From Candidatus Gottesmanbacteria bacterium (lineage in GTDB: Bacteria > Patescibacteriota > Microgenomatia > 2-02-FULL-39-11), in the NCBI GenBank assembly GCA_016195685.1, contig JACPZE010000002.1, positions 4,177 through 68,176 on the forward strand: 64,000 nt of DNA, written 5' to 3'. Positions 1 to 64,000 of this stretch are shown here, piece by piece. How positions within the stretch are numbered: position 1 is the stretch's first letter; the number at the start of each line of letters is the position of its first letter. Both the position numbers and the translations under genes were made by a program. The notes beneath the pieces are model-generated. The model saw only the letters and a program-made list of their open reading frames with translations. It was not told where the DNA came from and did no database searches.

Positions 1-782
1 GGGATAAAAATGTCTACGGGGAAGATGTACAAAAATTAGACGAGTACGCCAATGAGCTTTTTACCCAGGCATTTTTATCCTGTAATTGTGTATATTCAGT
101 CGGATCAGAAGAATTAGCACAACCGAAATTATCCGGTCATGATGGTATATATAGTATTACTCATGATCCGTTAGATGGTTCATCCAATATTGACACCAAC
201 TTACCGATTGGTACCATTTTTGCTGTTTATCCCAAAAGTGAGACATTATTGCAAAAAGGATCAACGATCACTGCATCCGGATATGTATTATATGGTCCAA
301 GCCTCATGTTAATTTATGCCACGAAAGGATCCGTAAACGGCTTTACTTACGATCCAAAATTCGGAGATTTTATATTAAGCCATCCGAATATTGCGATTGG
401 GAGCAAAAAAATTTATTCCATCAATGAGGGATATTGGGAATTATTTCATGAAAACGACCAAAATTATCTATCCAGCATTAAAAAGGAAGGATCCTATTCT
501 CTTCGGTATGTAGGATCGATGGTAGGCGATGTTCACAGAACACTCCTTAAAGGCGGCATTTTCCTTTACCCGTCGGACAAAAAACATCCTGAAGGAAAAT
601 TAAGGTTGCTTTATGAAGCAGCTCCTTTGGGATTTCTTATTATTCAATCGGGAGGAAGTGCTATCAGCAACGGGACTAATCCATTGGATATAATACCTGC
701 TAAACATGATCAAAGAGTTCCTATTATATTAGGATCAAAAGATGAAGTGGAAAAATATTTAGGATTTTTTAAGCCTCAATAA
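1..782 (+). CDS. fbp: Fructose-1,6-bisphosphatase class 1, 5'-truncated at the window edge. The frame is open from position 3.
   Basis: The open frame upstream of the listed ORF translates to ITHDPLDGSSNIDTNLPIGTIFAVY. The ORF itself contains GKLRLLYEAAPLGFLIIQSGG. Both are classic FBPase class I motifs. Stop codon TAA at 780-782. Confidence 0.85.
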   Translation, partial: DKNVYGEDVQKLDEYANELFTQAFLSCNCVYSVGSEELAQPKLSGHDGIYSITHDPLDGSSNIDTNLPIGTIFAVYPKSETLLQKGSTITASGYVLYGPSLMLIYATKGSVNGFTYDPKFGDFILSHPNIAIGSKKIYSINEGYWELFHENDQNYLSSIKKEGSYSLRYVGSMVGDVHRTLLKGGIFLYPSDKKHPEGKLRLLYEAAPLGFLIIQSGGSAISNGTNPLDIIPAKHDQRVPIILGSKDEVEKYLGFFKPQ

Positions 783-839
783 GTGACATTTTGAATAATC
801 TTTGATATAATAGAGAGTATTATTTCTGCCAGATTTTTA

Positions 840-868
840 CCCGCTGACAAGGAAAGATGCGGGTTTTT
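840..868 (+). terminator. Rho-independent terminator-like hairpin (CCCGC-N14-GCGGG followed by T5) after fbp, abutting the typA start.
   Basis: Seen directly: cccgc tgacaaggaaagat gcggg ttttt. The same CCCGC/GCGGG stem type recurs after rplT. Confidence 0.5.
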
Positions 869-877
869 CATGTATTT

Positions 878-2692
878 ATGGATATAAGAAATATTGCAAT
901 TATTGCACACGTAGACCATGGTAAAACAACGCTTGTAGATGGAATGCTCAAACAAACCCATACTTTTCGTGAGAATGAAGCGGAAATGACCCAAACTACC
1001 ATACTGGATCGAAACGAGTTAGAGAGAGAGAAAGGGATAACTATATTTGCCAAAAACATAGCAGTCATTTATAAAAAAACAAAGATTAATATTATCGATA
1101 CTCCGGGTCATGCTGATTTTAGTGGAGAGGTGGAAAGAGTTATCAACATGGCAGATGGAGCTTTACTTATAGTCGATGCGGCTGAAGGACCATTGCCTCA
1201 AACTCAATTTGTTCTATCGCAAGCGTTAAAACAAAACCTGAAACTTATAGTGGTTGTAAATAAAATAGACCGTAAAGATGCCAGACCCAAAGAAGTTTTA
1301 CACGAGATAGAAGAACTTTTTTTGCATTTAGCCCACCATGATGATCACCTGACTTTCCCAGTTCTTTATGCTATAGGTAGAGAAGAAAAAACTTGGAAAG
1401 TTATGCCTCACGACATACGTGAAAAAGCCGATTTGTCTCCCTTATTTGAAGAGATTATAAAAACAATTCCACCTCCTGTTGCGGACGTGCAAAAGCCCTT
1501 TAAAATGTTGGTATCAACTTTAGACTTTGATACGCATAAAGGATCATTTGCCATAGGAAAAGTAACCCAGGGCACAGTAAAACAAGGCCAAAAAGTATTA
1601 CAACTGAACGAAAAAGAAGTAGTTGGTAACTTTACAATCCAAAATGTTTTTAGCAGCAAAGGATTATTCCGTGAGGAAATAACCGAAAGTTTACCTGGTG
1701 ATATTATCGCTATCACAGGAATACCTGATGTAGCAATCGGACAAACAATTGCAGATCCGGAAGACCCAGTAGGATACCCGGCTATGAAAGTAGGAGAACC
1801 TACTTTGAAAGTGCTTATTAGTCCAAATACATCACCATTATCAGGGCGTGAAGGTAAATTTTGTACTGCCCGACAAATTGAACAGCGTTTGATAAAGGAG
1901 AAAAAAACAAATATTGGGTTAAAAATAGAAACAAATCCGCAAGGAAACGGATTTATCGTATCTGGCCGGGGTGAATTACATCTGGCAATACTTATAGAAA
2001 ATCTTAGGCGTGAAGGATATGAGCTTCAAGTAGGGAGACCGCAAGTTATATTAAAGGATAAGAATGGTAAAACACAAGAACCCATTGAAGAAATTACTAT
2101 CGAAATAGATAAAGCTTACATCGGTATTATCGTAGAAGAACTCGGAAAAAGAATGGGAGAACTCATTGATACGCAAACAAATGAACAAGGTATGACCAGG
2201 ATGGTATATCGGATATCAAGTCGGAATCTTCTAGGTCTTCGTAGTAGTATTTTAACAAAGACACGAGGGAATGGATTGTTTGCCAGTAGATTTTTGGATT
2301 ATTTCGATGAAATGCCCTTGATCGATAAACAAAGAAATGGGGTATTGATAGCTTTTGAAAGTGGTATATCGACCAACTTTGCATTAGAGACTGTGCAAGA
2401 GCGTGGGACATCATTTATAGGTCCCGGAGTATCGGTGTATGAAGGTATGATAATTGGATTAAATAAGCGTGACGAGGATATGGAAATAAATGTCTGTAAA
2501 GGTAAGAAGATGACAAATGTAAGAAGTAACGCAGATATCGCAGTTAAACTTGATCCGCCGGTTATTTTGACACTTGAACAATCACTGGATTTTATCGAAA
2601 ATGATGAACTACTTGAAGTGACTCCGAAATCACTAAGGTTGCGCAAACAATTCTTAAGTAAAATTGAACGCAATCGTGCTAGGAAAATCTGA
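878..2692 (+). CDS. typA: Translational GTPase TypA/BipA. The ORF-track start at 857 includes 7 extra codons; the likely start is MDIRNIAIIAHVDHGKTT at 878.
   Basis: N-terminal G-domain AHVDHGKTTLVD and DTPGHADF. The ~600 aa length fits BipA. Confidence 0.9.
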   Translation: MDIRNIAIIAHVDHGKTTLVDGMLKQTHTFRENEAEMTQTTILDRNELEREKGITIFAKNIAVIYKKTKINIIDTPGHADFSGEVERVINMADGALLIVDAAEGPLPQTQFVLSQALKQNLKLIVVVNKIDRKDARPKEVLHEIEELFLHLAHHDDHLTFPVLYAIGREEKTWKVMPHDIREKADLSPLFEEIIKTIPPPVADVQKPFKMLVSTLDFDTHKGSFAIGKVTQGTVKQGQKVLQLNEKEVVGNFTIQNVFSSKGLFREEITESLPGDIIAITGIPDVAIGQTIADPEDPVGYPAMKVGEPTLKVLISPNTSPLSGREGKFCTARQIEQRLIKEKKTNIGLKIETNPQGNGFIVSGRGELHLAILIENLRREGYELQVGRPQVILKDKNGKTQEPIEEITIEIDKAYIGIIVEELGKRMGELIDTQTNEQGMTRMVYRISSRNLLGLRSSILTKTRGNGLFASRFLDYFDEMPLIDKQRNGVLIAFESGISTNFALETVQERGTSFIGPGVSVYEGMIIGLNKRDEDMEINVCKGKKMTNVRSNADIAVKLDPPVILTLEQSLDFIENDELLEVTPKSLRLRKQFLSKIERNRARKI

Positions 2693-2981
2693 TTTTAACC
2701 CTTTTTTTAATCCTCCTATGTTTTATCGTTCCGCTGGGTAATTCAAGTATTAGATCATAAATAGGATTCCAAAAGAAAAAAGTATTGGGAAGTAAATTTT
2801 GCTTCATAACAGCAACCCTTTGCTTTTTGTCTAAAACCACTACATCTATAGGGAATTTTAGTCCAAAAGTATGAATACCGAAACGTGATTTGATAACTAG
2901 AGGGAAAGGGCTTTTTTTACCGATTAGGCCAACTGTTTTTTCCCAAAAAGTTTTAGCTTTTATAACTTTTATAATTAGCAT
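2679..2981 (-). CDS. DUF192 (COG1430) family protein
   Basis: 100-aa protein with a DUF192-like pattern (GLIGKK...PLVIK...FWNP...LELPSG). Convergent with typA and overlapping its 3' end by 14 nt. Confidence 0.55.
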   Translation of the reverse strand: MLIIKVIKAKTFWEKTVGLIGKKSPFPLVIKSRFGIHTFGLKFPIDVVVLDKKQRVAVMKQNLLPNTFFFWNPIYDLILELPSGTIKHRRIKKRVKIRFS

Positions 2982-2987
2982 TTCTAT

Positions 2988-4193
2988 TTACTCATACCTA
3001 ATTGCTTCAATTGGTGAAAGATCTGCGGCTTTTTTGGCTGGGAAAACACCAAAAATAATTCCAATAAGTGAAGAAACGCCTAAAGCAATTGCGACTGTTT
3101 GCAAATTGATGTAAGCAGGGAAAACTCGCTGAACTAGTAAAACTATCAAAAAAGAAACAGTTAACCCCAGAAGTCCTCCGATAAGAGATAAAAACACAGC
3201 CTCTGCCAGAAATTGGAAAAGGATATCTTTGCGTGTTGCTCCAATTGCCCTCCTTATCCCTATTTCTTTTATTCTTTCAGTTACAGTCACGTACATGATA
3301 TTCATGATTCCAATACCTCCGACAAGCAGTGAAATGGCAGCGATTGCTACAAGTACTGTATTTATGATGGAAAAAATTGAGGAAATTGCACTTAAAAGTT
3401 CTGCTTGTTGGATGACCGAGAAGTCATCTTCTTTGTAGCGTTTCAAAAGTTGTTTTTTTATATCATTTCGAAATACCTCAAGGTCTACCTTTGTGCGTGC
3501 TTTGGCAATAATGACCATAAATTTTTTATCGGGATTTAGGCTAAATGCGGTTTTGTAAGGTAAATATACAAAAGAATCCAAATCTGGCCCCCCAAAGCCT
3601 CCCCCTTTTGCTTCTAAAACTCCAATAATTCTAAAGCTTTGGTCTTGTACTTTGATGATTTTATCCAGAGCTTTTACTTCCTGATCATAGAGTTTGGCGG
3701 CAATTTTGGGTCCAACAACTGCCACTTTTGAACGCTTTTCCACATCATCTTTAGTAAAAGCAGCGCCGTATTTAGTCTTCAGATTGATTCCGAGAAAAAT
3801 GTCAGCACTGCTTGCATATAAATCGGCAATATTGGAATTTTTGCCAGAACTTGCAGTGATCGTTTTAGTAAAAACAGGAATTATATATTCAGCTTCTTTG
3901 ATGCGTTTAAGAGAAGCTACATCTTTTTCATCAAACCTTATTCCTCCAAAAGCGCCTGGTCCCGAACGAAAACCTCCACCAGAAAGTATTCTTCCGGGAA
4001 CAATTCTAACGAGATTTGTCCCCAAGCTTTCAAACTGGTTTTCGATATACTTTTTAAGTCCTAAGCCAAAGGACATAAGGAGGACGACAGAGGAAACACC
4101 TATAAGAATTCCCAGAGAAGTGAGGATAGTCCGACCTTTATTTCTGCGGAAATCTTCAAGTGAGCCTTTTATCAAAAAAAGTAGATATTGCAT
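2988..4193 (-). CDS. ABC transporter permease, FtsX/MacB family
   Basis: 401 aa. An N-terminal TM helix, a large extracytoplasmic domain and C-terminal TM helices give FtsX-like topology. Immediately downstream of the ABC ATPase. Confidence 0.8.
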   Translation of the reverse strand: MQYLLFLIKGSLEDFRRNKGRTILTSLGILIGVSSVVLLMSFGLGLKKYIENQFESLGTNLVRIVPGRILSGGGFRSGPGAFGGIRFDEKDVASLKRIKEAEYIIPVFTKTITASSGKNSNIADLYASSADIFLGINLKTKYGAAFTKDDVEKRSKVAVVGPKIAAKLYDQEVKALDKIIKVQDQSFRIIGVLEAKGGGFGGPDLDSFVYLPYKTAFSLNPDKKFMVIIAKARTKVDLEVFRNDIKKQLLKRYKEDDFSVIQQAELLSAISSIFSIINTVLVAIAAISLLVGGIGIMNIMYVTVTERIKEIGIRRAIGATRKDILFQFLAEAVFLSLIGGLLGLTVSFLIVLLVQRVFPAYINLQTVAIALGVSSLIGIIFGVFPAKKAADLSPIEAIRYE

Positions 4194-4197
4194 GATT

Positions 4198-4869
4198 TCA
4201 CGATTTCACGATTTCTCCGTCTCTTATTTGAATTTTTCTTTTAGCCCGTACTGCTACATCGGCTTCATGCGTGACCAAAATTACAGTGATTTTATCTTCT
4301 CGGTTTAATTCTGTAAGAAGAGTGAGAATTTTATCGCCGGTTTTTGTATCTAAGTTTCCAGTAGGTTCATCGGCCAAAATAACTTTAGGGTTATTTATAA
4401 GTGCCCGAGTAATCGCTACACGTTGTTGTTGCCCACCAGATAATTTATTTGGATAAGATGTGGCTTTTTCTTTGATCCCAAATCTTTCCATAAGCGAGAA
4501 AGCTCTTTCTTCTGGACTTGCGGAAAATTTTTGCTTTGAATAAATTGTGGGTAACAGGATATTTTCTAAAACTGTCAATTTATTGATAAGATTAAATTGT
4601 TGAAAAACAAATCCTACGAATTCATTCCGAAGGAGTGAAAGTTGTGAGTCAGATAATTTAGAAACATCTTTGCCTTCAACACAAATAGTTCCGCGGGTTG
4701 GATTATCCAAAAGACCAATAAGATGCATCAGAGTTGATTTACCCGATCCTGAGGGGCCTAAAATGGCTATGAATTCACCTTTATTTATGGATAGATTGAT
4801 GTTTTTGACAGCGGCAAAGATTTCACCATCAAGCTTGTATTCTTTAAATACGTTGGAAAGTTTAATCAT
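4198..4869 (-). CDS. ABC transporter ATP-binding protein (MacB/LolD-like). The likely start is MIKLSNV at 4869; the ORF-track start is 4914.
   Basis: Walker A GPSGSGKST, signature LSGGQQQRV and Walker B ILADEPTGNLD. Confidence 0.9.
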   Translation of the reverse strand: MIKLSNVFKEYKLDGEIFAAVKNINLSINKGEFIAILGPSGSGKSTLMHLIGLLDNPTRGTICVEGKDVSKLSDSQLSLLRNEFVGFVFQQFNLINKLTVLENILLPTIYSKQKFSASPEERAFSLMERFGIKEKATSYPNKLSGGQQQRVAITRALINNPKVILADEPTGNLDTKTGDKILTLLTELNREDKITVILVTHEADVAVRAKRKIQIRDGEIVKS

Positions 4870-5899
4870 AAACGGTTTCACCCGCGGTAACACCTGAAGT
4901 AATCTCAGTATCACTGTCTGTTTCCATCCCTGTTATGACTTCAACTTTTTCTTCTTTATCTTTTTTCTTCACTGTCACATATTTTTTGCTTGCCTGCGCA
5001 GGTAGGCCGTTTTGACTCGTGATAAATTTACTTGGTACATACAAAACGTTTTCCTTCCTTTTGGTGACAAAAGAAAGATCACCCGCCATGCCAAGTCTAT
5101 ATTTATAATCTGTATTGTCATTGGGAAATATAAATTTGACTTTATAAACTGTTCCTGTTTCATCCGCTTTAGGCAAAAAAGAGATATTTTTGATGGTTCC
5201 AGGTAGTGTTGCTTCAGGATAAGAATCAAGAGTTAGTTCTCCACCCATATTTTCGGTTAGCTTTACAACTTCGGTTTGATCAGCAGATGCAGAAAAATAG
5301 ATAGTTTTCGGATTTACAACCTCAAATTCTGCCTGGGTAGGAATAATATTGACACCACCGTAAGGAGCAGATACTCGGGTGACTACGCCTTCTATGGGTG
5401 TCCAAAGATTGGCATAGTCAATTGCGAGGTTTTGAATTTCAACATCTAAAACAGACTTATTTAGGGTAAATTGATATTTATCTATAATCCTTTTGATAGG
5501 ATCGGTGATAACTTGATCTTTATATGTATCACGCTTAGCCTGGTCTAAATCCCAACGAGTTGAAAGGTAATCATTTAATTCTTTTTGCAATGTTTTTTGC
5601 AATGCTATTTGATCTAAAGAGGCGATAGCTTGATATTTTTTTACATAATCTCCTTCCTTGACTCCTACCCAAGTAAGTCTTCCGGCTGTTTGAAAGCGTA
5701 ATGTCACGTGTTCATCGGCATCGACGGTTCCTGATATCGTCATTTTTTCCTCTAAATTTCCTTGACTTACTTTTGTACTCAATAATTTCTTTTGTCGTGG
5801 ACCAGAAACAAAGTTGCGGTAAATGAGAAAACCAAAAATAGCTATAATTATAATGATTACAAGGATTTTTTTCCTTTTAATAATTCGGATAATTTTCAT
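4862..5899 (-). CDS. Efflux periplasmic adaptor / membrane-fusion protein (HlyD/MacA family)
   Basis: N-terminal TM anchor, coiled-coil and beta-barrel region typical of membrane-fusion proteins. First gene of a three-gene operon with the ABC ATPase and FtsX permease. Overlaps the ATPase start by 8 nt. Confidence 0.75.
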   Translation of the reverse strand: MKIIRIIKRKKILVIIIIIAIFGFLIYRNFVSGPRQKKLLSTKVSQGNLEEKMTISGTVDADEHVTLRFQTAGRLTWVGVKEGDYVKKYQAIASLDQIALQKTLQKELNDYLSTRWDLDQAKRDTYKDQVITDPIKRIIDKYQFTLNKSVLDVEIQNLAIDYANLWTPIEGVVTRVSAPYGGVNIIPTQAEFEVVNPKTIYFSASADQTEVVKLTENMGGELTLDSYPEATLPGTIKNISFLPKADETGTVYKVKFIFPNDNTDYKYRLGMAGDLSFVTKRKENVLYVPSKFITSQNGLPAQASKKYVTVKKKDKEEKVEVITGMETDSDTEITSGVTAGETVYD

Positions 5900-6016
5900 G
5901 GGTAATATTATAAGTAACTTAAATAAGCAAAACAGTATTATGAATCACTAAATTAGTGAATACGATTGCAATATTTTGAATTATATCTCAAAACAGTGTA
6001 AAAGAGTAGCTAAATT

Positions 6017-6025
6017 TGTTACAAT
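6017..6025 (+). promoter_or_regulatory. Extended -10 promoter element (TGtTACAAT) positioned about 9 nt upstream of the mature tRNA-Leu 5' end
   Basis: Seen: tgttacaat at 6017-6025. The tRNA acceptor stem begins at 6035. Confidence 0.4.
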
Positions 6026-6034
6026 AAGATATTA

Positions 6035-6121
6035 GCCGCGGTGGCGAAATGGCATACGCGCAAGACTTAAAATCTTGTGATCGTCAAATCGATCATGAGA
6101 GTTCGACTCTCTCCCGCGGCA
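6035..6121 (+). tRNA. tRNA-Leu (anticodon UAA), type II with a long variable arm. CCA is not encoded.
   Basis: Acceptor stem GCCGCGG/CCGCGGC. D-arm GGCGAAATGGCATACGCG. Anticodon stem CAAGA/TCTTG with loop CTTAAAA. Long variable hairpin TGATCG..CGATCA. T-arm GAGAGTTCGACTCTCTC. Confidence 0.9.
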
Positions 6122-6172
6122 CCGAATAAAATCTGACGATTTTTTCGGTGTAAACACATTTGCTATAAGTGG

Positions 6173-7507
6173 TTATTTTCGTTCTATGGTGTAAACTTTC
6201 GGATAATAAAGAAATATTACGGGAGCATCGTCGACTAAGTATCTTTGGAAGTCAGAATAAATTTTTTTCCTCTTTTCGATATCTATAGTTTTTCTGCCAT
6301 CCTCAAGTAACTTATCTATTTTTAGGTTATTATAGTGGGTTAAATTAGTGTTGGTTTGAGTTGATTGCCATAATTGGTACTGATCGGGATCAGAAGGGAT
6401 TGCTTGGGCTAATAATAAAATTTGATAATCCGCCGGCAGAAAGTTAACGACTTTTATTTTTGCATGTACTCCTACTTTACTCCATGCGTCTACTATTGAT
6501 TGGGCAAGTTTTATAAAGGCGGCAAAAGTGGTAATTGTAATCTCAGATGAAGATGATGCCATTTCACTTTTCGCCAGAATTTTTGACGCTGTTTCAGGAT
6601 CGTATCTGTATAAGCGAACCTTTTGCGAATATGCCCAAGAAAGAGGAGAAACAGGGGTAAATGCTTTAGTATATTTTTCAAAATTCGGTATAGCATAGGT
6701 GAGCGCTTGCCTTACTTCTTTTTCCTTAAATAAAGGATCTTTAAGGTTAAAGAAAATGCCGATAAAATTATCGTAAATGTTTGTTTCTGTAATTTTAGTT
6801 CTTTTCCACGTAGCTAAATCAGATGCGTCAGAAATATTTTGCAAAATATCAACTTCTCCTAGTTTAAAAGCCAAAATTGCGTCATCTGCTGTTGGGTAAA
6901 ATCGATAAATAAGTGGAGGTAAATCAGGTATTTGCGACGTAAGACTTAGTTCTGATATGAAATCTCCAGAATAAAAAATTTTTGATAATTTATATCCACC
7001 GGTACCAATTAAGTTAGGTTTAACTATAGGTAAGGAAAGAATGGTAGGTAAAGGAGCATATGGTTCCTCTAAGGTAATTTTGTATATTGTGTCATTTGGT
7101 GTTTCAATCTTGGCACCTTTTATTTTGTAATTTATATCGCGACTTGTAAACCGTTTTCCATCATGCCAAAAAAGGTTGGGGTTTATAGAGAAAGTGTATG
7201 TCTTTTCACTCGGATCAACTTCCCACTTTTGTGCTATAGCAGGGGCTCCCTCACCTGACGGAAGTACTGATGTTAAACCTAAGCTTATTTGATTTTGGAT
7301 TGAAAAAGGTAAGGTATTTTCGCTGAATCGCCCTACTATCGCAATTTTTTTGATTTTTACACCTGAAATGCGATTATAAATTGGATAAGCTTGTAAAAAA
7401 AATAAAGTTGCAAAAAACCCCGTTAGGCTACCCAATGCCAGATATTTTTTGTGTCTTTTGACAAAAGTAATAAATAATAACCAAAGAAACTGTAGTTTCT
7501 TTTTCAC
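6173..7507 (-). CDS. Solute-binding protein, family 5 (Opp/Dpp-like), orphan. N-terminal TM anchor, no lipobox.
   Basis: 444 aa. VRQALTYAIP-type motif and overall SBP_bac_5-like composition. No adjacent permease or ATPase genes. Confidence 0.5.
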   Translation of the reverse strand: MKKKLQFLWLLFITFVKRHKKYLALGSLTGFFATLFFLQAYPIYNRISGVKIKKIAIVGRFSENTLPFSIQNQISLGLTSVLPSGEGAPAIAQKWEVDPSEKTYTFSINPNLFWHDGKRFTSRDINYKIKGAKIETPNDTIYKITLEEPYAPLPTILSLPIVKPNLIGTGGYKLSKIFYSGDFISELSLTSQIPDLPPLIYRFYPTADDAILAFKLGEVDILQNISDASDLATWKRTKITETNIYDNFIGIFFNLKDPLFKEKEVRQALTYAIPNFEKYTKAFTPVSPLSWAYSQKVRLYRYDPETASKILAKSEMASSSSEITITTFAAFIKLAQSIVDAWSKVGVHAKIKVVNFLPADYQILLLAQAIPSDPDQYQLWQSTQTNTNLTHYNNLKIDKLLEDGRKTIDIEKRKKIYSDFQRYLVDDAPVIFLYYPKVYTIERK

Positions 7508-7512
7508 GATAT

Positions 7513-7731
7513 TTAGGAGTAAATTAAGGAAAGAATGGAAGTAATAAGAAAAATTATTACCAAAGCAATCGTAAGATTAAAAACAATTTTTTCGACTCCT
7601 CGTCTGCTTTTGTAAAATTCTCCTCCTCCGCCGAAAGCGCGACCCAATCCTACTCCTTTTGCTTGAAGTATTATAAGTAAAATTAGGCTGACTGAAACGG
7701 CTATTTGAAATATTAATATTATATTTTTCAT
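7513..7731 (-). CDS. secG: Preprotein translocase subunit SecG
   Basis: 72 aa, two TM helices flanking a Gly-rich loop (LQAKGVGLGRAFGGGGEF). Confidence 0.8.
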   Translation of the reverse strand: MKNIILIFQIAVSVSLILLIILQAKGVGLGRAFGGGGEFYKSRRGVEKIVFNLTIALVIIFLITSILSLIYS

Positions 7732-7738
7732 AATAATA

Positions 7739-8743
7739 TTATACCAGATCTATAATTTTCATACACAGTTTGGCTATTTTGGATGAGTCATGTCTTATAA
7801 GACTTCTGTTTAAAAGATCACCTGTTTCTTTTTTTACTAATTTAGGAGATAGAAGATCAGCCGCAATTACCTTAAATGAAGTAGTTTTAGCAAAATCATT
7901 CATGATGGGCTCAGCGTCTACTTTCTGGTAGCGTTTCAATATATTTGGGGGAATTGGGGCATTATTTATAAAAACATAATCAAGGTTTTTTGATGGTAAA
8001 TACTGATTTAAAATATTGATGAACTTCGATGCAGTAAATTTATAAGTTTGACCTATTTCAGTCATCAGATTCTGTATGTATATAATCTTTGCCTGACTTT
8101 TAGAAAGTGCTTCCCCCATGCCATTTATCACTAAGTTAGCGATGATAGTAGTGTAGAATCCACCAGGTCCAATGATTATAAGATCACTTTCAGAGATGGC
8201 TTTTCCTACTTCGGGATTAAGTAAAGCCTTCGGATTGGTATAAAGTCGAGTAATAGCAATTTTACCGTTGTGAGCGGGTTGGTCGATAAAATGTTCTCCT
8301 ACGACCTTTGTTCCATCTGCGTAACTAGCGACCAAATCGATTTTATCCATGGTTACGGGTAAAACTTTTCCTCTTATCCTTAAAAATTCAGAAGCCTTTT
8401 CAATAGCTTTTGATTGGGAATTCATAATTTTTGTCAAAGTGACTAAAAACAAATTTCCAAAAGTCATTCCAACAAATCCTTCACCCTCAGAAAAACGGTA
8501 TTGGAAAAGCTTTCGAAGCAAAAGAGAATCACTCGTGGAAACGTCCGCAAGGGCCAAAAGAGATTTTCTTATATCACTGCTGGGCAATAATCCCCATGCA
8601 TCTCTTTCTTTTTTTGCGCTTCCGCCTGAATCAGCCATAGATACGACCGCCGTAATGTCGGCTGGATAATTTTTCAATCCTGACAGGATGCTGTAGGTTC
8701 CAGTACCGCCTCCAATTACGACAATTTTTTTATTCTGTTTCAT
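7739..8743 (-). CDS. yvcK: YvcK/UPF0052 (CofD-like) gluconeogenesis factor family protein
   Basis: N-terminus IVVIGGGTG...SMADSGGS. Length 334 aa. Confidence 0.8.
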   Translation of the reverse strand: MKQNKKIVVIGGGTGTYSILSGLKNYPADITAVVSMADSGGSAKKERDAWGLLPSSDIRKSLLALADVSTSDSLLLRKLFQYRFSEGEGFVGMTFGNLFLVTLTKIMNSQSKAIEKASEFLRIRGKVLPVTMDKIDLVASYADGTKVVGEHFIDQPAHNGKIAITRLYTNPKALLNPEVGKAISESDLIIIGPGGFYTTIIANLVINGMGEALSKSQAKIIYIQNLMTEIGQTYKFTASKFINILNQYLPSKNLDYVFINNAPIPPNILKRYQKVDAEPIMNDFAKTTSFKVIAADLLSPKLVKKETGDLLNRSLIRHDSSKIAKLCMKIIDLV

Positions 8744-9141
8744 TTAAAAACCCATCCTAGCAGTTTATTTATTAACACTGACAGTATTGCCAATAATATA
8801 GTAATTTGCCATTTTACCAAATTTAGAGATGAAAGAGTAATCGGTCCGATGTGGATACCCGAAAAATGCCAATCTGAGATTTTGACTTGAGGAGTTATAA
8901 TTGTCCACATATAAAAAATAGCTATCTGTATGATCCAGGAGGACATGTTTAGGGTAATTAAGTTTATTGGCAGCATTATGATATTTAAGATAGGTTTAAC
9001 AATGTATTGCAAAAGTAGCCAGATAAAGGCTGCATAAAAAAATCCTTGCCATGATCCAGAAAGGGAAAAAGAAGATACAAGCTGTGTCAAAATAAATATA
9101 GATGCAATAGCTAGGAGATATTTTTTCAATATAAATTTCAT
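8740..9141 (-). CDS. Small 4-TM membrane protein (phage-holin-4-like / DUF family), translationally coupled to yvcK
   Basis: 133 aa, very hydrophobic with about four predicted helices. Its stop overlaps the yvcK start in an ATGA arrangement. Confidence 0.4.
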   Translation of the reverse strand: MKFILKKYLLAIASIFILTQLVSSFSLSGSWQGFFYAAFIWLLLQYIVKPILNIIMLPINLITLNMSSWIIQIAIFYMWTIITPQVKISDWHFSGIHIGPITLSSLNLVKWQITILLAILSVLINKLLGWVFK

Positions 9142-9196
9142 CTTGATTTTTCAGATTATTATACAATGAACTTATTTCAATTTAGTATGAATAAAT

Positions 9197-10504
9197 TTAA
9201 TTATCTGCTGACATTACATGGCGGATTCGTAACAAAGAATGATAATTATGTGCGAACCTATGTGCCTCATCTCTTAGTCTTTTGACTAAATTTAATGCTG
9301 CCGAATTAGACGGCAGCGAAGCTTTTATAAATATCCCTTTGTATGGTATAACTATTTCTTCAAACAGTTTCGCCAGTCCAATAATAGGTATTTTTACTTC
9401 TAATGAATTAATTACTTTTAAAAGCGATGCAACTTGAGGTTTGCCGCCATCAATGACAAATAAGTCAGGGTAGTTCCATTCCGAATGACTTAGACGTCTC
9501 ATCATCATTTCGGATAATGATGCAAAATCATCAGGAGTAGATTGGCGTTTGATGCGAAATCTGCGATAGTAGTTTTTATCAGGTTCACCCATCCTGAAAG
9601 TGACCATCGAACCTGTTGTTAATTTTCCAGAAATATTACTGATATCGTAACATTCAATATGGTTTAGTTTTGTGATTTTGGGATAGTAAGGCTTTAATAT
9701 TTCCAATAATTCCTTTTCCTCATTTGTACGAATTTCAGTAAGCAATTTGGGATTTCTCAAGTACGATTCGGGAGATGTATAATGGTTTGTCAAATATTCA
9801 AGTTGAGTAAGCTTATCTCGATAAACTGCCGCTTCTTCATAATTTAGATTTTTAGAGGCAACGCTCATTTGGTTTAGAATATGTTTTTTTACCTTGCCAA
9901 TTTCACCATGTAGTAATTCTGTAATATGTCTGATATTTCGTCTATACATAAAATAAAGAAGGCGATAGTTTTTAGCATCTTTGACTAAAGCCGCTGGACA
10001 AGGGTTGCAAAGCCCAATGTGATGATAAAAACATGCTCTTTTTGATTTTTCGTTTTGAGTACAGAAAGGGAAAATCGATCTGATATAGGATAAAATATCT
10101 TTTACTATTTTAGACGATGGGAAAGGTCCAAAAAATTCATCTTGGAGATTTGGTTTTCGAGCAAATAATACTTTTGGGAATTTTTCTTTTGTAATTTTTA
10201 TATATATGTAATGCTTATCGTCTTTCCACAACACATTATATTTGGGTTGGTATTGTTTTATTAGTCTAGCTTCAAGAAGCAATGCTTCAAATTCTGATGC
10301 GACTGGTATGCTTTCAATATATTTGATTTTCGAAATTAAATTGAGAGTCTTAGAATCCTTTTCGTCATCTGTAAAATAACTATTTACTCGATTTTTCAGA
10401 TTTTTTGCTTTTCCAACATAAAGCAAAAAATTTTCTGGCGTATAGAATTTGTATATACCGGCAAAAGAAGGAATATTTTTAAGTTGATTTATTAAAAACT
10501 TCAT
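9197..10504 (-). CDS. uvrC: Excinuclease ABC subunit C (UvrC), short form lacking the C-terminal (HhH)2 domain
   Basis: GIY-YIG N-terminus (GIYKFY...LYVGKAKNLKNRVNSYF). Cys cluster CFYHHIGLCNPCP. UVR-like helix. RNase H-like endonuclease domain (IECYDISN...VIDGGKPQV...GLAK...RDEAHRFA). The protein ends after the RNase H-like domain at 435 aa. Confidence 0.85.
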   Translation of the reverse strand: MKFLINQLKNIPSFAGIYKFYTPENFLLYVGKAKNLKNRVNSYFTDDEKDSKTLNLISKIKYIESIPVASEFEALLLEARLIKQYQPKYNVLWKDDKHYIYIKITKEKFPKVLFARKPNLQDEFFGPFPSSKIVKDILSYIRSIFPFCTQNEKSKRACFYHHIGLCNPCPAALVKDAKNYRLLYFMYRRNIRHITELLHGEIGKVKKHILNQMSVASKNLNYEEAAVYRDKLTQLEYLTNHYTSPESYLRNPKLLTEIRTNEEKELLEILKPYYPKITKLNHIECYDISNISGKLTTGSMVTFRMGEPDKNYYRRFRIKRQSTPDDFASLSEMMMRRLSHSEWNYPDLFVIDGGKPQVASLLKVINSLEVKIPIIGLAKLFEEIVIPYKGIFIKASLPSNSAALNLVKRLRDEAHRFAHNYHSLLRIRHVMSADN

Positions 10505-13428
10505 ATAACTTTTGCCAGAAATTGGCCGGTATGAGATTTGTCATTTTCTGCAATTTCAAGTGGAGTCCCGCTGGATAATATATAACCTCCTCCGTCTCCT
10601 CCTTCTGGCCCAAGATCTATTATCCAATCGGCATTTTTGATAACGTCTAAATTATGTTCAATGACAATAACAGTATTTCCCATATTTACCAACTGTCGCA
10701 ATACCAAAATTAGCTTTTCCAAATCAGCAAAATGAAGCCCGGTTGTAGGTTCATCCAGAATATAAAGTGTATTGTTTGTGCCTTTTTTCGATAATTCTGA
10801 AGATAATTTTACCCTTTGAGCTTCTCCTCCGGAAAGTTGCGGCGCAGGTTGTCCAAGATGTATGTAAGATAAACCGACCTCGTGCAGCGTTTCTAATTTT
10901 GTATAAAGGCTTGGTATTTTCCCGAAAAATTTGAGACCTTCTTCAACTGTCATTTGTAAAACTTCAGCAATATTTTTTCCTTTATAAGTGACTTCCAAAG
11001 TTTCAGCATTATAACGAGTTCCTCTACAGACGTCGCATGTTACATACACATCGGGTAAAAACTGCATTTCAATTTTTGTTTGGCCTTCTCCTTCACACAC
11101 TTCACACCGGCCGCCTTTGACGTTAAATGAAAATCTTCCAGGGCCGTAACCTTTCATTTTAGCCTCCGGCATCTGAGAGAATAAATCACGAACAAAAGTA
11201 AATGCCCCGGTGTATGTTGCCGGATTACTTCTGGGTGTTCTACCAATTGGGGATTGATCTATCAATACTACTCTTTTTAATTTTTCAATTCCAACAATAG
11301 TTGAAAATTTGCCACCTTTTTCTCGGTGGTAAGGATTGAAAAAAGATGCAACTGCATGAAAAATGGTATCTACTACTAATGTGGATTTTCCACTTCCTGA
11401 AACACCAGTGACACAAATAAAATGTTTCAAAGGGAATGAAGCAGTTAATTTTTTTAGGTTATTTTCACAAGCGTCATGGATGGTAAGGCAATTATCCACG
11501 TCGACTTTGCCTATAATATTTTTTTGGGCTATGCTGATAATTTTTTTATTCGATAAATATCTTCCCGTAATCGATTGGGGGTTCTTTTTTATCTCGTCTA
11601 AGGTGCCACTTGCAATAATTTTGCCTCCGTGTGTACCAGCCGCAGGGCCAAAATCATAGATAAAATCAGAACTTTCTATCATTTCTCTATCATGCTCAAC
11701 CACGATAACACTGTTTCCGAGATTTCGAAGTTTCATAAGAGTTGCGATCAGTTTATTATTATCTTTTGGATGAAGACCAATTGATGGTTCATCAAGTACG
11801 TAAAGAACTCCAGATAAACCTGACCCTATTTGGGATGCGAGTCTGATTCTTTGTGCTTCTCCTCCAGCTAATGTATTGGCGCTTCTGTCAAGTGAGAGAT
11901 AATTTAGTCCTACCGAAATTAGAAATGAAAGTCTATTTTTTATCTCCCTAATGATTAAATTAGCAATAGTTTTTTCCCGAGCATCTAATTTTCCCCATAA
12001 CTCTTCATGCCACTGCAAAGCTTTGGAAATTGAAAATTGAGCTATATCTACTATAGTTAGGCTGTCTATGATAATTGAGAGGGCTTCAGCTTTCAGTCTT
12101 TTTCCTAGACACGCAGGGCATATTTCCTGTTTCATATATTTTCCTATTTCGCTTCTGACATATTCCGATTCTGTTTCGCTATATCGTTTTTCCAGTTCGG
12201 GTATCACCCCTTTGAATTCTTCGTAAATTGTAACTATTTTTCCGTATCGATTAGTACCGGATACTTCGTAAATTTCATTCCCAGTGCCGTAAAGTAGTTT
12301 TTGACGCTTTTGCGCAGTGATTCCTTTTAAGGGTTTATCACTAGCGATGCCGATTTTCTTAACAGAAGTTAAAAGTACTCTTCCGTACCAGGAATCAGAT
12401 AAAATAAGCCTGGCAAAAGGTAATATTGCTCCTTCTGTTATTGAAAGGCTTGGATTTATGATCATATCTGGATCAACTTTCAAAAGCGTTCCAATTCCGC
12501 TGCATTTTGGACAAGCCCCGTGTGGTGAATTAAAAGAAAAAAGTCTTGGTTCAACTTCTGGCATGGACAAATTGCACTTGGGGCATGAAAATCTCTCTGA
12601 AAAAAGGTGGTCAGTCATATTTTGGGGTTTATCCGGAAAATCAAATGACGCATCGGATACTTTAGAAATGATAACTAACCCTTCAGAAATAGCGGTTGAT
12701 TGTTCTATTGCATCATTTAATCGTGATCTTAGCTTAAGTTGTTCCTGCTTATTATTTAATTTTCCTCTATCACAACTAATCCTGTCGATAACTACTTCGA
12801 TTGTATGTTTATTTGTTTTTATTAAAGTTAGTTCCTCATCTAATCCGATAACATTTCCGTCAATTCTTACTTTGGTAAATCCTTTTGAGCGCAGATTAGC
12901 AAATAAATCTCTAAATTCTCCTTTACGATCTAAAACTATTGGAGATAGAATAAGTAGTCTAACCGGCTTTCTCCCCAAATCATCAGTAAATTTTTTAATC
13001 AGTTGAATGGTATTGGAAGTAATTTGTTCGATAGACTGTTTGGATATCTCTGTACCACAATTTGGACAATGGGGATGGCCGATTCTGGCAAAAAGTAACC
13101 TGAGGTAATCATAAATTTCTGTGATTGTACCGACTGTAGAGCGGGGATTATGGGAGGTAGATTTTTGATCTATTGAAATTGCTGGAGAAAGGCCATCAAT
13201 AGAATCTACGTCCGGTTTATCCATGACACCCAAAAATTGCCTTGCGTAAGAAGAAAGGCTTTCTACATATCTACGTTGCCCTTCAGCGTATATAGTGTCA
13301 AAAGCAAGAGACGACTTACCGCTTCCAGAAAGCCCAGTAAAAACAACAAGTTTATTCTTGGGTATTTCGACATCAATATTTTTTAAATTATGCTGTCTGG
13401 CGCCCCGAATGATAATTTTGTCTTCCAT
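10501..13428 (-). CDS. uvrA: Excinuclease ABC subunit A (UvrA)
   Basis: 975 aa with two ABC modules (GLSGSGKSS and GVSGSGKST), zinc-finger cysteines and two LSGGEAQR signatures. Overlaps the uvrC start by 4 nt. Confidence 0.95.
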
Positions 13429-13450
13429 AAGATGATTTATCGAACCTTTT

Positions 13451-13459
13451 ATTATATCA
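13451..13459 (-). promoter_or_regulatory. Extended -10 element (TGaTATAAT on the minus strand) about 15 nt upstream of the uvrA ATG
   Basis: Plus strand ttatatca at 13451-13459 reads TGATATAAT on the coding strand of uvrA. Confidence 0.35.
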
Positions 13460-13490
13460 AGAATAAAAGGACAAGGGAATATCAGAGGAG

Positions 13491-15587
13491 TTAACTTTTA
13501 GCAATAAGTCTGATTTTATCTCTTAGTTCTGCGGCGAGCTCAAAATTTAATTCGCCTGCGGCAAACTTCATTTCGACTTCTAGCTTTTTTATAAGTTTCC
13601 TCTTATCTTGCGGAGTCAATTGGTTTTCATCAATTTTCAGTAAGTTTCGATATTCGACACGTTTCTTTTCATTCAAATGAGAATATGAGGGCGTTTCCTG
13701 TTCTTCTTGCTGCTGTACAAGTTTTGATCTAATTGGCTTTACTATATTTTGAGGAATGATACCATGTTTTTGGTTATAATCTGATTGAACTAGTCGTCTC
13801 CTATCTATCTCTGCAATTGATCTTTGCATAGATTTGGTAATTTGATCCGCGTACATAATGACTTCACCGTGTATATGCCTGGCTGCTCTTCCCATTGTTT
13901 GTATCAGTGAAGTTTCAGAACGAAGAAATCCTTCTTTATCCGCATCTAAGATAGCGACTAATGATACTTCAGGTAGATCTAAACCTTCGCGAAGTAAATT
14001 GATACCGATGATTGCATCATATTTACCTCCTCTTAAATCATCCAAAATATCACTTCTTTCAAGAGTTTCTATATCTGAATGCAAATAATGTACTATAGGT
14101 AAGCGAGAAAAATTTTGATTCTTAAATTCAGCTGCGGCAAGATATTTTTTGTCATTAAAATAAAGTGCTAATTCTTCCGCCATCTTTTTAGTGAGGGTAG
14201 TTACAAGAACTCTTTCTTTTTTTAGCATTCGCGTAAGAATCTCATGGGTCAGATCAAGCACCTGATTGGTCGTAGGTTTGATAGTAATTTTGGGGTCAAT
14301 AATTCCGGTTGGTCTTATTAATTGTTCCACTATCCCACTTTGACTAAATTTTATTTTATCTACTCCCTCTATAGTTTTGGAAATTTCCCAGGTATCAGGC
14401 GTTGCAGAAACAAAAATTGTTTGTGGGGTGCGGGATAAAAATTCAGTAAAAGTAAGGGGACGATTATCAAGTGCCGCTGGAAGCCTAAAACCGAAATCTA
14501 TAAGTGTTTGTTTCCTTGATTTATCGCCGTTATACATCCCTCTTATTTGTGGAACTGTCATATGTGATTCGTCTATAAGTAGGAGCCAATCATCTTTGTA
14601 AGGATCGCGGAAATAATCCAACAGGGTAAAAGGCGGATCTCCGGGATTTCGCCCGTCAAAATAACGCGAATAATTTTCTATACCATTTACATAACCGATT
14701 TCCTGTATCATTTCCAAATCATAGTTTACTTTTTGACTGATGCGATGGGCTTCTAAGTCTTTTCCTTCGGATTTGAAAAATTTAATTCTTTCTCCTAAAT
14801 CTTTGTGTATATGTTTAAAGACTTCAGTATAATTTTTGGGATTTGTCATATAGTGTTTCGCAGGATAGATAACTGTTCCCTTAATTTCTTCAGAAATATT
14901 ACCGTTGATCGGATCTAAATTAACAATTGTGACGATTTTGACTCCGTCTAGATTGACTCGCAGCGCATAATCTGTATAAGCAGGGTAAATATCAATCGTA
15001 TCGCCCCTGATTCTGAATGTTCCCCTAGTGAAATGAAAGTTATTGCGTGTATATTGCAATTCAACAAGTCTAGTTATGATAGAATCTCTGGAAATTTTTA
15101 AGTTTTTCCGAAGATCCAAAACAAAATTGCCGTATTCTTTTGGAGAACCGATATTGTATATACACGAAACAGACGCGACAATAATTGTATCTTTTCTGGT
15201 CAACAGATTTGTTGTAGCAGCGAGTCTGAGTTTGTCTAATTCTTCATTTATTTCTGTGACTTTCTCTATGTACGTATCTGATTGAGGAATATAAGCTTCA
15301 GGCTGATAATAATCATAGTAAGATACGAAATAAGAAACAGCATTTTGTGGAAAAAAATCTCTGAATTCCTGATATAGCTGAGCTGCAAGAGTTTTATTAT
15401 GGGAAATGACCAAAGTCGGTTTTTGTACCTTTTCGATTACATTTGCTAAAGTAAAAGTCTTACCGCTACCAGTTACTCCCAAAAGTACCTGATTTTTTAG
15501 TTTATGTTTTATTCCTTTTGTGAGCAAATTTATTGCTTGTGGTTGATCTCCGGTTGGATTAAAGGATGACTGAAGCTTAAATTTCAT
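13491..15587 (-). CDS. uvrB: Excinuclease ABC subunit B (UvrB)
   Basis: 698 aa. Helicase motifs GVTGSGKT and DESH, and a C-terminal UVR coiled coil (ELRDKIRLI). Confidence 0.95.
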   Translation of the reverse strand: MKFKLQSSFNPTGDQPQAINLLTKGIKHKLKNQVLLGVTGSGKTFTLANVIEKVQKPTLVISHNKTLAAQLYQEFRDFFPQNAVSYFVSYYDYYQPEAYIPQSDTYIEKVTEINEELDKLRLAATTNLLTRKDTIIVASVSCIYNIGSPKEYGNFVLDLRKNLKISRDSIITRLVELQYTRNNFHFTRGTFRIRGDTIDIYPAYTDYALRVNLDGVKIVTIVNLDPINGNISEEIKGTVIYPAKHYMTNPKNYTEVFKHIHKDLGERIKFFKSEGKDLEAHRISQKVNYDLEMIQEIGYVNGIENYSRYFDGRNPGDPPFTLLDYFRDPYKDDWLLLIDESHMTVPQIRGMYNGDKSRKQTLIDFGFRLPAALDNRPLTFTEFLSRTPQTIFVSATPDTWEISKTIEGVDKIKFSQSGIVEQLIRPTGIIDPKITIKPTTNQVLDLTHEILTRMLKKERVLVTTLTKKMAEELALYFNDKKYLAAAEFKNQNFSRLPIVHYLHSDIETLERSDILDDLRGGKYDAIIGINLLREGLDLPEVSLVAILDADKEGFLRSETSLIQTMGRAARHIHGEVIMYADQITKSMQRSIAEIDRRRLVQSDYNQKHGIIPQNIVKPIRSKLVQQQEEQETPSYSHLNEKKRVEYRNLLKIDENQLTPQDKRKLIKKLEVEMKFAAGELNFELAAELRDKIRLIAKS

Positions 15588-15597
15588 ATATGCAGTT

Positions 15598-15630
15598 GAT
15601 ATATTTTATCACACTTTAGATGTATTGACA
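15598..15630. promoter_or_regulatory. Divergent uvrB/lexA control region. It has a TGaTAAAAT extended -10 for uvrB, a shared face-to-face -35 hexamer (TTGACA/TGTCAA), and a small inverted repeat GATA-N5-TATC over the uvrB -10/+1.
   Basis: All elements read directly from the sequence. The LexA operator motif for this lineage is unknown, so operator assignment is tentative. Confidence 0.3.
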
Positions 15631-15716
15631 TTCGGGTATTTTTAGATTAATTTATAGATACTAAGCATAAATTATTTAATTTAGTTAATTTAATTTCGGT
15701 TTTTTTATTATTGAAT

Positions 15717-16340
15717 ATGGCACCAGTACTTTACAATAAAGAACGACAAGCACTTGAATTTATTACTCAATATATCCAAAGACACGGTTACGCACCAACC
15801 TTAGTTGAAATAGCAGAGGGGATAGGTGTGAATGCCGTATCCACTGTACATGAACATCTTGAGAAGCTTATCCAAAAGGGCTTTATCAAAAAGTCTCCCG
15901 GATTTGAGCGAAGTATTGAACTTATTGAGGGAAAGGTAAAATTAAGTAGCGGTGAATCCGCAATTGAGGTGCCGGTATTGGGTTTCATAGCCGCTGGAAA
16001 CCCACTGGAACCGCATACTGACCCAAACTTTTATATATCCGTCCCATCAAATATTGTCAGTGGTAAAAAGACTGCTTTTGTTCTTCAGGTTAAAGGCACG
16101 TCGATGATAGATGAGGGGATACTAGATGGCGATTTCGTTGTAGTACAGTATCAACAAGATGCACAAAACGGAGATATAGTTGTAGCTATTTTACCAAACG
16201 GCCTAGCTACTCTTAAAAGAATATATTTTGAAACTGAAAGAATTCGATTGGAACCGGCCAATACAACTATGTCGCCAATTTTTACTACACACGTCAAGGT
16301 ACAAGGAAAAGTAGTCGCGGTTTATAGAAAATACAGTTAA
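15717..16340 (+). CDS. lexA: LexA repressor (S24 peptidase). The ATG at 15717 (MAPVLYNK) is the likely start; the ORF-track start at 15711 is a TTG.
   Basis: N-terminal winged HTH. Ala-Gly cleavage site FIAAGNP. Catalytic Ser in VKGTSMIDEGILDGDFVVV and Lys in LKRI. Confidence 0.9.
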   Translation: MAPVLYNKERQALEFITQYIQRHGYAPTLVEIAEGIGVNAVSTVHEHLEKLIQKGFIKKSPGFERSIELIEGKVKLSSGESAIEVPVLGFIAAGNPLEPHTDPNFYISVPSNIVSGKKTAFVLQVKGTSMIDEGILDGDFVVVQYQQDAQNGDIVVAILPNGLATLKRIYFETERIRLEPANTTMSPIFTTHVKVQGKVVAVYRKYS

Positions 16341-16341
16341 A

Positions 16342-17520
16342 TTATTTGGCATCAAGAAGAACTTCAATTCCCGGAAGAGTACCATTTTCCAAAAACACCA
16401 GCATTGCTCCACCGCCTGTCGAAATATGATCGATCTTTTCGACATACTCTTTTTTGATAGTAGTTAATGTATCCCCTCCACCTATTATAGAGAAGGCTTT
16501 GGATTCGGCGACATGTTTCAGTATTGAGTCTGTACCTTTTGCAAACCTTGGATCTTCGTATAATCCCATCGGTCCATTCCATATTATGGTTTTTGCTTCT
16601 CGTATAAGTTCTTGATAATTTTTCATTGTTTTAGGCCCTATATCAAAGATGGCAACGTGGTGGGGGACTTTGTTATATTCTACAACTTGTGGTTTCATTT
16701 TGCGGTCTTTATCGGAAATGACCACATCAAGCGGTAAAAGTAGGGCTGAATGTTTTCGAGTTGTTTTCCAAAAAACCACTCTGGCCATTTCTACCATTTC
16801 ATAGTCTACCACCGAGCGGCCCGTTCCAAAACCCCATGCAGCAAGAAAAGTATTTGCGATCGCCCCGCCCAAAATTATGTTATCTGCAATGTCTAGAAGT
16901 TTTTCAATTACCGAAATTTTTTCAGGCGTCTTTGCGCCTCCTATAATAAGTAAAAATGGTCTCTTTGGCTTCTCAATTGCTTCAGAAAGCATCCGAATTT
17001 CTTTATCCATAAGAAGCCCAGCAAAGGCAGGTAAGAATTCTGCTATACCAACAATTGAGGAATGGACCCTGTGGGCAGTGCCAAATGCGTCATTTACAAA
17101 ATAATCAGCCATCGATGCAAGGTGTTTGGAAAAATTCCTGTCGTTTAACTCTTCTTCTTTAACATACCTTATATTTTCAAGCATCACCATTTCACCCTTG
17201 GGAACTTTATTTATCTTTGTTAGAGCCGACTTTTCCCAATAGCGGTCGATAAGGTTAACTTTTTTGGAAATAAGCTGTTCTAGCCGATTGGCAACTGGTT
17301 TTAAGGTTAAGTTGGGGTCATGGCCACTTGGCCTTCCAAGATGGGAAGAAATTATAAGCTTTGCTCCTTTTGAAAGTAAATATTTTATGGTAGGGATCGC
17401 TTCCACGATACGCGTATCGTTGGCTACATGACCATTCTCAAGAGAAATATTAAAATCTACTGTCAGAAAAACTTTTTTACCAAAGAGGTTTGGAATATCT
17501 TTGATAGTCTTTTTTCTCAT
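16342..17520 (-). CDS. pgk: Phosphoglycerate kinase
   Basis: 392 aa with strong Pgk similarity (FLTVDFN, GGGDTLT, GGGAMLVFLENG-like). Confidence 0.95.
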   Translation of the reverse strand: MRKKTIKDIPNLFGKKVFLTVDFNISLENGHVANDTRIVEAIPTIKYLLSKGAKLIISSHLGRPSGHDPNLTLKPVANRLEQLISKKVNLIDRYWEKSALTKINKVPKGEMVMLENIRYVKEEELNDRNFSKHLASMADYFVNDAFGTAHRVHSSIVGIAEFLPAFAGLLMDKEIRMLSEAIEKPKRPFLLIIGGAKTPEKISVIEKLLDIADNIILGGAIANTFLAAWGFGTGRSVVDYEMVEMARVVFWKTTRKHSALLLPLDVVISDKDRKMKPQVVEYNKVPHHVAIFDIGPKTMKNYQELIREAKTIIWNGPMGLYEDPRFAKGTDSILKHVAESKAFSIIGGGDTLTTIKKEYVEKIDHISTGGGAMLVFLENGTLPGIEVLLDAK

Positions 17521-18536
17521 AATAAATTACCTTTCTTTGCTATAAATTCCAGGAGATCAACCAATCTTGATGCATAACCCCATTCATTATCATACCAGGC
17601 TGATACACTAACAAAATGATTCCCATTAACCTGTGTAAGGTATGGATCAAAAATGGAAGAATATGGACTTCCTATATAATCATGAGAGACTAACTCTTCT
17701 GTTGCATATCCTAAAATACCTCTAAGATAAGTTTTACTTGCCTTCTCAAATTCTTCGTTTATGCATTCTTTACAGACTTCTTTTTGCGTCTGAACGATAA
17801 GATTAATAATTGATACAGTAAGTAATGGCACTCTTATAGCGCTGCAAAGTATTTTGTCCGCAAGGTCAGGGAAAAATTTCTTGATTTCTCTACCGGATCC
17901 TGTATCTGCAGGAATCATAGAAGCAAAAGCAGCCCTTCTAGTACGTACTTCTTCAGGGTTAGAATTGTCAAGTAAATTTTGAGTATCGGTAACTGCATGA
18001 GTCGTGTTCATAAAACCCCTCTCAATTTTAAAATTATCATGTAGCACTTTTAGTGTTGTTACAAGACAATTGGTCGTACAAGATGAATTAGACACTATTT
18101 TATCAAGGTTAGGATCAAAATCTTTTTCATTAACCCCTAAAATGATAGTTTTTGTAGAATCTTTTGCTGGGGCAGAAATCGCAACATATTTTACAGTATC
18201 TCGTAAATGTCCCTTCAGATCGTCTGTCCTTCGGAATTTACCTGTTGAGTCAACTACTATGTCTACTGCGGCATTTTTCCAAGGTATTTCACTGGGTTGA
18301 GGATAGTTAAAGACCGCAATTTTTTGATTGTCTACAATGAGAGTATTATCTTTGGCATTAATATCCTTTGGGAATGTACCATAGGCGGTATCGTGTTTTA
18401 GAAGGTATGCATGAGAATAAGCATCGGCACGGCTATTGATAGCAACAAGAGATAACTGGGGACGATTGAGTATAATCCGAGAAGCAATTCTTCCAATTCT
18501 ACCAAACCCATTAATTCCGATCCTTATTTTTTTCAT
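17517..18536 (-). CDS. gap: Glyceraldehyde-3-phosphate dehydrogenase. The likely start is MKKIRIGINGFGRIGR at 18536; the ORF-track start is 18575.
   Basis: NAD-binding GINGFGRIGR and catalytic region SNSSCTTNCL. Confidence 0.95.
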   Translation of the reverse strand: MKKIRIGINGFGRIGRIASRIILNRPQLSLVAINSRADAYSHAYLLKHDTAYGTFPKDINAKDNTLIVDNQKIAVFNYPQPSEIPWKNAAVDIVVDSTGKFRRTDDLKGHLRDTVKYVAISAPAKDSTKTIILGVNEKDFDPNLDKIVSNSSCTTNCLVTTLKVLHDNFKIERGFMNTTHAVTDTQNLLDNSNPEEVRTRRAAFASMIPADTGSGREIKKFFPDLADKILCSAIRVPLLTVSIINLIVQTQKEVCKECINEEFEKASKTYLRGILGYATEELVSHDYIGSPYSSIFDPYLTQVNGNHFVSVSAWYDNEWGYASRLVDLLEFIAKKGNLL

Positions 18537-18631
18537 ATGGCGGCAAATCAAAAATCCACCAGATTGGACCAACAAATTCTTAATTTAACATACACTTTTT
18601 ATTAATGCAACTATGTGATTTATAACACATT

Positions 18632-19297
18632 TTACTGTTTTCCTTTATCTTGATTTACTAGTCTTTTTTCTTTAGCGATAATTTTTCCGCGTTTATCTAA
18701 TTTATAAATTAAAACTTCACCTGTTGCAATTTCGATTTCGGAAATAACTTCGTCTGAGATATTCTCCAAATACTTTATAAGAGCTCTGTTGCTATTGCCA
18801 TGAGCCACAAAAAGTATATTTGACCCTTTCCAAATCTGTGGCATTATATGTTCTTCAAATTTTGGAATTACTCGAGTGTATACGTCTTTCAGAGATTCTC
18901 CGTTGGGAATTGGAATATCCCAACCGCGCCGCAATTTTTTAAATTTTTCACCGCCAATCTTTTCTTTTATCTTCCATTTATTTTTTCCTGCATAAATTCC
19001 GTAATGTCTTTCTTTAAATGCCGGCTCGATAATTGTAGGAAGACTTAAAAGACCAAGTTCTGCTTTTATTATCTCCAAAGTATGTGAGGCTCTTTTTAGA
19101 TCAGAGGTAAAGGCGATATCAAATCTTAAGTCTTTTAGATTTGAGGCGGCAAGCTTAGCCTCCCTCTTCCCTTTTTCTGAAAGCGGCACGTCTATCCAGC
19201 CACACCACAAACCTTTTGCATTCCACTCCGACTCGCCATGACGGATAAGAACTAATGAACTAAATTTACCCTGAACAGATTTCGGTGCCTTTTTCAT
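18632..19297 (-). CDS. gpmA: 2,3-bisphosphoglycerate-dependent phosphoglycerate mutase (dPGM)
   Basis: Motifs LIRHGESEWN, ERHYG, RRG, AHGNSNRALIKYL and IATGEVLIY match GpmA across its whole length. Confidence 0.85.
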   Translation of the reverse strand: MKKAPKSVQGKFSSLVLIRHGESEWNAKGLWCGWIDVPLSEKGKREAKLAASNLKDLRFDIAFTSDLKRASHTLEIIKAELGLLSLPTIIEPAFKERHYGIYAGKNKWKIKEKIGGEKFKKLRRGWDIPIPNGESLKDVYTRVIPKFEEHIMPQIWKGSNILFVAHGNSNRALIKYLENISDEVISEIEIATGEVLIYKLDKRGKIIAKEKRLVNQDKGKQ

Positions 19298-19349
19298 CTT
19301 GCAAAATTAGCGTATCCTATACATACCAAGTATAATAGATCTCGTCAAT

Positions 19350-20075
19350 ATGGGTATTTTATATATAGTCGCCACACCAATCGGCAATCTGGAAGATATA
19401 ACAATTCACGCTGTAAAAATACTATTTACAGTTGATTATATCGCTTGTGAAGATACGAGAAATACAGGGCAGTTACTGGCAAACCTTGAATCAAAAATTA
19501 AGAATAAGGAATTAGTTATAAAAAATTTGGGCATTAAAAAGCCGCACTTAATTTCTTACTATGACGAGATAGAATTTAAAAGAGTCCCAGAAATTATAGA
19601 ATTATTAGAAGGTGATAAACATGTTGCTTTAGTGAGTGATTCAGGTACGCCACTTATTTCCGACCCAGGATTTAAACTAGTACAAGAATGTATTAAGCGA
19701 AAAATCAAAATTATTTCTATTCCTGGTCCATCATCTGTAATTACTGCCTTAACATCTTCTGGATTGCCACCGGATAAATTTTTATTCTTAGGTTTTCTAC
19801 CGCCTAAGGAGTCTCATCGCAAACAAATTTTGAGTGATTTACTGGAAAGTTTTAATAATCCAAAACAATTTCGTCCGACAATAATATTTTTTGAAGCTTC
19901 TCGTAGACTAAAAGAAAGTTTAGAAGATCTGAGGGAAGTTTTTGGAGATTTAGAAATTACCATCACCCGTGAACTTACGAAAATTCACGAAGAAGTCTGG
20001 AGAGGGAAAATATCACAAACAATCCTAAACTTCAACCAGGTAAAAGGAGAACTCGTTATCCTTTTTAAAATCTAA
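19350..20075 (+). CDS. rsmI: 16S rRNA (cytidine1402-2'-O)-methyltransferase RsmI
   Basis: LYIVATPIGNLEDIT...ACEDTR tetrapyrrole-methylase-type N-terminus typical of RsmI. Confidence 0.85.
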   Translation: MGILYIVATPIGNLEDITIHAVKILFTVDYIACEDTRNTGQLLANLESKIKNKELVIKNLGIKKPHLISYYDEIEFKRVPEIIELLEGDKHVALVSDSGTPLISDPGFKLVQECIKRKIKIISIPGPSSVITALTSSGLPPDKFLFLGFLPPKESHRKQILSDLLESFNNPKQFRPTIIFFEASRRLKESLEDLREVFGDLEITITRELTKIHEEVWRGKISQTILNFNQVKGELVILFKI

Positions 20076-20085
20076 CAAATAATAA

Positions 20086-21117
20086 ATGATCGATTTATCT
20101 GCAACGGCTTTTCCTCACAGGAGATATAACCCACTACTTAAGGAATGGGTCTTAGTGTCGGCGCAAAGGATGAAAAGACCCTGGAAAGGAAATAGAGAAA
20201 GAAAAATTACTCCAAATCCATTAAAATTTGATCCACTTTGTTATCTTTGTCCGGGTAATAAGCGGACTATTAATCTATATAATCCGCAATATAAAAATAT
20301 TTTTATTTTTGATAATGATTTTCCTGCTTTATTACCTGATACACCAAATATATATTATAAAGAATATCAACTATTAAATGCTCAAAGTGAAAAAGGGATT
20401 TGTCGGGTAATTTGCTATTCGCCCAGACATGATTTGACTTTGGCAACAATGGAAACTAAGGGTATCGAAAAAATTGCTCAAGCTTGGAAACAACAATATG
20501 AAGAATTGTCTGCATACTCATTTATAAAATATGTTCAAATCTTTGAAAACCATGGTGAAATGATGGGTACCAGTAACTTCCACCCTCACGGTCAAATTTG
20601 GGCTTCAAGTAGTATTCCAACTGTTGTCATGCGTGAGCAAGAATCACAATATGAATATTACGATAAACACAAACAAACTTTACTTTCTGATTATCTTGCT
20701 CTTGAGTTGAAAGAAAAAATCCGCATTATTTTTGAAAATGCCCATTTTGTAGTTTTGGTGCCTTTTTGGGCAACTTGGCCTTTTGAAACTCTGATAATAT
20801 CAAGGAAACCCTATTCTTCCATTCTTCAATTAAATAAATCAGAACTATCCAGTTTAGCCGATGCACTTAAACAAATTACTGTCTCTTATAACCGCTTATT
20901 TAATATCTCTTTTCCATATTCGATGGGGATTCATCAGAGTCCGACGGATGGTAAAAATCATGAAGAATGGCATTTTCATATGCATTTCTTTCCACCGTTA
21001 CTAAGAGGTCCAGCAATTCGTAAATTTATGGTGGGATATGAAATGTTCGCTGAATCTCAAAGGGACATCACTCCGGAAGAAGCGGCAAAACTACTAAGGA
21101 AGTCAACAAAAATATAA
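20086..21117 (+). CDS. galT: Galactose-1-phosphate uridylyltransferase (class I, HIT-like)
   Basis: Zn-binding CYLCPGN and active-site FHPHGQIWAS. Confidence 0.85.
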   Translation: MIDLSATAFPHRRYNPLLKEWVLVSAQRMKRPWKGNRERKITPNPLKFDPLCYLCPGNKRTINLYNPQYKNIFIFDNDFPALLPDTPNIYYKEYQLLNAQSEKGICRVICYSPRHDLTLATMETKGIEKIAQAWKQQYEELSAYSFIKYVQIFENHGEMMGTSNFHPHGQIWASSSIPTVVMREQESQYEYYDKHKQTLLSDYLALELKEKIRIIFENAHFVVLVPFWATWPFETLIISRKPYSSILQLNKSELSSLADALKQITVSYNRLFNISFPYSMGIHQSPTDGKNHEEWHFHMHFFPPLLRGPAIRKFMVGYEMFAESQRDITPEEAAKLLRKSTKI

Positions 21118-21121
21118 ATTT

Positions 21122-22411
21122 ATGGTTTCAAATGTGAAGCGTTTATTTACAAATGGATTACGACAGTTTCGGTATCATTTTAAAGAAAATCCGTCCCATG
21201 CTTATGCGGCACCCGGAAGGGTAGAAATAATAGGTAACCACGTAGATTATCAGGGAGGAAGTGTAATATCCCTGGCACTGGAAAAATACGTCTTATGTTT
21301 ATTAAGAGTCAATGATGCAAATGACAAAATCAAGCGTGGAAAAGTAAATGTATTTTTAACAGCGTTTAAAAAGATGATTACATTTAATATTTCTGAAATT
21401 CAAGATGACTTTATACCGAAAAGTACAAACAGCGAGGATCTATATATAAAAGGACTGATTGCACAAATTGTATTTAGTCAAAGTAGAGAAAAGATATCAC
21501 TATTAGAAAATGGATTTGAAGCGGTAGTAATCGGAGATATACCTATTGGAGAAGGTGTTTCATCATCTGCAGCATTTTTGGTCTCTTTACTTACCTGTAT
21601 TTTAGAAAGTATTCATCTAAAACTTACTTTTTTTGAGAAGATACACCTGATTCGGATGACCGAACATAGAATTGGTAATTTTGCCGGACATCAGGACCAA
21701 ACCGTATCACTTACTGGAGGTATATTGCTAGTTAAACCAGAAGGTCAAAAACCAATCCCAATAAAAATGCATCCCAACTTTGAGAAATTTAAATTTTTAC
21801 TATTCCGCTCAGGTATATCCCGGTCACTTTCTGATAATAATTCACAATTTGCCCTGCGAGTAGCCGAGTGTAACGAAGCTTTAAAAATAATTAATAAATA
21901 CTTGCTTAAACATAATTTAAAAACTGTTCTAAATATTTCTTCACTTGTTGACTCTTATTATTCACATGCTGATATTGGATCTATTTATAAATTTCTAAAT
22001 AAAAATCTTGCAAAGCGTATAAAACATATTATGGAAGAAACAAAAAGAGTAGATAAAGCATATAAAGCAATCACAAATGGAAAAGTAGAGGAATTTGCAC
22101 AACTATTAAATGAATCCGGGGAAAGCTCTGCAAATCTTTACGAAGTAAGCCATCCGAAAGTAGAAGAACTGAAAAAACAAATCTATAATTTTTTTGCTAA
22201 AGAAAAAAGAAAATATATCTTTGCAGCTCGGATGATGGGTGGCGGAAATGGAGGTATGGTTTTGGCGTTCGTACCCAAGGAGAAAAAGCTTATACAGAGA
22301 TTGCAATCATATCTTAGAAGAAATTATTATAATCAGAAGAAAAGGGACAATTTTACTCCAATTGAAGTCACCATTATTAAGGGCCCCATAAACTTAACTA
22401 AATATATATAG
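21122..22411 (+). CDS. galK: Galactokinase (GHMP kinase)
   Basis: Galactokinase signature GRVEIIGNHVDYQGG and GHMP motif PIGEGVSSSAAF. Confidence 0.85.
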   Translation: MVSNVKRLFTNGLRQFRYHFKENPSHAYAAPGRVEIIGNHVDYQGGSVISLALEKYVLCLLRVNDANDKIKRGKVNVFLTAFKKMITFNISEIQDDFIPKSTNSEDLYIKGLIAQIVFSQSREKISLLENGFEAVVIGDIPIGEGVSSSAAFLVSLLTCILESIHLKLTFFEKIHLIRMTEHRIGNFAGHQDQTVSLTGGILLVKPEGQKPIPIKMHPNFEKFKFLLFRSGISRSLSDNNSQFALRVAECNEALKIINKYLLKHNLKTVLNISSLVDSYYSHADIGSIYKFLNKNLAKRIKHIMEETKRVDKAYKAITNGKVEEFAQLLNESGESSANLYEVSHPKVEELKKQIYNFFAKEKRKYIFAARMMGGGNGGMVLAFVPKEKKLIQRLQSYLRRNYYNQKKRDNFTPIEVTIIKGPINLTKYI

Positions 22412-22433
22412 AAATAAATATACTTTTAAAGTA

Positions 22434-24149
22434 TTAAAATTCCTCAAGAGTTGATGTATCTCCAATTGGAAGACCTAGTTCTTTGGCTTTAAGGATTCTG
22501 CGCATAATTTTGCCGGAACGGGTTTTGGGAAGCTTGTCGATAAATTCGATCTCTCGAGGGTAAGCATGACCTGCCAGGTGTTTTTTTACAAAAAGCGATA
22601 ATTCTTCTTTTAGTTCATCAGTTGGTTTTACGCCAGATTTAAGTACAACAAAAGCTTTGATTATTTCTCCGCGTAATTGATCGGGCTTACCGATTACACC
22701 CGCTTCTACCACACTAGGATGCTCAACAAGAGCCGATTCGACCTCAAATGGCCCTACACGCTCACCGGAGGTTTTTATGACATCGTCTGCTCGGCCAACA
22801 AACCAAAAATAACCGTCTTTGTCTTTCCATGCCCGGTCACCGGAAATATACCACTCTTTCACAAAATAAGAATCATATTTCACGTGTCTGTGCCAAATGG
22901 TTTTCATCATTGATGGCCAGCCTTTTCTCAGCGCCAGATTACCTTCCTTTCCCACTGGTAATTCATTGCCTTCCTCATCTATAATTGCTGCCTCAACCCC
23001 AGGGGTCGGCTTACCCATAGAGCCAATCTTTACATCCATACAAGGGTAATTAGCGATGGAGATAGCTCCTGTTTCTGTCTGCCACCAAGTATCATGAAAA
23101 GGAAGACCGAAGGCTTTTAGCCCCCATCTGATTGCTTCAGGATTGAGAGGCTCACCAACGGATAATAAGTGGCGCAGTGAAGATAAATCATGTTTCTTAA
23201 CAAGCGTCTCACCTTGCGCCATAAGCATTCTTACCGCAGTTGGAGCGGTGTACCAAACTGAAATTTTATATTTCTGAAGGAGCTGGTACCATTTTTCAGC
23301 CGCAAATCTTCCGGAAAATACCAGCGAAGTGACTCCATTACTCCAAGAGCCTAAAATTTCATAAGCAATTCCCGTAACCCATCCAGGATCTGCCGTACAC
23401 CAGTAAGTGTCTTCATCATGCAGGTCTAGCACATATTTAGCAGTCATATGCTCGGAAAGGATGGCCAGGTGCCTATGGACGACACCTTTTGGTTTCCCAG
23501 TTGTACCTGAGGTATACAGCATAAAGGCATAGTCATCCGGATCCATCCGAGCGATATGAATATCTTTGCTTTGTTTAGTTATATTTTGTGAAAATTCCGG
23601 TTCATCTACTATAATAATATGTTTTAAATGGGGAAGCTTGTGGCGGATTTTTTCCACTCTTTGGGATAATTCAGTATTCGTTATCAATACTTTCGCAGAG
23701 CTATTTTCGAGTCGGTCAAAAAGCGCCTGTTCCTGGAAAGCAGAAAATAGAGTGCCGGCGATAGCCCCGATTTTTAAGATTCCCAAAAATGAAAAATAAA
23801 GCGGGGGAATTCTGGGCAGAAAGATAAAAACTCTATCACTACGGTCTACTCCCAGAGATTTAAAATAATTTCCATACTGATTAGATAGATAAGAAACTTC
23901 TTCAAAAGTATATTTTTCTGTTTCATTGTTATCCCCTTCCCAATAGAGCGCTATTTTATTTTTGCGGAAAGTAGTTAAATGCCGATCGATTGCATTATAT
24001 GCAGCGTTTATTTTACCGTCTTCAAACCAGGTTAATTCATCTTCCTTTGCCTTTTCCCAGGAAAAATTCTTATATGTTGTTTCGTAATCCGGCAAATTTG
24101 GTGTTTGCTTAAAATATCCTTTTGGCTTATGGAAGAAATCTTCATTCAC
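22434..24149 (-). CDS. acs: Acetyl-CoA synthetase (acetate--CoA ligase, AMP-forming)
   Basis: AMP-binding YTSGTTGKPKGV. Acs-type motifs DTYWCTADPGWVTG and WWQTETG. Conserved C-terminal Lys in SGKIMRR. Confidence 0.85.
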   Translation of the reverse strand: MNEDFFHKPKGYFKQTPNLPDYETTYKNFSWEKAKEDELTWFEDGKINAAYNAIDRHLTTFRKNKIALYWEGDNNETEKYTFEEVSYLSNQYGNYFKSLGVDRSDRVFIFLPRIPPLYFSFLGILKIGAIAGTLFSAFQEQALFDRLENSSAKVLITNTELSQRVEKIRHKLPHLKHIIIVDEPEFSQNITKQSKDIHIARMDPDDYAFMLYTSGTTGKPKGVVHRHLAILSEHMTAKYVLDLHDEDTYWCTADPGWVTGIAYEILGSWSNGVTSLVFSGRFAAEKWYQLLQKYKISVWYTAPTAVRMLMAQGETLVKKHDLSSLRHLLSVGEPLNPEAIRWGLKAFGLPFHDTWWQTETGAISIANYPCMDVKIGSMGKPTPGVEAAIIDEEGNELPVGKEGNLALRKGWPSMMKTIWHRHVKYDSYFVKEWYISGDRAWKDKDGYFWFVGRADDVIKTSGERVGPFEVESALVEHPSVVEAGVIGKPDQLRGEIIKAFVVLKSGVKPTDELKEELSLFVKKHLAGHAYPREIEFIDKLPKTRSGKIMRRILKAKELGLPIGDTSTLEEF

Positions 24150-24159
24150 GATATATTAA

Positions 24160-25794
24160 TTAATCTATAATATTTGAGAGTAAATTTCTACTCCCCATTT
24201 CAGCGGGTTTTTTTATTTGCATAAGATCAAGTATAGTAGGTGCTATATCGGCAAGCACACCCGTCGGTAATTCTACAGATTTCCCTTCCCATTTTTTGTT
24301 TATTGCAATAAATGGTACTGGGAAAGTTGAATGTTCAGTATCAATTTCTCCGGTTTTTAGATCGATCAATTCTTCAGCATTACCGTGGTCAGCAGTTATA
24401 AAAACTGTACCGTTGTGATCAAGAACTTTTGGGATAATTTTTGCAAGGCATACATCAGTGGACTCACAGGCTTTAATAGTGGCCGCTAAATTGCCCGTAT
24501 GAGCAACCATGTCAGGGTTGGCAAAATTGATCAGGATAAAGTTATATTTATTGAGATTGAGATTTTTTATTACTTGATCAGTCAATTCTTGAGATGACAT
24601 TTCAGGTTTTAAGTCATATGTAGATACTTTAGGTGATGGAACAATCAGTCTGTCTTCACCGAGAAAAGGCGCCTCCCTAAGCCCATTGAAATAATAAGTG
24701 ACAAACCTTTCTTTTTCACTTTCACTTATACGCAGTTGGTGTAGTCCCATTTGCGAAATTGTTTCGCCCATCGGATGGCTTACAATATTTGGCGGGAATG
24801 CAACCGCTGATACTTTTACAAGTTGGCTATATTCCGTCATTGTTACAAAATATAAATGGGAAATTTTATCACCTCTTTCAAAAGGTTTTTGATAATTTGG
24901 GATATCGACCAAGTGTTTTTTGTGATATTTGACCGCATAAGGGTCAAAATCTGATATATTCGAATTATTTCTAAAGTCATCTAATACAAAAGCCTTTGTA
25001 AGTTGTCTTGGTCTATCTATGCGGAAGTTAAAAAATATCACGCTATCATTTTCTTCTATCAGCCCGATCGGTTTACCTTTTTTTGTTATGGATGTAGGTT
25101 CAATAAATTCATCAGTAATTTTTTTATTGTAATTATTAAGAATTGCTTGATTTACAGTAGTTGCGCAATCACCGGCTCCAGCTGTAAGTACTTTATACGC
25201 TTTTTCAGTTCTGTCCCAACGAAGATCCCGATCCATCGCGTAATATCTACCCATAATTGATGCAATTTCACCAAATCCCAGACTGCCAAGGTAAATTTGA
25301 ATTTGAGATATATAAATAGAGGCAGATTTGGGTGGAGAATCGCGACCGTCAGTGATCAAATGCAAAAATACCCTTATAAATCCTTGTTCTTTCATAAGCT
25401 GCAGAAGTGCCAGAAGATGTTCCAGATTTGAATGCACACCTCCGGAACCTACCAATCCCAATAGGTGAATTTTACTTTCGTATTTTCTGGCGTGATTTAT
25501 AGCAGATAAAAAGGCTTGGTTTTGGAAAAAAGTACCATCCGCTATGGAAAGATTGATTCGGGGAAGATCTTGGTAAACAATATATCCCGCACCTAAATTT
25601 ATGTGACCAGTTTCTGTATTTCCGTCTTCACCTTGTGGAAGTCCTACTGCTACACCAGATGCCTTCAGAAGACCGTGGGGATAACTATTTAAAAGACTAT
25701 TGTAAAAGGGGAGTTTTGCTTGCGAAATGGCATTTCCAGGACCAGCTGGCGCCACCCCCCAACCATCTAAAACTATAAGAATAACAGGACGCAT
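24160..25794 (-). CDS. gpmI: 2,3-bisphosphoglycerate-independent phosphoglycerate mutase (iPGM)
   Basis: N-terminus VILIVLDGWG and C-terminal ADHGNAE metal-site motif. 544 aa. Confidence 0.9.
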   Translation of the reverse strand: MRPVILIVLDGWGVAPAGPGNAISQAKLPFYNSLLNSYPHGLLKASGVAVGLPQGEDGNTETGHINLGAGYIVYQDLPRINLSIADGTFFQNQAFLSAINHARKYESKIHLLGLVGSGGVHSNLEHLLALLQLMKEQGFIRVFLHLITDGRDSPPKSASIYISQIQIYLGSLGFGEIASIMGRYYAMDRDLRWDRTEKAYKVLTAGAGDCATTVNQAILNNYNKKITDEFIEPTSITKKGKPIGLIEENDSVIFFNFRIDRPRQLTKAFVLDDFRNNSNISDFDPYAVKYHKKHLVDIPNYQKPFERGDKISHLYFVTMTEYSQLVKVSAVAFPPNIVSHPMGETISQMGLHQLRISESEKERFVTYYFNGLREAPFLGEDRLIVPSPKVSTYDLKPEMSSQELTDQVIKNLNLNKYNFILINFANPDMVAHTGNLAATIKACESTDVCLAKIIPKVLDHNGTVFITADHGNAEELIDLKTGEIDTEHSTFPVPFIAINKKWEGKSVELPTGVLADIAPTILDLMQIKKPAEMGSRNLLSNIID

Positions 25795-25845
25795 AATTAG
25801 TATTTAGTATCTAGTATAAAGTATTTAAGGAATAACGAAAAGAAT

Positions 25846-27141
25846 TTAGCTTCTAGAAAATGCAGCGTTTCCTGCGTATTGAGGCGATAAACCCATTTCA
25901 GCTAGCTCTTCCTCAATCTTAAGTAGTCGGTTATATTTTGCAACTCTTTCAGATCTGGCTGGAGCCCCTGTTTTGATCTGATCACAACATGTTCCTACGG
26001 ATAAGTCTGCAATAAAAGTATCTTCCGTTTCCCCAGAACGGTGTGAAATAATGTTATTCCATCCAGCTTTCTTACAAATTTTGATTGCCTCGAATGTCTC
26101 CGTAAGAGTTCCAATTTGGTTTAACTTTACAAGCAGTGCATTGCAAGCTTTGAGTTTAATGGCTTTTTTAATTCTTTCTGGATTTGTTACTAATAAATCG
26201 TCGCCTACAATTTGAATACGATTCCCAAGCCGTTGAGTAAGCCCTACCCAACCATCCCAATCATCTTCTGCTAATCCATCCTCCAGTGATAATATTTGAG
26301 GATACTTATTTATCATATCTTCCCAAAATGAAATCATTTCTTTAGTACTGAATTTTTTATTTTCTTTTCGTAGATTATATAAATTTTCTTTTTGATCATA
26401 AAAAGCAGATGCAGCAGCATCGATTGCAATTCCAACCTTTTTATTATATCCAGCATTTGAAATAGCATCAATTAATAGTTGAACCGCTTCTTCATTTGTT
26501 TTTAAATTTGGTGCAAAGCCGCCCTCGTCACCTACTAAAGTTGAATAACCCCGATTTTTTAAAAGTTTTTTTAGGGTATGATAAATTTCGCTGCTCCATT
26601 GGATTGCCTGGGTAAAAGTATGGGCGGCAAACGGGACGATCATAAACTCTTGTATATCTGGTCCTTGCCAATCAGTATGGGTACCCCCGTTTAAAACATT
26701 TAACATCGGTGTGGGCAAAATATTTGTTTGCTTAACTTCGTATATCCGACCCAAGTAACTAAATAAGGGCATATTTTTTGATTTAGAAGAAAGTCTGGCT
26801 ACAGCCATAGACAAGGCCAAAATAGCGTTTGCTCCCAAATTACTTTTATTGGAAGTGCCGTCCAGAGTAATCATTGCTTTGTCAATTTTCGTCTGGTTTA
26901 AAATATCGATTGGTTTAAGTTGCGAATAAATGCTTAAAATATTTGAGAGAGCTTTGAGTACTCCCTTGCCCGAGTAATCTTTTCCTCCATCCCGAAGCTC
27001 CAATGCTTCATGTTTTCCTGTTGAAGCACCGGAGGGTACCATAGCCGAAGCTGATATATTGTTTGCAGTTATTTCTACCGCTATTGTCGGATTTCCTCTA
27101 GAATCTAGTATTTGATATGGTTTAACTCGATCAATTTTCAT
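25846..27141 (-). CDS. eno: Enolase
   Basis: ILDSRGNPT N-terminus and SHRSGETED catalytic motif. Confidence 0.95.
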   Translation of the reverse strand: MKIDRVKPYQILDSRGNPTIAVEITANNISASAMVPSGASTGKHEALELRDGGKDYSGKGVLKALSNILSIYSQLKPIDILNQTKIDKAMITLDGTSNKSNLGANAILALSMAVARLSSKSKNMPLFSYLGRIYEVKQTNILPTPMLNVLNGGTHTDWQGPDIQEFMIVPFAAHTFTQAIQWSSEIYHTLKKLLKNRGYSTLVGDEGGFAPNLKTNEEAVQLLIDAISNAGYNKKVGIAIDAAASAFYDQKENLYNLRKENKKFSTKEMISFWEDMINKYPQILSLEDGLAEDDWDGWVGLTQRLGNRIQIVGDDLLVTNPERIKKAIKLKACNALLVKLNQIGTLTETFEAIKICKKAGWNNIISHRSGETEDTFIADLSVGTCCDQIKTGAPARSERVAKYNRLLKIEEELAEMGLSPQYAGNAAFSRS

Positions 27142-29465
27142 TTTTTCCCTTGTTTCTGCTCTACATTATATATATTCTCCCGGACGACATCGACAACGTC
27201 AGGATTCACCGAAATGCTTGTGATACCCCAAGATACCAATTTTTCAACTAATTCCGGGAAGTCAGATGGTGCTTGACCGCAGATGGAGGAAGTGACGCCG
27301 TATTTGCTACAAGTCTTTATAACCCGCTCCAGTGCCCAAAGGATTGCTGGATTGCGTTCATCAAATACTTGTGCAACCTCGTCATTATCACGATCTGCAC
27401 CTAATATAAGCATTGTTAGATCATTTGAACCTATTGATACGCCGTCTATACCTAACTCACAAAACTTATCGATCAAAATGACATTGGAAGGTATTTCTAC
27501 CATCAGCCATAATTTAAAAGTCGCGGAACGAGCAAGACCAGAAGCGGCGATAATTTTTTTAATTTGCGCCATTTCCTCCACCGTATGTACAAAAGGTATC
27601 ATCAGCCACAGATTTTTATAACCGTATTTATTCCGGACCATTTTGATTGCCTCCAGTTCTAGTTCAAATACTCTCGGGTCAGAAATATACCTGTATGCAC
27701 CTCGAAACCCCAACATGGGGTTGGATTCTTCGGGTTCAAATTCTTTTCCACCGATTAAATTGCGATATTCATTCGTCTTAAAATCTGTAGCCCTATATAC
27801 AATTGGCCGGGGATTGAAAGCTTCACAAAATTTCGATAAATCCGAAGCAAGTTTAGTGATAAATACTTTTTCTTTGTGTTCTTTAATAAGCTTTCTGGGA
27901 TGAGTTCCAATATCTGCAATCATAAATTCAGCCCGAAGTAAACCAATTCCATTCACATTCATTTTGGATACTTCGACTACTCGATCAGGCTGGGCCATAT
28001 TTACATAGACTTTGGTTGCGGTTTTTAAATGAATACTGCTTTTAGGCTTCACTTGAGCTTTCAATATATTTGCTTGAGATTGAGTAAGCCCCCCTTTATA
28101 GACTTCACCTTTTGCACCATTCACGGTAATCACATTGCCGCTTTTTATTTTTACGCTTGCCCCAGAAGCTCCGACTACTGCCGGAATGCCTAACTCTCGG
28201 CTGACTATCGCAGCATGAGAAGTGCGACCACCTTTTTCGGTCACAATTGCAACCGCCCTTTTCATCGCTGGAACATAATCCGGATTGGTTTGAGGTGTAA
28301 CCATCACATCTCCGGGTAATATTTTCTCGATTTCAGACGCCGAAAAAATTACTTTTGCAGGCCCCCAAGCTATTCCGGGTGAAGCCGGATCTCCGGAAAC
28401 CAAAAGTTCTTGCTTTGATGTGTCCAAAATCTCTTCTTTTTGAGTTTTTAGGTTTTCGCTTTCAGATTTCATTGTCGTAATGGGACGAGTCTGTACTATA
28501 TATACAGTTTCCTTCTCAATAGCCCATTCCACATCTTGTGGATGATAGTAATGTTTTTCAAGTTTTACACCGAGTCTTGCAATCTCAATTAGCTGCTTAT
28601 CAGTTATTTTTTGTTTCCCTACGAGCTTTTTATCCACAGAGTATTCTTTTGTAACACCGTTTTTTCTTACAAGCATTATTGTTTGAGAAACTACTTTTTT
28701 GCTTAACGGTTTAAGAGACTTTTTGTCTACCTCAAAATGATCAGGCGTTACTGCGCCTTGGACAATTAATTCTCCCAAACCATAAATTGCCTCAATTACC
28801 AGCTTTTTCTTTTCGTTGGTAACCGGATCAATTGTAAACATCACACCTGAACTTTCGGAATCTACCATCATTTGCACTGGAACGGCGATACCAACTTTAA
28901 AATGATCAAATTTTTGCTCGGCCCTATAAAAAATTGCTCTGGCTGTAAATAAAGATGCCCATGCCTCCCGGACTTTTAGTAAAACATTCGCCTCACCCAT
29001 AACATTGAGGTAGGTTTCCTGTTGTCCGGCAAAAGAAGCGGTGGGCAAATCTTCTGCAGTAGCCGAGGATCTAACTGCCACGAGAGGGTTTTTCATCATT
29101 GATGCTAATCTTTTACTCAAGCTAGATTTTTTTGCAGAACGTTTGGCAAGATTTGAATAAGCGATCATTATCTCTTTCGCTAATTCTTTTGGTATTTGTG
29201 TTTTAAGAATAACCTTACGAATATTATCGCTCGTTTGTTGAAGGTTCTTTGGGTCCTTATGATCTAACAATGCTAAATAGCCCGCAATTTTTTTTGATAT
29301 ACCGGCACTTTTCAAAAAGTCAAAATAAGCAAACGCGGTTATTACAAATCCATAAGGTACTGGAATCCCAGCGTTGAACATTTCACCCAGATTTGCTCCC
29401 TTTCCTCCGACTATAGCTACATCACCTTTACCTATTTCCTCAAACCAAGCAATATGTTTTTGCAT
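27138..29465 (-). CDS. ppsA: Phosphoenolpyruvate synthase (pyruvate, water dikinase)
   Basis: 775 aa. N-terminal ATP-grasp VGGKGANLGEM. Phospho-His domain GGRTSHAAIVSRELGIPAVVG. C-terminal PEP-utilizer TIM barrel. The length fits PpsA rather than PPDK. Confidence 0.85.
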   Translation of the reverse strand: MQKHIAWFEEIGKGDVAIVGGKGANLGEMFNAGIPVPYGFVITAFAYFDFLKSAGISKKIAGYLALLDHKDPKNLQQTSDNIRKVILKTQIPKELAKEIMIAYSNLAKRSAKKSSLSKRLASMMKNPLVAVRSSATAEDLPTASFAGQQETYLNVMGEANVLLKVREAWASLFTARAIFYRAEQKFDHFKVGIAVPVQMMVDSESSGVMFTIDPVTNEKKKLVIEAIYGLGELIVQGAVTPDHFEVDKKSLKPLSKKVVSQTIMLVRKNGVTKEYSVDKKLVGKQKITDKQLIEIARLGVKLEKHYYHPQDVEWAIEKETVYIVQTRPITTMKSESENLKTQKEEILDTSKQELLVSGDPASPGIAWGPAKVIFSASEIEKILPGDVMVTPQTNPDYVPAMKRAVAIVTEKGGRTSHAAIVSRELGIPAVVGASGASVKIKSGNVITVNGAKGEVYKGGLTQSQANILKAQVKPKSSIHLKTATKVYVNMAQPDRVVEVSKMNVNGIGLLRAEFMIADIGTHPRKLIKEHKEKVFITKLASDLSKFCEAFNPRPIVYRATDFKTNEYRNLIGGKEFEPEESNPMLGFRGAYRYISDPRVFELELEAIKMVRNKYGYKNLWLMIPFVHTVEEMAQIKKIIAASGLARSATFKLWLMVEIPSNVILIDKFCELGIDGVSIGSNDLTMLILGADRDNDEVAQVFDERNPAILWALERVIKTCSKYGVTSSICGQAPSDFPELVEKLVSWGITSISVNPDVVDVVRENIYNVEQKQGKK

Positions 29466-29484
29466 ATAAACCTCCTTTAAAATA

Positions 29485-30570
29485 TTAATTAATTATTTTT
29501 GACAATTCTTTTTTAAAATAGTCTACCCATGGAATTGCTGACGGATCAATATCATGAAGCATGGCAAGATAAAAAGTCGTCCACGATGCTAACTGGATTA
29601 ATTCCATAACTTGAGTTAAAGACGTTTTTCCAGTTAATTGGATGCTTTCAAAAGAAATCTTATTTTTCTCAATTACGCTCTTTGTCAGCTGCATCCGTCT
29701 TGCATTTCTGCTGTCATAAATTTTGGAGTCGATAAAAATAAAATGCAATAAATCTTTAATTTCAGGTGGATAAGATAAACCTTCCATCAAATGATGATTT
29801 AGTTCTGGAACGGCGAAATATAAAGCAAATTGTTTAGCTGTTTCATGAAACGGGTTTCGGATAGCATAAGCGGTGCCTTCCAAAAAGTCTGTAATAATTA
29901 TTACAGGAATTTTATTCATACAAGTGTGGGCTAGTTTTTTGGCTAAATTATTTTCGCTTGAATTGCTTGGCTCGTAAAATTTAATTTTGTTGTCTAGAAA
30001 ATCAGTTGCTTCGGCGATTTCTTCCTTTCCTACTGGAATATACCCGAGTTTGGCAAGCATGCCCAAAAGCCCGGTTACCATGTAGCCAACGCCTATCCTC
30101 GGTTGGGCGCTGGGGTTATGGATTGGATTAAAAATGTAAGCAGGGTAATTATTTAATCTTAGAAAATCAGCCAGTTGTCCACCAGAAGTAATTCCGGCAA
30201 TTTTTACCTCCCTTTCTTTTGCTTCTTTGGCGGTTGCTAGGGTTTCTTCTGTATTGCCAGAATAACTTGATAAAATTACCAAAGAATCTGAATTCACATA
30301 ACCCGGTAACCAATATGTGTTCGCAAGTTCCACTGGAATTTTTGTCATCTGTGCTCCATCATATAGACTCTTGACAATACGAGCTCCGTAAGTTGATCCT
30401 CCCATGCCTGAAATCACGATATTACTGACAGTTTTAAAATTTTGGGGGAAATTGATGGCCATACTTTCCTGCCATGCCTGTTTTATTTGTTGCGGAAGTT
30501 TTTTGATAGATTTAAGAGCGTTCTTTGTATCGAGGTTTTTTATTTTAATAAGATCTTCAAGATTATTCAT
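29485..30570 (-). CDS. Bifunctional phosphoglucose/phosphomannose isomerase (SIS domain, archaeal-type PGI/PMI). The likely start is MNNLEDL at 30570.
   Basis: Two SIS-like segments (GMGGSTYGAR and ILSSYSGNTEE) and a length of about 360 aa. Confidence 0.65.
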   Translation of the reverse strand: MNNLEDLIKIKNLDTKNALKSIKKLPQQIKQAWQESMAINFPQNFKTVSNIVISGMGGSTYGARIVKSLYDGAQMTKIPVELANTYWLPGYVNSDSLVILSSYSGNTEETLATAKEAKEREVKIAGITSGGQLADFLRLNNYPAYIFNPIHNPSAQPRIGVGYMVTGLLGMLAKLGYIPVGKEEIAEATDFLDNKIKFYEPSNSSENNLAKKLAHTCMNKIPVIIITDFLEGTAYAIRNPFHETAKQFALYFAVPELNHHLMEGLSYPPEIKDLLHFIFIDSKIYDSRNARRMQLTKSVIEKNKISFESIQLTGKTSLTQVMELIQLASWTTFYLAMLHDIDPSAIPWVDYFKKELSKIIN

Positions 30571-31921
30571 TTCTGTGTGCACCCATTTGTCTTAACTCAT
30601 TGTCAACTAAAGATAATTTTTCGTCAAGGATTTCTTGGGTATCGGCTTCAAGATTCAGTCGAACCATAGGCTCGGTATTGGATGTTCTTAAGCTAAACCA
30701 CCATTTAGGATACCATACAGATAGCCCATCGATAAAATCTGTATTGGAATCTTGAAATTGTTTTTCAATTGCTTCTATGACTTTTTGCCCATCCGAAACA
30801 TTGTAATTTATTTCTCCGCTAGAAAAGTATTTGTCGAAGTTTTTAGTTATTTCAGAGAGTGGTTTATTTTGTTTTGAGATATATTCAAGTAGCAAAAGAC
30901 CCGCAACTGTAGAACTATCAGCAAAAAAATTCTCACGGAAGTAAAAATGCCCTGAATGTTCACCGGCAAACAGTGCATTTTCTTTTTTCATCTGTTCTTT
31001 GATGTATGAATGCCCGACTCGTACCCGGATAGGAATACCTTTGAATAATTTAACAGTTTCTGGCACTATTTTGCCACATACGGCGTTGTAAAGGATTGTA
31101 GAAGGGCCGCTTTCTTGCAATAAATATTGGGATAGCATCGCAGTGGCTATTGTACCCGATACGGAAATTCCGTGTTCATCCAGAACAAAAATGCGATCTG
31201 CATCTCCATCAATTGCAAACCCGAGGTCTGCTTTGTGTTTTTTTATTTCATGTTGAAGATCTATAACATTTTCTGGCTTCAAAGGATCGGGAAGGTGATG
31301 GGGAAAATGTCCATCGGGTTTAAAATATAAGGGTATAATATCTAGTGGTAATTTTTTTTTAAGTTTTTCCCAAGATAATCCCCCCATTCCATTACCGGCG
31401 TCTATCACAACCTTAAGTTTCCTAAGTTTAGAGATATCTATAAATTTTAAAACATGGTTAATCCAGTCATCTGTTACATTGAGATTGCTGATTTGCCCTT
31501 TTCTTACAGGACTTGTAAATTTATTCGCTTTTGCCAGTTTCTTTATTTCAGGCAAACCAAAATCACCATTTAAAGGAATAACACCTTTTGTGACAATTTT
31601 AAGTCCGTTATATTCTGCTGGATTATGAGAAGCACTGATAATGGCATTAGCTGTGAAGCCATATTTGCCAGATGCAAAATAATTAATTTCTGTTGAAGTA
31701 AGTCCTAGACTAACAACATCCAGTCCCTGATCCGCAATTCCGGATGTAAAAGCTTTGAAAAGTGTCGGGGATGAAAGTCGAGTATCATATCCGACGGCGA
31801 TATCGCCTGCTTTTAAATAAGTAGCTAAAGCCCGTCCTAATATATAATATGTATCTTCGTTTAGTTGAGTAGGGTATATGCCGCGTATATCGTATTGATG
31901 AAATATCAAATCCCAATTCAT
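30563..31921 (-). CDS. Phosphoglucomutase/phosphomannomutase (alpha-D-phosphohexomutase)
   Basis: Active-site Ser loop ISASHNP, metal-binding DGDADR and sugar loop GEHSGH. Confidence 0.85.
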   Translation of the reverse strand: MNWDLIFHQYDIRGIYPTQLNEDTYYILGRALATYLKAGDIAVGYDTRLSSPTLFKAFTSGIADQGLDVVSLGLTSTEINYFASGKYGFTANAIISASHNPAEYNGLKIVTKGVIPLNGDFGLPEIKKLAKANKFTSPVRKGQISNLNVTDDWINHVLKFIDISKLRKLKVVIDAGNGMGGLSWEKLKKKLPLDIIPLYFKPDGHFPHHLPDPLKPENVIDLQHEIKKHKADLGFAIDGDADRIFVLDEHGISVSGTIATAMLSQYLLQESGPSTILYNAVCGKIVPETVKLFKGIPIRVRVGHSYIKEQMKKENALFAGEHSGHFYFRENFFADSSTVAGLLLLEYISKQNKPLSEITKNFDKYFSSGEINYNVSDGQKVIEAIEKQFQDSNTDFIDGLSVWYPKWWFSLRTSNTEPMVRLNLEADTQEILDEKLSLVDNELRQMGAHRNE

Positions 31922-31924
31922 AGT

Positions 31925-32626
31925 TTAAAATTCATAGTATAAGGATACAAAAAAAATATCAAGTAGCTGTCTGAGAGTGTAGGGGGATAATCCCATTTTA
32001 ACTTTTAAGTCGAGAGACAGAAGTTGGCGGTAAGAGAGAATCAGACTTGGTAAGGTAAAAAACCTTGCTTGTTTTATAAATTTGTAAGATTGCCAGGATG
32101 GCATACCACTAAACCCGCTTTCTCCTAGATCGGACGCAATTATAAGGTTCCTCCACTGTCTGATAAGCATGGAAATAATAAATTCAGGATCCCTATTGTC
32201 TGTAATCTGATGATACATACTCAGAACCTGAGGAACTGATTTATCGCCTATTGAGTCCAGGAATTTGAACAAGATCGCCGGAATCTGACATAATATCGTT
32301 TTTGCCTGAGCAAAATATTTTTTTAAAATAGTTTTACTTATTTCTTTTTGCTCGATTATAACAACCTCACACGAAGTCTTTTTCTCTGTTAAGAAACTTA
32401 GTATTTTATCTTTTTTATCAGCATCAGCACCTTCGATGAGATTTTCGATTATTACTAATTTTTGTGAAGCAAACAAGGATAAAGAGTCAGTTGCGATAAC
32501 TACGTCCGTTAATGTGCTGGTTGTGCCTCGTAAATAGACTTTTTCATAATCCGGATAGCGAGTTTTTATATCTTCAAGGACTTTCGTGGAAGATACTATA
32601 TCATCACCATGAATGAGTGTAAGCAT
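31925..32626 (-). CDS. holA: DNA polymerase III delta subunit-like (HolA-like), short
   Basis: Weak N-terminal pattern LTLIHGDD...SLF...KLVIIEN resembling delta subunits. No Walker motifs. 233 aa. The assignment is tentative. Confidence 0.4.
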   Translation of the reverse strand: MLTLIHGDDIVSSTKVLEDIKTRYPDYEKVYLRGTTSTLTDVVIATDSLSLFASQKLVIIENLIEGADADKKDKILSFLTEKKTSCEVVIIEQKEISKTILKKYFAQAKTILCQIPAILFKFLDSIGDKSVPQVLSMYHQITDNRDPEFIISMLIRQWRNLIIASDLGESGFSGMPSWQSYKFIKQARFFTLPSLILSYRQLLSLDLKVKMGLSPYTLRQLLDIFFVSLYYEF

Positions 32627-32689
32627 ATAATTAGTGTGAGTTATAGCTAATAGATACTATTTTTTCAATCTCTAATAATTCTTTACTCA

Positions 32690-33067
32690 TTATAAAAGAT
32701 TGAACAGTTTTTTAAATAATTGCTCTACATTACGACTGTCTATTCTTCGACCGCGGCCACGGTGTGGTAATAAGCTGCCGGAAAAATTTTTCGGGATGTG
32801 CATAAGCTCATGGATTAGAACCCTCTTTTTATCATCAGTTGAAAGGTGATCAAAATGCAAAGATAAGACCTCAATTACGTAATGGGGAGGTAATTTTAGA
32901 GCAAGTTGCCATACTTTTGGGAAACTCCAAATGCGTGCTCTGGCCCGTGAAGATGAACCAAACGATCTAAAACAAATTATACGCTTAGGATCGATATAAG
33001 AAAAATCCAGTTTTTGGCACAGATTTTTAACTTCACTATCTATATCAGGTGCTTTTTGCCAATTCAT
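32690..33067 (-). CDS. Small putative zinc metallopeptidase (HExxH motif), family unassigned
   Basis: HELMH at residues about 86-90 in a 125-aa protein. The context hints at a SprT/DUF45/ImmA-like fold, but no confident family call is possible from sequence alone. Confidence 0.4.
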   Translation of the reverse strand: MNWQKAPDIDSEVKNLCQKLDFSYIDPKRIICFRSFGSSSRARARIWSFPKVWQLALKLPPHYVIEVLSLHFDHLSTDDKKRVLIHELMHIPKNFSGSLLPHRGRGRRIDSRNVEQLFKKLFNLL

Positions 33068-33126
33068 GATTTCTAAAAAGCTTAAGGTTTCAGATGTAAT
33101 TTGTCAATTGTGAAAAAGCAAAATAA

Positions 33127-33999
33127 ATGCTAAAATTAGACACTTTCATGAGTACATCGGTTATTAAACAGCTTCCCAAATCTACGGTTGAAATTGAGAT
33201 TAAAATCCCATGGGTGGACATATCAGACACTTACGAAAAAATTTTCATTCGGGTCATAAATGAGTTTGAATTTGAAGGTTTCCGGAAAGGAAAAGTTCCG
33301 CGGAAAATTGTTGAAGAACACGTTGATCGTAGTAAAGTCTATCAGGAAGTAATTAAAGAAATTGTCCCAAAGGCATATCAAGAAGCCGTAATGCTGCATA
33401 AATTAGCTCCGGTTATATCTCCCAAAGTAGAAGTAATTAAAGCAAAAGAAAAAGAGGAATGGCAAATAAAGGCTACAGTTGCTCAAAAGCCAAAAATTGA
33501 TCTTAAAAACTATAAAGAAAAAATCCGGTCATTCAAAAAAAGTAAACCTCACATTTGGACTCCTAATCAGAAGACCTCCGAGAATAAAGAAGACAAAAAA
33601 CCATCACTTGATGAATTGATGAAAATTATTATTGAGGAAGCAGACATAGAAATCTCAGACCTATTAATTTTGGAAGAATCAAATCGTCTACTTGCCTCGT
33701 TGGTTGATCAAACCCAAAAATTAGGACTTACGGTGGAACAATATCTTGTGGCAAAGGGTAAAACTACTGATCAAATAAGAGCTGAATATGCAACCGAGGC
33801 TGCCAAAAACCTCAAGCTTGAATTTGCCTTGGCTGAAATTGCTGATTTAGAAAATATCACTGTAACTCAAGAAGATCTGGACAAAATTCTTGCGAAAGTA
33901 GAAAAACCAGAAGAGAAAGAAAGACTAAAAAAGGATAGCTATTATTTAGCCCACCTTCTACGCCAACAAAAAACCCTCGATTTCCTTTATAACCTATAA
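33127..33999 (+). CDS. tig: Trigger factor, short form lacking the PPIase domain. The likely start is MSTSV at 33148.
   Basis: Ribosome-binding signature GFRKGKVP in the N-domain, joined directly to a C-terminal chaperone-arm-like domain. No FKBP segment. 290 aa compared with a typical length of about 430. Confidence 0.75.
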   Translation: MLKLDTFMSTSVIKQLPKSTVEIEIKIPWVDISDTYEKIFIRVINEFEFEGFRKGKVPRKIVEEHVDRSKVYQEVIKEIVPKAYQEAVMLHKLAPVISPKVEVIKAKEKEEWQIKATVAQKPKIDLKNYKEKIRSFKKSKPHIWTPNQKTSENKEDKKPSLDELMKIIIEEADIEISDLLILEESNRLLASLVDQTQKLGLTVEQYLVAKGKTTDQIRAEYATEAAKNLKLEFALAEIADLENITVTQEDLDKILAKVEKPEEKERLKKDSYYLAHLLRQQKTLDFLYNL

Positions 34000-34043
34000 T
34001 TTTTCTTGACTTTAGCTATAAAATATGTTATATATCGCACAAT

Positions 34044-34628
34044 ATGTCAGATAAATCAGGAAAACCTGCAAAAATAAGTCCTTGGGGGAATGATAATCCT
34101 GAAAAACTCAAACGTACTCCAACAAAAAGTATCGGATGGGGACAGCAATTAAAAGGTTTATTTAACCCTGATGCGATTATCAATCAATTTAATGGTGAAT
34201 CTGCTTCTGATGAAGCAAATAAACCGCAAAATAAAGAACGTAAAGCTCGTGGAAATGAGATTTTGGTTTTTTCAAGAACTGTAAAAGAAGAAGAGCGCAA
34301 AATATATCAGGAAACTTCAATTATTTTACAAAAGCTGAAAGAACAAGTCACTGTTTTGGAGAAATCCAATAGAGGTCTTGTCACCGAAATGGCCAAGATA
34401 AAAGTAGAGCAGGCTCCCCAAAAAAACGGTATTTATTATATCCGCTATCTAGAATGGTTGCTCGTTGTTGTTCGCCAAATGAGGATCAAAGTGGAGGAAG
34501 GTCGTGCCTGGCTGGAAACTTTTACGAAAAGGAAATCAAAAAAACTAGGTTACTGGAAAATGTATAAGAAACACGGTACTACTTTTGGCCTTTCACAAGA
34601 ACGTTCTCTTTCCACACAAACCGGATAA
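34044..34628 (+). CDS. Hypothetical protein: Lys-rich, disordered N-terminus followed by a predicted coiled coil
   Basis: 194-aa ORF with no recognisable motif. Good coding periodicity. The C-terminal amphipathic segment is GIYYIRYLEWLLVVVRQM. Confidence 0.5.
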   Translation: MSDKSGKPAKISPWGNDNPEKLKRTPTKSIGWGQQLKGLFNPDAIINQFNGESASDEANKPQNKERKARGNEILVFSRTVKEEERKIYQETSIILQKLKEQVTVLEKSNRGLVTEMAKIKVEQAPQKNGIYYIRYLEWLLVVVRQMRIKVEEGRAWLETFTKRKSKKLGYWKMYKKHGTTFGLSQERSLSTQTG

Positions 34629-34671
34629 TTTATTTCTTCCTCAGTTTGTATTGTCTTATCCTAGTCAACTT

Positions 34672-34679
34672 TGTATAAT
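34672..34679 (+). promoter_or_regulatory. TG-extended -10 (TGTATAAT) about 9 nt upstream of the tRNA-Val 5' end
   Basis: Seen: tgtataat at 34672-34679. The tRNA begins at 34688. Confidence 0.4.
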
Positions 34680-34687
34680 ACACCTAC

Positions 34688-34759
34688 GCGCGCGTAGCTC
34701 AGCGGTAGAGCGTTTCGTTGACATCGAAAAGGCCCTTGGTTCAAATCCATGCGCGCGCA
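34688..34759 (+). tRNA. tRNA-Val (anticodon GAC). CCA is not encoded.
   Basis: Acceptor GCGCGCG/CGCGCGC. D-arm GCTCAGCGGTAGAGC. Anticodon stem TTTCG/CGAAA with loop TTGACAT. T-loop GGTTCAAATCC. Confidence 0.9.
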
Positions 34760-34765
34760 CACTAT

Positions 34766-34793
34766 TTGACAGTGTATCAAAGTATGTTATCAT
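34766..34793 (+). promoter_or_regulatory. Sigma70-like promoter TTGACA-N13-TGtTATCAT directly after tRNA-Val. It would drive a leader of about 140 nt before thrS.
   Basis: Seen: TTGACA at 34766-34771 and TGtTATCAT at 34785-34793. Confidence 0.5.
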
Positions 34794-34809
34794 TAAATAA
34801 ATATATTTC

Positions 34810-34942
34810 AACGCTTGCATGAGACTTCACCAACCTCAAAGCTGAATGCATCTATTGCAAAATATAGAAAATTAAGACCACCAAAGTTGGATGGGACCTT
34901 CGCCAGCTGGCGAATCCAACAGAAGGTGGATTTTTTGTACAT
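34810..34942 (+). promoter_or_regulatory. Structured thrS leader, a T-box-like candidate. It has a short stem-loop presenting a Thr ACC codon, a bulged hairpin with a UGGGACC bulge, an outer CCACC/GGUGG helix that sequesters a GGUGG SD-like element, and a U6 run ending 6 nt before the thrS ATG.
   Basis: Read from sequence at 34878-34936: CCACC AAAG TTGGAT GGGACCTT CGCC AGCT GGCG A ATCCAA CAGAA GGTGG ATTTTTT. GGATGGGACC matches the T-box core GGGTGGTACC at 8 of 10 positions. Confidence 0.35.
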
Positions 34943-36700
34943 ATGAGTAAAAATGATAGTGAATATTTAAATAATCTACGCCATTCCTGTGCGCATCTTC
35001 TAGCTAAAGCTGTAAAAGACTTATGGCCGGGTACGCATAACGCCATAGGACCAGCTATCGAAAATGGCTTTTACCAAGATTTTGATTTTGGAGATAGAAA
35101 AATTTCAGATGCGGATTTACCCGAAATTGAGGAAAAAATGAGGATAATACTTAAAACTTGGGAACATTTTGACTATAAAGAAGTTACCCTTAAAGATGCA
35201 AAGAAACTTTTCTCCGACAACCCTTACAAGCTGGAATTAGCAGAAGAATTTGCGAAAGGAGGAAAAAAACTATTGACGAATAACCCTGGAAACTTTCTTG
35301 ACCTTTGCAAAATGACCCATGTGGAAAACCCCAAAAAAGAAATGCAACATTTTAAACTACTCAAACTTGCTGGAGCGTATTGGCGGGGAAATGAAAAAAA
35401 CAAAATGCTTACTCGAATATATGGAACCTGTTTTCCCGCAAAAGAAGAGTTAGATAAATATCTTTGGCAACAGGAAGAAGCAAAAAAAAGAGACCATAAA
35501 AAATTGGGGAAAGAATTAAGTTTGTTTATTTTCTCAAATAGTGTAGGTCCAGGACTTCCTCTTTTTATGCCCAAAGGTATGATAATTCGACGAGTTATCG
35601 AAAACTACTTAGTTAAACTGAAGGAATCTTATGGTCATCATTTCGTTTGGACTCCTCATATTGCTCGCAGTGAGCTTTATAAGCAAAGTAAACATTGGCA
35701 AAAATACGAAGCAATGATGCCTCCTCTTAAACTTGAGGATGAAGAATACACCCTCAAACCGATGAATTGTCCACATCATTTTCAAATTTACTTGGCAAAT
35801 CCGCGCAGTTATCGGGATTTACCCCTGCGGCTTGCAGAAAATACAACTGTGTACCGTTATGAAAAAAGTGGCGTCATAAATGGGCTATTTAGAGTCCGCT
35901 CTGTTACACAAGATGACAGTCATTGGTTTATACCTCATAATCTAATTCCATCAGAAATAGATCATGCAATCAAATTGACAAAACAAATTTATGAAGATTT
36001 TGGCCTTAGCAAGTTCCACGCTAGAATTTCAATAAGGGATAAAAAAAATCCTGATAAATATTTAGGCGAGCTAAAAGTTTGGGAAAGTGCCGAAAAGGAA
36101 TTAGCAAAAGCAGTATCAGAGAAAAATATCCCTTACTCGTTAGGTGAAGGAGAGGCAGCTTTTTATGGGCCCAAAATAGATTTCATGGTTGAAGATAGTT
36201 TAGGAAGAGAATGGCAACTTACTACAATTCAACTAGATTTTAATCAGCCTGAAAATTTTGATTTAACTTACACAGATGAAAAAGGTGAGAAAAAAAGACC
36301 GGCCGTACTTCATATAGCAATTCTAGGTTCAATTGAAAGATTCTTAGGCATTTTGATTGAACATTACGGAGGTGCGTTTCCTACTTGGTTAGCACCAGTT
36401 CAAGCTATAGTCTTACCAATTTCTGATAAACACAAAGATTATGCTCATAGAATTTATAACCAGCTAACTGAAGTAAATCTAAGAATAGAAGAGGATAACC
36501 GAAATGAAACTCTGGGTTCAAAGATTAGAACCGCAGAGCTTCAAAAGATTCCATATGTTATCATTGTTGGCGATAAAGAAATTAAAGAAAGTACTATTTC
36601 AACCCGTAGGAGACATGAGAAGCAGGATTTAGGACAGATGCGAATTAAAAATTTCATTTTTATGATTCAAAAAGCTATTGATAACAAGACAAATAATTGA
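34943..36700 (+). CDS. thrS: Threonine--tRNA ligase (lacks the N-terminal TGS domain; starts at the N2 editing-type domain)
   Basis: RHSCAHLLAKAV editing-domain motif, class II core and C-terminal anticodon-binding domain. 585 aa. Confidence 0.9.
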   Translation: MSKNDSEYLNNLRHSCAHLLAKAVKDLWPGTHNAIGPAIENGFYQDFDFGDRKISDADLPEIEEKMRIILKTWEHFDYKEVTLKDAKKLFSDNPYKLELAEEFAKGGKKLLTNNPGNFLDLCKMTHVENPKKEMQHFKLLKLAGAYWRGNEKNKMLTRIYGTCFPAKEELDKYLWQQEEAKKRDHKKLGKELSLFIFSNSVGPGLPLFMPKGMIIRRVIENYLVKLKESYGHHFVWTPHIARSELYKQSKHWQKYEAMMPPLKLEDEEYTLKPMNCPHHFQIYLANPRSYRDLPLRLAENTTVYRYEKSGVINGLFRVRSVTQDDSHWFIPHNLIPSEIDHAIKLTKQIYEDFGLSKFHARISIRDKKNPDKYLGELKVWESAEKELAKAVSEKNIPYSLGEGEAAFYGPKIDFMVEDSLGREWQLTTIQLDFNQPENFDLTYTDEKGEKKRPAVLHIAILGSIERFLGILIEHYGGAFPTWLAPVQAIVLPISDKHKDYAHRIYNQLTEVNLRIEEDNRNETLGSKIRTAELQKIPYVIIVGDKEIKESTISTRRRHEKQDLGQMRIKNFIFMIQKAIDNKTNN

Positions 36701-36726
36701 TATAATCTGATACAACAGTAAAATAA

Positions 36727-37293
36727 ATTAATAATCGATTGAGAAAATTCACTAAGTTTTATCGTTTAAATTATCAAATAACATCACCACAAATCAGGCT
36801 ATTGGATGAAAATGGTGCTCAAATTGGTGTTTTAGACAAACTGGAAGCGCTAAAAAGAGCTCAAACTGAACAAAAAGATTTGGTGGAAATCGCTCCGAAT
36901 GCAAAACCACCCGTTGTTAAACTGATAGATTTTAAGAAATTTAAGTATTTAGAGGCTAAGAAGGAAAGAGAAGGTAGGAAAAATATAAAGCACGTAGGGA
37001 TGAAAGAAATCAGGCTTTCACCTTTCATGGGAGATCATGATTTTAGGACTCGGGTAGGACAAGGAATGGAATTTCTCAAAGGCGGCAATCAGTTGAAAAT
37101 TTCATTACCATTCAGAGGTAGGGAAATTACTCATAAGGAATTTGGTATGGCGATGATACAAAAAGCTATAAGCGAATTGTCTAGTACGTCAAAAGTTGTC
37201 AGGTCACCTTATCTCGAAGGTAAAGTATTGGTAGCGCAATTGGCTCCGGCTAAAGTTGTACCTAAAAAAGAAAATGAGCAAGCAAAAAACTAA
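36727..37293 (+). CDS. infC: Translation initiation factor IF-3, with a non-AUG start. Either the TTG at 36739 or the in-frame AUU at 36727 could be used.
   Basis: YRLNYQITSPQIRLLDENGAQIGV... is a typical IF3 N-domain. No in-frame ATG is present. infC classically initiates at AUU. Confidence 0.85.
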   Translation: MNNRLRKFTKFYRLNYQITSPQIRLLDENGAQIGVLDKLEALKRAQTEQKDLVEIAPNAKPPVVKLIDFKKFKYLEAKKEREGRKNIKHVGMKEIRLSPFMGDHDFRTRVGQGMEFLKGGNQLKISLPFRGREITHKEFGMAMIQKAISELSSTSKVVRSPYLEGKVLVAQLAPAKVVPKKENEQAKN

Positions 37294-37462
37294 AAAATCG
37301 ATTCTGAAAAGGTTTAAAGTAACGTCATCTGGGAAGTTATTTCGAAGTCATCCAGGCTCCAGGCACCGACGTGCGCATAAAACAAACCGAAGAATTCGTC
37401 ATTTTTCCAAGCCTGTAGAGATTACAAAAAAACAAGCAAAAATCGTTAAAGCACTTATATGA
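37274..37462 (+). CDS. rpmI: 50S ribosomal protein L35
   Basis: MSKQKTKKSILKRFKVTSSGKLFRSHPGSRHRRAHK. Overlaps the infC 3' end by 20 nt. Confidence 0.9.
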   Translation: MSKQKTKKSILKRFKVTSSGKLFRSHPGSRHRRAHKTNRRIRHFSKPVEITKKQAKIVKALI

Positions 37463-37806
37463 GAATAAAACGAGGAACAGTCAGCCATCGAAAACATAAA
37501 AAACTTCTGAAGATAACTTCCGGATACCGGATGTCAAAGCATCGCTTGGTAAAAGTTGCTAAAGAAGCATTTCTTCATGCTGGCCAATACGCTTATCAAG
37601 GGAGAAGGCAAAAAAAATCTAACTTTAGAAGGCTTTGGATTAGCCGAATTTCTTCTGCAGTCCGCACGAGAGGTTTAACTTACAGTCAATTTTCAGCACA
37701 GCTTAAAAAAGCTCAAATACAACTGGATCGAAAAGTATTGGCTAACTTAATTGTCACCGATGGAGAAGCATTTCGGCAAATCGTTGACAAAGTCAAAAAT
37801 ATTTGA
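37459..37806 (+). CDS. rplT: 50S ribosomal protein L20
   Basis: MRIKRGTVSHRKHKKLLK...GYRMSKHRL matches L20. Confidence 0.95.
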   Translation: MRIKRGTVSHRKHKKLLKITSGYRMSKHRLVKVAKEAFLHAGQYAYQGRRQKKSNFRRLWISRISSAVRTRGLTYSQFSAQLKKAQIQLDRKVLANLIVTDGEAFRQIVDKVKNI

Positions 37807-37865
37807 TAAATTACCAATATAGCTGTATGAAACTCCATTTAGTCAATTGGTTTTATTTTTATTTT

Positions 37866-37895
37866 AACCCGCAAGCGGGGAGTGGTTTTGTTGTG
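37866..37895 (+). terminator. First of two tandem terminator-like hairpins after rplT (CCCGC-AAG-GCGGG followed by a U-rich tract)
   Basis: Seen: aacccgcaagcgggg agtggttttgttgtg. Confidence 0.4.
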
Positions 37896-37924
37896 TAACT
37901 AAGAAATCAAACAAAATAAATACC

Positions 37925-37950
37925 AAATCCCGCAAAAGCGGGATTTTTTT
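37925..37950 (+). terminator. Strong rho-independent terminator (9-bp stem AAATCCCGC/GCGGGATTT, loop AAAA, T7)
   Basis: Seen: aaatcccgc aaaa gcgggattt tttt. A GGAG SD for the next gene follows. Confidence 0.8.
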
Positions 37951-37963
37951 ATTGGAGTAATTT

Positions 37964-38977
37964 ATGATAATTATACTTAAATCAAATTTGACTCTGGCAA
38001 AAGAAGAAGAAATAAGAAAGTTTTTGGCCAAAAAGCAAGTCGAGGTTATTCCCGTCAAAAGATCGGATAAAACATTACTGGTGGTCGTTGGCCGTTTTGC
38101 CGAACTTACCAAGCGGGAAGTGGCTTTACATGAATATGTAGACACTATTGTTGAGATTGACAGACCATATAAATTAGCAAGCAAATCTTTTAAAAATATA
38201 AACTCGGAGATAAAAATTAACGGAACCACAATTATAGGGGGAAAAGAGATAGTTATCATGGCCGGTCCATGTTCTGTAGAAACTAAAGATCAAATCAGAG
38301 AGATTGCTAAGGAAGTAAAAGGTGCCGGATGCCAGATACTACGAGGTGGCGCTTTTAAGCCCAGAACCGGTCCGTATGATTTTCAAGGTTTGGGAAAAAT
38401 TGGTCTTCACTTTTTAAAAGGTGCAGCAAAAGAAAATAAACTCGCTGTTATCACAGAGGTATTAGACGTTCGGGAAGTTGAGCTCATCGAGAAATATACC
38501 GATATTTTTCAAGTGGGTACAAGAAATATGCAAAATTATCCTCTTCTTTCAGAACTAGGTAAAAGCCATAAGCCTGTTTTACTTAAGCGTGGTATGTCGG
38601 CAACGTACAAAGAATTATTATTGGCTGCCGAATATATACTTTTGGGTGGAAATGAAAAGGTTATACTTTGTGAAAGAGGGATAAGAACTCATGTCCCGGA
38701 AACCCGGTTTACTTTGGATTTAAATGCAGTACCTTATCTTAAACATGAGACTCATCTTCCGGTCGTAGTTGATCCCAGTCACGGTACCGGCAGAGCAAAT
38801 CTAGTACGTGCCATGAGCAGGGCAGCTATTGCCGCAGGCGCAGATGGACTTCTCATAGAGGCACATCTGGACCCGCGTAAATCTATTTCCGATGCCGATC
38901 AGGCTATTTCGACTCAAGAATTAAAAAAATTGGTGAAGGAGGTTAAAAGGATTGCTGTTGCCGTCGACCGAAAATAA
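37964..38977 (+). CDS. 3-deoxy-7-phosphoheptulonate (DAHP) synthase, type I-beta, with an N-terminal ACT/ferredoxin-like regulatory domain
   Basis: The catalytic core IMAGPCSVE...ILRGGAFKPRT...DPSH is DAHPS/KDO8PS-family. An N-terminal regulatory extension of about 80 aa precedes it. Confidence 0.85.
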   Translation: MIIILKSNLTLAKEEEIRKFLAKKQVEVIPVKRSDKTLLVVVGRFAELTKREVALHEYVDTIVEIDRPYKLASKSFKNINSEIKINGTTIIGGKEIVIMAGPCSVETKDQIREIAKEVKGAGCQILRGGAFKPRTGPYDFQGLGKIGLHFLKGAAKENKLAVITEVLDVREVELIEKYTDIFQVGTRNMQNYPLLSELGKSHKPVLLKRGMSATYKELLLAAEYILLGGNEKVILCERGIRTHVPETRFTLDLNAVPYLKHETHLPVVVDPSHGTGRANLVRAMSRAAIAAGADGLLIEAHLDPRKSISDADQAISTQELKKLVKEVKRIAVAVDRK

Positions 38978-38978
38978 C

Positions 38979-39806
38979 ATGAAAAAAATTGCCTTTTTAG
39001 GAATCCCGGGATCATTTAGTTTCATCGCAGCCAAAAAGTATTTCGGTAATGATGTTTCTTTGACAGGCCAAAAAACAGTGAAAAATGTGTTTTCAACCTT
39101 AATACAGCGGCAAACGCAATTAGGAGTGGTACCTATTGAGAATTCGACAACAGGAAGTATATTGGAAACTTATGATCAGCTTATGGAAAACAATCTACAA
39201 ATTTGTGGAGAAGTAAGGCTAAAAATCCATCATAATTTATTGGTTTTGGAAAAGAATGTAAATTTAAAAGACGTTTTTAAATGTTACTCTCACCCTCAGG
39301 GGATAATCCAATGCCAAAAATTTTTTGAGAACCATACTTGGATTGAACCGGAAACTGTCGGGGATACCGCCACAGCAGCACAAATGTTGGCATCTTTGAA
39401 ATCTAGAAATGCAATTGCAATCGCTAGTGGTCAAACAGCGAAAATCTACGGGTTACAAGTTTTAACTAAAAATATCGAAGATAATAAAAACAACTTTACC
39501 AGATTTGCTGTTATAAGGTTGGAGAAAAATCAGTCCGGAAACAAGGCTACAATCGCCTTTTCAGTCAAACATATTCCTGGAAGTTTATTTAAAGCCATCA
39601 AGCCTTATGCAGATTTAGGCTTAAATCTTACAAAAATTGAGTCAAGGCCTATTTTTGGCAAAAGCTGGGAATATATATTTTTTATAGATTTTGAGATCGG
39701 TACCGACCTAACCAAATTTATGGAAATGATAAAGCGGATGAGAAAAGTTACTGATACAGTTACGATTTTGGGTTTATATGACAAAGGAAAAATTTATGAG
39801 ACTTGA
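38979..39806 (+). CDS. pheA: Prephenate dehydratase with a C-terminal ACT domain. The likely start is MKKIAFLG.
   Basis: IAFLGIPGSFS N-terminus, PDT domain and ACT domain. Confidence 0.85.
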   Translation: MKKIAFLGIPGSFSFIAAKKYFGNDVSLTGQKTVKNVFSTLIQRQTQLGVVPIENSTTGSILETYDQLMENNLQICGEVRLKIHHNLLVLEKNVNLKDVFKCYSHPQGIIQCQKFFENHTWIEPETVGDTATAAQMLASLKSRNAIAIASGQTAKIYGLQVLTKNIEDNKNNFTRFAVIRLEKNQSGNKATIAFSVKHIPGSLFKAIKPYADLGLNLTKIESRPIFGKSWEYIFFIDFEIGTDLTKFMEMIKRMRKVTDTVTILGLYDKGKIYET

Positions 39807-40062
39807 TTCAATACGCAATAAAATTGATTTAATTGATAATAAACTGTTACAACTTTTGACAAAAAGATTACTACTTGTAAAACAATTAAGTTTCGTTAAA
39901 CATGGGAATTTATTGCCGATTGAAGACAAAAGTAGGGAAAAAAAGATACTGCAGCGCTTAAAAGCAAAAGCACGCACGTTAAACCTTTCCCGTGATTTTG
40001 TCACAAAAGTATTTCGGCAAATTTTAGAAGAATCAAAAAACATTCAAAAAAATACGCTATGA
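39796..40062 (+). CDS. Chorismate mutase (AroQ class, type II). The likely start is MRLDSIRNKIDLID.
   Basis: RxxIDxID...LL.R pattern of AroQ chorismate mutases. About 88 aa. Confidence 0.75.
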   Translation: MRLDSIRNKIDLIDNKLLQLLTKRLLLVKQLSFVKHGNLLPIEDKSREKKILQRLKAKARTLNLSRDFVTKVFRQILEESKNIQKNTL

Positions 40063-40925
40063 GAAATTTTCCAAAAAAAATAGTCATTATTGGAGTGGGT
40101 CTGATTGGGGCTTCACTCGCTTTGGGACTCAAAAAATATTTTGGGGCAAAAATATCAATTTTAGGCTCCTGTAGTACGCCTAAAAAAACTAAATCTGCAC
40201 TAGAAGATCATATTATTGATTCTGGAATATTTAATATCAAAAACATTCCGAAAGATGTCAAACTCATTATCCTTGCCACACCTGTTAAAACATCTGTTGA
40301 GATTCTCAAAATTATTGGCAAAAGTGCTTTACGAAATTGTTTAATTATGGATGTTGGGAGCACTAAACAATTTATAATAAATGCTGCTAATAAACTTCAA
40401 ACACCGGGAATCTCCTTTATTGGAACCCATCCTATGGCTGGAAAAGAAGCGTCTGGCTTTAAACATGCAGACGCAAACCTGTTCCGTAATAAACCTTGGA
40501 TCGTTTGCAACGAAGTAACTACAAGTACAAAAGACCTAAATATCGTCAAAAACATTCTTACCATTTTGGGGGCAAGATTATTTTTAATGGATGCACAAAA
40601 ACACGACGAGCTTACTTCGTATATCAGCCATGTACAATTGGTACTGTCGAGCATTTTGATCAATCTAGTTTCCGGACAAAAAAATTGGAAAAAGATGAGG
40701 AGTATCGCTTCAAACAGTTTTCGCTATGCGACTCGTGGTGCTAGTCATAACCCACTGGTGAAAACGGATATCGTCTTAACAAATAAAACAAATATCATCA
40801 AAGCATTGGAAAATATTAAAAAAGAAATTGATAAATTTTGCCAGATGCTTTCACAATCAGATGAAAAACAACTTTTGTCTTATTTTCACAACGCAAAATT
40901 GATTCGTGATGAATGGCTAAATTAA
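40059..40925 (+). CDS. tyrA: Prephenate dehydrogenase
   Basis: Rossmann IVIIGVGLIGASLA and prephenate-dehydrogenase core HPMAG. Confidence 0.85.
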   Translation: MRNFPKKIVIIGVGLIGASLALGLKKYFGAKISILGSCSTPKKTKSALEDHIIDSGIFNIKNIPKDVKLIILATPVKTSVEILKIIGKSALRNCLIMDVGSTKQFIINAANKLQTPGISFIGTHPMAGKEASGFKHADANLFRNKPWIVCNEVTTSTKDLNIVKNILTILGARLFLMDAQKHDELTSYISHVQLVLSSILINLVSGQKNWKKMRSIASNSFRYATRGASHNPLVKTDIVLTNKTNIIKALENIKKEIDKFCQMLSQSDEKQLLSYFHNAKLIRDEWLN

Positions 40926-40926
40926 T

Positions 40927-42021
40927 ATGAAGATTTTCTTTCAGGAAAAAACGAAAGTTGAAATACCTACCCAACAAACCAACTATATAGTTGGGTCAGA
41001 TTTGCTGGCAAAATTGGATGGCATCCTTACAAAACATAATATGCAATATAGTAGCTTTTTAATCCTTTCAGATAAAAAGGCTTTTAGTCTGTTTGGAGAT
41101 AAGATAATTACTTCATTACAAAAATTAGGAAAACCGGTTATTACTTCAACAATTGTGTCAAGTGAACAAAACAAGGAGTTAAATAAGGTTACTGAAATAG
41201 TAAAACCGTATTTCCAGCAGGGCTTTAATCGTAATACCTGTCTTATTTGTCTAGGTGGTGGCATAATAACGGATATAGGAGGTTTCATCGGATCTATACT
41301 TCTGCGAGGAATTGATTGTGTTTTACTACCAACCACTCTTTTGGCTCAAATTGATGCGGCTATCGGAGGAAAAACTGGAGTCAACTTTTCGATGGGAAAA
41401 AATATATACAAAAATATGTTAGGCGATTTTAAACAGCCAGCTTTGGTGATTTCTGATGTAGACACGTTGACTACATTACCGGAAAAAGAAATAAGAAACG
41501 GCCTTGGAGAAATGGTGAAATACTGGATAGGTTGGGAAAAACCATCGTTTGATGAATTGCTAACCATTGCTTCATCCCCAAAAAGTGAAGAACTTGCCCA
41601 AATAATTAATATGTGTCAGAAGATTAAAATTGAAACAATAAAAAAAGACCCACAAGATATTTTGGGCGAAAGAGAAAAGCTAAATTTAGGTCATACAATC
41701 GGGCATTCAATAGAAGGAGCAAGTAACGGAAAACTTTCTCACGGAGAAGCAGTGAGTATCGGCTTAGTTTCTGCTGCAAAATTAAGTCTATGGATGGATA
41801 TGCTATCTGATGATGTTTTTGAAAATATCTTAAAAAACATTATTTCTCTTGGGTTACCTATACAAGTAAAAGATATCGATAAAAGAGAAGTTTTATCTGC
41901 GATGTCTCTTGATAAGAAAGGTGGTACTTTTGTTTTGATCAAAGATTTTGGAAGTTTAATAACCGGAGTAAAAGTCGAAGAAGAATTAGTTAAAAAAGTA
42001 ATTTCAGAGGTAGTTTTATGA
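40927..42021 (+). CDS. aroB: 3-dehydroquinate synthase
   Basis: GGGIITDIGGF nucleotide-binding motif. Metal-site HTIGHSIE and SHGEAVSIG. Confidence 0.9.
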   Translation: MKIFFQEKTKVEIPTQQTNYIVGSDLLAKLDGILTKHNMQYSSFLILSDKKAFSLFGDKIITSLQKLGKPVITSTIVSSEQNKELNKVTEIVKPYFQQGFNRNTCLICLGGGIITDIGGFIGSILLRGIDCVLLPTTLLAQIDAAIGGKTGVNFSMGKNIYKNMLGDFKQPALVISDVDTLTTLPEKEIRNGLGEMVKYWIGWEKPSFDELLTIASSPKSEELAQIINMCQKIKIETIKKDPQDILGEREKLNLGHTIGHSIEGASNGKLSHGEAVSIGLVSAAKLSLWMDMLSDDVFENILKNIISLGLPIQVKDIDKREVLSAMSLDKKGGTFVLIKDFGSLITGVKVEEELVKKVISEVVL

Positions 42022-42464
42022 AAATATTAGTGATTAATGGACCAAATTTAAATATGCTGGGTAAAAGAGATGCAAAGCAATATGGAACGCTTACACTGGC
42101 ACAAATCAATAAACAATTAGGTAGTTTCGCTGAGTCTTTAAGCGTATCGCTTAAATTTTTTCACTCAAATCATGAGGGGGAAATTATAGATTATCTTCAG
42201 GAAGAAACAGATTCTGCTGATGGCATTCTGATAAATCCTGGTGCCTTAACTCATTATGGGTATTCACTACGGGATGCATTAATCGATACCAAACTACCAA
42301 TAGTAGAGGTTCATTTATCAGATATAGATAGAAGAGAAGACTTCAGAAAAATCGACGTTTTGGCTGGAATTGCCCTAGACAATATTAAAGGATTGCAAGA
42401 AAAAAGTTATATTTTAGGATTGGAGAAACTTATAAATTACATCCGAAATAATTCAAAAGTATGA
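42018..42464 (+). CDS. aroQ: 3-dehydroquinate dehydratase, type II
   Basis: ILVINGPNLNMLGKR and HSNHEGEIID are type II DHQase motifs. Confidence 0.9.
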   Translation: MKILVINGPNLNMLGKRDAKQYGTLTLAQINKQLGSFAESLSVSLKFFHSNHEGEIIDYLQEETDSADGILINPGALTHYGYSLRDALIDTKLPIVEVHLSDIDRREDFRKIDVLAGIALDNIKGLQEKSYILGLEKLINYIRNNSKV

Positions 42465-43702
42465 AAGTTGTAATTAAGCCGTCAAAAGTAAGTGGCACTA
42501 TAGTTGCCCCGCCGTCTAAAAGTTACACACATAGGGCTATTATTTTAGCTGTACTTTCTGCTGGGAACTCGCTGATAAAAAATGCTTTGATATCTAACGA
42601 TACAAAGGCTACCATTGAAGCATGTAAATTATTAGGTGCAAAAATTAAACGGAGTGGTAATAATATTGAAATTGAAGGCACTTGTGGAGATTTTCCAAAG
42701 AAAAAGTCACCAGTAACAATCGACTGTCATGAATCAGGTACAACTATCAGATTAATGACAGGAGTAGCAACTATTTCGTCTTCAAAAGTAGTTTTAACCG
42801 GTGATAAAAGATTGATGAAAAGACCCATAGGAGAACTTGTAAGAACGCTGAAATCTCTAGGCGTTAATATTAGCGCTTCTGGAAATAATCAATTTTCTCC
42901 AGTAACAATAAAGGGTGGTAGTTTCAAGGGAGGAAAAATAAACATTTCGGGGAAGATGAGTTCTCAATTTATCAGCGCCCTACTTTTAATTGCCCCATTT
43001 GCAAAAAAAGATACCGTGATGATCGTAGAAGATCTAAAATCTAAACCGTATGTCGATATAACGCTAGATATGATGAAAACTTTTGGGGTAGAAGTGGAAA
43101 TAGATGGAAATATATATAAAGTGAAAGCAGGACAAAAGTATAAAGCGCAAAAGTATACAGTAGAAGGGGACTATTCCTCTGCTTCATATTTTTTTGCGGC
43201 TGCAGCTATCACGAATTCTAAAATTACAGTTAAGAATTTAAATCCAAATTCTGTTCAAGGTGATAAATATTTTTTGGAAGTTCTAAAACAGATGAATACG
43301 AAAAACCTGCATGGAATTGATGTAAATCTGGAAAATTATCCTGATATTGTTCCATCTGTGGCAATTGTAGCTGCAAAAGCATCAGGTGAAACTAGGATAA
43401 ATAATATAAAACATTTGCGAACTAAAGAATCTGACCGTATCCAGTCAGTAGTTTCACAACTGTCTAAGATGAGAATAAAAGTCAAAACTACTGATGACTC
43501 GATGATTATATCTGGTGGAAATTTAAAAGGAGCATTAATAGATACTTTTAACGATCATCGAATAGCGATGAGTATGGCAATTGCGGGTCTTGCAGCAAAA
43601 GGGGAAACAATCATAAATAATGCAGAAGTGGTAAATAAATCGTATCCCGATTTTTGGAAAGATTTAGAAAAAGTTGGTGCAAAAATAAAAATAATAAATT
43701 AA
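42461..43702 (+). CDS. aroA: 3-phosphoshikimate 1-carboxyvinyltransferase (EPSP synthase)
   Basis: 413 aa with PSKSYTHRAI and LRTKESDR motifs typical of EPSPS. Confidence 0.9.
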   Translation: MKVVIKPSKVSGTIVAPPSKSYTHRAIILAVLSAGNSLIKNALISNDTKATIEACKLLGAKIKRSGNNIEIEGTCGDFPKKKSPVTIDCHESGTTIRLMTGVATISSSKVVLTGDKRLMKRPIGELVRTLKSLGVNISASGNNQFSPVTIKGGSFKGGKINISGKMSSQFISALLLIAPFAKKDTVMIVEDLKSKPYVDITLDMMKTFGVEVEIDGNIYKVKAGQKYKAQKYTVEGDYSSASYFFAAAAITNSKITVKNLNPNSVQGDKYFLEVLKQMNTKNLHGIDVNLENYPDIVPSVAIVAAKASGETRINNIKHLRTKESDRIQSVVSQLSKMRIKVKTTDDSMIISGGNLKGALIDTFNDHRIAMSMAIAGLAAKGETIINNAEVVNKSYPDFWKDLEKVGAKIKIIN

Positions 43703-43704
43703 TT

Positions 43705-44235
43705 ATGAATATTATTCTTATCGGTATGAGAGGAAGCGGAAAAACAACGATTGGAAAAGCTTTAGCCAAAATATTAGATTTTGGTTTTATTGAAACGGAT
43801 GAATTAATAGTTGCTAAATCTGAATTTTCAACAATCACAGACATTGTTAAGGAAAAGAATTGGTCATTCTTCCGAAACTTGGAATCTCAGATAATGCAGG
43901 ATCCTGATATAACAGCAAGAGATGATGTCGTTATAGCAACTGGTGGAGGAGTAGTAACAGACGGAAAAAATATCGAGAATCTTAAAAATGCCAAGAGTGT
44001 TTTTATTTGGCTTAAATGTTCTATAAATGAAATTATTAAACGTATAGGTAATGATACATCTCGCCCATTAATTACAAACTCTGATAGTTTTATTGATGAT
44101 TTACGAAAAGTTTATAAGGCCAGAGAGCAACTTTATAAAAAATATGCTGATATTATAATTTCATCAGAAGAAAAAGCCGAGACAGTTGCGGATAATATTA
44201 TTGCTAAATTAAAAGAAAAAACTTACTATGATTAA
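43705..44235 (+). CDS. aroK: Shikimate kinase. The likely start is MNIILIGMRGSGKTT.
   Basis: P-loop GMRGSGKTTIGK, about 176 aa. Confidence 0.85.
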   Translation: MNIILIGMRGSGKTTIGKALAKILDFGFIETDELIVAKSEFSTITDIVKEKNWSFFRNLESQIMQDPDITARDDVVIATGGGVVTDGKNIENLKNAKSVFIWLKCSINEIIKRIGNDTSRPLITNSDSFIDDLRKVYKAREQLYKKYADIIISSEEKAETVADNIIAKLKEKTYYD

Positions 44236-45067
44236 TTCAAAAACTAAACTTTGTTGCATCATCGGAAATCCAGTGGAACATTCTTTATCTCCACAAATGC
44301 ATAACGCGGCATATGAATATTTGCACTTAAACTATGCCTTCTTAGCTTTTCGAGTTACTGATGTAAAATCTGCTTTGGTGGGACTAAAGACGCTAGGAGT
44401 TAAAGCCATTTCCGTAACAATCCCTCATAAATTAGAGATAATGAAATATTTGGATAAAATAGATGAGGTAGCAACAAAAATTGGAGCGGTTAATACAATT
44501 ATAAATAACAATGGTAAACTTTTTGGCACAAATACTGATTGGATTGGGGCTTTAACTGCTCTGGAAGAAAAAACAACTCTTAGTGGAAAAAAAGTGGCAC
44601 TTTTGGGTTCAGGCGGAGCAGCCAGGTCAGTTGCTTATGGACTCATCCAAAGAAAGGCTCATGTTTTCGTTTTTAATAGAACAATTGACAAAGCAATTAA
44701 ATTAAAACAAGAATTTGACTTAAATGGCGCTTCTGCATTTACTGATTTGAGCTCTATTTCTACGATGGATATAATAGTCAACACAACTTCTGTGGGAATG
44801 ATTCCTGATATTGATAAATCCCCAATTCCGCTTCAGATTATAAATTCAAAACAAATAGTTTTTGATATTGTCTATACACCAAATGATACAAAACTAATAC
44901 AATATGCTAAAGAGAAAAAAGCGGGAATTGTGTACGGCCATAAAATGCTCTTGTACGGAGTAGCTAAACAGTTTGAGTTATTTACAGGAAAAGAAGCGCC
45001 GCTGGATATAATGAAAAACATTTTAATTACTAATTTACGCTCGCACGGGCAACCCTTACTAGGCTAA
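44228..45067 (+). CDS. aroE: Shikimate dehydrogenase
   Basis: IGNPVEHSLSPQMHNAAY N-terminus. NAD(P) motif GSGGAARSV. NRT motif. Confidence 0.9.
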   Translation: MINSKTKLCCIIGNPVEHSLSPQMHNAAYEYLHLNYAFLAFRVTDVKSALVGLKTLGVKAISVTIPHKLEIMKYLDKIDEVATKIGAVNTIINNNGKLFGTNTDWIGALTALEEKTTLSGKKVALLGSGGAARSVAYGLIQRKAHVFVFNRTIDKAIKLKQEFDLNGASAFTDLSSISTMDIIVNTTSVGMIPDIDKSPIPLQIINSKQIVFDIVYTPNDTKLIQYAKEKKAGIVYGHKMLLYGVAKQFELFTGKEAPLDIMKNILITNLRSHGQPLLG

Positions 45068-45071
45068 TAAC

Positions 45072-46226
45072 ATGCTTAGATTTTTGACAGCGGGTGAATC
45101 ACATGGTCCAGCAGAAGTGGCCATACTTGAAGGCGTTCCAGCCGGACTATCATTAAACCATAACGATATTCAAAAAGAACTGGAAAAACGTCGCGCAGGC
45201 GCCGGACGTGGGGGGCGTGGAAAAATTGAGGGAGATACAGTAAAAATCCTCTCCGGCGTAAGACACGGCAAGACTTTAGGCAGTCCAATTACTCTTCTTG
45301 TTGAAAATCAAGATTTTGCTAATTGGAATGAAAAAATGAGTATCGAAGATAATCCTAAAGTTGAAAAAGAAGGAATAAAAATTACCAATCCCCGACCAGG
45401 ACATGCTGATTTAGCAGGAAGTTTAAAATATAGATTTGATGATATAAGAAATGTGTTAGAACGTGCTTCAGCCCGAGAAACGGTGATGAGGGTAGCTGTT
45501 GGTGCCGTTTGCAAAAAATTATTGAGAGAATTTGATATATCAATTGCTAGCCATACTATTCAAATCGGTAAAATCAAATTAGAGAGACAACCTGAAGATT
45601 TTGACGAAGTGGCAAAAGTATACAAGACCGACCCGGAAATTCATTGTGTAGATAAGGAAACTTCCCAAAAAATGAAAGCAGAAATTTTGGCAACTACTAT
45701 CAAAAAAAATACACTGGGTGGAGTAATAGAAATTGTCGCACATAATATGCCAGTGGGATTGGGAAGTTATGTACATTATGACCGAAAATTAGATGGTCGT
45801 ATTGCCCAAGTATTGATGAGTATACCTTCTGTTAAAGCTGTGGAGATTGGGGAAGGTATTGGTAATACTGAAAAATATGGTTCTCAGGTCCACGATGAAA
45901 TTTTCTATCAAAATGGAAAATTTGTACGAAAAACTAACCGCGCTGGGGGACTTGAAGGAGGAGTTACCAACGGACAAGACATAATTTGTCGTGTTTACCA
46001 TAAACCACTCTCAACTGTGGGAAATGCCTTAAAAACTGTCGATATAAAAAGTAAAAATCCGACCAGAGCAGTAGTTGAAAGATCAGATATCTGTGTTATC
46101 CCCAGAGCCGGAATAATTTCAGAATGTATGTTGGCGTATGTTTTAGCCGATAGTCTGCTTGAGAAATTCGGTGGCGACTCAATTTCAGAAATAAAATATA
46201 ATTACCATAATTTTAACCGCGGGTGA
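45072..46226 (+). CDS. aroC: Chorismate synthase
   Basis: TAGESHGPA and GRGGRG.. motifs across the full length. Confidence 0.9.
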   Translation: MLRFLTAGESHGPAEVAILEGVPAGLSLNHNDIQKELEKRRAGAGRGGRGKIEGDTVKILSGVRHGKTLGSPITLLVENQDFANWNEKMSIEDNPKVEKEGIKITNPRPGHADLAGSLKYRFDDIRNVLERASARETVMRVAVGAVCKKLLREFDISIASHTIQIGKIKLERQPEDFDEVAKVYKTDPEIHCVDKETSQKMKAEILATTIKKNTLGGVIEIVAHNMPVGLGSYVHYDRKLDGRIAQVLMSIPSVKAVEIGEGIGNTEKYGSQVHDEIFYQNGKFVRKTNRAGGLEGGVTNGQDIICRVYHKPLSTVGNALKTVDIKSKNPTRAVVERSDICVIPRAGIISECMLAYVLADSLLEKFGGDSISEIKYNYHNFNRG

Positions 46227-46251
46227 CGCGAAGGAGGGGTCCCATACGGAG

Positions 46252-47529
46252 ATGTATCGTAGTATGGGGATACCTAAGCGGCAGGACCCGCAAATTAAAA
46301 TCGTGACAAACAGATCAGTACTTTCTACAACAGGAGATAGTAAATATCTGCCGGAACTGGCTAAAAGACTACAAAATACCAGTGTATCGGTAATTAAAGA
46401 AATGATGTATCTGGGAGCACAAGAGCAGGCTTTGGGTAAATCTATCGTTTCTTTAGGAGTAGGTCTGCCTTTTTATCCCGCACCCAAACATATCCATGAT
46501 CATGTAAAGAAAATATTAGACGAAAAGCCAGATATCGATAAATATACTTTGCTTATTGGCCTTCCAACACTTCGCAAAATTGTTGCCGATATCTCAAGAA
46601 AAAGCTTGGGATTTCCAGTAAGTATAGATGAAATACTTATTACCCCTGGCAGTATGGCCGCTCTTTTTTATTCTTTATTGGCGCTTGTTAATCCCGGTGA
46701 TGAAGTGATACTACCATCTCCGTATTTTTCTTCAAATGCTGAACAAGTTTCCATCGCAGAAGGCATTGTTATACCAGTTCCTATGATTGAAGATAAAACG
46801 GTAGGTTTTAGATTAAATGTACCCGCTATAAAGAAAGCAATTAGTCCCAAAACCAAAGCCATTGTCATAAACAATCCACAAAATCCATCTGGAGCAGTAT
46901 ACGTGAAGGAAGATTTGAAAGAGCTTGCAGATATTTTGGCCGGTACGAATATCTACGTGATTACTGATGAAGTATATGATTACCTTATTTATGATAAAAG
47001 TGAGTGCTTCAATATTGCAAGTATTCAAAAATTATGGCCAAAGGTGATAAGGTGTGCGTCTTTATCGAAAAAATATGGAATGATGGGATGGAGGATTGGA
47101 TATCTACATACAAACCGCGATTTACTTATGAATATACTCAAAATTCACGATGCCAATATAGTTTGTGCACCTCATATCTCTCAAGAAGCAGCAATTGCAG
47201 CCCTCACTGGTCCACAAGATATAGTAAAGCATCATGTAGAATGGCTTGCCGAAAATAGGGATGCCATTTGTAAAAGACTCGATAACTTGCCTGATCTTTT
47301 TTCATATGTGCCGCCCAAAGGGGCATATTATGTTTTTCCGAAATATAACTTAAATATAAACAGTATTGAAATGGCCAAAAAATTACTTTACGAAGCTGGT
47401 GTAGTTACAGTGCCCGGAATTGGTTTTGGTCCAGATGGTGAATATCATCTTCGGATGTCTTTTGGATCCAGTGTATCCGATATAAATAATGCATTTGATA
47501 GAATAGAGAAGTTGTGGGAAAAGCAATAA
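46252..47529 (+). CDS. Class I/II pyridoxal-phosphate aminotransferase (aspartate/aromatic aminotransferase-like) closing the aromatic operon
   Basis: Fold-type I aminotransferase pattern, including a PLP-Lys region SLSKKYGMMGWRIGY. AAGGAGG SD upstream. Confidence 0.75.
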   Translation: MYRSMGIPKRQDPQIKIVTNRSVLSTTGDSKYLPELAKRLQNTSVSVIKEMMYLGAQEQALGKSIVSLGVGLPFYPAPKHIHDHVKKILDEKPDIDKYTLLIGLPTLRKIVADISRKSLGFPVSIDEILITPGSMAALFYSLLALVNPGDEVILPSPYFSSNAEQVSIAEGIVIPVPMIEDKTVGFRLNVPAIKKAISPKTKAIVINNPQNPSGAVYVKEDLKELADILAGTNIYVITDEVYDYLIYDKSECFNIASIQKLWPKVIRCASLSKKYGMMGWRIGYLHTNRDLLMNILKIHDANIVCAPHISQEAAIAALTGPQDIVKHHVEWLAENRDAICKRLDNLPDLFSYVPPKGAYYVFPKYNLNINSIEMAKKLLYEAGVVTVPGIGFGPDGEYHLRMSFGSSVSDINNAFDRIEKLWEKQ

Positions 47530-47531
47530 TT

Positions 47532-48560
47532 ATGGATAAAGAACTTAATGTCTTAAAACAAGAAACTTTAAATGCTATCGGGAAACTTGCCGATAATAAA
47601 AAGCTAAATGAACTATATTTAGATATTTTTGGCCAAAGCGGAAAGTTTACAAATCTTACCAAAAAACTTAAAACATTATCAGCTTCTGAAAAACCTCAAA
47701 TTGGAAGATTACTCAACGAAGTAAAAAAAGAATTAGAAACCGCGTTTGAAAAACACAAAAGTATAATTCGTAATTTTAAGCTAGCGGAATGGATTGATGT
47801 AACTGCATCCGGCAGTGGCCCATCAACTGGTCATCTTCATATTGTAAGTCAGGCAATTGCGGAGATAACAGAAATTTTTGAAAGAATCGGTTTTACCCGC
47901 ATGAGATATCCGGAAATCGATTGGGATTGGTATTCCTTTGAGTCATTGAATATGCCTGTTAATCACCCAGCCCGAGATGATTTTGAGACATTTTTTATAG
48001 ATTTACCTTCAAATCCCAAATTGGGAAAGGTCGTACTCTCTCCACATACTTCATCTGGACAAGTCAGAGAAATGGAAAGAGTAAAGAAACCACCGATAAG
48101 AATGATCAATATTGCGAAATGCTACCGTCCCAATTGGGATATCTCGCACACGCCAATGTTTCATCAATTTGAGGGATTAGTTATCGATAAAAACATAAAT
48201 ATTACCCATCTTAAAGGTACTTTTGACTATTTTGCCAAGGAATTTTTCGGCAAAGAGAGAAAAATCAGACTTCGACCTTTTCATTTTCAATTCACAGAGC
48301 CATCGTTTGAGGTGGATATCACCTGTGGAATATGCAGTGGCCGTGGTTGTAGATTTTGTAAAGACGGATGGTTGGAATTGGGCGGATCAGGAATGGTCCA
48401 TCCAAATGTATTGCGAGCCGGTAATATTGATCCGGATGTATATACCGGATATGCATTCGGTTGGGGAGTTGAGCGAACTTATATGATGAAGCAGGGACTT
48501 AAAATAGACGATCTACGACTTTTATATAGTAATGATATCAGATTTTTGGAGCAATTCTAA
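47532..48560 (+). CDS. pheS: Phenylalanine--tRNA ligase alpha subunit. The likely start is MDKELNVLKQ.
   Basis: Class II core motifs, including FRPFHFQFTEPSFEVD and GWGVER. Confidence 0.9.
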   Translation: MDKELNVLKQETLNAIGKLADNKKLNELYLDIFGQSGKFTNLTKKLKTLSASEKPQIGRLLNEVKKELETAFEKHKSIIRNFKLAEWIDVTASGSGPSTGHLHIVSQAIAEITEIFERIGFTRMRYPEIDWDWYSFESLNMPVNHPARDDFETFFIDLPSNPKLGKVVLSPHTSSGQVREMERVKKPPIRMINIAKCYRPNWDISHTPMFHQFEGLVIDKNINITHLKGTFDYFAKEFFGKERKIRLRPFHFQFTEPSFEVDITCGICSGRGCRFCKDGWLELGGSGMVHPNVLRAGNIDPDVYTGYAFGWGVERTYMMKQGLKIDDLRLLYSNDIRFLEQF

Positions 48561-50554
48561 TGAATATACTTTTACCTGATTCTTGGCTTCGGGAATATCT
48601 TAAAACAGATGCATCCCCTAAAGAGATAAAAGAATTCCTATCGCTTTGCGGACCATCTGTTGAAAGAATTGATCAAGTTGATACAGATTACGTTTATGAG
48701 ATTGAAATTACTTCAAATAGGGTAGATATGGCATCCGTCTATGGCATTGCCCGTGAAGCTGCAGCAATTCTACCAAGATTTAAAAAAGGTGCAAATCTCA
48801 AAACTTTAAAAGTTCGGCAATCCATTAAACCAAAAATTTCGTTACCGATGCAAATTTCCGATCCGCAAAAGATTTGTAATCGCATTATGGCGATTGTACT
48901 AGAAGTTGACCCGATGAAACCATCTCCAGATTTTATAAAAGACCGGATCGAGAAATCTGGCGTGCGCTCTTTGAATAATTTGGTTGATATTACCAATTAT
49001 GTCATGCTTGAGATTGGCCACCCAACCCACGTATTTGATTACGATAGGATAAAAACCCATTCCTTTTTAATTCGCAAAGCCCAAAAAAATGAACCCATCA
49101 TTACCCTTGATGGTAAAAAATATCTATTAGATCCTGAAGACGTAATTATAGATGATGGAACCGGAAGAGTGATCGATTTACCGGGAATAATGGGTACAGA
49201 AAATAGCGTGGTAAATAGTTCAACCAGAAGAATATTGTTTTTTATTGAATCGAATAATTCACTACTTATCCGAAAAACCTCTATGCGATACGGTATTCGC
49301 ACAGTAGCAGCAACAATTAATGAAAAGCATCCAGATCCGGAATTAGTAAAAACAGCATTATTACGGGGAATAGAATTATATCAAAAGCATGCGGCGGCAA
49401 AAGTTGCAAGTCAAGTAATCGATATTTATCCCAATAAGCCAACTCTTCCAAAGATAAAAGTGTCGACAGAATTTATCAATGACAGATTGGGGGTAGAGTT
49501 AAAAACTCAGGAAATAATTAATATTCTAAAATCATTATCATTTGACGTATTAAATAGTACTGACTTACTTATTACTCCACCCTCGTTTCGTCAATTTGAT
49601 GTCACGATCCCAGAGGATATAGTTGAGGAAGTCGCCCGCATTTATGGATATCATAACCTACCAAATAGACTCATGACGGGTGAAATCCCAATTACCGATA
49701 AGCCTAAGGATTTACCAATTGAGGCAAAAATCAAAACAATCTTAAAATACTGGGGTTATACTGAAACTTACCATTATTCTTTTGTCTCTAAATCCCTGAT
49801 TGCAAAAAGTGGACTTTCTCCAAAAGATCATCTCCGTGTAGCCAATCCCCTCACAGAAGAAATCGAATACATGCGAGGTTCGCTAGTCCCGTCAATGCTA
49901 GAAACAATTTCTAAAAATCAATACTATAAAAATAGTCTAAAGCTCTTTGAATTAGCTAAAGTCTACATCCCACAGAAGGGTAATTTGCCGCTGGAACCTT
50001 CTAGAGTCGTTATCGCTGAACAGACTGATTTTTATAAATTAAAGGGCACTGTTAACGCATTATTAAAAGAACTAGGCATGCCGGATTCTAAACTAGTACT
50101 AGAGAAAAATACTTTTTTTCACCCGCAGCAATCAGCTGGAGTAACTTTAAATGGCGATACATTTGCCATGATTGGTAAACTTCATCCATCATTAGCTTCT
50201 GCTTTTTCTCTAAAAGATGATTTATTTATCGCAAGTATAAATGTGGAAAACTTAGTAAAGCTTGCTAACCCTATAAAGCACTATACTCCTATTCCTCACT
50301 ACCCAGCGGTGATTGAGGATCTAACATTATTGCTTCAGCCTAAAACTCAAATAGAACTAATTAAGAGTGAAATTTATAAAGTTAGTCAGCTTGTAAAAAA
50401 TGTGGCAGCTCATGATCCATACCAAAACGCAATTACACTACGAATAACTTATCAGGATGAAAGCAAAAATCTGGAAAGTGCAGATATCAAGAAAGTTAGG
50501 GAACTGATTTTATCCACTCTAAAATCCCGATATAATATAATTTTGAAACAATAA
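48560..50554 (+). CDS. pheT: Phenylalanine--tRNA ligase beta subunit (short, 664 aa)
   Basis: Typical PheT N-terminus MNILLPDSWLREYL. B3/4, B5 and catalytic-like domains. Confidence 0.9.
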   Translation: MNILLPDSWLREYLKTDASPKEIKEFLSLCGPSVERIDQVDTDYVYEIEITSNRVDMASVYGIAREAAAILPRFKKGANLKTLKVRQSIKPKISLPMQISDPQKICNRIMAIVLEVDPMKPSPDFIKDRIEKSGVRSLNNLVDITNYVMLEIGHPTHVFDYDRIKTHSFLIRKAQKNEPIITLDGKKYLLDPEDVIIDDGTGRVIDLPGIMGTENSVVNSSTRRILFFIESNNSLLIRKTSMRYGIRTVAATINEKHPDPELVKTALLRGIELYQKHAAAKVASQVIDIYPNKPTLPKIKVSTEFINDRLGVELKTQEIINILKSLSFDVLNSTDLLITPPSFRQFDVTIPEDIVEEVARIYGYHNLPNRLMTGEIPITDKPKDLPIEAKIKTILKYWGYTETYHYSFVSKSLIAKSGLSPKDHLRVANPLTEEIEYMRGSLVPSMLETISKNQYYKNSLKLFELAKVYIPQKGNLPLEPSRVVIAEQTDFYKLKGTVNALLKELGMPDSKLVLEKNTFFHPQQSAGVTLNGDTFAMIGKLHPSLASAFSLKDDLFIASINVENLVKLANPIKHYTPIPHYPAVIEDLTLLLQPKTQIELIKSEIYKVSQLVKNVAAHDPYQNAITLRITYQDESKNLESADIKKVRELILSTLKSRYNIILKQ

Positions 50555-50558
50555 AATA

Positions 50559-50807
50559 CTATTTCCTTATTTGGTAGGTAATAATTATCGCTTCCGCAAT
50601 TTCTTTCATGGTTTTTCTTTCTTTAGTCGCTTGCTTCCTTATCATGTGATAAGCTTCATTTTCTGTAGTATCCATTTTTTCCATAAGTAGACCTTTTGCA
50701 CGACTTACGGCCTTTTGAGTCGCTACCGCCTCCTCTAAAGATTTAGTTTTATCAAGCAAATCCGCATGCTCAATGGCCCTGCCAATAAGTTTTCCGACCA
50801 TTTCCAA
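50559..50807 (-). CDS. ANTAR RNA-binding (antiterminator) domain ORF, in the -1 frame relative to the upstream GAF ORF. It is probably the C-terminal half of a single GAF-ANTAR regulator.
   Basis: AVSRAKGLLMEKMDTTENEAYHMIRKQATKERKTMKEIAEAII is a complete ANTAR domain. The frame is open upstream through ...SYLSKKAGRTLEM. Confidence 0.7.
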   Translation of the reverse strand: MEMVGKLIGRAIEHADLLDKTKSLEEAVATQKAVSRAKGLLMEKMDTTENEAYHMIRKQATKERKTMKEIAEAIIITYQIRK

Positions 50808-51247
50808 AGTTCTACCTGCTTTTTTGGATAAATATGAGGTTTTCTATGTTTTACGTTTAGTACGCCTACTATCACCGAACCACTTATAATCGGAACAGAT
50901 AAAAATGATTCAAATAGATCATCTGGTAAACCAATTACGCGTGAAAAACGAGGATCTTTTTGTGCTCGTTTCTCGATGATCACTGGCTTTCCGTGTTTAG
51001 CAACCCATCCTGTAATTCCTTCTCCAATCTTCATTTTTAATTTGCCGACAATTTTAAAATGAAGTTTAGAAGCTCGCAAAATTACGCTTTGCCCCTGTTC
51101 GTCTAATATATAAACTCCTGTTGAGTCGGCATTTGTGATTTTAGCAACCAAAGCATCTACTTTTGCCAATAATTCATCTGTTTCCAAAGATGAAATTGCT
51201 TCAATCACTTGATATAGCACCTCATGATTGTTTACGGCTTTTTTCAT
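50735..51247 (-). CDS. GAF domain ORF (sensor domain). It runs 73 nt past the ANTAR frame start before terminating.
   Basis: GITGWVAKHGKPVII...DPRF GAF motifs. The C-terminal 20 residues look like out-of-frame readthrough. Confidence 0.7.
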   Translation of the reverse strand: MKKAVNNHEVLYQVIEAISSLETDELLAKVDALVAKITNADSTGVYILDEQGQSVILRASKLHFKIVGKLKMKIGEGITGWVAKHGKPVIIEKRAQKDPRFSRVIGLPDDLFESFLSVPIISGSVIVGVLNVKHRKPHIYPKKQVELWKWSENLLAGPLSMRICLIKLNL

Positions 51248-51252
51248 AAATT

Positions 51253-51269
51253 TGTGCGATTATAGCACA
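51253..51269 (-). promoter_or_regulatory. Extended -10 (TGcTATAAT) embedded in a perfect inverted repeat TGTGC-N7-GCACA, immediately upstream of the GAF ORF
   Basis: Seen: tgtgcgattatagcaca on the plus strand. The minus strand reads TGTGCTATAATCGCACA, followed by aatttATG. Confidence 0.35.
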
Positions 51270-51287
51270 TTTTGACTATCCGTGAAA

Positions 51288-53897
51288 TTACGGAGTAGGG
51301 GAAGGAGGAATTGCCGTGGGAGATGGAATAGGTGTAGAAGTAGCGGAATCGGGAGAAACCTTTACACCAATTGTAATCTGAGATTCTCCACTGTGGTTAT
51401 CGCTATCATATGCCCTCACTTTGATTTTATGAATTCCATCATCTACATGTAGAGTTGTATCAAATAAGCTAACACTATCTGTTTTTTTCAGACTGTCATC
51501 TACATAAATTTCCATTTTCTTAATATCTTTTAATGCTTTTGCGTCTGCCAAAATTTCAATATCATTACTGTCAATCTTGCTTTTATCTGAAGGTTGCTTT
51601 ATCCGCACCACCACATCGTTTTGATTATTACTGGATATATCTGACGGCGGATGGTAAATAGATTCTCCTTGTTTACTTACCCAGACATCTATACCTTCTT
51701 GCCACTGATTTTTACTATCCCTTGAAGTTGGATCGCTCTCAATAAACTTAATAAATTCTTGTTCATCATAGTTACCGGTAGCTATTTCAACCGGGTTTGC
51801 CAGCTTATTATGATCGTTTTTAGATAATTTAATCTTTTGATAAATAGGGGATATGGTCGTAGGTTCTGTACCTTTTATAAAATATTCATTTCTCGTAGGT
51901 TTACCCTCGTGGGGTAAACCTCCTCCAAAAGCATCTATCGTTAGAGATATAACATCACTTGGTGCTTTTAACTCTTCATTTCCTTTATTTTTCAATGCTT
52001 CCCTCATGACTCTATTCCAGATGGGCGCAGCTCCTGTGGCACCCGAAGCAAGTTTTGGGTTCATAACGGAATTATCATTATTTCCAACCCACACACCTAT
52101 AACTATCGATGGTGTGTATCCTACAGTCCAGTTATCTCTTTTATCATCCGTTGTCCCTGTTTTTACGGATACCGTCTTGCCTGGTATAACTAAATAACTG
52201 TTTGGGCCAAAAACATCTTTCCGTGCATCATTGTCAGAGAGAATATGTGATACCAAAAAGGTAACATCTTCTCCCAAAACTCGTCTACCAACTTGTGATT
52301 TTTTATCATAAAGAGTCTTGCCATTACTATCGGTGACTTTTAATATCGATACTAAATCATTTTTTATACCACCCGTGGCTAATACACCGTAGGCGGAAAC
52401 CAAATCCATTAGCCTCACTTCTGCACCACCCAAAGTAATTGATAATCCAAATTTTTCTACATTACTATCAGTGGGAGAAAGTGAGGATAAACCCATATCA
52501 TAAGCGTTTTTAAGGATATCTTTAATACCTACCAGCGCGGTTGTTTTTACTGCGGCAACATTGATAGAATTTCCTAATGCATACCGTATTTGTATAGGTC
52601 CTCGGAATTTATTATCATAATTTTTAGGGATGTAGTCAGGCTTGCCAGCGCCGCCGGGAAAATGGGTTTCCACATCCATCAAAACAGATGCAGGGGTATA
52701 ACCTTTCGAAAAAGCTACCGCATAAGTGATCGGCTTTAAAGCACTACCGGGTTGTCGGTAAGCCTGACTAACAACATCATACTTACCTTGAAAATCAGTA
52801 TCGGTTGAATCATATTCACGGCTTCCAACGTAGGCTAAAATTTCTCCTGATTGAGGGTTAATAGCAAATGCTCCACCATTACTTACCTTTAAATCTTTTA
52901 TTTTATCCAACTCTTCTTTCATCACTTTTTCTGATAACCTTTGCAGATCACTGTCCAATGTCGTAATTACTCGTAAACCACCATTTTCTACTTGTTTATC
53001 GCCGAACATATCTGTAAGCAATTTTTTCACATACAAAACGAAGTGCGGCGCTATAAATTGACCACCGGAGCTAGCGAATTTCACATTTCCTAAGTCATTT
53101 TTTATACTTAGTTCTTCTTTTTGTGAAATATAACCATCCGCAGTTAACCTGGCTAAAACTTCCTCAGCGCGAGTTTTATATGCATTCGCATTAACTGAAA
53201 AGGGAGAGTAGTAAGATGGCCTTTGTGGAAGTCCTGCGAGTATTATTGATTCTGTTGGCGTTAAATCTTTGGCGTGTTTACCAAAATAACCCTCCGCGGC
53301 CGCTTCTATACCCCACATTGTCCCACCATAAGGAGCTTCATTTAAATACATTTGTAATATTTCATCCTTGCTGTATTTTCTTTCAATTTGGACGGCTAAA
53401 ATAAATTCCTTGATTTTTCGTGGAAGAGTACGTTCGGAAGTAAGTAAGACATTTTTGACAAGCTGCTGTGTAAGAGTAGATCCACCCTGCAAACCGCGAA
53501 ATGTAATTATGCTAAAAAGCGCCCTTAAGAGTCCTCTTGGATCAAATCCTTGATGTTTGTAAAAATCTTTATCCTCTATAGAAATCGTTGCCTTCTTGAC
53601 TGCTTCAGGAATATCGGAAAAAGATATTGGAATACGATTTTTATCTGTAAAAATATCATAAACTGGTTTCTCATTGCGATCCAAAATCACCGTAGAAAAC
53701 CCTTGATGCTGCTTTACTTTATCCGGATAGGGTAAATCCCGAGAATACCAGATAAATAGAATTACTGTTAATAAAAATAACCCGATTACCCCAATTATGA
53801 CCATAGAAGTCAAACTGTTTACCAGTCGAAGTCTAACTAAACGTGCCCTGTATGGATTTGAATTTTGAATACGAAATCTGCGAAATGTAAGTGCCAT
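51288..53897 (-). CDS. Class A penicillin-binding protein (PBP1A-type transglycosylase/transpeptidase) with a C-terminal extension and a Pro/Ser/Thr-rich tail
   Basis: N-terminal TM helix. GT51 motifs EDKDFYKHQG and RKI.E. Transpeptidase motifs SALKP, SIN and KTGTT. An extra domain of about 230 aa ends in ...SPDSATSTPIPSPTAIPPSPTP. Confidence 0.85.
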   Translation of the reverse strand: MALTFRRFRIQNSNPYRARLVRLRLVNSLTSMVIIGVIGLFLLTVILFIWYSRDLPYPDKVKQHQGFSTVILDRNEKPVYDIFTDKNRIPISFSDIPEAVKKATISIEDKDFYKHQGFDPRGLLRALFSIITFRGLQGGSTLTQQLVKNVLLTSERTLPRKIKEFILAVQIERKYSKDEILQMYLNEAPYGGTMWGIEAAAEGYFGKHAKDLTPTESIILAGLPQRPSYYSPFSVNANAYKTRAEEVLARLTADGYISQKEELSIKNDLGNVKFASSGGQFIAPHFVLYVKKLLTDMFGDKQVENGGLRVITTLDSDLQRLSEKVMKEELDKIKDLKVSNGGAFAINPQSGEILAYVGSREYDSTDTDFQGKYDVVSQAYRQPGSALKPITYAVAFSKGYTPASVLMDVETHFPGGAGKPDYIPKNYDNKFRGPIQIRYALGNSINVAAVKTTALVGIKDILKNAYDMGLSSLSPTDSNVEKFGLSITLGGAEVRLMDLVSAYGVLATGGIKNDLVSILKVTDSNGKTLYDKKSQVGRRVLGEDVTFLVSHILSDNDARKDVFGPNSYLVIPGKTVSVKTGTTDDKRDNWTVGYTPSIVIGVWVGNNDNSVMNPKLASGATGAAPIWNRVMREALKNKGNEELKAPSDVISLTIDAFGGGLPHEGKPTRNEYFIKGTEPTTISPIYQKIKLSKNDHNKLANPVEIATGNYDEQEFIKFIESDPTSRDSKNQWQEGIDVWVSKQGESIYHPPSDISSNNQNDVVVRIKQPSDKSKIDSNDIEILADAKALKDIKKMEIYVDDSLKKTDSVSLFDTTLHVDDGIHKIKVRAYDSDNHSGESQITIGVKVSPDSATSTPIPSPTAIPPSPTP

Positions 53898-53967
53898 CTA
53901 CTTAAAGTGTAGCAAAAAGTGCTTCTCCCGCGCAACTTTTTGATATTTAAGATAAAATACTATAAAT

Positions 53968-54693
53968 ATGAAAACTGTTTATAACCATAATTTATTTGCT
54001 GGAATAAATAAAAATCCATATTTTTTCAGTAATTTTGTCATGACCATTGATGGCAAAGTCCAAGTAGGTGATAAAACCGGAAAATTATATTGGCCGATCG
54101 GAAGTAAATTAGATCATGATACTTTACTTTGGCTACGAGCGCATGCTGATGTGTTAATCCATGGGAAAAATACAGCAATCGGATTTAATACACTCCAAAC
54201 TTTGTCAAGAAAAGAATTTAAAGATAAAAGGAAAAGTCTAAGAAAAGAAAAAAGTTTAGTTTATATGGTAATTAGTAACCATCCGGATGATCGATTATTT
54301 CAATCTCTATCCAATCCACCAAAAGGAGTACTGTCTATTTTAGTAACCTCCAATCAATTTCACCAACTGCAACTCCAAGGATTGAAGCGGGTGGGTATAG
54401 AAAAAATAGGTATGGGCAAAGTTGATCTACACTCATTAACTCATTATTTCAAGAAAAATAATCTGCAAAAAATTCTCATCGAAGGAGGCCCAACATTATT
54501 TGGATCGTTTTTAAAAGAAAATCTGGTTGATGAAATGTTTGTGACCATTGCCCCTAAAATATTTGGGAGTGTTGAAAAAAGTACCAAGACTATGGTTGAA
54601 AATTATCTTTTCCCGCCAAATAAGGTTCCGAAGTTTAAGCTTGTATCCACTCAAGTCATAGATAATGAACTTTACTTAAGATACCGTAAATAG
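53968..54693 (+). CDS. RibD C-terminal domain / dihydrofolate reductase-like family reductase
   Basis: RibD_C-like pattern: VMTIDGKV..., ILIEGGPTLFGSFL and DEMFVTIAPKIFG. Confidence 0.5.
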   Translation: MKTVYNHNLFAGINKNPYFFSNFVMTIDGKVQVGDKTGKLYWPIGSKLDHDTLLWLRAHADVLIHGKNTAIGFNTLQTLSRKEFKDKRKSLRKEKSLVYMVISNHPDDRLFQSLSNPPKGVLSILVTSNQFHQLQLQGLKRVGIEKIGMGKVDLHSLTHYFKKNNLQKILIEGGPTLFGSFLKENLVDEMFVTIAPKIFGSVEKSTKTMVENYLFPPNKVPKFKLVSTQVIDNELYLRYRK

Positions 54694-54733
54694 AAGCTAG
54701 TCAGAATCAGGAATTCTTGTTATACTATCATCC

Positions 54734-55930
54734 ATGGATAAAATTGATGAATTGTTAATCAGGGGAGTAGATAAAATATACCCTTCCAAAGAGGCTTTCG
54801 AGAAAGTCCTACGATCAGGAAAAAAAATAAGTCTTTACCAGGGTTTTGATCCTTCTGGCATCCAACTCCATATTGGTCATATGATTGGATTGCGAAAATT
54901 ATCCCAATTCCAACAACTTGGTCATCGGGTAATTTTTTTAATTGGGGATTTTACAGGAATGATCGGGGATCCAAGTGGAAAATTATCTACCCGGAAAGCT
55001 CTAACTAAAGAGCAAGTTCTATCGAATGCAAAAGACTATGTAAATCAAGTAAAAAAAATTTTGGATTTTAATGGCAAAAATCCAGTAGAGGTAAAATTTA
55101 ACTCTAAATGGTTAAGTAAACTTACTTTTGCTGACATCATACAATTAACCAGTTTCTTTACCGCCCAACAAATGATTGAAAGAGATATGTTTCAGGAAAG
55201 ACTTAAGGCTGGTAAAGAAATAAGTTTAACAGAATTTTTATATCCGGTTATGGTCGCATATGATGCAGCAGAAATGAACGTAGATCTGGAGATTGGTGGA
55301 ACTGACCAAACTTTCAATATGATTGCAGGCCGAAAACTTATAGAACACATGCGGCATAAAGAGAAATTTGTATTAACTGTACCACTTTTGACGGATAGTT
55401 CTGGCCGCAAAATCGGCAAGACAGAAGGTAACGTGATCGCGCTAACCGCTGCACCTAATGATTTTTATGGAATGGTCATGAGTTTACCCGACGATGTAAT
55501 TGCTAAATCGTTTGAATTTATTACTGATCTACCAATGAATCAAGTCGAACAAATAAAAAAAGACCTTAAATCAAGCAAGAATCCAATGCAGTATAAAAAA
55601 TTGCTGGCCTTTACTTTGACAAAAATGTTGAATAATGAAGAAAAAGCAAAGAAAGCCCAAAAGGAATTCGAGAGAGTTTTTCAAAAAAGATTAAATCCTA
55701 CAGCTCCTTTCGAAAAAGAAATTCTTAATGGATCTTACTCCATTACAGAACTTATTTATTATTCTGGATTAACGACAAGTAAATCTCAAGCAAAAAGGTT
55801 AATTGAAGAAGGCGCAGTAGAGCTGGACGGGAAAAGAATTACAGATACTAATTTTAAAGCTATATTAATGAAAGACAAACCTTTATTATTAAAAGTCGGA
55901 AGAAAATTTATAAAAGTTTTACCGAATTAA
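54734..55930 (+). CDS. tyrS: Tyrosine--tRNA ligase
   Basis: HIGH-type motif LHIGHMIG, KMSKS-type motif KIGKTEG and C-terminal S4 domain. Confidence 0.9.
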   Translation: MDKIDELLIRGVDKIYPSKEAFEKVLRSGKKISLYQGFDPSGIQLHIGHMIGLRKLSQFQQLGHRVIFLIGDFTGMIGDPSGKLSTRKALTKEQVLSNAKDYVNQVKKILDFNGKNPVEVKFNSKWLSKLTFADIIQLTSFFTAQQMIERDMFQERLKAGKEISLTEFLYPVMVAYDAAEMNVDLEIGGTDQTFNMIAGRKLIEHMRHKEKFVLTVPLLTDSSGRKIGKTEGNVIALTAAPNDFYGMVMSLPDDVIAKSFEFITDLPMNQVEQIKKDLKSSKNPMQYKKLLAFTLTKMLNNEEKAKKAQKEFERVFQKRLNPTAPFEKEILNGSYSITELIYYSGLTTSKSQAKRLIEEGAVELDGKRITDTNFKAILMKDKPLLLKVGRKFIKVLPN

Positions 55931-55944
55931 CTTTTTCCCAAACT

Positions 55945-56049
55945 ATGAATTTTTTCAGAAAACATAAAAAATTTTGGACTGTAATCGTCATAATTTCATC
56001 TTTAGCACTAGTCGTTAGTTCTTTATCATCACTTCTATTACTGCGCTAA
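55945..56049 (+). CDS. Candidate small membrane peptide of 34 aa (MNFFRKHKKFWTVIVIISSLALVVSSLSSLLLLR)
   Basis: An ATG-initiated ORF fills the tyrS-recG spacer. It has a basic N-terminus followed by a single hydrophobic helix. No obvious SD. Confidence 0.25.
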   Translation: MNFFRKHKKFWTVIVIISSLALVVSSLSSLLLLR

Positions 56050-56059
56050 AGACACTGTT

Positions 56060-58117
56060 ATGGTGGATTTAAATACTCCGGTAAATCAACTGATCATGGT
56101 GGGACCGATTTATGGAGCTAAATTGAGTAAATTAGGCATAAAAACCATAGAAGATCTTCTTTTTCATATACCTTTTCGCTATGAAAACTATTCAAACGTT
56201 TCTACAATACGGAATCTCCAAGTCGGTGAAAAAGTTAGTACAACAGCAACGATCGCATCATTTGAGAATATTTACACCAAATACGGTAAAAGGATTCAAA
56301 AGGCGAAAATATCAGATGCAACAGGGGAAATAGAGGTGACTTGGTACAATCAGCCATTTTTGAAAAATATATTTCACCCGGGAGTTAAACTGTCTCTTTC
56401 AGGAGAAGTGAAATGGTTTGGAAAAAATTTGACCTTTGTTTCACCGGAATATGAAATATTAAAACCGGGTATTCCTCCAATACATACCGGCAGATTGGTT
56501 CCTGTTTATCCAGAAACAGAAGGCTTGTCTTCAAAATGGCTCAGGTCAAGGATAAATGTGGTTTTGACTAAATTATTTCCGCAAATTCCTGAAATGTTAC
56601 CAACCAATTTCTTATCAAGATTTAACTTAATCTCAAGAAAAGAAGCAATCTATAAAATCCATTTTCCTCAAAACTATGAAGACATTGAGGCAAGCAAAAG
56701 AAGGCTATCTTTTGATGAGCTTTTGATTTTGCAATGGGCTGCTGACATACGGAAGAAAGAATTTAACCAAAAAACAGTTGGACATAAATTTGAAGTAGAA
56801 AAATTTAAAAAAGAAGTTGATGAATTTATCCAAAATCTTCCTTTTAGACTCACTGAGGATCAAAAAAAAGCCGTAGCTGAAATTATTTCTGATTTAGAAA
56901 AAACCAAACCCATGAACAGACTCCTCGAAGGTGATGTTGGTTCGGGAAAAACAGTAGTTGCCGCAATTTCGATGTATTTAACTTATCTGAATGGTTATAA
57001 ATCGGTACTTTTGGCTCCAACCGAAATATTGGCTCAACAACATTATCAAACTGTCTCCCAACTTTTATCACCTTATAAAATTAAATTAGGACTTATTACT
57101 GCATCTAATCGTATTAAAAGACAAAAGAATGAGGATTTATCCAAATTCAATATTTATATTGGTACTCATGCTTTGCTTTCGGAAAAATTAAAAATTGATG
57201 ATCTGGGACTAATCGTGATAGACGAGCAACAAAAATTCGGAGTAGAACAAAGAGCAATTCTCCGTGATAAGGGTAAAAATCCTCATGTACTCATACTGAC
57301 AGCTACCCCAATTCCCAGAACTATTGCTCTCACCTTATATGCAGATCTGGATTTATCGGTTATTGAAGAAATGCCATCCGGACGGCAAAAAATAAAAACT
57401 TGGGTTGTGCCAGCAGAAAAAAGAAATTCCGCCTATATTTGGATAGAGAAGCAAATTAAACATTCTGATTTTAAACAGCAGGCGTTTATAATTTGTCCAT
57501 TTATTGAAGAATCCGAAAGCTTAGAAACTGTAAGAGCAGCAAAGACAGAATTTGAAAAATTGCAGAAGGAAATTTTTCCAGCTTTGCATCTGGGGCTTCT
57601 ACATGGAAAGCTAACTACAACTCAAAAGCAAAAAGTTATGGCGCAATTTAAAAATGGAAAAATTGACATATTGGTATCAACACCCGTTGTAGAAGTTGGA
57701 ATAGATGTACCCACAGCTACTATAATGATGATCGAGGCGGCTGATCGTTTTGGACTGGCCCAGCTTCATCAATTGCGGGGAAGAGTTGGACGGGGAAATC
57801 TCCAGTCTTATTGCTTACTTTTTACCGAATCAGAAAATACAAAAACTATCGACAGATTAAAAATATTGGAAAGAGTTTTTAATGGACCGAAACTTTCGGA
57901 ATATGATCTAAAACTAAGGGGGGCAGGCGAGATATTCGGTACAAGACAACACGGCCATTTCGGATTAAAATTTGCAGATATTACCGATTTGGTTTTAATC
58001 GAAGAAACAAAACAAGCGGCTAAAATTCTTGCAGAAATCGATCCTGACCTTTCACAAGTTTCCCTCTTGAAAGAAGAAGTCCAAAAATATACAATAGCAA
58101 AAGTATCACCAGACTAG
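56060..58117 (+). CDS. recG: ATP-dependent DNA helicase RecG
   Basis: Wedge-domain N-terminus. Helicase motifs GDVGSGKT, DEQQKFG, TATPIPRT and QLRGRVGRG. Confidence 0.9.
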   Translation: MVDLNTPVNQLIMVGPIYGAKLSKLGIKTIEDLLFHIPFRYENYSNVSTIRNLQVGEKVSTTATIASFENIYTKYGKRIQKAKISDATGEIEVTWYNQPFLKNIFHPGVKLSLSGEVKWFGKNLTFVSPEYEILKPGIPPIHTGRLVPVYPETEGLSSKWLRSRINVVLTKLFPQIPEMLPTNFLSRFNLISRKEAIYKIHFPQNYEDIEASKRRLSFDELLILQWAADIRKKEFNQKTVGHKFEVEKFKKEVDEFIQNLPFRLTEDQKKAVAEIISDLEKTKPMNRLLEGDVGSGKTVVAAISMYLTYLNGYKSVLLAPTEILAQQHYQTVSQLLSPYKIKLGLITASNRIKRQKNEDLSKFNIYIGTHALLSEKLKIDDLGLIVIDEQQKFGVEQRAILRDKGKNPHVLILTATPIPRTIALTLYADLDLSVIEEMPSGRQKIKTWVVPAEKRNSAYIWIEKQIKHSDFKQQAFIICPFIEESESLETVRAAKTEFEKLQKEIFPALHLGLLHGKLTTTQKQKVMAQFKNGKIDILVSTPVVEVGIDVPTATIMMIEAADRFGLAQLHQLRGRVGRGNLQSYCLLFTESENTKTIDRLKILERVFNGPKLSEYDLKLRGAGEIFGTRQHGHFGLKFADITDLVLIEETKQAAKILAEIDPDLSQVSLLKEEVQKYTIAKVSPD

Positions 58118-58215
58118 GATAAAGTTAATTAGCGAATTAGTTAATTTGTTAATTAGTTACTTAGCAGAAGTAATTACTAACTAACCAATTAACTAAGTAT
58201 CTAAATAACTATATT

Positions 58216-58374
58216 ATGGCTCCACTACCAAAAAGAAGACACTCAACAAGAAGACAAGGAAAACGGGAAAAAGCAAATCTGAAAGCAAAATTACCCGTCC
58301 TTAACACGTGCCCTAAATGTGGCACCAAGAAACTACCTCATCGAGTTTGTCCCAAGTGTGGATTTTATAAATGA
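58216..58374 (+). CDS. rpmF: 50S ribosomal protein L32 (52 aa; absent from the ORF track because it is under 60 aa)
   Basis: Translated directly: MAPLPKRRHSTRRQGKREKANLKAKLPVLNTCPKCGTKKLPHRVCPKCGFYK. The Cys4 L32 pattern is present. Its stop overlaps the nusB ATG. Confidence 0.8.
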   Translation: MAPLPKRRHSTRRQGKREKANLKAKLPVLNTCPKCGTKKLPHRVCPKCGFYK

Positions 58375-58742
58375 AAAAAGTCAGCGACCCGCGCCATTTA
58401 AAAAGAATCCAAATCATTGAAGAGCTTTTTTCGTCAAGTTTTCCTAAAAGCAAAAGATCTATATCCTCAAAATTGGTCAAACCGATAAATAAGCTTATTG
58501 ATAAAATTGATCCTGTTATAGAAGATTCAGCACCTCAATTTCCCATAGATAAAATATCTAAAATTGATGTCGCTATACTCCGGCTTGCTATATATGAACT
58601 TTTGTTTGAGAAAAAAGAACCCCAGAAAGTAATTATTGACGAGGCGATCGAATTGGCAAAGGGTTACGGAGGTGATAAAAGCCCGTCTTTTGTAAACGGT
58701 GTCTTGGGAAATGTGATAAAAAAATATTTTCAGCCACTATGA
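58371..58742 (+). CDS. nusB: Transcription antitermination factor NusB
   Basis: AILRLAIYEL...VIIDEAIELAKGYGGDKSPSFVNGVLG. Confidence 0.85.
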   Translation: MKKVSDPRHLKRIQIIEELFSSSFPKSKRSISSKLVKPINKLIDKIDPVIEDSAPQFPIDKISKIDVAILRLAIYELLFEKKEPQKVIIDEAIELAKGYGGDKSPSFVNGVLGNVIKKYFQPL

Positions 58743-59443
58743 TTGATCTTAAACAAGATAAATTCGAGAGTTTGGCTAAAAAAGTTAAAACTAAATTTAA
58801 AAATCTTAAACTCATTGAACAGGGTTTTATCCACAGATCTTACTTAAATGAAGTAAAAAATGTACCTGAATCCAATGAGCGGTTGGAATTTTTGGGGGAT
58901 AGTATTTTATCTTTTTTGGTGTCTAGCTATTTATACAAAAGCTACCCCCAAATAAGCGAGGGCGAACTTACAAACTTAAGATCCTCAATAGTAAAAACTA
59001 CTACACTTGCCCAAGTGGCAAAGGAATTGAAATTGGGGGAATACCTTTTACTTTCACGAGGAGAAGAGGAATCTGGAGGAAGAGGAAATCCTTCTATTTT
59101 AGCCGATACATTCGAAGCTTTTTTGGGAGCTTTGTACTTGGATTTAAATCTTGCCGCCGTGAATAAAATACTTAGCAGTTTTCTTTTCCCACTTCTTCCC
59201 AAAATTTTGGCGGAAAAAACTTATAAAGACGCCAAAAGCATATTCCAAGAGCATGTCCAGGATGAAACGAAGATATCCCCTATCTATAAAGTGCTAAGCG
59301 CAAAGGGACCAGACCATGCAAAAGAATTTACAGTAGGAGTTTATGTCGGAGTTAAATTGTGCGGTACCGGGGTTGGGAAAAGTAAACAGGAAGGGGAAAT
59401 GCGAGCCGCTCAAGCTGCCCTTGAGAAATGGAATAAAAAGTAA
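58739..59443 (+). CDS. rnc: Ribonuclease III
   Basis: Catalytic ERLEFLGDSIL and C-terminal dsRBD. Confidence 0.9.
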   Translation: MIDLKQDKFESLAKKVKTKFKNLKLIEQGFIHRSYLNEVKNVPESNERLEFLGDSILSFLVSSYLYKSYPQISEGELTNLRSSIVKTTTLAQVAKELKLGEYLLLSRGEEESGGRGNPSILADTFEAFLGALYLDLNLAAVNKILSSFLFPLLPKILAEKTYKDAKSIFQEHVQDETKISPIYKVLSAKGPDHAKEFTVGVYVGVKLCGTGVGKSKQEGEMRAAQAALEKWNKK

Positions 59444-59458
59444 TATAATGAAGTACTT

Positions 59459-59689
59459 ATGCCAGTAAAAATTCGGCTTCAAAGAACAGGTAAAAAAGAC
59501 CAGGCCCTCTATCGACTGATTGTTACTGATCAAAAATCTAAATCAAACGGTAAATCTATAGCTATATTGGGAAATGCAAACTTAAAAGTCAAACCTCAAG
59601 CTGTAAAGTACGATAAAAAAGAACTAGAAAAATGGTTAAGTCAGGGGGCCCAACTTAGTGATTCTGTACGCAAGCTTCTCTCATTATGA
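59459..59689 (+). CDS. rpsP: 30S ribosomal protein S16
   Basis: MPVKIRLQRTGKKDQALYRLIVTD. Confidence 0.9.
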   Translation: MPVKIRLQRTGKKDQALYRLIVTDQKSKSNGKSIAILGNANLKVKPQAVKYDKKELEKWLSQGAQLSDSVRKLLSL

Positions 59690-59916
59690 AAGACTTAATA
59701 GTTTATCTTACATCACTCTTGGTTGATCATCCTAAAGATATAAGTATCGAAGAACGTCCATTCGGTGATACAATGACCCAATACATAATCAAAAGTAATC
59801 CCGAAGATACAGGCAAAATAATCGGCAAAGAAGGAAAAATTATCCAAGCCATACGAAATGTTTGCAAAGTACTTGCTGTTAAAGAAGGCAAACAAGTTAG
59901 AATCGAAATCGGATAA
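59686..59916 (+). CDS. KH-domain RNA-binding protein (UPF0109/YlqC-like)
   Basis: IGKEGKIIQAIR GXXG loop. 76 aa. The conserved position after rpsP supports the call. Confidence 0.8.
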   Translation: MKDLIVYLTSLLVDHPKDISIEERPFGDTMTQYIIKSNPEDTGKIIGKEGKIIQAIRNVCKVLAVKEGKQVRIEIG

Positions 59917-59920
59917 ATTT

Positions 59921-60580
59921 GTGACCATCTCCATTCTCACTCTTTTTCCAAAAGTATTTCAAGATATCTTTTCTTCTTCTATCATTGGACGTGCCCAGAA
60001 GAGGAAACTTATAAAAATTTCTACCGTCAACATCCGTGATTTTGCATACAATCGCCACCATCAGGTAGACGATAAACCATACGGTGGAGGCATCGGAATG
60101 ATAATGCGTGTAGACATAATTGATAAAGCCTTATCAAGTATAAAGCTAAAAAACAAAAATTCAGTATTTAAGGAAAAAATTGTATTGCTTGATCCCAAGG
60201 GGAAACAGTTTAATCAATCAAAAGCCAGAAGTTATTCCAAATTAGACCACTTGATTTTAATTTGCGGACATTACGAAGGCATAGACGAACGTATTAGTCA
60301 TTTTATCGATGAAAGAATTTCTATAGGCAAATATGTGCTAACCGGTGGCGAGATACCGGCTATGGTCATTACAGACGCTGTAGTAAGGCTAATTTCAGGA
60401 GTCTTAGTAAAAAAACAGGCAACTATTGAAGAATCGTTTGGGACAGGCGGATATCTAGAAGAACCTCAATACACCAGACCTCCTGTCTATAAAGGTTTAA
60501 AGGTACCGCAGGTTCTTCTTTCGGGCAATCATAAAGAAATATCTGATTGGCGAAAGTCTAAAAGGATTCTATTGAAATAA
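59921..60580 (+). CDS. trmD: tRNA (guanine37-N1)-methyltransferase TrmD. The GTG start at 59921 is proposed; the ORF-track start at 59858 would overlap the KH gene by 59 nt.
   Basis: ISILTLFPKVF, YGGGIGM and GHYEGIDER are TrmD motifs. rimM, which usually lies between KH and trmD, is absent. Confidence 0.85.
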   Translation: MTISILTLFPKVFQDIFSSSIIGRAQKRKLIKISTVNIRDFAYNRHHQVDDKPYGGGIGMIMRVDIIDKALSSIKLKNKNSVFKEKIVLLDPKGKQFNQSKARSYSKLDHLILICGHYEGIDERISHFIDERISIGKYVLTGGEIPAMVITDAVVRLISGVLVKKQATIEESFGTGGYLEEPQYTRPPVYKGLKVPQVLLSGNHKEISDWRKSKRILLK

Positions 60581-61303
60581 GTTTTTCTTGCCTATACTAT
60601 TTTTATCCAAATCAACAGTTACCGTATCCTGCGGCAAACTTAACAAGTTTATCTTTTGTAATATTGCATCCTGGCTTTTTTCAAGCTTTGGAAGCGGAGA
60701 ATCTATCGAACCTAAAGTTCCCGGCAATATGTAAAAAAAAGCCCGCCCGCTTAATACAACATCTAAGGTATCGCTTTGCTTATTATTGACGGTCACTTCA
60801 TCAAAAGTCATCAAACGGCCATTATAGTTGGAAACCAAATCCAAAAATTTCCTCAATCCTTCTAGATTACCCATCACTTCTACGGAAATCGGTATCATAA
60901 AAGCGGCAGTTCCGGCAGCGCGCTGTAAAGTTGCTGACGATGTTGAAACTACACCCAGTTGAAAATCCGTACGTACTATAGTTATTCCTGACTGTTTCTC
61001 CAATAAATCAAAAGTGCCAATTAGTGACACGTAATCTTTATTTTCAGGTAAAATTTGACTCGATTTCAGAAAAACATCTTTATAGAATTGATAATTTAAT
61101 GACGTCAGAGATGAATCTTTTTGCGTTAATAACTCTACTTTCTTTTTTAAATCTTGCCCTTGAGCATAAATTTGATTGGCATGGTTGAGATTGGGAAGTA
61201 ACATATTGAAAGTAAGAACTATAACTATCATCAGCACTCCGCTGGATGCTATGAGAATTTCGTATTGATGAAGATATGATAAATAATCAAATTTTGTTTT
61301 CAT
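60569..61303 (-). CDS. pilO: Type IV pilus assembly protein PilO-like
   Basis: Single N-terminal TM, coiled coil then a periplasmic domain. Positioned after pilN. 244 aa. Confidence 0.45.
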   Translation of the reverse strand: MKTKFDYLSYLHQYEILIASSGVLMIVIVLTFNMLLPNLNHANQIYAQGQDLKKKVELLTQKDSSLTSLNYQFYKDVFLKSSQILPENKDYVSLIGTFDLLEKQSGITIVRTDFQLGVVSTSSATLQRAAGTAAFMIPISVEVMGNLEGLRKFLDLVSNYNGRLMTFDEVTVNNKQSDTLDVVLSGRAFFYILPGTLGSIDSPLPKLEKSQDAILQKINLLSLPQDTVTVDLDKNSIGKKNLFQ

Positions 61304-61857
61304 TCTAAAAGGCTGGTACTGGGTTTAAACGAAACTGATAATAAATAACCTGCATTTTTATCCCGTACGATACCAGAAGTCTTTATATCAGAAAAAAGTT
61401 TGGCTGCGTCAGCGTTTAGAAGTTTAGTAGCAAATTCGTCAAGCGAAGCGGCAGAAGAAGCAGTCACCGAGACTGTAACAGAATTTTTCTTGTCGATATT
61501 TGTTTGTGAAATTAAAACTCCGCTAGATTGCAGTTTTAAAATTTCTGATAAAAGAGATATAAATTTTTTATTCCCATTACTTAGTTGATCGATAGTTTTC
61601 ACCCTGGAAACTGTAAGTATGTAAATTCCTTCTGCATTTTTATTTGCGGAAATTCTTTTTTCCAGATTATCGATTTGCAGTCGAAGAGAATTGTACTCGC
61701 TGTTATTTTTGTTGATATAAATAATTGACGATAAGAATAGGATAACAAATATAAACAGACTTACCGCGGAAAAAATAGGCAGAAGCAATCTTAGTTTTTT
61801 GACTACAGGTAATTCGTTTTCCTTTTTTATTACGAGATTAACCGAGTGTTTTGCCAT
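61300..61857 (-). CDS. pilN: Type IV pilus assembly protein PilN-like
   Basis: Bitopic; N-terminus LRLLLPIFSAVSLFIFVILFL followed by a coiled coil. Overlaps pilO by 4 nt. Confidence 0.5.
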   Translation of the reverse strand: MAKHSVNLVIKKENELPVVKKLRLLLPIFSAVSLFIFVILFLSSIIYINKNNSEYNSLRLQIDNLEKRISANKNAEGIYILTVSRVKTIDQLSNGNKKFISLLSEILKLQSSGVLISQTNIDKKNSVTVSVTASSAASLDEFATKLLNADAAKLFSDIKTSGIVRDKNAGYLLSVSFKPSTSLLE

Positions 61858-61859
61858 AT

Positions 61860-62894
61860 TTATTCGACGTCCTTAAGCGCTAGACCTATTGCTTGTGTAT
61901 AAACTGGAGCATCGGGAGATAAGGAAGGCAAAATATTGGGGTCGATGGTCAGATTTATGAAAGGATTGCTGATTTGAGAATCCAGTCCTAGATTTTTGGT
62001 AAATGCCAATACTAGTCCCGGAAGTTTGGCCCCTCCACCGCATATCGTCAGGTTTGTAATCTCATCTTTGGGATATTGTTCCTTAAAATATGCGATATTT
62101 TTTTCTATTTCTGAATAAAGTGAAGTAAAATAAGGAGCAATACTTTTTGCTATCTTCCCCTCCAATTTATCCTCATCTAAACCATAAGTTTTTTTGTATT
62201 CTTCGGCTTGAGGGAATTCAAAGCCAAGCTCTTCTGCAATTGCACGGGTTAAAGTATTTCCTCCTAGAGGAATTGATTTTGTATAGACCAGCATTTGTTC
62301 ATGCAAAAGAGCAACTTCGGTCGTTGTGGCTCCGCAACTGATTACCATTGCTTGCGAAAGAGTAGGAAAACTTGTTGTAATACTTCTGCTTGCAGCCAAA
62401 ATTTCTGTCTCCAAGGCGGTAGGATTTAAACCAGCTAGGGTAATAATGTGCATATACTTTTCTATCAAATCAATCGGTGCGGCAATCAAAAGCAGTTTCA
62501 TTTTTGTAGTCTGTTCATCACGATTTATAACAGTAAAATCTAATTTGACTTTAGATAATGGCATGGGGATATATTGTTCTGCTTCCCATTGTATGCTTGA
62601 AGCTAATTCTGAATCTGACATAAGAGGAAGCTCCAAAACTCGAGTTATGACATTCGCCGACGGAAGGGAAGCAGATACATCTGAAGTAGAAATCTTCATA
62701 TCATGAACCAGTCTATTGATAGAATCAGCCATAATCTGATCATTATTGGAGTTTTTACTGTTTAAAGAAGTAACTTTGGTAGGAGTAGGGATGTAACCAG
62801 CCGCAAGAAGTTGATTTCTGTTTTTTTCCCGCGACATCTGGACCGCTTTTATAGTTTGAGTACCAATATCAAGGCCAACAAGTAATTTTTGCAT
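61860..62894 (-). CDS. pilM: Type IV pilus assembly ATPase-fold protein PilM (actin-like)
   Basis: LVGLDIGTQTIKAV N-terminus and an actin/FtsA-like fold pattern. 344 aa. Confidence 0.7.
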   Translation of the reverse strand: MQKLLVGLDIGTQTIKAVQMSREKNRNQLLAAGYIPTPTKVTSLNSKNSNNDQIMADSINRLVHDMKISTSDVSASLPSANVITRVLELPLMSDSELASSIQWEAEQYIPMPLSKVKLDFTVINRDEQTTKMKLLLIAAPIDLIEKYMHIITLAGLNPTALETEILAASRSITTSFPTLSQAMVISCGATTTEVALLHEQMLVYTKSIPLGGNTLTRAIAEELGFEFPQAEEYKKTYGLDEDKLEGKIAKSIAPYFTSLYSEIEKNIAYFKEQYPKDEITNLTICGGGAKLPGLVLAFTKNLGLDSQISNPFINLTIDPNILPSLSPDAPVYTQAIGLALKDVE

Positions 62895-62945
62895 GGGCAG
62901 ATGTTTCTATTATCTGGCTTTTAGGAGCGTTTTGTCAACAGAAGT

Positions 62946-63842
62946 TTACTGCTTGGTTTCAGCAAATAAAGTAAAATCCAGTAGCGTTGGAAGGACGTTA
63001 TATCCTTGTGTTACTTGAATCTTCCTCACCACTCCTGTCGTTGTTTGTCCTACTGAAGTTATGATTTTTCCTTGTACTGGTAAATTAGCATTTGCTTTTA
63101 TTGCAAAAGTCGTATTTTCATAGACCGGCATAATCCTTAAAAATAACAATTTTGGGTTCTTAAGTGCATCCAATTTAAAATCACCCAAGGGACTTATTGT
63201 TTTCCGGTATTGATAATTGCCGTCACAATAATTATTGGGACCGCTTTCAACAACATTATCAAAATTATTTGCGACAGGATTACGAGACGTTCCATTCTTA
63301 TCATACGCGCTACGTGCAAACTTATAGCCATCAGTATCTTTATAAAAAAGGCTCAATGCAATTGCCGCATTATTATTTGTGTCTGTTCCCCAACATAAAT
63401 CGAAAGTAAATCCGGTAGGATCTTTGCCAGATGCTTCATTTAGAGTCCCATCATTTTTATGATCCGCAAGCCAAATTGTCTGCGTTTCTGTATGAGAAGT
63501 AACAGGAAAGGAAAGAGTATTCGTATTTCCTATTGAAGATACTGAATATGTTCCAGTTGTATATGTTCCATTGGCATCTGGCAGCCTAACTGTACTTTGT
63601 TGATTACCGACTATTGCACCTTTTAGTGCATTCTCCACTCCGGCCTCTGCCGCAGAAAATGCCCGGCCGGATTGTTCAATCTGACTAGAAATACGGATAT
63701 CGGTAACAGTCCGGGAAATTAAAGACAAACCAATTGTTAATCCCACAATTGTAATTAATACCAACATTAACACAATTTGACCATTTTCTTTTACCTTATT
63801 ATTTGAAAATTGAAAATTGAAAATTGAAAATTTATTCATCAT
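62946..63842 (-). CDS. Pilin-like / minor-pilin-like secreted protein. It has a short basic leader ending in Gly, then a hydrophobic helix of about 22 aa. It lacks the canonical +1 Phe and +5 Glu residues.
   Basis: MMNKFSIFNFQFSNNKVKENG|QIVLMLVLITIVGLTIGLSLISRT. AGGAGG SD 6 nt upstream of ATGATG. Two Cys residues in a Thr/Asn/Gly-rich C-terminal domain. A (TTTTCAA)x4 repeat lies in codons 5-13. Confidence 0.4.
   Translation of the reverse strand: MMNKFSIFNFQFSNNKVKENGQIVLMLVLITIVGLTIGLSLISRTVTDIRISSQIEQSGRAFSAAEAGVENALKGAIVGNQQSTVRLPDANGTYTTGTYSVSSIGNTNTLSFPVTSHTETQTIWLADHKNDGTLNEASGKDPTGFTFDLCWGTDTNNNAAIALSLFYKDTDGYKFARSAYDKNGTSRNPVANNFDNVVESGPNNYCDGNYQYRKTISPLGDFKLDALKNPKLLFLRIMPVYENTTFAIKANANLPVQGKIITSVGQTTTGVVRKIQVTQGYNVLPTLLDFTLFAETKQ
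63803..63830. repeat. Perfect heptanucleotide tandem repeat (TTGAAAA)x4 inside the 5' coding region of the pilin-like gene
   Basis: Seen: ttgaaaa ttgaaaa ttgaaaa ttgaaaa at 63803-63830. Confidence 0.9.
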
Positions 63843-64000
63843 GGTTTTACCTCCTGCCAGTTTACTTGGCTTCGTCCTAGATACGGAAGCAAGGCAACTG
63901 CATATTGCGGCTTATAAATAAATTCATATGTTGGATCGATAAAACTGCGGTAGGTCCTCTTTAAAGATAAAGTTTTGGTATAAACCATACCGTTCAATTT
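63839..64000 (-). CDS. 3' end of an unidentified ORF running off the window edge, translationally coupled (ATGA overlap) to the pilin-like gene
   Basis: The minus frame is open across all 162 nt (…YKPQYAVALLPYLGRSQVNWQEVKP*). The TGA stop overlaps the downstream ATG. Confidence 0.35.
   Translation of the reverse strand, partial: KLNGMVYTKTLSLKRTYRSFIDPTYEFIYKPQYAVALLPYLGRSQVNWQEVKP

Follow-up and report, generated by a model that had tools for sequence, protein, structure and literature searches.

Candidatus Gottesmanbacteria is an ultrasmall bacterium of the CPR, and the DNA between a tRNA-Val gene and the threonyl-tRNA synthetase gene (thrS) in its genome raises the question of whether such an organism senses tRNA with a leader RNA related to the T-boxes and, if so, which parts of the T-box design such a sensor has kept. 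A preliminary description of the 64-kb window, that is, the whole stretch of DNA analysed here, had pointed to several T-box-like elements upstream of thrS, and the presence of such elements is supported by the comparisons reported below.

A conserved leader with its own promoter precedes thrS

The thrS leader, a structured RNA of ~130 nt at positions 34807-34937 of the window, is conserved and has its own promoter. This sigma-70-type promoter, which had been recognised in the preliminary description directly after the tRNA gene, scores 11/12 with an extended -10 element (Table 1); in all eight full-length leaders an equivalent promoter ends 10-15 nt short of the first aligned position, and the basal helix P1 starts 1-3 nt further in. 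We found a matching leader before thrS in eight other Patescibacteria contigs, giving nine leaders with that of the window, which range in length from 105 to 150 nt. The ThrRS proteins of these relatives are 48-88% identical to that of the window, the value of ~48% for the distant homolog L036 being taken via L014, its 96%-identical relative. In all relatives tRNA-Val adjoins thrS, in either orientation, and the gene order thrS-infC-rpmI-rplT of the window recurs in L021, L022, and L023.

The distribution of the leader is restricted. It is absent from the distant thrS loci L002-L004, L011-L013, L030, L031, and L035; its motif was not seen in the 75 nt available upstream of thrS in L001 (ThrRS 64% identical); and a ThrRS scan of viral contigs returned no match. 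The 3' module of the leader, described below as A1-UGGNACC-A2, has its sole convincing copy in the 64-kb window at this locus and no other in the ~200 kb of related loci, and the search for other T-box-like modules in the window, including the region upstream of pheST, gave none.

Several lines of evidence bear on the structure of this RNA. The 156-nt leader of the window folds with a z-score of -2.7, and single-sequence minimum-free-energy folds return the nested arrangement of an outer helix around A1, the bulge, and A2. On an automatic MAFFT alignment, RNAalifold predicted helices P1 and P2 of the 5' hairpin; the 3' half was misaligned there, and RNAalifold was neutral on the outer helix, A1, and A2. 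As the automatic procedure misaligned this half, we used a manual alignment (A3). In this N-padded alignment, which was fitted to the structure and holds 8-9 sequences with several close relatives among them, 97.2% of the cells of seven helices are paired and 32 of the 37 pairs show compensatory change. The pairing of A3 was matched by none of 500 shuffles, and slid controls had only 29-44% of their cells paired.

Table 1. Features of the thrS leader and its surroundings, in window coordinates
Feature	Position	Strand	Remarks
tRNA-Val(GAC) gene	34688-34760	+	ARAGORN; Rfam tRNA 69.7 bits; neighbour, outside the leader element
Sigma-70-type promoter	34766-34793	+	TTGACA (34766-34771), 16-nt spacer, TATCAT; TG upstream of -10 (13 nt, then TGtTATCAT ending at 34793)
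Putative specifier hairpin	34808-34845	+	P1 and P2 covary; RNAalifold
P1	34808-34812 with 34841-34845	+	UCAAC with GCUGA; one A·C mismatch in the window; covaries in relatives
Internal loop	34813-34820 (5', 8 nt); 34838-34840 (3')	+	3' side AAA
P2	34821-34824 with 34834-34837	+	
Terminal loop	34825-34833	+	9 nt
ACC (Thr codon) and next A	34829-34832	+	ACC 34829-34831, A 34832; loop positions 5-8
Compact H-type pseudoknot	34847-34868	+	21-22 nt, between the two invariant motifs
Pseudoknot S1	34847-34850 with 34856-34859	+	UGCA with UGCA
Pseudoknot S2	34851-34855 with 34864-34868	+	UCUAU with AUAGA
Purine-rich flank	34869-34877	+	AAAUUAAGA; consensus RAUURAG
Outer (terminator-like) helix, 5' strand	34878-34882	+	CCACC; pairs with 34925-34929
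A1, 5' strand	34886-34891	+	GUUGGA; pairs with 34915-34920; 5/6 pairs covary
Bulge	34892-34898	+	UGGGACC, 7 nt; T-box UGGNACC core, UGGN directly after A1
A2	34899-34914	+	UUCGCC-AGCU-GGCGAA; sequence varies by lineage, pairing maintained
A1, 3' strand	34915-34920	+	UCCAAC; covarying partner of the A1 5' strand
Outer helix, 3' strand, A, U6	34925-34929, 34931-34936	+	GGUGG; intrinsic-terminator-like end
thrS	34943-36700	+	Threonine-tRNA ligase, 585 aa; infC, rpmI, rplT downstream

A minimal hairpin displays a threonine codon

The 5' part of the leader is an extremely short hairpin, as had been suggested from the sequence of the window: it has 3-4 bp and 5 bp in its two helices, holds the codon in the terminal loop, and is without a distal region. 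The GAG/CUC hairpin proposed to display ACC followed by A was found, with CACCAAC as its exposed loop, and the ACC and the following A are invariant and hold fixed loop positions in all eight leaders that include the hairpin, L036 among them. The frame of this putative specifier is ambiguous, in that ACC lies one position 5' of the default frame of TBDB, which reads CCA (Pro). T-boxes favour C-ending threonine specifiers, with which ACC is consistent (PMC7778990). The outer stem UGCAU/AUGCA of the earlier proposal did not survive comparison: it has 65% of its cells paired and zero compensatory change, and the true basal helix is UCAAC/GCUGA. The 3' arm of the claimed stem, AUGCA at 34846-34850, holds the UGCA that forms the 5' strand of the pseudoknot.

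A pseudoknot and a T-box-like bulge module make up the 3' part

The H-type pseudoknot that follows the hairpin is present in six of eight leaders, in which S1 and S2 are 100% paired and every pair shows compensatory change. It is missing from the short forms L026 and L034. A different pseudoknot, between J1 and L3 (UUGCA:UGCAA), was ruled out, with 64% of its cells paired and no compensation. Immediately downstream, the purine-rich flank AAAUUAAGA is kept in nine of nine leaders; in canonical T-boxes this place is taken by the purine string that precedes Stem III (PMC7583486).

Next comes the bulged hairpin, which had been likened to the T-box antiterminator core and which we recover as GUUGGA-UGGGACC-A2-UCCAAC. 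UGGNACC is invariant in nine of nine leaders and always a 5' bulge with UGGN abutting A1, the placement found in all known T-boxes (PMC7583486). Conservation of the two T-box-like motifs in relatives, which had been named as a check on the proposal, is thus complete: the ACC(A) loop in 8/8 leaders and the UGGN bulge in 9/9. The N of UGGN is A in eight leaders and G in the window, which predicts U73 in tRNA-Thr; a tRNA-Thr gene was not found in the window or in 37 related loci. The A2 helix is cut to ~2 bp in L026 and L034, and its closing pair (columns 130/159 of A3) is UA in four leaders, CG in two, and GC in two.

The outer helix resembles an intrinsic terminator

The outer helix CCACC/GGUGG and its U6 tract, both seen in the preliminary description, enclose this module. 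The helix is 100% paired in 8/8 leaders, with compensatory change at four of its five pairs (ACCGU/ACGGU, CCACU/AGUGG, CCGCU/GGCGG), and a G+C-rich helix of 5-6 bp followed by U4-7, as expected of an intrinsic terminator, occurs in all nine leaders. In the window, 6 nt separate the U6 tract from the ATG at 34943; across the leaders, the gap between U-tract and start codon is 6 to ~70 nt wide. The composite hairpin of the window has a predicted energy of -22.0 kcal/mol and the inner module one of -13.8; across the leaders they range from -13 to -30 and from -6 to -16 kcal/mol, respectively, and the TBDB means are -19.5 for terminators and -7.4 for antiterminators. A simple terminator scanner misses this hairpin because the 'loop' that it encloses is a 42-nt structured module.

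We also looked for competing pairings of these strands. A canonical T-box terminator using the A1 3' strand can be drawn only in the window, L021, and L026, where it is weak (-6 kcal/mol), and it is unconserved. No upstream pairing partner for the terminator 5' strand was found. In five leaders the specifier loop (UCACC) could serve as a partner of the terminator 3' strand, and a further candidate alternative to the outer-helix pairing of this strand involves the T-box bulge and the U-tract (GGAACC:GGUUUU).

Relationship to known T-boxes and attenuators

The Rfam T-box model RF00230 gave no match at E<=10 in the window, in searches of both 601 nt and 171 nt, and none at E<=10 in L014, L019-L022, and L026. 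In L036, the 601-nt search returned a hit of 18.0 bits (E=0.096), where the gathering score is 93; when the search was narrowed, the hit dropped to 10.2 bits. With RF00230 silent in the window and reaching 18 bits only in this one distant homolog, the leader is not assignable to the Rfam T-box family, and the covariance-model check by which the T-box proposal was to be judged came out negative. In L036, RF00230 is nonetheless the best non-tRNA match on the correct strand, and its sub-threshold alignment follows the architecture described above: AAAUUAGGGUGGAACCG...CCCU falls, at high posterior probability, on positions 185-219, the A1/bulge/A2 of the model, with a stretch of 17 nt that matches the T-box core; Stem IIA and the F-box are set onto the position of the pseudoknot; the 5' strand of the outer helix is put at Stem III; and the 93-nt Stem I is deleted.

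Judged by the parts of a canonical T-box, the leaders present a mosaic. The A1/bulge/A2 core module is found in 9/9 and a cognate codon followed by a purine (ACC, then A) in 8/8. The long Stem I with its K-turn, S-turn, and elbow platform is absent from the leaders, as are Stem II, the G•U sensor pair at the base of A2, and, except for an insertion in L021, the Stem III hairpin; the Stem III flanks RRRxG have no match, and the A-rich flanks RAUURAG and AAA are present instead. Nor is a terminator sharing the 3' strands of A1/A2 conserved, the covarying helix being nested outside A1/A2. Several of the missing parts are regarded as indispensable in the literature: transcriptional T-boxes generally need the elbow platform of a long Stem I, and an antiterminator without Stem III binds tRNA poorly (PMC7583486).

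The class I T-boxes of Firmicutes (B. subtilis thrS, tyrS, glyQS; RF00230) occupy the same position as the leader, upstream of aminoacyl-tRNA synthetase genes and behind a promoter of their own. They share with it the upstream cognate codon with its purine, the A1-UGGNACC-A2 module with UGGN at A1, A-rich flanks, and a U-tract terminator, and their IIA/B pseudoknot has a possible counterpart in the pseudoknot between sensor hairpin and 3' module. However, they measure about 180-300 nt, in contrast to the 105-150 nt of the leaders; they present the codon in an internal Specifier Loop with an S-turn, not in a 9-nt terminal loop; they have the K-turn, elbow platform, Stem II, Stem III, and G•U A2 pair that the leader lacks; and they build their terminator from the 3' strands of A1/A2, which the terminator of the leader encloses. 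The class II ileS T-boxes of Actinobacteria (M. tuberculosis, N. farcinica; Sherwood et al., 2015; PMC7583486) also have a truncated Stem I without the platform and share the UGGNACC core. Like them, the leader appears to use the elements that lie between Stem I and the discriminator, its pseudoknot being a possible counterpart of IIA/B; yet they retain Stem II and its S-turn, Stem III, the G•U sensor, and SD sequestration, in place of which the leader has a terminator. A precedent for domain loss comes from the glyQS T-boxes, which lack Stem II and IIA/B and are still transcriptional; these keep the long Stem I platform and Stem III, whereas the CPR leader has lost both and has an IIA/B-like pseudoknot. 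Finally, leader-peptide attenuators (E. coli thr, pheST) follow the same logic, in which sensing of charged tRNA, as of tRNA-Thr, leads to a terminator, although the window leader has no conserved ORF and its sensor would be an RNA structure. The one ORF that might be considered in the window, from the AUG at 34818 (MRLHQPQS, then a stop), has no in-frame threonine codon, ACC being out of frame, and the AUG of J1/P2 is missing in L021, L026, L034, and L036.

A predicted mechanism of tRNA-dependent termination

On the strength of these comparisons of sequence and predicted structure, we propose that the leader is probably a miniature T-box-derived riboswitch, which senses tRNA-Thr and controls transcription termination. 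Readthrough would determine how much of the transcription begun at the leader's promoter reaches thrS and, probably, infC-rpmI-rplT as well. The 9-nt loop would offer ACC and the following A to the anticodon of tRNA-Thr(GGU), and ~60 nt downstream the UGGN of the bulge would pair with the NCCA that forms the free 3' end of this tRNA, the pseudoknot and the purine-rich linker positioning both contact sites. When uncharged tRNA is lacking, the 5-bp G+C-rich helix would close around A1/A2 before the U-tract, and termination would ensue; when uncharged tRNA-Thr is docked at both sites, closure of the outer helix would be disfavoured and polymerase would read through. That tRNA binds, that the response runs in this direction, and that docking blocks the outer helix are steps that we infer from the architecture of the leader.

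One feature of that architecture counts against the model: the terminator encloses A1/A2, and therefore, by ordinary riboswitch logic, a ligand would be expected to stabilise it. Our preferred guess for how docking prevents closure is that RAUURAG and the J3 AAA, the purines next to the terminator 5' strand, enter the tRNA-bound fold, like the canonical Stem-III purine string; in addition, the tether of 11-15 nt may be too short unless the terminator 5' strand is unpaired. The leaders might represent a T-box class of their own, the third by architecture: transcriptional tRNA sensors of the CPR, 105-150 nt long, without the Stem I platform, Stem II, Stem III, or G•U sieve and with a terminator that encloses the module, although we advance this classification tentatively and with somewhat less than even confidence. 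Switching in such a class would come about by tRNA-dependent prevention of the short closing helix, through the geometry of the tether or the purine string, and not by strand exchange at A1.

Alternative interpretations of the leader

The outer helix lends itself to two other readings. In the translational T-box favoured by the preliminary description, modelled on actinobacterial ileS, the helix would hide AAGGUGGA and tRNA binding would free it. Its 3' strand indeed reads (A/U)AGGUGG in the window, L021, and L022, complementary to the 3' end of 16S rRNA, and translational T-boxes, which the short specifier hairpin resembles, tolerate loss of the elbow platform (PMC7583486). The claim that an SD lies within the helix holds to the extent that AAGGUGGA is located there; its sequestration is not the conserved feature, because the distance of the SD-like motif from the AUG varies (13-15 nt in the window, ~30 nt in L022, ~70 nt in L019) and L036 has a good, unsequestered AAGGAG downstream of the U-tract, outside the helix. 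The motif is, moreover, degenerate in L019, L020, and L026. The constant element is a G+C-rich helix followed directly, in 9/9 leaders, by a U-tract, which a sequestrator would not need; how far this helix lies from the start codon differs between leaders. With sequestration unconserved, the translational reading fails, and we regard it as very unlikely. A plain intrinsic terminator of the tRNA-Val transcript, standing before thrS by chance, would suit the window, L020, L021, and L036, where tRNA-Val lies upstream on the same strand. It is refuted by L019, L022, L026, and L034, four relatives in which tRNA-Val is encoded on the other strand and the promoter and full leader nonetheless persist; in every case the promoter sits between the tRNA gene and the leader, and a terminator has no need of a specifier hairpin, a pseudoknot, or an invariant bulge. 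We give this reading practically no credence.

Two further possibilities keep the terminator and dispense with tRNA as the ligand. Members of the thrS-infC-rpmI-rplT operon are autoregulated by proteins in model bacteria, thrS of E. coli by ThrRS and the infC operon of B. subtilis by L20. The leader, which heads this very operon, might accordingly be an attenuator that binds ThrRS or L20, with T-box-like motifs that are convergent or vestigial; the absence of Stem III and of G•U aminoacylation sensing is in keeping with this, and the nesting of the helices agrees with a terminator that is stabilised by its ligand, as the logic of feedback repression by a protein would have it. Nevertheless, the ThrRS operator raised as an alternative in the preliminary description finds no counterpart in an anticodon-like loop (GGU, UGU, or CGU), none being conserved: A2 and the pseudoknot have loops of variable sequence, and hairpins of the E. 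coli ThrRS operator type, with anticodon-mimicking loops by the RBS, were not found in the leaders. The invariant single strands are complements of tRNA (ACC in the codon sense, UGG against CCA) and not tRNA mimics; Rfam L20_leader and other leader families gave no match; and a 7-nt UGGNACC bulge would be improbable as a chance occurrence in the right structure beside a cognate codon. We therefore hold a protein ligand to be unlikely. The leader might also be a self-contained fold with no trans-acting ligand, in which the CCA of the loop kisses the UGG of the bulge and the whole serves as a constitutive partial terminator or as an element for 5' UTR stabilisation or processing. The loop ACCA could form 3 bp with the bulge UGG, and as neither motif varies, covariation cannot tell an intramolecular partner from a tRNA. 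The interaction would, however, amount to 3 bp only, the A of ACCA finding no pairing partner in N, whether A or G, and such a fold would leave unexplained the threonine codon before thrS, the threonine-codon leader peptides of relatives, and the 17-nt T-box core match in L036. It too strikes us as quite improbable.

Implications for T-box evolution and regulation in the CPR

If the miniature T-box model is correct, a codon loop, a small pseudoknot, and a UGGNACC module would be the real minimum for tRNA sensing, and the leader would exemplify a second route by which tRNA binding is coupled to a terminator. It would also be among the first cis-regulatory RNAs for the CPR bacteria, whose gene regulation is almost unknown; our literature search found no paper linking these bacteria to T-boxes. 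The reach of T-box regulation would thereby extend to Patescibacteria, which fits the proposed origin of T-boxes in the common ancestor of the Terrabacteria-like phyla. This class of leader escapes current T-box models and would be overlooked by databases that rely on RF00230, TBDB among them.

The thrS genes of close relatives carry threonine-specific attenuators of another kind. Those of L023-25 and L033 are preceded by the leader peptides MKLVFITTTTNSA and MSLLNFVIVTTTTCPR, with runs of TTTT in L023 and L033, followed by alternative hairpins and a terminator. Attenuation of thrS in response to Thr-tRNA thus emerges as a theme of the clade, which counts in favour of the tRNA-Thr sensor proposed here. 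At the window locus, there is also an aromatic leader-peptide attenuator. Together with the threonine peptides of the relatives, this attenuator suggests that these reduced genomes rely on attenuation to balance tRNA charging.

Conservation and fold of the thrS leader

In the window, part of a Candidatus Gottesmanbacteria genome (CPR/Patescibacteria), thrS encodes a ThrRS identical to a Gottesmanbacteria protein in NCBI. Next to thrS come infC, rpmI and rplT, an order kept in relatives; the 182 nt that separate thrS from the tRNA-Val gene hold a strong promoter-like site (TTGACA-N16-TATCAT with TG; score 11/12) and the leader. A genome scan, in which the nearest genomic relatives were Gottesmanbacteria and other Patescibacteria MAGs, a metagenome scan, ThrRS homolog searches and contig look-ups supplied homologous loci (numbered with L). 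The same leader lies upstream of thrS where ThrRS is 88% (L022), 82% (L019), 75% (L020), 72% (L021), 66% (L026-29) and 60% (L034; 84% to the L026 ThrRS) identical to that of the window, and also in the pair L014 and L036, which share about 96% identity (48% to the window, measured for L014, whose leader is cut at its 5' end). This sequence comparison is decisive for the reality of the leader.

The 156-nt leader folds better than its shuffles (z = -2.7), and the window's MFE structure is nested, with CCACC/GGUGG enclosing GUUGGA/UCCAAC, a 7-nt bulge and UUCGCC/GGCGAA. The leaders were segmented by hand, and two manual alignments (A3, and an A2 distinct from the helix of that name) were fixed with N-padding so that MAFFT left them unchanged. 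In A3, standard pairs make up 97.2% of the 249 cells, and both sides change in 32 of the 37 pairs, values equalled in 0 of 500 shuffles, and sliding the 3' partners by 1-3 columns reduces pairing to 29-44%; these counts lean towards the structure because the alignment was fitted to it. Independent support comes from an untouched MAFFT alignment, from which RNAalifold recovered the specifier-hairpin helices P1 and P2 with compensatory changes. Folded singly, the window, L019, L021 and L036 have the outer helix, A1, the bulge and A2 in their MFE structures, and four leaders have pseudoknot stem S1. The sequence elements listed in the preliminary description are all present where it placed them; its UGCAU/AUGCA stem is unsupported, the UGCA of the 3' arm (34847-34850) being the 5' strand of S1.

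Features of the thrS leader and of associated loci (window coordinates unless a locus is named)
Feature	Position	Remarks
tRNA-Val(GAC) gene	34688-34760	
P1	34808-12 with 34841-45	UCAGC/GCUGA, UCCAC/GUGGA, CUAGC/GCUAG, UUGAC/GUCAA, UUCCC/GGGAA, UUUGC/GCAAA
P2	34821-24 with 34834-37	
Pseudoknot S1	34847-50 with 34856-59	
Pseudoknot S2	34851-55 with 34864-68	
Outer helix O	34878-82 with 34925-29	
A1	34886-91 with 34915-20	
A2	34899-904 with 34909-14	
GGAACC:GGUUUU	34892-34897 with 34925-34936	RNAalifold pick, automatic alignment A5, columns 31-39 with 73-82
thrS	34943-36700	
Aromatic leader ORF	within 37827-37963 (+)	MKLHLVNWFYFYFNPQAGSGFVV, stop; run W-F-Y-F-Y-F; 3' of it CCCGCAAGCGGGG, then terminator CCCGCAAAAGCGGGAUUUUUUU
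Thr leader-peptide region, L023/L024/L025	1372-1470	MKLVFITTTTNSA, stop
Thr leader-peptide region, L033	1037-1140	MSLLNFVIVTTTTCPR, stop
Aromatic leader peptide, L021	4346	MIEKSQNWYFAFYFTPACGEGFLW, stop

Although columns average 71% identity across the leaders, two single-stranded motifs never change. UGGNACC forms in every case a bulge on the 5' side that starts directly after A1 (N is A in eight leaders, G in the window), and ACC followed by A lies in a terminal loop of 9 nt, always at positions 5-8 (NYUMACCAA; in L036, CUUUACCAC). All leaders carry a purine-rich RAUURAG 5' of the outer helix. In six of seven leaders the bulge sequence GGAACC could also pair with GGUUUU, which spans the last bases of the terminator stem and the U-tract; since both partners are invariant, this pairing allows no conclusion.

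Several observations concern the wider set of loci. Positions 1-75 of another Gottesmanbacteria MAG (L001; ThrRS 64% identical) hold alternative hairpins of a different set, CGACAAGC / GCUUGUCG / CGACAAGC, and UGGNACC was not found in this thrS upstream region, whose leader is incomplete at the contig cut. At more distant thrS loci (about 52% identity; L002 / L011 2910-2935, L003 2950-2975) the region upstream of thrS shows an A-run and then no more than a simple hairpin, GUCCCCACC-UUUC-GGUGGGGC, probably an ordinary terminator. tRNA-Val(GAC) is almost always the direct upstream neighbour of the thrS leader across Patescibacteria, in an orientation that differs by lineage (window, L003, L012, L021, L022, L026, L033, L034, L036). 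The window ThrRS (585 aa) starts at the editing (tRNA_SAD) domain, without the N-terminal TGS domain of typical bacterial ThrRS, as do all its Patescibacteria homologs.

Relation to T-boxes

Besides the acceptor-binding core, the other defining contact of a T-box is with a cognate codon followed by a purine. UGGNACC flanked by A1 and A2, its UGGN held at the 5' edge, is the core of T-boxes, where it base-pairs with the NCCA end of the tRNA and stacks on A1 (PMC7583486), and the L036 core AAAUUAGGGUGGAACCG is close to the canonical AAUUAGGGUGGUACCGCG. Thr specifiers of T-boxes are preferentially C-ending (PMC7778990). The sole match of the Rfam T-box model RF00230 among the leaders was L036, at 18 bits (E = 0.096, 601-nt search), a score that fell to 10 bits in a narrower search and lies far below the gathering threshold of 93. 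In that alignment posterior probability is high for A1, the bulge and A2, and Stem IIA and the F-box fall on the pseudoknot region. Stem III, 17 nt long in the model, is compressed into the 4-5 nt of the outer helix 5' strand, and the model's 93-nt Stem I is deleted. RF00230 had no match in the window or its six closer relatives; the leader therefore falls outside the Rfam family.

When tested for, the long Stem I, Stem II, the Stem III hairpin and the G•U pair at the base of A2 were absent, and, in contrast to canonical T-boxes, the terminator shares no strands with the antiterminator-like module. The leader carries the codon loop, the acceptor-binding core and a pseudoknot that resembles IIA/B, but no further part of the canonical T-box. 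From nine sequences of one gene family, too narrow a sample for the codon-gene covariation that is the proof of a T-box, the leader can fairly be stated to be T-box-derived or T-box-like, with a new architecture. Among the papers searched, we found none that links T-boxes to CPR, Patescibacteria or Microgenomates; TBDB was compiled using RF00230 and a class II model (Actinobacteria only), and its supplement does not mention these phyla. In L021 (1411-1435) an additional hairpin, UUCUGUAC-GAAA-GUACAAGAA, between the terminator 5' strand and A1 occupies the site of Stem III in canonical T-boxes.

Expression platform and proposed mechanism

Across the aligned sequences, the conserved platform feature is a G+C-rich helix, followed directly by a run of 4-7 U in 9/9 leaders; this run lies 6 to ~70 nt from the start codon. 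The translational control proposed earlier, with the outer helix sequestering the SD, does not hold: in most leaders the SD-like AGGUGG of the outer 3' strand lies at too great a distance from the AUG, in several it is degenerate, and L036 has its own AAGGAG 3' of the U-tract. Folding energies are -13 to -30 kcal/mol for the composite hairpins, similar to the TBDB terminator mean of -19.5, and -6 to -16 kcal/mol for the inner modules, similar to its antiterminator mean of -7.4. The idea of a plain terminator for the adjoining tRNA-Val transcript fails: L019, L022, L026 and L034 carry the tRNA gene in the opposite orientation and still keep the leader and, at a fixed distance from it, a promoter.

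We favour, with moderate confidence, a tRNA-sensing attenuator. The anticodon of uncharged tRNA-Thr(GGU) would pair with the loop ACC and the NCCA end of the same tRNA with UGGN, and this two-site docking would disfavour the 5-bp outer helix, letting polymerase pass the U-tract. Its weak point is topology: the terminator encloses A1/A2, so that the canonical strand-exchange switch cannot apply, and bound ligand might even stabilise the hairpin; among the leaders, a search for conserved competitors of either terminator strand found none that was general. Opening could come about through the purines flanking the terminator 5' strand, RAUURAG and the AAA of joining stretch J3, which match in position the canonical RRRxG...AA purine string that docks on the tRNA-bulge duplex; their recruitment would break the stack of A1 on the short outer helix. 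Another possibility is the length of the tether: only 11-15 unpaired nt link the specifier domain to the outer helix, which might not suffice for tRNA to dock at both points while the terminator 5' strand stays paired. Discrimination of charged from uncharged tRNA may differ from that of canonical T-boxes, the G•U sensor being lost. No tRNA-Thr gene was found in the window or any fetched locus; U73 is its predicted discriminator base, which would pair with an A at position N of UGGN and form a G·U wobble in the window.

The terminator 5' strand always contains a Thr codon (CCACC, ACCGU, CCACU, or CCGCU with A before, giving ACC). With its 3' flank (34878-34885, CCACCAA) it resembles the specifier loop (34827-34833, UCACCAA), so that the GGU-containing 3' strand can pair with either.

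Candidate leader-peptide attenuators

In L023-25 (ThrRS 69% identical) and the Roizmanbacteria locus L033 (66%), Thr-rich leader peptides stand in for the T-box-like leader: short ORFs at its place contain four consecutive Thr codons (ACC ACA ACU ACC), and downstream of each lie alternative hairpins (1:2, 2:3 and 3:4) and a strong U7-8 terminator. Transcription attenuation of thrS in response to Thr-tRNA thus appears to recur in the clade via two different sensors, and these peptides and terminators support tRNA-Thr charging as the ligand, and termination as the level of control, for the window. We know of no thrS in model bacteria that is controlled by a leader peptide in this way.

A candidate aromatic leader-peptide attenuator also lies in the window, upstream of the DAHP synthase gene (37964-38977). 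L021 has a homologous peptide, at which Rfam Phe_leader gives a sub-threshold match of 33 bits.

Follow-up and report, generated by a model that had tools for sequence, protein, structure and literature searches.

Two overlapping reading frames on the minus strand of the window (the whole 64-kb stretch of DNA analysed, 36% G+C) encode a GAF domain and an ANTAR domain, raising the question of whether one regulator is made here by programmed ribosomal frameshifting or whether its gene is simply broken. The first frame, 51247..50735, gives a 170-aa product that matches the Pfam families GAF, GAF_2 and GAF_3; the second, 50807..50559, starts with TTG at 50807 and gives an 82-aa product with an ANTAR match at E = 6e-17. 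GenBank annotates the GAF ORF as MBI3379219.1, on a 69,871-bp contig, and the ANTAR fragment separately as MBI3379218.1. The ANTAR frame lies at -1 relative to the GAF frame (the 0 frame) and is open over 50559..50843, bounded upstream by a TAG stop at 50846-50844; this stretch codes for the last part of the GAF helix, followed by the linker and ANTAR. A class A penicillin-binding protein gene (PBP1A, 51288..53897, minus strand; Pfam Transgly, Transpeptidase and Big_7) ends 40 nt upstream on the same strand, and pheT (48560..50554, plus strand; Pfam B3_4, B5, tRNA_synthFbeta and FDX-ACB) converges on the locus from the other side, its stop lying 4 nt from the ANTAR stop.

An earlier inspection of the DNA alone, here called the sequence-only reading, had pointed out that the coding strand reads TAT CCA AAA AAG CAG GTA in the GAF frame, which places the heptamer A_AAA_AAG (50825..50819) in the 0 frame with the X_XXY_YYZ phasing of a dnaX-type slippery site. 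It proposed that both ORFs belong to one GAF-ANTAR gene, being its two halves joined exactly at this heptamer, by programmed -1 frameshifting, through a homopolymer error or as a genuine pseudogene. Its coordinates, domain assignments, relative frames and upstream neighbour were all confirmed, and so was the single origin of the two ORFs, for which an intact 229-aa protein (P0122) and in-frame orthologs are now available. The joint is another matter. The GAF and ANTAR frames are both open over 50843..50738, about 106 nt, and a frame change anywhere within this zone would fuse them, so the exact joining at the heptamer was an assumption rather than an observation.

To locate the joint, two repaired proteins were built, one joined at the heptamer (..PKK-AGRTLEMVGK..) and the other with one T added at 50808-50806 (..PKKQVEL-LEMVGK..). 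The T-run join scored higher with all three Pfam profiles, at 65.6 versus 59.2 bits for GAF_2, 60.1 versus 51.9 bits for GAF and 48.3 versus 39.3 bits for GAF_3. Over the junction the ortholog consensus is ..H-x-Y-P-x-E-Q-V-K-L-L-E-M-V-G-K-L-I-G-R-A-I-E-H, and the window follows it through QVEL in the 0 frame, past the heptamer, and then through LEMVGK in the -1 frame. The change of frame therefore lies inside GAA CTT TGG and not at the heptamer. As the joint, the heptamer was rejected: it costs the GAF profiles 6-9 bits and creates AGRTLEMVGK, which contradicts QV(K/E)LLEMVGK in the orthologs. The tail of the 0 frame had been called junk-like, which is correct for 23 residues (WKWSENLLAGPLSMRICLIKLNL), beyond QVEL, that have a counterpart in no ortholog, but not for the first four, QVEL, which are native. 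The 170-aa product (50735..51247) consists of native residues 1-147 followed by these 23 out-of-frame residues. Two lengths also needed revision, as 27 codons rather than 24 follow AAG in the GAF frame and the fused protein is 229 aa rather than about 250 aa.

The close relatives of this protein are unsplit. A protein search returned 738 relatives, and the nearest, at 54-79% identity, are single GAF-ANTAR proteins of 226-244 aa from Candidatus Gottesmanbacteria-type CPR bacteria; all of the close orthologs compared as protein (about 30, 54-79% identity) are single and in frame. No split GAF/ANTAR architecture occurs among the best 120 of the 738 matches, where only the window's own ORF and one other protein, P0037, are without ANTAR. 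P0037 was rejected as a conserved split form, being a chimeric, frameshifted fragment on an 875-bp ENA contig. It has a PHP-domain-like N-terminus (MKFTHLHTHSHYSLLDG) fused to GAF and loses its frame inside the ANTAR region, and the contig looks chimeric or erroneous. Four orthologs compared at the DNA level are in frame and all four lack A_AAA_AAG, the position being occupied by CCT GAT GAA, TCT AAC GAA, GGT AAG GAA and TCC CAT GAT. At the site of the frame change the orthologs read LLE, with the two leucines coded CTA TTG, CTG TTG or TTA TTG. A profile scan of genome contigs with the family alignment added only distant relatives, at 45% identity or less and mostly from Acidobacteriota, which did not help with the junction.

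An intact version of the window's own gene also exists. At 90% identity the cluster of the 170-aa ORF comprises three proteins, MBI3379219.1, MBI3379218.1 and the 229-aa P0122, the last of which is exactly the sequence given by the T-run repair. P0122 is encoded on L003 (SRR12113410, 2990 bp) and L004 (SRR12113414, 1894 bp), which are identical to the window bar one extra T; the single gap in the comparison is GAAC-TTTT-GG in L003 and L004 versus GAAC-TTT-GG in the window. The lesion is thus the T3 run at 50806..50808 (minus strand), which is T4 in the intact allele, where GAA CTT TTG GAA encodes E L L E. The flanks of the intact allele are the same as those of the window, and the run CCAAAAAAG is unchanged and in frame in it. 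L001 (SRR12113415, 2498 bp) and L002 (SRR12113388, 1081 bp) are 100% identical to the window, T3 included, and encode the 170-aa ORF. GAF and ANTAR, in different frames in the window, therefore share one polypeptide in P0122, as they do in the orthologs. All four contigs are per-run Logan assemblies and the allele calls rest on their consensus; an exact-pattern scan of metagenome contigs covering both alleles gave no match.

The difference between the alleles could in principle be an artefact, with T4 present everywhere and T3 produced by sequencing or assembly. Indel errors in homopolymers of 3-4 nt are rare on Illumina instruments, and an error k-mer would not carry a contig of 1-2.5 kb. The difference does sit in a homopolymer, consensus errors do occur in metagenome-assembled genomes and the source MAG may derive from one of the same runs, but T3 is found in the deposited contig and in two per-run assemblies, with T4 in two others, and an artefact is decidedly improbable. 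Since each allele is present in two separate run assemblies and indel errors are rare on this platform, T3 is taken as a real allele. The four runs appear to come from one groundwater project, as SRR12113421 is cited for BioProject PRJNA640378 and their numbers fall in its series; this Northern California study by He et al. 2021 used Illumina 150-bp paired reads (PMC7906910), which also counts against an error. The homopolymer error that had been suggested earlier, A6 in place of A7, concerns the wrong site, as the A run is identical in both alleles. No further difference separates the two alleles over about 3 kb, so the deletion is recent, and T3 is apparently a recent frameshift allele that is polymorphic.

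The occurrence of both T lengths in different runs, on otherwise identical backgrounds of 2-3 kb, is also what would be expected if the regulator were switched reversibly between T3 and T4 by slipped-strand mispairing. Known contingency loci have tracts far longer than a homopolymer of 3-4 nt. The tract here is only 3-4 T rather than a long conserved simple sequence, and it is not conserved in the orthologs, whose leucine codons are non-homopolymeric; phase variation is accordingly regarded as hardly credible.

The explanation preferred here is that the locus (50559..51247, minus strand) is a single gene for a GAF-ANTAR RNA-binding regulator, split by a real one-base deletion, with the heptamer playing no part as a recoding signal and the allele being loss-of-function or strongly hypomorphic. 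A probability of about 0.85 is assigned to this explanation as a whole. On this account a recent deletion, T4 to T3 at 50808-50806 in codon 148, has shifted everything from the last part of the GAF C-terminal helix onwards, i.e. also the coiled-coil linker and ANTAR, to the -1 frame. Normal translation would then yield a 170-aa protein composed of a truncated GAF domain and 23 junk residues, without the RNA-binding output domain. The T3 form coexists with the intact allele, which other runs show against a background that is otherwise the same.

The consequences for the protein can be gauged from its domains. The GAF_2 profile match of the 0-frame product stops at position 123 of 136 (Pfam). 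AlphaFold models the intact protein (mean pLDDT 86.8) with one continuous helix, residues 142-192, between the GAF core and the ANTAR bundle; the lesion interrupts this modelled helix after residue 147 and appends 23 unrelated residues, and ANTAR is gone from the 0-frame product. An indel that truncates a conserved domain relative to an otherwise identical intact gene is the mark of a pseudogene, and the single-T deletion relative to L003 and L004 is of this kind, which essentially bears out the pseudogene alternative raised earlier. Given a single frameshift with no second lesion accumulated, pseudogene status is something that we infer, and the T3 allele is best read as an incipient pseudogene whose loss of function is predicted from the domain truncation.

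In these terms the split gene is an ordinary frameshift-disrupted gene. With other such segregating pseudogene alleles it shares a single-base indel in a short homopolymer that divides a conserved single-polypeptide gene between two overlapping ORFs, together with the existence of an intact allele and intact orthologs. Unlike the usual case it is very recent, with no other change over about 3 kb and no second lesion, and each of its alleles forms the consensus in some of the runs. In annotation, MBI3379219.1 and MBI3379218.1 should be joined as two halves of one frameshifted gene.

The alternative that first drew attention to the locus is that the ribosome shifts to the -1 frame at A_AAA_AAG, as in dnaX, to make a GAF-only and a GAF-ANTAR product in a set ratio. 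The heptamer is in the correct phase within the dual-open zone, and in E. coli few motifs shift more readily than A_AAA_AAG (PMC4066793, PMC5009743). However, the intact allele carries the same heptamer in an uninterrupted frame, and the match of the orthologs to the 0 frame runs four residues beyond it. Neither the heptamer nor the split is conserved among the relatives examined, none of which retains the heptamer with an out-of-frame ANTAR domain, the pattern that the sequence-only reading had named as support. The 0-frame product, moreover, would be a truncated GAF domain with a junk tail.

Stimulatory elements of the dnaX kind were also sought. The 79 nt after the heptamer fold with an MFE of -15.8 kcal/mol (z = -0.97), and 34 of 200 shuffles are at least as stable. 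No hairpin or pseudoknot was found about 5-9 nt after the heptamer: a local 7-bp stem begins 16 nt downstream, and the hairpin previously put forward for that position, GGCAGGGCC, starts 36 nt past it. The 30 nt upstream (GTAAAACATAGAAAACCTCATATTTATCC) contain neither GGAG nor AGGA, i.e. no SD-like stimulator. The site therefore shares with E. coli dnaX (gamma/tau) its heptamer and the correct phase, but differs from it in having no upstream SD-like element, no hairpin at 5-9 nt and no conservation, in that the frame change needed to fit the orthologs falls 10-13 nt downstream, and in that the 0-frame product is a damaged domain and not a functional shorter protein.

Many ordinary genes of this genome also contain heptamers of this sort. 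The window has 78 copies of AAAAAAG where 58.7 are expected, and 0 of 100 shuffles reach 78; A_AAA_AAG is found in phase in seven long ORFs, of which the six others (at 11590, 13590, 17515, 33927, 61148 and 61828) are uninterrupted. The coding sequence, about 60 kb in all, holds 196 in-phase X_XXY_YYZ sites with Y = A or T, or approximately one every 300 nt, so that one inside a 106-nt overlap is unsurprising. Programmed frameshifting is extremely improbable, and the heptamer (50819..50825) is a set of plain codons, Pro141-Lys142-Lys143, coincidental in an AT-rich genome and lying 10 nt upstream of the lesion. Slippery heptamers abound in AT-rich genomes, and one at an ORF overlap, however much it resembles the textbook case, is no evidence of recoding; here it was comparison with orthologs and a sister allele that located the true lesion 10-13 nt away.

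A weaker role for the same site would be accidental leakiness. The T3 allele would then be a hypomorph and not a null, with a little full-length PKK-AGRT-LEMVGK protein made when ribosomes slip to -1 at the heptamer, without any programming, or when RNA polymerase slips on its A6 run. The heptamer is upstream of the lesion and inside the dual-open zone, and only four residues (QVEL to AGRT) would distinguish the rescued product from the wild type, but these include conserved hydrophobic positions at the start of helix 142-192. A run of six A is shorter than those known to give appreciable transcriptional slippage. At its gathering threshold Rfam finds only two tRNAs in the 64-kb window; the tRNAs there are tRNA-Leu and tRNA-Val, neither of them a tRNA-Lys.

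Compensatory frameshifting is an established concept (PMC5009743), but the expected yield is under a few percent: without stimulators the motif shifts about 0.3% of the time in E. coli, rising to no more than about 3.7% where the 3' context is most favourable (PMC4066793). As in "savior indel" cases such as the G-run mutants of herpesvirus thymidine kinase, there is an indel near a shift-prone sequence; unlike them, the shifty site is separate from the indel, and a rescue here has no known selective rationale. A leaky allele is very improbable, and slippage at the heptamer would at most rescue a small fraction of the product, with no sign of selection or significance. If leakiness were nevertheless real, the population would have a high-expression and a roughly 100-fold lower-expression allele of one regulator, and the case would be one of adventitious compensatory frameshifting in an uncultivated CPR bacterium.

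With the deletion favoured as the cause of the split, the setting in which such an allele could persist becomes relevant. In seven of eight ortholog loci a leader lies directly 3' of the GAF-ANTAR gene, with an ANTAR-type dual hairpin overlapping a terminator (L085:6751-6826, L087:6720-6782, L089:5555-5620, L091:3138-3203, L093:5725-5795, L094:2404-2465 and L095:4716-4780). The two hairpins, detected with a loop-distance descriptor and a covariance model, are small and have hexanucleotide loops, most commonly UAAGCA, and bases in the 3' arm of the second hairpin (GGAC-UAAGCA-GUCC) also belong to the 5' arm of an intrinsic terminator. Covariation supports the structure: 98.7% of cells are paired, a share that falls to 57% or less once the partners are slid, and 7 of the 12 pairs of the dual hairpin show compensatory changes on both sides. 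The cargo genes behind the leader differ between species and are mutually unrelated.

This leader resembles the targets of known ANTAR antiterminators. EutV-type proteins act on a dual hairpin with hexaloops, a G at loop position 4 and competition with a terminator (PMC3369931), and the ortholog leaders likewise have two hexaloop hairpins, the second overlapping the 5' arm of the terminator. The intact protein, like EutV, NasR and AmiR, consists of a sensor, a long helix and an ANTAR three-helix output, although the sensor is a GAF domain and not a receiver or NIT domain. Relative to the canonical loop, UAAGCA keeps the G at position 4 but has A at positions 2-3 rather than 1. The combination of a conserved GAF-ANTAR gene, a dual-hairpin/terminator leader and variable cargo in Gottesmanbacteria is a by-product of this analysis and may be its more useful part.

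The window departs from ANTAR antiterminator systems in that target leader and cargo gene are both absent. The covariance model gives 40-59 bits on the ortholog loci; its best hit in the 64-kb window is 11.6 bits (E = 0.79), the loop-distance descriptor gives 0 matches there, and tblastn of the ortholog cargo proteins against the window gives no match. As the ANTAR stop is 4 nt from pheT, there is no room for a leader and cargo gene at the usual place. Over the 64 kb searched, these results suggest that the target once adjacent to the regulator is gone from this lineage, a loss that would allow a frameshift allele to rise in frequency. Selection on the regulator may thus be relaxed, as the missing leader and cargo gene imply, although the regulator may keep targets elsewhere in the genome. 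On this interpretation the T3 variant would be a small case of within-population regulator loss in a CPR bacterium with the adjacent regulated module deleted.

Two further elements were seen in the ortholog loci. A second, weaker dual-hairpin match at L089:7298-7337 (24.8 bits, E = 0.0012), just past the 550-aa cargo gene, may mark another terminator under ANTAR control in that locus. L091 (about 3039-3064) and L089 (about 5452-5477) have a 26-nt near-perfect palindrome, GTTACCATGTATCGATACATGGTAAC, in the interval from the GAF-ANTAR stop to the leader promoter. It could serve as a terminator or resemble an operator, and L085 and L087 lack it.

Upstream, the gene probably has its own promoter, to judge from the sequence. 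A promoter-like site at 51259..51286 (minus strand; 10 of 12 matches, with TG) includes the extended -10 box TGCTATAAT at 51267-51259, 11 nt before the GAF-ANTAR ATG. The box is conserved before the orthologous genes as TGNTATAAT (L085, L087, L089 and L091), 6-20 nt from the ATG and at 11 nt in three of the four. This conservation makes a separate promoter probable, and the co-transcription with the PBP gene that had seemed plausible is not necessary. The position of the promoter suggests a very short or absent leader, and no obvious Shine-Dalgarno sequence lies between the -10 box and the ATG. A 5-bp inverted repeat (TGTGC..GCACA, 51253-51269) brackets the -10 box and received a terminator-like score for the plus strand; as neither L089 nor L091 conserves it, it is probably due to chance.

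The window shares with L085, L087, L089, L091 and L095 a class A PBP gene that directly precedes the GAF-ANTAR gene in the same orientation; L092, L093 and L094 do not have this arrangement. RibD_C, tyrS, recG and pheST recur near GAF-ANTAR loci. In L089 (OBEQ012083201.1) the gene call divides pheT itself into pieces of 176 and 501 aa at 8597-10641, which would be either another frameshift or an assembly error.

Follow-up and report, generated by a model that had tools for sequence, protein, structure and literature searches.

A heptanucleotide array in the leader of a minor-pilin-like gene of Candidatus Gottesmanbacteria: a candidate translational phase-variation switch

Heptanucleotide repeats at or near the start of a gene are known from several bacterial systems. 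In Escherichia coli K1, neuO (the CUS-3 prophage O-acetyltransferase) carries (AAGACTC)n in its 5' coding region with 3-53 units, is OFF in ~66% of complete genomes, and gives colonies with measurable mixtures of 20, 21 and 22 units. The Haemophilus influenzae genes hmw1A and hmw2A have 13-38 copies of a 7-bp repeat in their promoters, ~100 bp upstream, where they grade transcription; at least three units is the permissive threshold for heptamer SSRs in the same species. In Neisseria, the (CTCTT)n tracts of opa and the poly-G tracts of pilC, the latter encoding a type IV pilus accessory protein, lie within signal-peptide-coding regions, and both switches have been proven experimentally. A translational role has been proposed (MacGregor, 2015; PMC4679880) for heptamers of another kind, the start-proximal TAACTGA repeats found in Beggiatoaceae, Cyanobacteria and Bacteroidetes: these form sets of 2-6 tandem heptamers by start codons, are intergenic, usually stand in place of a Shine-Dalgarno (SD) sequence, have one dominant unit, and differ between related strains by 7-nt indels.

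Here we examine a heptanucleotide array at the 5' end of a pilin-like gene that a first-pass annotation had put forward as a candidate phase-variation switch. The window, meaning the whole stretch of 64,000 nucleotides that was analysed, has an A+T content of 64% and comes from an uncultured groundwater bacterium, Candidatus Gottesmanbacteria. For comparison we used 103 related loci, drawn from collections of genomes and metagenomes, and a further 12 found by exact-protein look-up.

Anatomy of the array and its gene

The features of the gene are as follows:
62946..63842, minus strand, PilX_N/GspK-like minor-pilin-like gene (the pilX-like gene), 298 aa, from its open reading frame, a weak PilX_N match, its homologues and an AlphaFold2 model
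63850..63855, minus strand, SD sequence AGGAGG, 7 nt before the ATG, contributed by the conserved codons for ...NWQE in the upstream gene
63837..63842, minus strand, two start codons in tandem, ATG ATG, of which the first shares bases with the upstream gene's TGA stop (ATGA)
63803..63832, minus strand, perfect heptanucleotide array (TRF period 7, 4.3 copies, score 60)
63783..63842, minus strand, leader-coding segment, codons 1-20 before Gly21, hypervariable among orthologues and disordered in the model
63777..63782, minus strand, codons of the invariant Gly21-Gln22, a putative prepilin-peptidase-type G(-1) site at which the hydrophobic helix begins

Read on the plus strand, the array is (TTGAAAA)x4.3 with 100% matches and the highest TRF score in the window, in agreement with the (TTGAAAA)x4 first described; the start given for it, 63803, was right, but the end, 63842, belongs to the start codon, and the repeat stops at 63832. 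In sense orientation (TTTTCAA)x4 and two flanking matching bases make up 30 bp, which occupy gene nt 11-40 (codons 4/5-14), with (TTTTCAA)x4 itself at nt 13-40. This is the longest perfect tandem repeat of the window, the runner-up measuring 12 bp. Its lag-7 self-match run is 23 bases long; composition-matched Markov simulations of this run gave a mean of ~11 and maxima of 14 (order 1) and 21 (order 3), and the analytic expectation of such a run is 4e-9 at the composition of the window and 4e-3 even for pure A/T sequence. The array is real and far beyond chance. An origin as chance low-complexity sequence or as an assembly artefact, for which the A/T-rich genome and the dependence on a single metagenome-assembled contig might speak, is effectively refuted: the run is about twice the mean longest simulated run and above every simulated run, orthologous arrays are present in independent assemblies of several projects, and the array is in frame with conserved sequence on its flanks. 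Exact-product look-ups, one with the NCBI protein and one with the 298-aa ORF, found no independent assembly of the window's strain; two Logan contigs with an identical PilM end inside the pilX-like gene, short of the array.

The gene opens ATG ATG AAT AAA (TTTTCAA)x4 AT..., encoding MMNKFSIFNFQFSN, as had been read earlier. An AGGAGG does precede the ATGATG, at 7 nt from the first ATG and not with the 6-nt spacer originally assigned; it is supplied by the codons AATTGGCAGGAGG of the upstream gene, a motif conserved across orthologous loci. Across 38 aligned orthologues G21 and Q22 do not vary, and the conserved hydrophobic helix starts at them, which places the true start upstream of G21. There is no in-frame start codon between the array and G21-Q22, and the ATGATG at 63842/63839 provides the only ones upstream of G21; it also lies 7 nt after AGGAGG, so the repeat is translated. 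The NCBI record HY029_00595, from a Gottesmanbacteria MAG, has a 100% identical product with its start annotated at M26, which we regard as an annotation error because a start at M26 deletes the invariant G21-Q22.

The predicted product is pilin-like in architecture, with a Gly-ending leader, a long helix and a globular domain: in the AlphaFold2 model (mean pLDDT 80.8) residues 1-19 are disordered, residues 20-75 form a single helix and a beta-rich domain follows. It resembles the PilX_N/GspK-type minor (pseudo)pilins in its short charged Gly-ending leader, its long hydrophobic helix without Glu5 and its genomic context beside pilMNO, but differs in that its PilX_N (PF14341) match is below the gathering cut-off (E=0.019; 15.4 bits against 25.5 bits), an NCBIfam search returned no match, and the globular domain had no match among PDB folds at E<=0.001. 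Most of its 361 homologues come from Gottesmanbacteria; JGI or UniRef names some of them PilX or PilX N-terminal domain proteins. The leader is probably cleaved at Gly21, to judge from the invariance of that residue; as it is also hypervariable, repeat number would then leave the mature protein unaltered.

The neighbouring features are:
63839..64000, minus strand, 3' end of the upstream gene, 53 codons, running off the window, identified by orthologue comparison
62909..62938, minus strand, promoter-like TTGACA-18-GATAAT (11 of 12 matches), in the interval from the pilX-like stop to the start of pilM, identified by consensus match alone
61860..62894, minus strand, pilM (PilM_2, E=3.8e-57)
61300..61857, minus strand, pilN-like gene, so assigned from its position and single TM segment, with no significant Pfam match
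60569..61303, minus strand, pilO (PilO, E=7e-5, above the Pfam cut-off)

The gene does stand upstream of pilM-pilN-pilO, as proposed, with pilM, the pilN-like gene and pilO directly downstream, but it is not the head of the operon: its ATG and the stop of a large gene upstream share bases, and no promoter-like site was found ahead of it. It appears best explained as translationally coupled to that gene, which in orthologues encodes 625-731 aa with an N-terminal TM segment and the ending ...YQPKY..LLPYLGRxQVNWQE..., and which has no match in Pfam or NCBIfam. Throughout Gottesmanbacteria the junction is conserved, the upstream gene ending in ...LLPYLGRxQ(V/I)NWQE, and the start overlaps the upstream stop at the equivalent position in 24 of 36 orthologous junctions. 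pilM has a promoter-like site of its own. A role of the repeat as a promoter spacer was considered and rejected, the array being downstream of both SD and start; the sole promoter-like match that overlaps it is on the opposite strand and weak (9/12).

By analogy, the gene is built like a translational phase-variation switch, with neuO and the leader-embedded SSRs of opa and pilC as its nearest counterparts. With neuO it shares a 7-nt unit at the 5' end of the ORF and full-length translation in one of three phases, and we count as a further likeness that the neuO product tolerates the repeat-encoded peptide; it differs in having four units and no OFF allele among the sampled orthologues, and in gene class and phylum. 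Like opa and pilC it has an SSR in a leader which the mature surface or pilus protein lacks (here by probable cleavage), copy number then setting the frame alone, but the Neisseria tracts are longer, have pentamer or homopolymer units, and encode Sec signal peptides rather than a prepilin-type leader. The hmw1A/hmw2A repeats, cited earlier as precedent, are likewise heptanucleotide SSRs, and they control a surface adhesin, but they act from the promoter and cause no frameshift, whereas the pilX-like array is in the ORF.

Frame, phase and turnover of the arrays

The locus carries an uninterrupted repeat of a non-triplet unit inside an ORF, downstream of a start whose position follows from the SD, the overlap with the upstream stop and the downstream G21-Q22. 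When the gene was rebuilt in silico with 0-9 units, a full-length ORF resulted at 1, 4 and 7 units only; the other counts left ORFs of 7-28 aa, with a stop 1-5 codons past the array. Since the unit is 7 nt long and the array lies between the sole usable start and G21-Q22, a change of one or two units in either direction shifts the frame. Two parts of the original proposal, that a 7-nt unit is translated as part of the 5' end of a pilin-like gene and that gain or loss of one unit shifts its frame, are thereby supported, the latter in silico and with an immediate stop.

Among orthologues the leader between the start and G21 is 5-40 aa long and lacks sequence conservation. A coding-leader array of period 7 or 8 with at least 2.5 copies is present at 11 of 33 non-redundant Gottesmanbacteria-type junctions, and two thirds of orthologues are without any array. 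The leader of the pilX-like gene is an array hotspot: non-triplet arrays are 25-90x denser in the 120-nt leader region than in the rest of the loci. Coding-leader arrays mostly begin 3-10 nt into the gene, and their units are related but differ, with 1 to 5.1 copies. Six loci illustrate this:
L050, (AAATTTC)x4.7, 100% match
L055, (AAATATC)x5.0, 100% match
L111, (AATTTTC)x4.6, 100% match, with the same unit as the window's array
L106, (AAATATC)x4.4, 95% match
L110, (AAATCTC)x4.4, 95% match
L001, 8-mers, 89% and 100% match

In the closest orthologue, L112, the window's array is split by an 18-nt GC-rich palindrome; a search of the window for the GC-rich palindromes of orthologous arrays found no match.

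All 11 coding arrays available at the DNA level are in frame from the canonical start (probability 6e-6 under random phase), and among ~120 orthologues we found no frameshifted (OFF) allele. Of five homologues called with truncated N-termini, all but P0117 were checked at the DNA level, and each of these four was rejected as an OFF allele: P0001 owes its short form to a start annotated by choice at M26, the leaders of P0009 and P0180 are intact and in frame, and P0108 has a start changed from ATG to ATC with no frameshift in an array. Arrays reach at most ~5 units in any orthologue; the four units of the window are above the permissive threshold for heptamers and at the bottom of the range of neuO.

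A comparison of copy number across relatives, the check that the first-pass annotation had suggested, gives positive evidence of a dynamic repeat, with 1-5.1 copies, concerted units and both presence and absence at >=90% identity; the relatives neither keep a constant four units nor lose the repeat with the N-terminus kept. One protein cluster at 90% identity contains five different leaders. Within it one strain has (AAATATC)x3 and another (AAATCTC)x3 at the equivalent place, a difference of three identical changes spaced 7 nt apart; a third strain has an extended array, and in a fourth there is just one unit, the leader being shorter by exactly 21 nt (7 aa). Both copy number (1 versus ~4 units) and unit sequence thus vary among strains at least 90% identical, and the units of an array change in concert. 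In the clusters of P0026 and P0013, array-bearing and array-free leaders alternate. As a control, five array-free clusters with 45 full-length members have essentially invariant leaders, which argues that the turnover belongs to the arrays and does not just reflect weak constraint. Over longer distances the window's unit (AATTTTC) recurs in L112, L111 and L060 at 46-62% protein identity, implying long-term homogenisation. Furthermore, stepwise slippage between in-frame states passes through out-of-frame intermediates, and OFF states would therefore seem to have been tolerated repeatedly.

Coding-leader arrays are also more perfect than non-coding ones (median 95% vs 82% matches, Mann-Whitney p=2e-4; perfect arrays in 6/13 vs 1/19), a comparison of small samples of phylogenetically non-independent arrays. 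Since young, transient arrays would look perfect too, the argument from perfection is not decisive.

Heptamer arrays are found at other starts as well. In the window, the spacer between enolase and gpmI is taken up by an (ATACTAA)-type array immediately ahead of the gpmI ATG, and (AGTTAATT)x5 and (ACTA)x9 stand directly before the rpmF ATG; both starts are without an SD, and these two other array regions of the window are at 25797-25827 and 58123-58211. Across the related loci, 12 of 15 other period-7 arrays are positioned at, or immediately ahead of, the start codon of a pilin gene, pilM or trmD, and one locus has a perfect (AAAAACG)x4.6 inside the leader of a canonical GFTLIE pilin. In L104, L069 and L018 a stop-rich array lies between the upstream stop and a displaced start of the pilX-like gene itself. 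Units that precede a start contain TAA or TAG, and those within coding leaders have no stop in any frame. The occurrence of such arrays at non-coding start-proximal sites means that the pilX-like array may reflect a general habit and not a dedicated switch. The arrays before gpmI and rpmF and those of L104, L069 and L018 resemble the TAACTGA repeats, and the first two are, like them, upstream and intergenic; the pilX-like array, in contrast, lies within the ORF, past both a strong AGGAGG and the ATG, and its unit is TTTTCAA.

Switch, passenger or start-proximal element

From the observed anatomy, the frame behaviour in silico and the comparative turnover of the arrays, we tentatively favor a low-rate, ON-majority frameshift switch built on a slippage-active heptanucleotide microsatellite, a reading that is plausible but unproven and to which we give somewhat less than an even chance. 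The array sits in what would be dispensable leader-coding sequence of a PilX_N/GspK-like minor-pilin gene; with one or two units gained or lost, the frame would shift and the product would end after 9-21 residues (OFF), and 1, 4 or 7 units would restore the frame (ON). Switching would be reversible and of low rate, with natural populations predominantly ON. Such a switch would need a useful slippage rate with just four units, and OFF cells that would be viable and at an advantage, for example through non-piliated detachment or through escape from pilus-targeting phage in an episymbiont. Thus, of the phase-variation architecture originally claimed, the frame logic and the repeat dynamics are borne out, but no OFF allele has appeared, with all 11 arrays in frame and ~120 orthologues unshifted. 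If the array switches, the lack of an OFF allele in assemblies would make OFF cells a minority hidden by consensus assembly.

The same observations may instead describe a passenger microsatellite, the main rival, which we consider possible though doubtful: Gottesmanbacteria and other Microgenomates would readily form heptamer arrays in weakly constrained start-adjacent DNA, and selection would keep those in leaders in frame, at the price of occasional deleterious nulls and with no regulatory role. Every sampled allele is ON, the arrays are short, and two thirds of orthologues do without one; 12 of the 15 other period-7 arrays, together with the window's two other array regions, lie at or shortly ahead of start codons of unrelated genes (gpmI, rpmF, pilM, trmD and other pilins), and L104, L069 and L018 carry the array before the start codon, where a frameshift is impossible. 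However, were slippage a pure liability, interrupted coding arrays should be favored, whereas coding arrays are the most perfect; the unit persists across deeply diverged orthologues; and both the passage from one to four units and concerted replacement require out-of-frame intermediates, so that OFF would have been tolerated repeatedly. A third reading, in which the array is a start-proximal cis element on the mRNA, either an unstructured A/U-rich landing pad or a set of sites for an S1- or Csp-type single-strand-binding protein, would make it an element of the sort proposed for the TAACTGA repeats that here happens to fall just inside the ORF. The tendency of arrays to hug the start codon (mostly 3-10 nt after it when coding, directly before it when non-coding), the narrow copy number of 4-5 across lineages, the TCAA core and A/T-rich remainder of most units, and the published precedent of start-proximal heptamer direct repeats with 2-6 copies, 7-nt strain indels and a proposed translational role (PMC4679880) are consistent with it. 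The translation-initiation region is also predicted to be unstructured (MFE -8.7 kcal/mol), but not significantly so against shuffles (z=+0.87), and there is no Rfam match. Moreover, a strong SD and an overlapping, coupled start are already present where the published repeats typically replace the SD, most orthologues have no array, and the unit sequences differ widely; we consider this reading quite improbable.

Possible stochastic piliation in an episymbiont lineage

Type IV pili are a conserved feature of the Candidate Phyla Radiation (Patescibacteria), and they are thought to aid cultivated members in binding their host bacteria. A literature search for SSR phase variation in the Candidate Phyla Radiation found no paper connecting the two; a confirmed frameshift switch would therefore be of a known kind in a new lineage. 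We know of nothing reported on how piliation is regulated in this group.

A wider proposal, which we consider unlikely, is that the array belongs to a lineage-wide contingency system on the type IV pilus genes of Gottesmanbacteria and, beyond them, the Microgenomates, in which short, continually renewed heptamer arrays would stochastically switch or tune piliation. If so, arrays in the removable minor-pilin leader, and others at the start of further pilin and assembly genes, would serve the bet-hedging of attachment and detachment, or escape from pilus-specific phage, in ultra-small obligate episymbionts. The Candidate Phyla Radiation would thereby gain its first described SSR phase-variation system.

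Should the array prove a passenger alone, the locus would still be a clean natural example of microsatellites tolerated in coding DNA. Start-proximal heptamer arrays, a poorly understood class until now reported from Beggiatoaceae, Thiocystis violascens, Cyanobacteria and Bacteroidetes alone, now extend to a new phylum-level lineage. Overall, a frameshift-prone repeat recurs in this minor-pilin leader across Gottesmanbacteria and shows clear marks of current slippage, which opens heritable, stochastic control of piliation in uncultured episymbionts to direct testing.

Strain recovery and the start of the pilX-like gene

A PilM identical to that of the window was found in two independent assemblies (L113 and L114, Logan contigs from SRR12113410 and SRR12113415), and the window's strain is therefore present in other sequencing runs. 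Both contigs stop within the pilX-like gene, and the heptamer array in its leader-coding segment lies upstream of their ends. In the public annotation (HY029_00595, 273 aa) this gene starts at Met26 (window 63765-63767) rather than at M1 (63840-63842), which removes the invariant Gly21-Gln22 and a portion of the hydrophobic helix; internal-start miscalls of a like kind were seen in the homologous proteins P0009 and P0180. In the orthologue P0108 (L105 2938-2946) the canonical start position reads ATC ATA, while its close relative has ATG; either the start codon has been lost here or a rare start is in use.

Palindromes and second repeat blocks in orthologous leaders

Several orthologous leaders carry short palindromic sequences rich in G and C, with the pattern TC(C)CGCC-N3-4-GGCGG(G)A, inserted within or next to their heptamer arrays and in frame in every case, examples being ccgccaaaggcgg, cccgccagaggcggg, cccgcctcagcggg, ccgccagctggcgg and tcgggtgccctctgggcg. 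The segments that bear them, from start codon to G21, belong to the following related loci.

Palindrome-bearing leader segments
L053 (also L003/L054)
L001
L049
L014
L112
L068

These palindromes might represent a miniature insertion element or be REP-like; a search of the window for them found none.

A second repeat block follows the first in the leaders of an orthologue subgroup (P0010, P0015, P0016, P0022, P0058), as seen at the protein level, with the DNA read from L001. The second-block peptides ...IGHWSLVIGH... and ...YWVIGLLGY... have their DNA counterpart in (TTATTGGG)n of L001, and back-translation of P0010 would give (TTGGTCA)n, a heptamer known as an STRR unit of cyanobacteria.

Start-proximal arrays and a promoter-like site

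Further heptamer and octamer arrays occur in the pilus loci of related Microgenomates and Patescibacteria, within the leader, or shortly 5', of canonical GFTLIE-type pilin genes and of pilM. Among them are (AAAAACG)x4.6, a perfect array within the leader of a pilin, and a (GAATAAT)x5.7 with ATG present in several units.

Heptamer/octamer arrays in related pilus loci
L093: 1649-1680
L037: 1877-1917, 3216-3263, 27-56
L083: 2444-2468, 3946-3978
L088: 104-148
L050: 3872-3903

Repeats also precede other start codons in the window, where a promoter-like site lies before pilM.

Features in the window
25797-25827, degenerate heptamer array, sense units ATACTAA/ATACTAG/ATACTTT (TRF x4.4, 79% matches)
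58123-58211, (AGTTAATT)x5.2 then (ACTA)x9, with TAACTAA motifs, recG-rpmF spacer
62909-62938, minus strand, near-consensus sigma-70-like promoter by consensus match, TTGACA-18-GATAAT, in the 51-nt gap 5' of pilM

The first array takes up most of the 51-nt enolase-gpmI spacer and ends 2 nt 5' of the gpmI ATG, and no Shine-Dalgarno sequence is visible in that spacer. The second set reaches as far as the rpmF ATG, the recG-rpmF spacer likewise showing no Shine-Dalgarno sequence, and resembles published TAACTGA start-proximal repeats. Given the promoter-like match 5' of pilM, transcription of pilMNO may not depend on that of the pilX-like gene.
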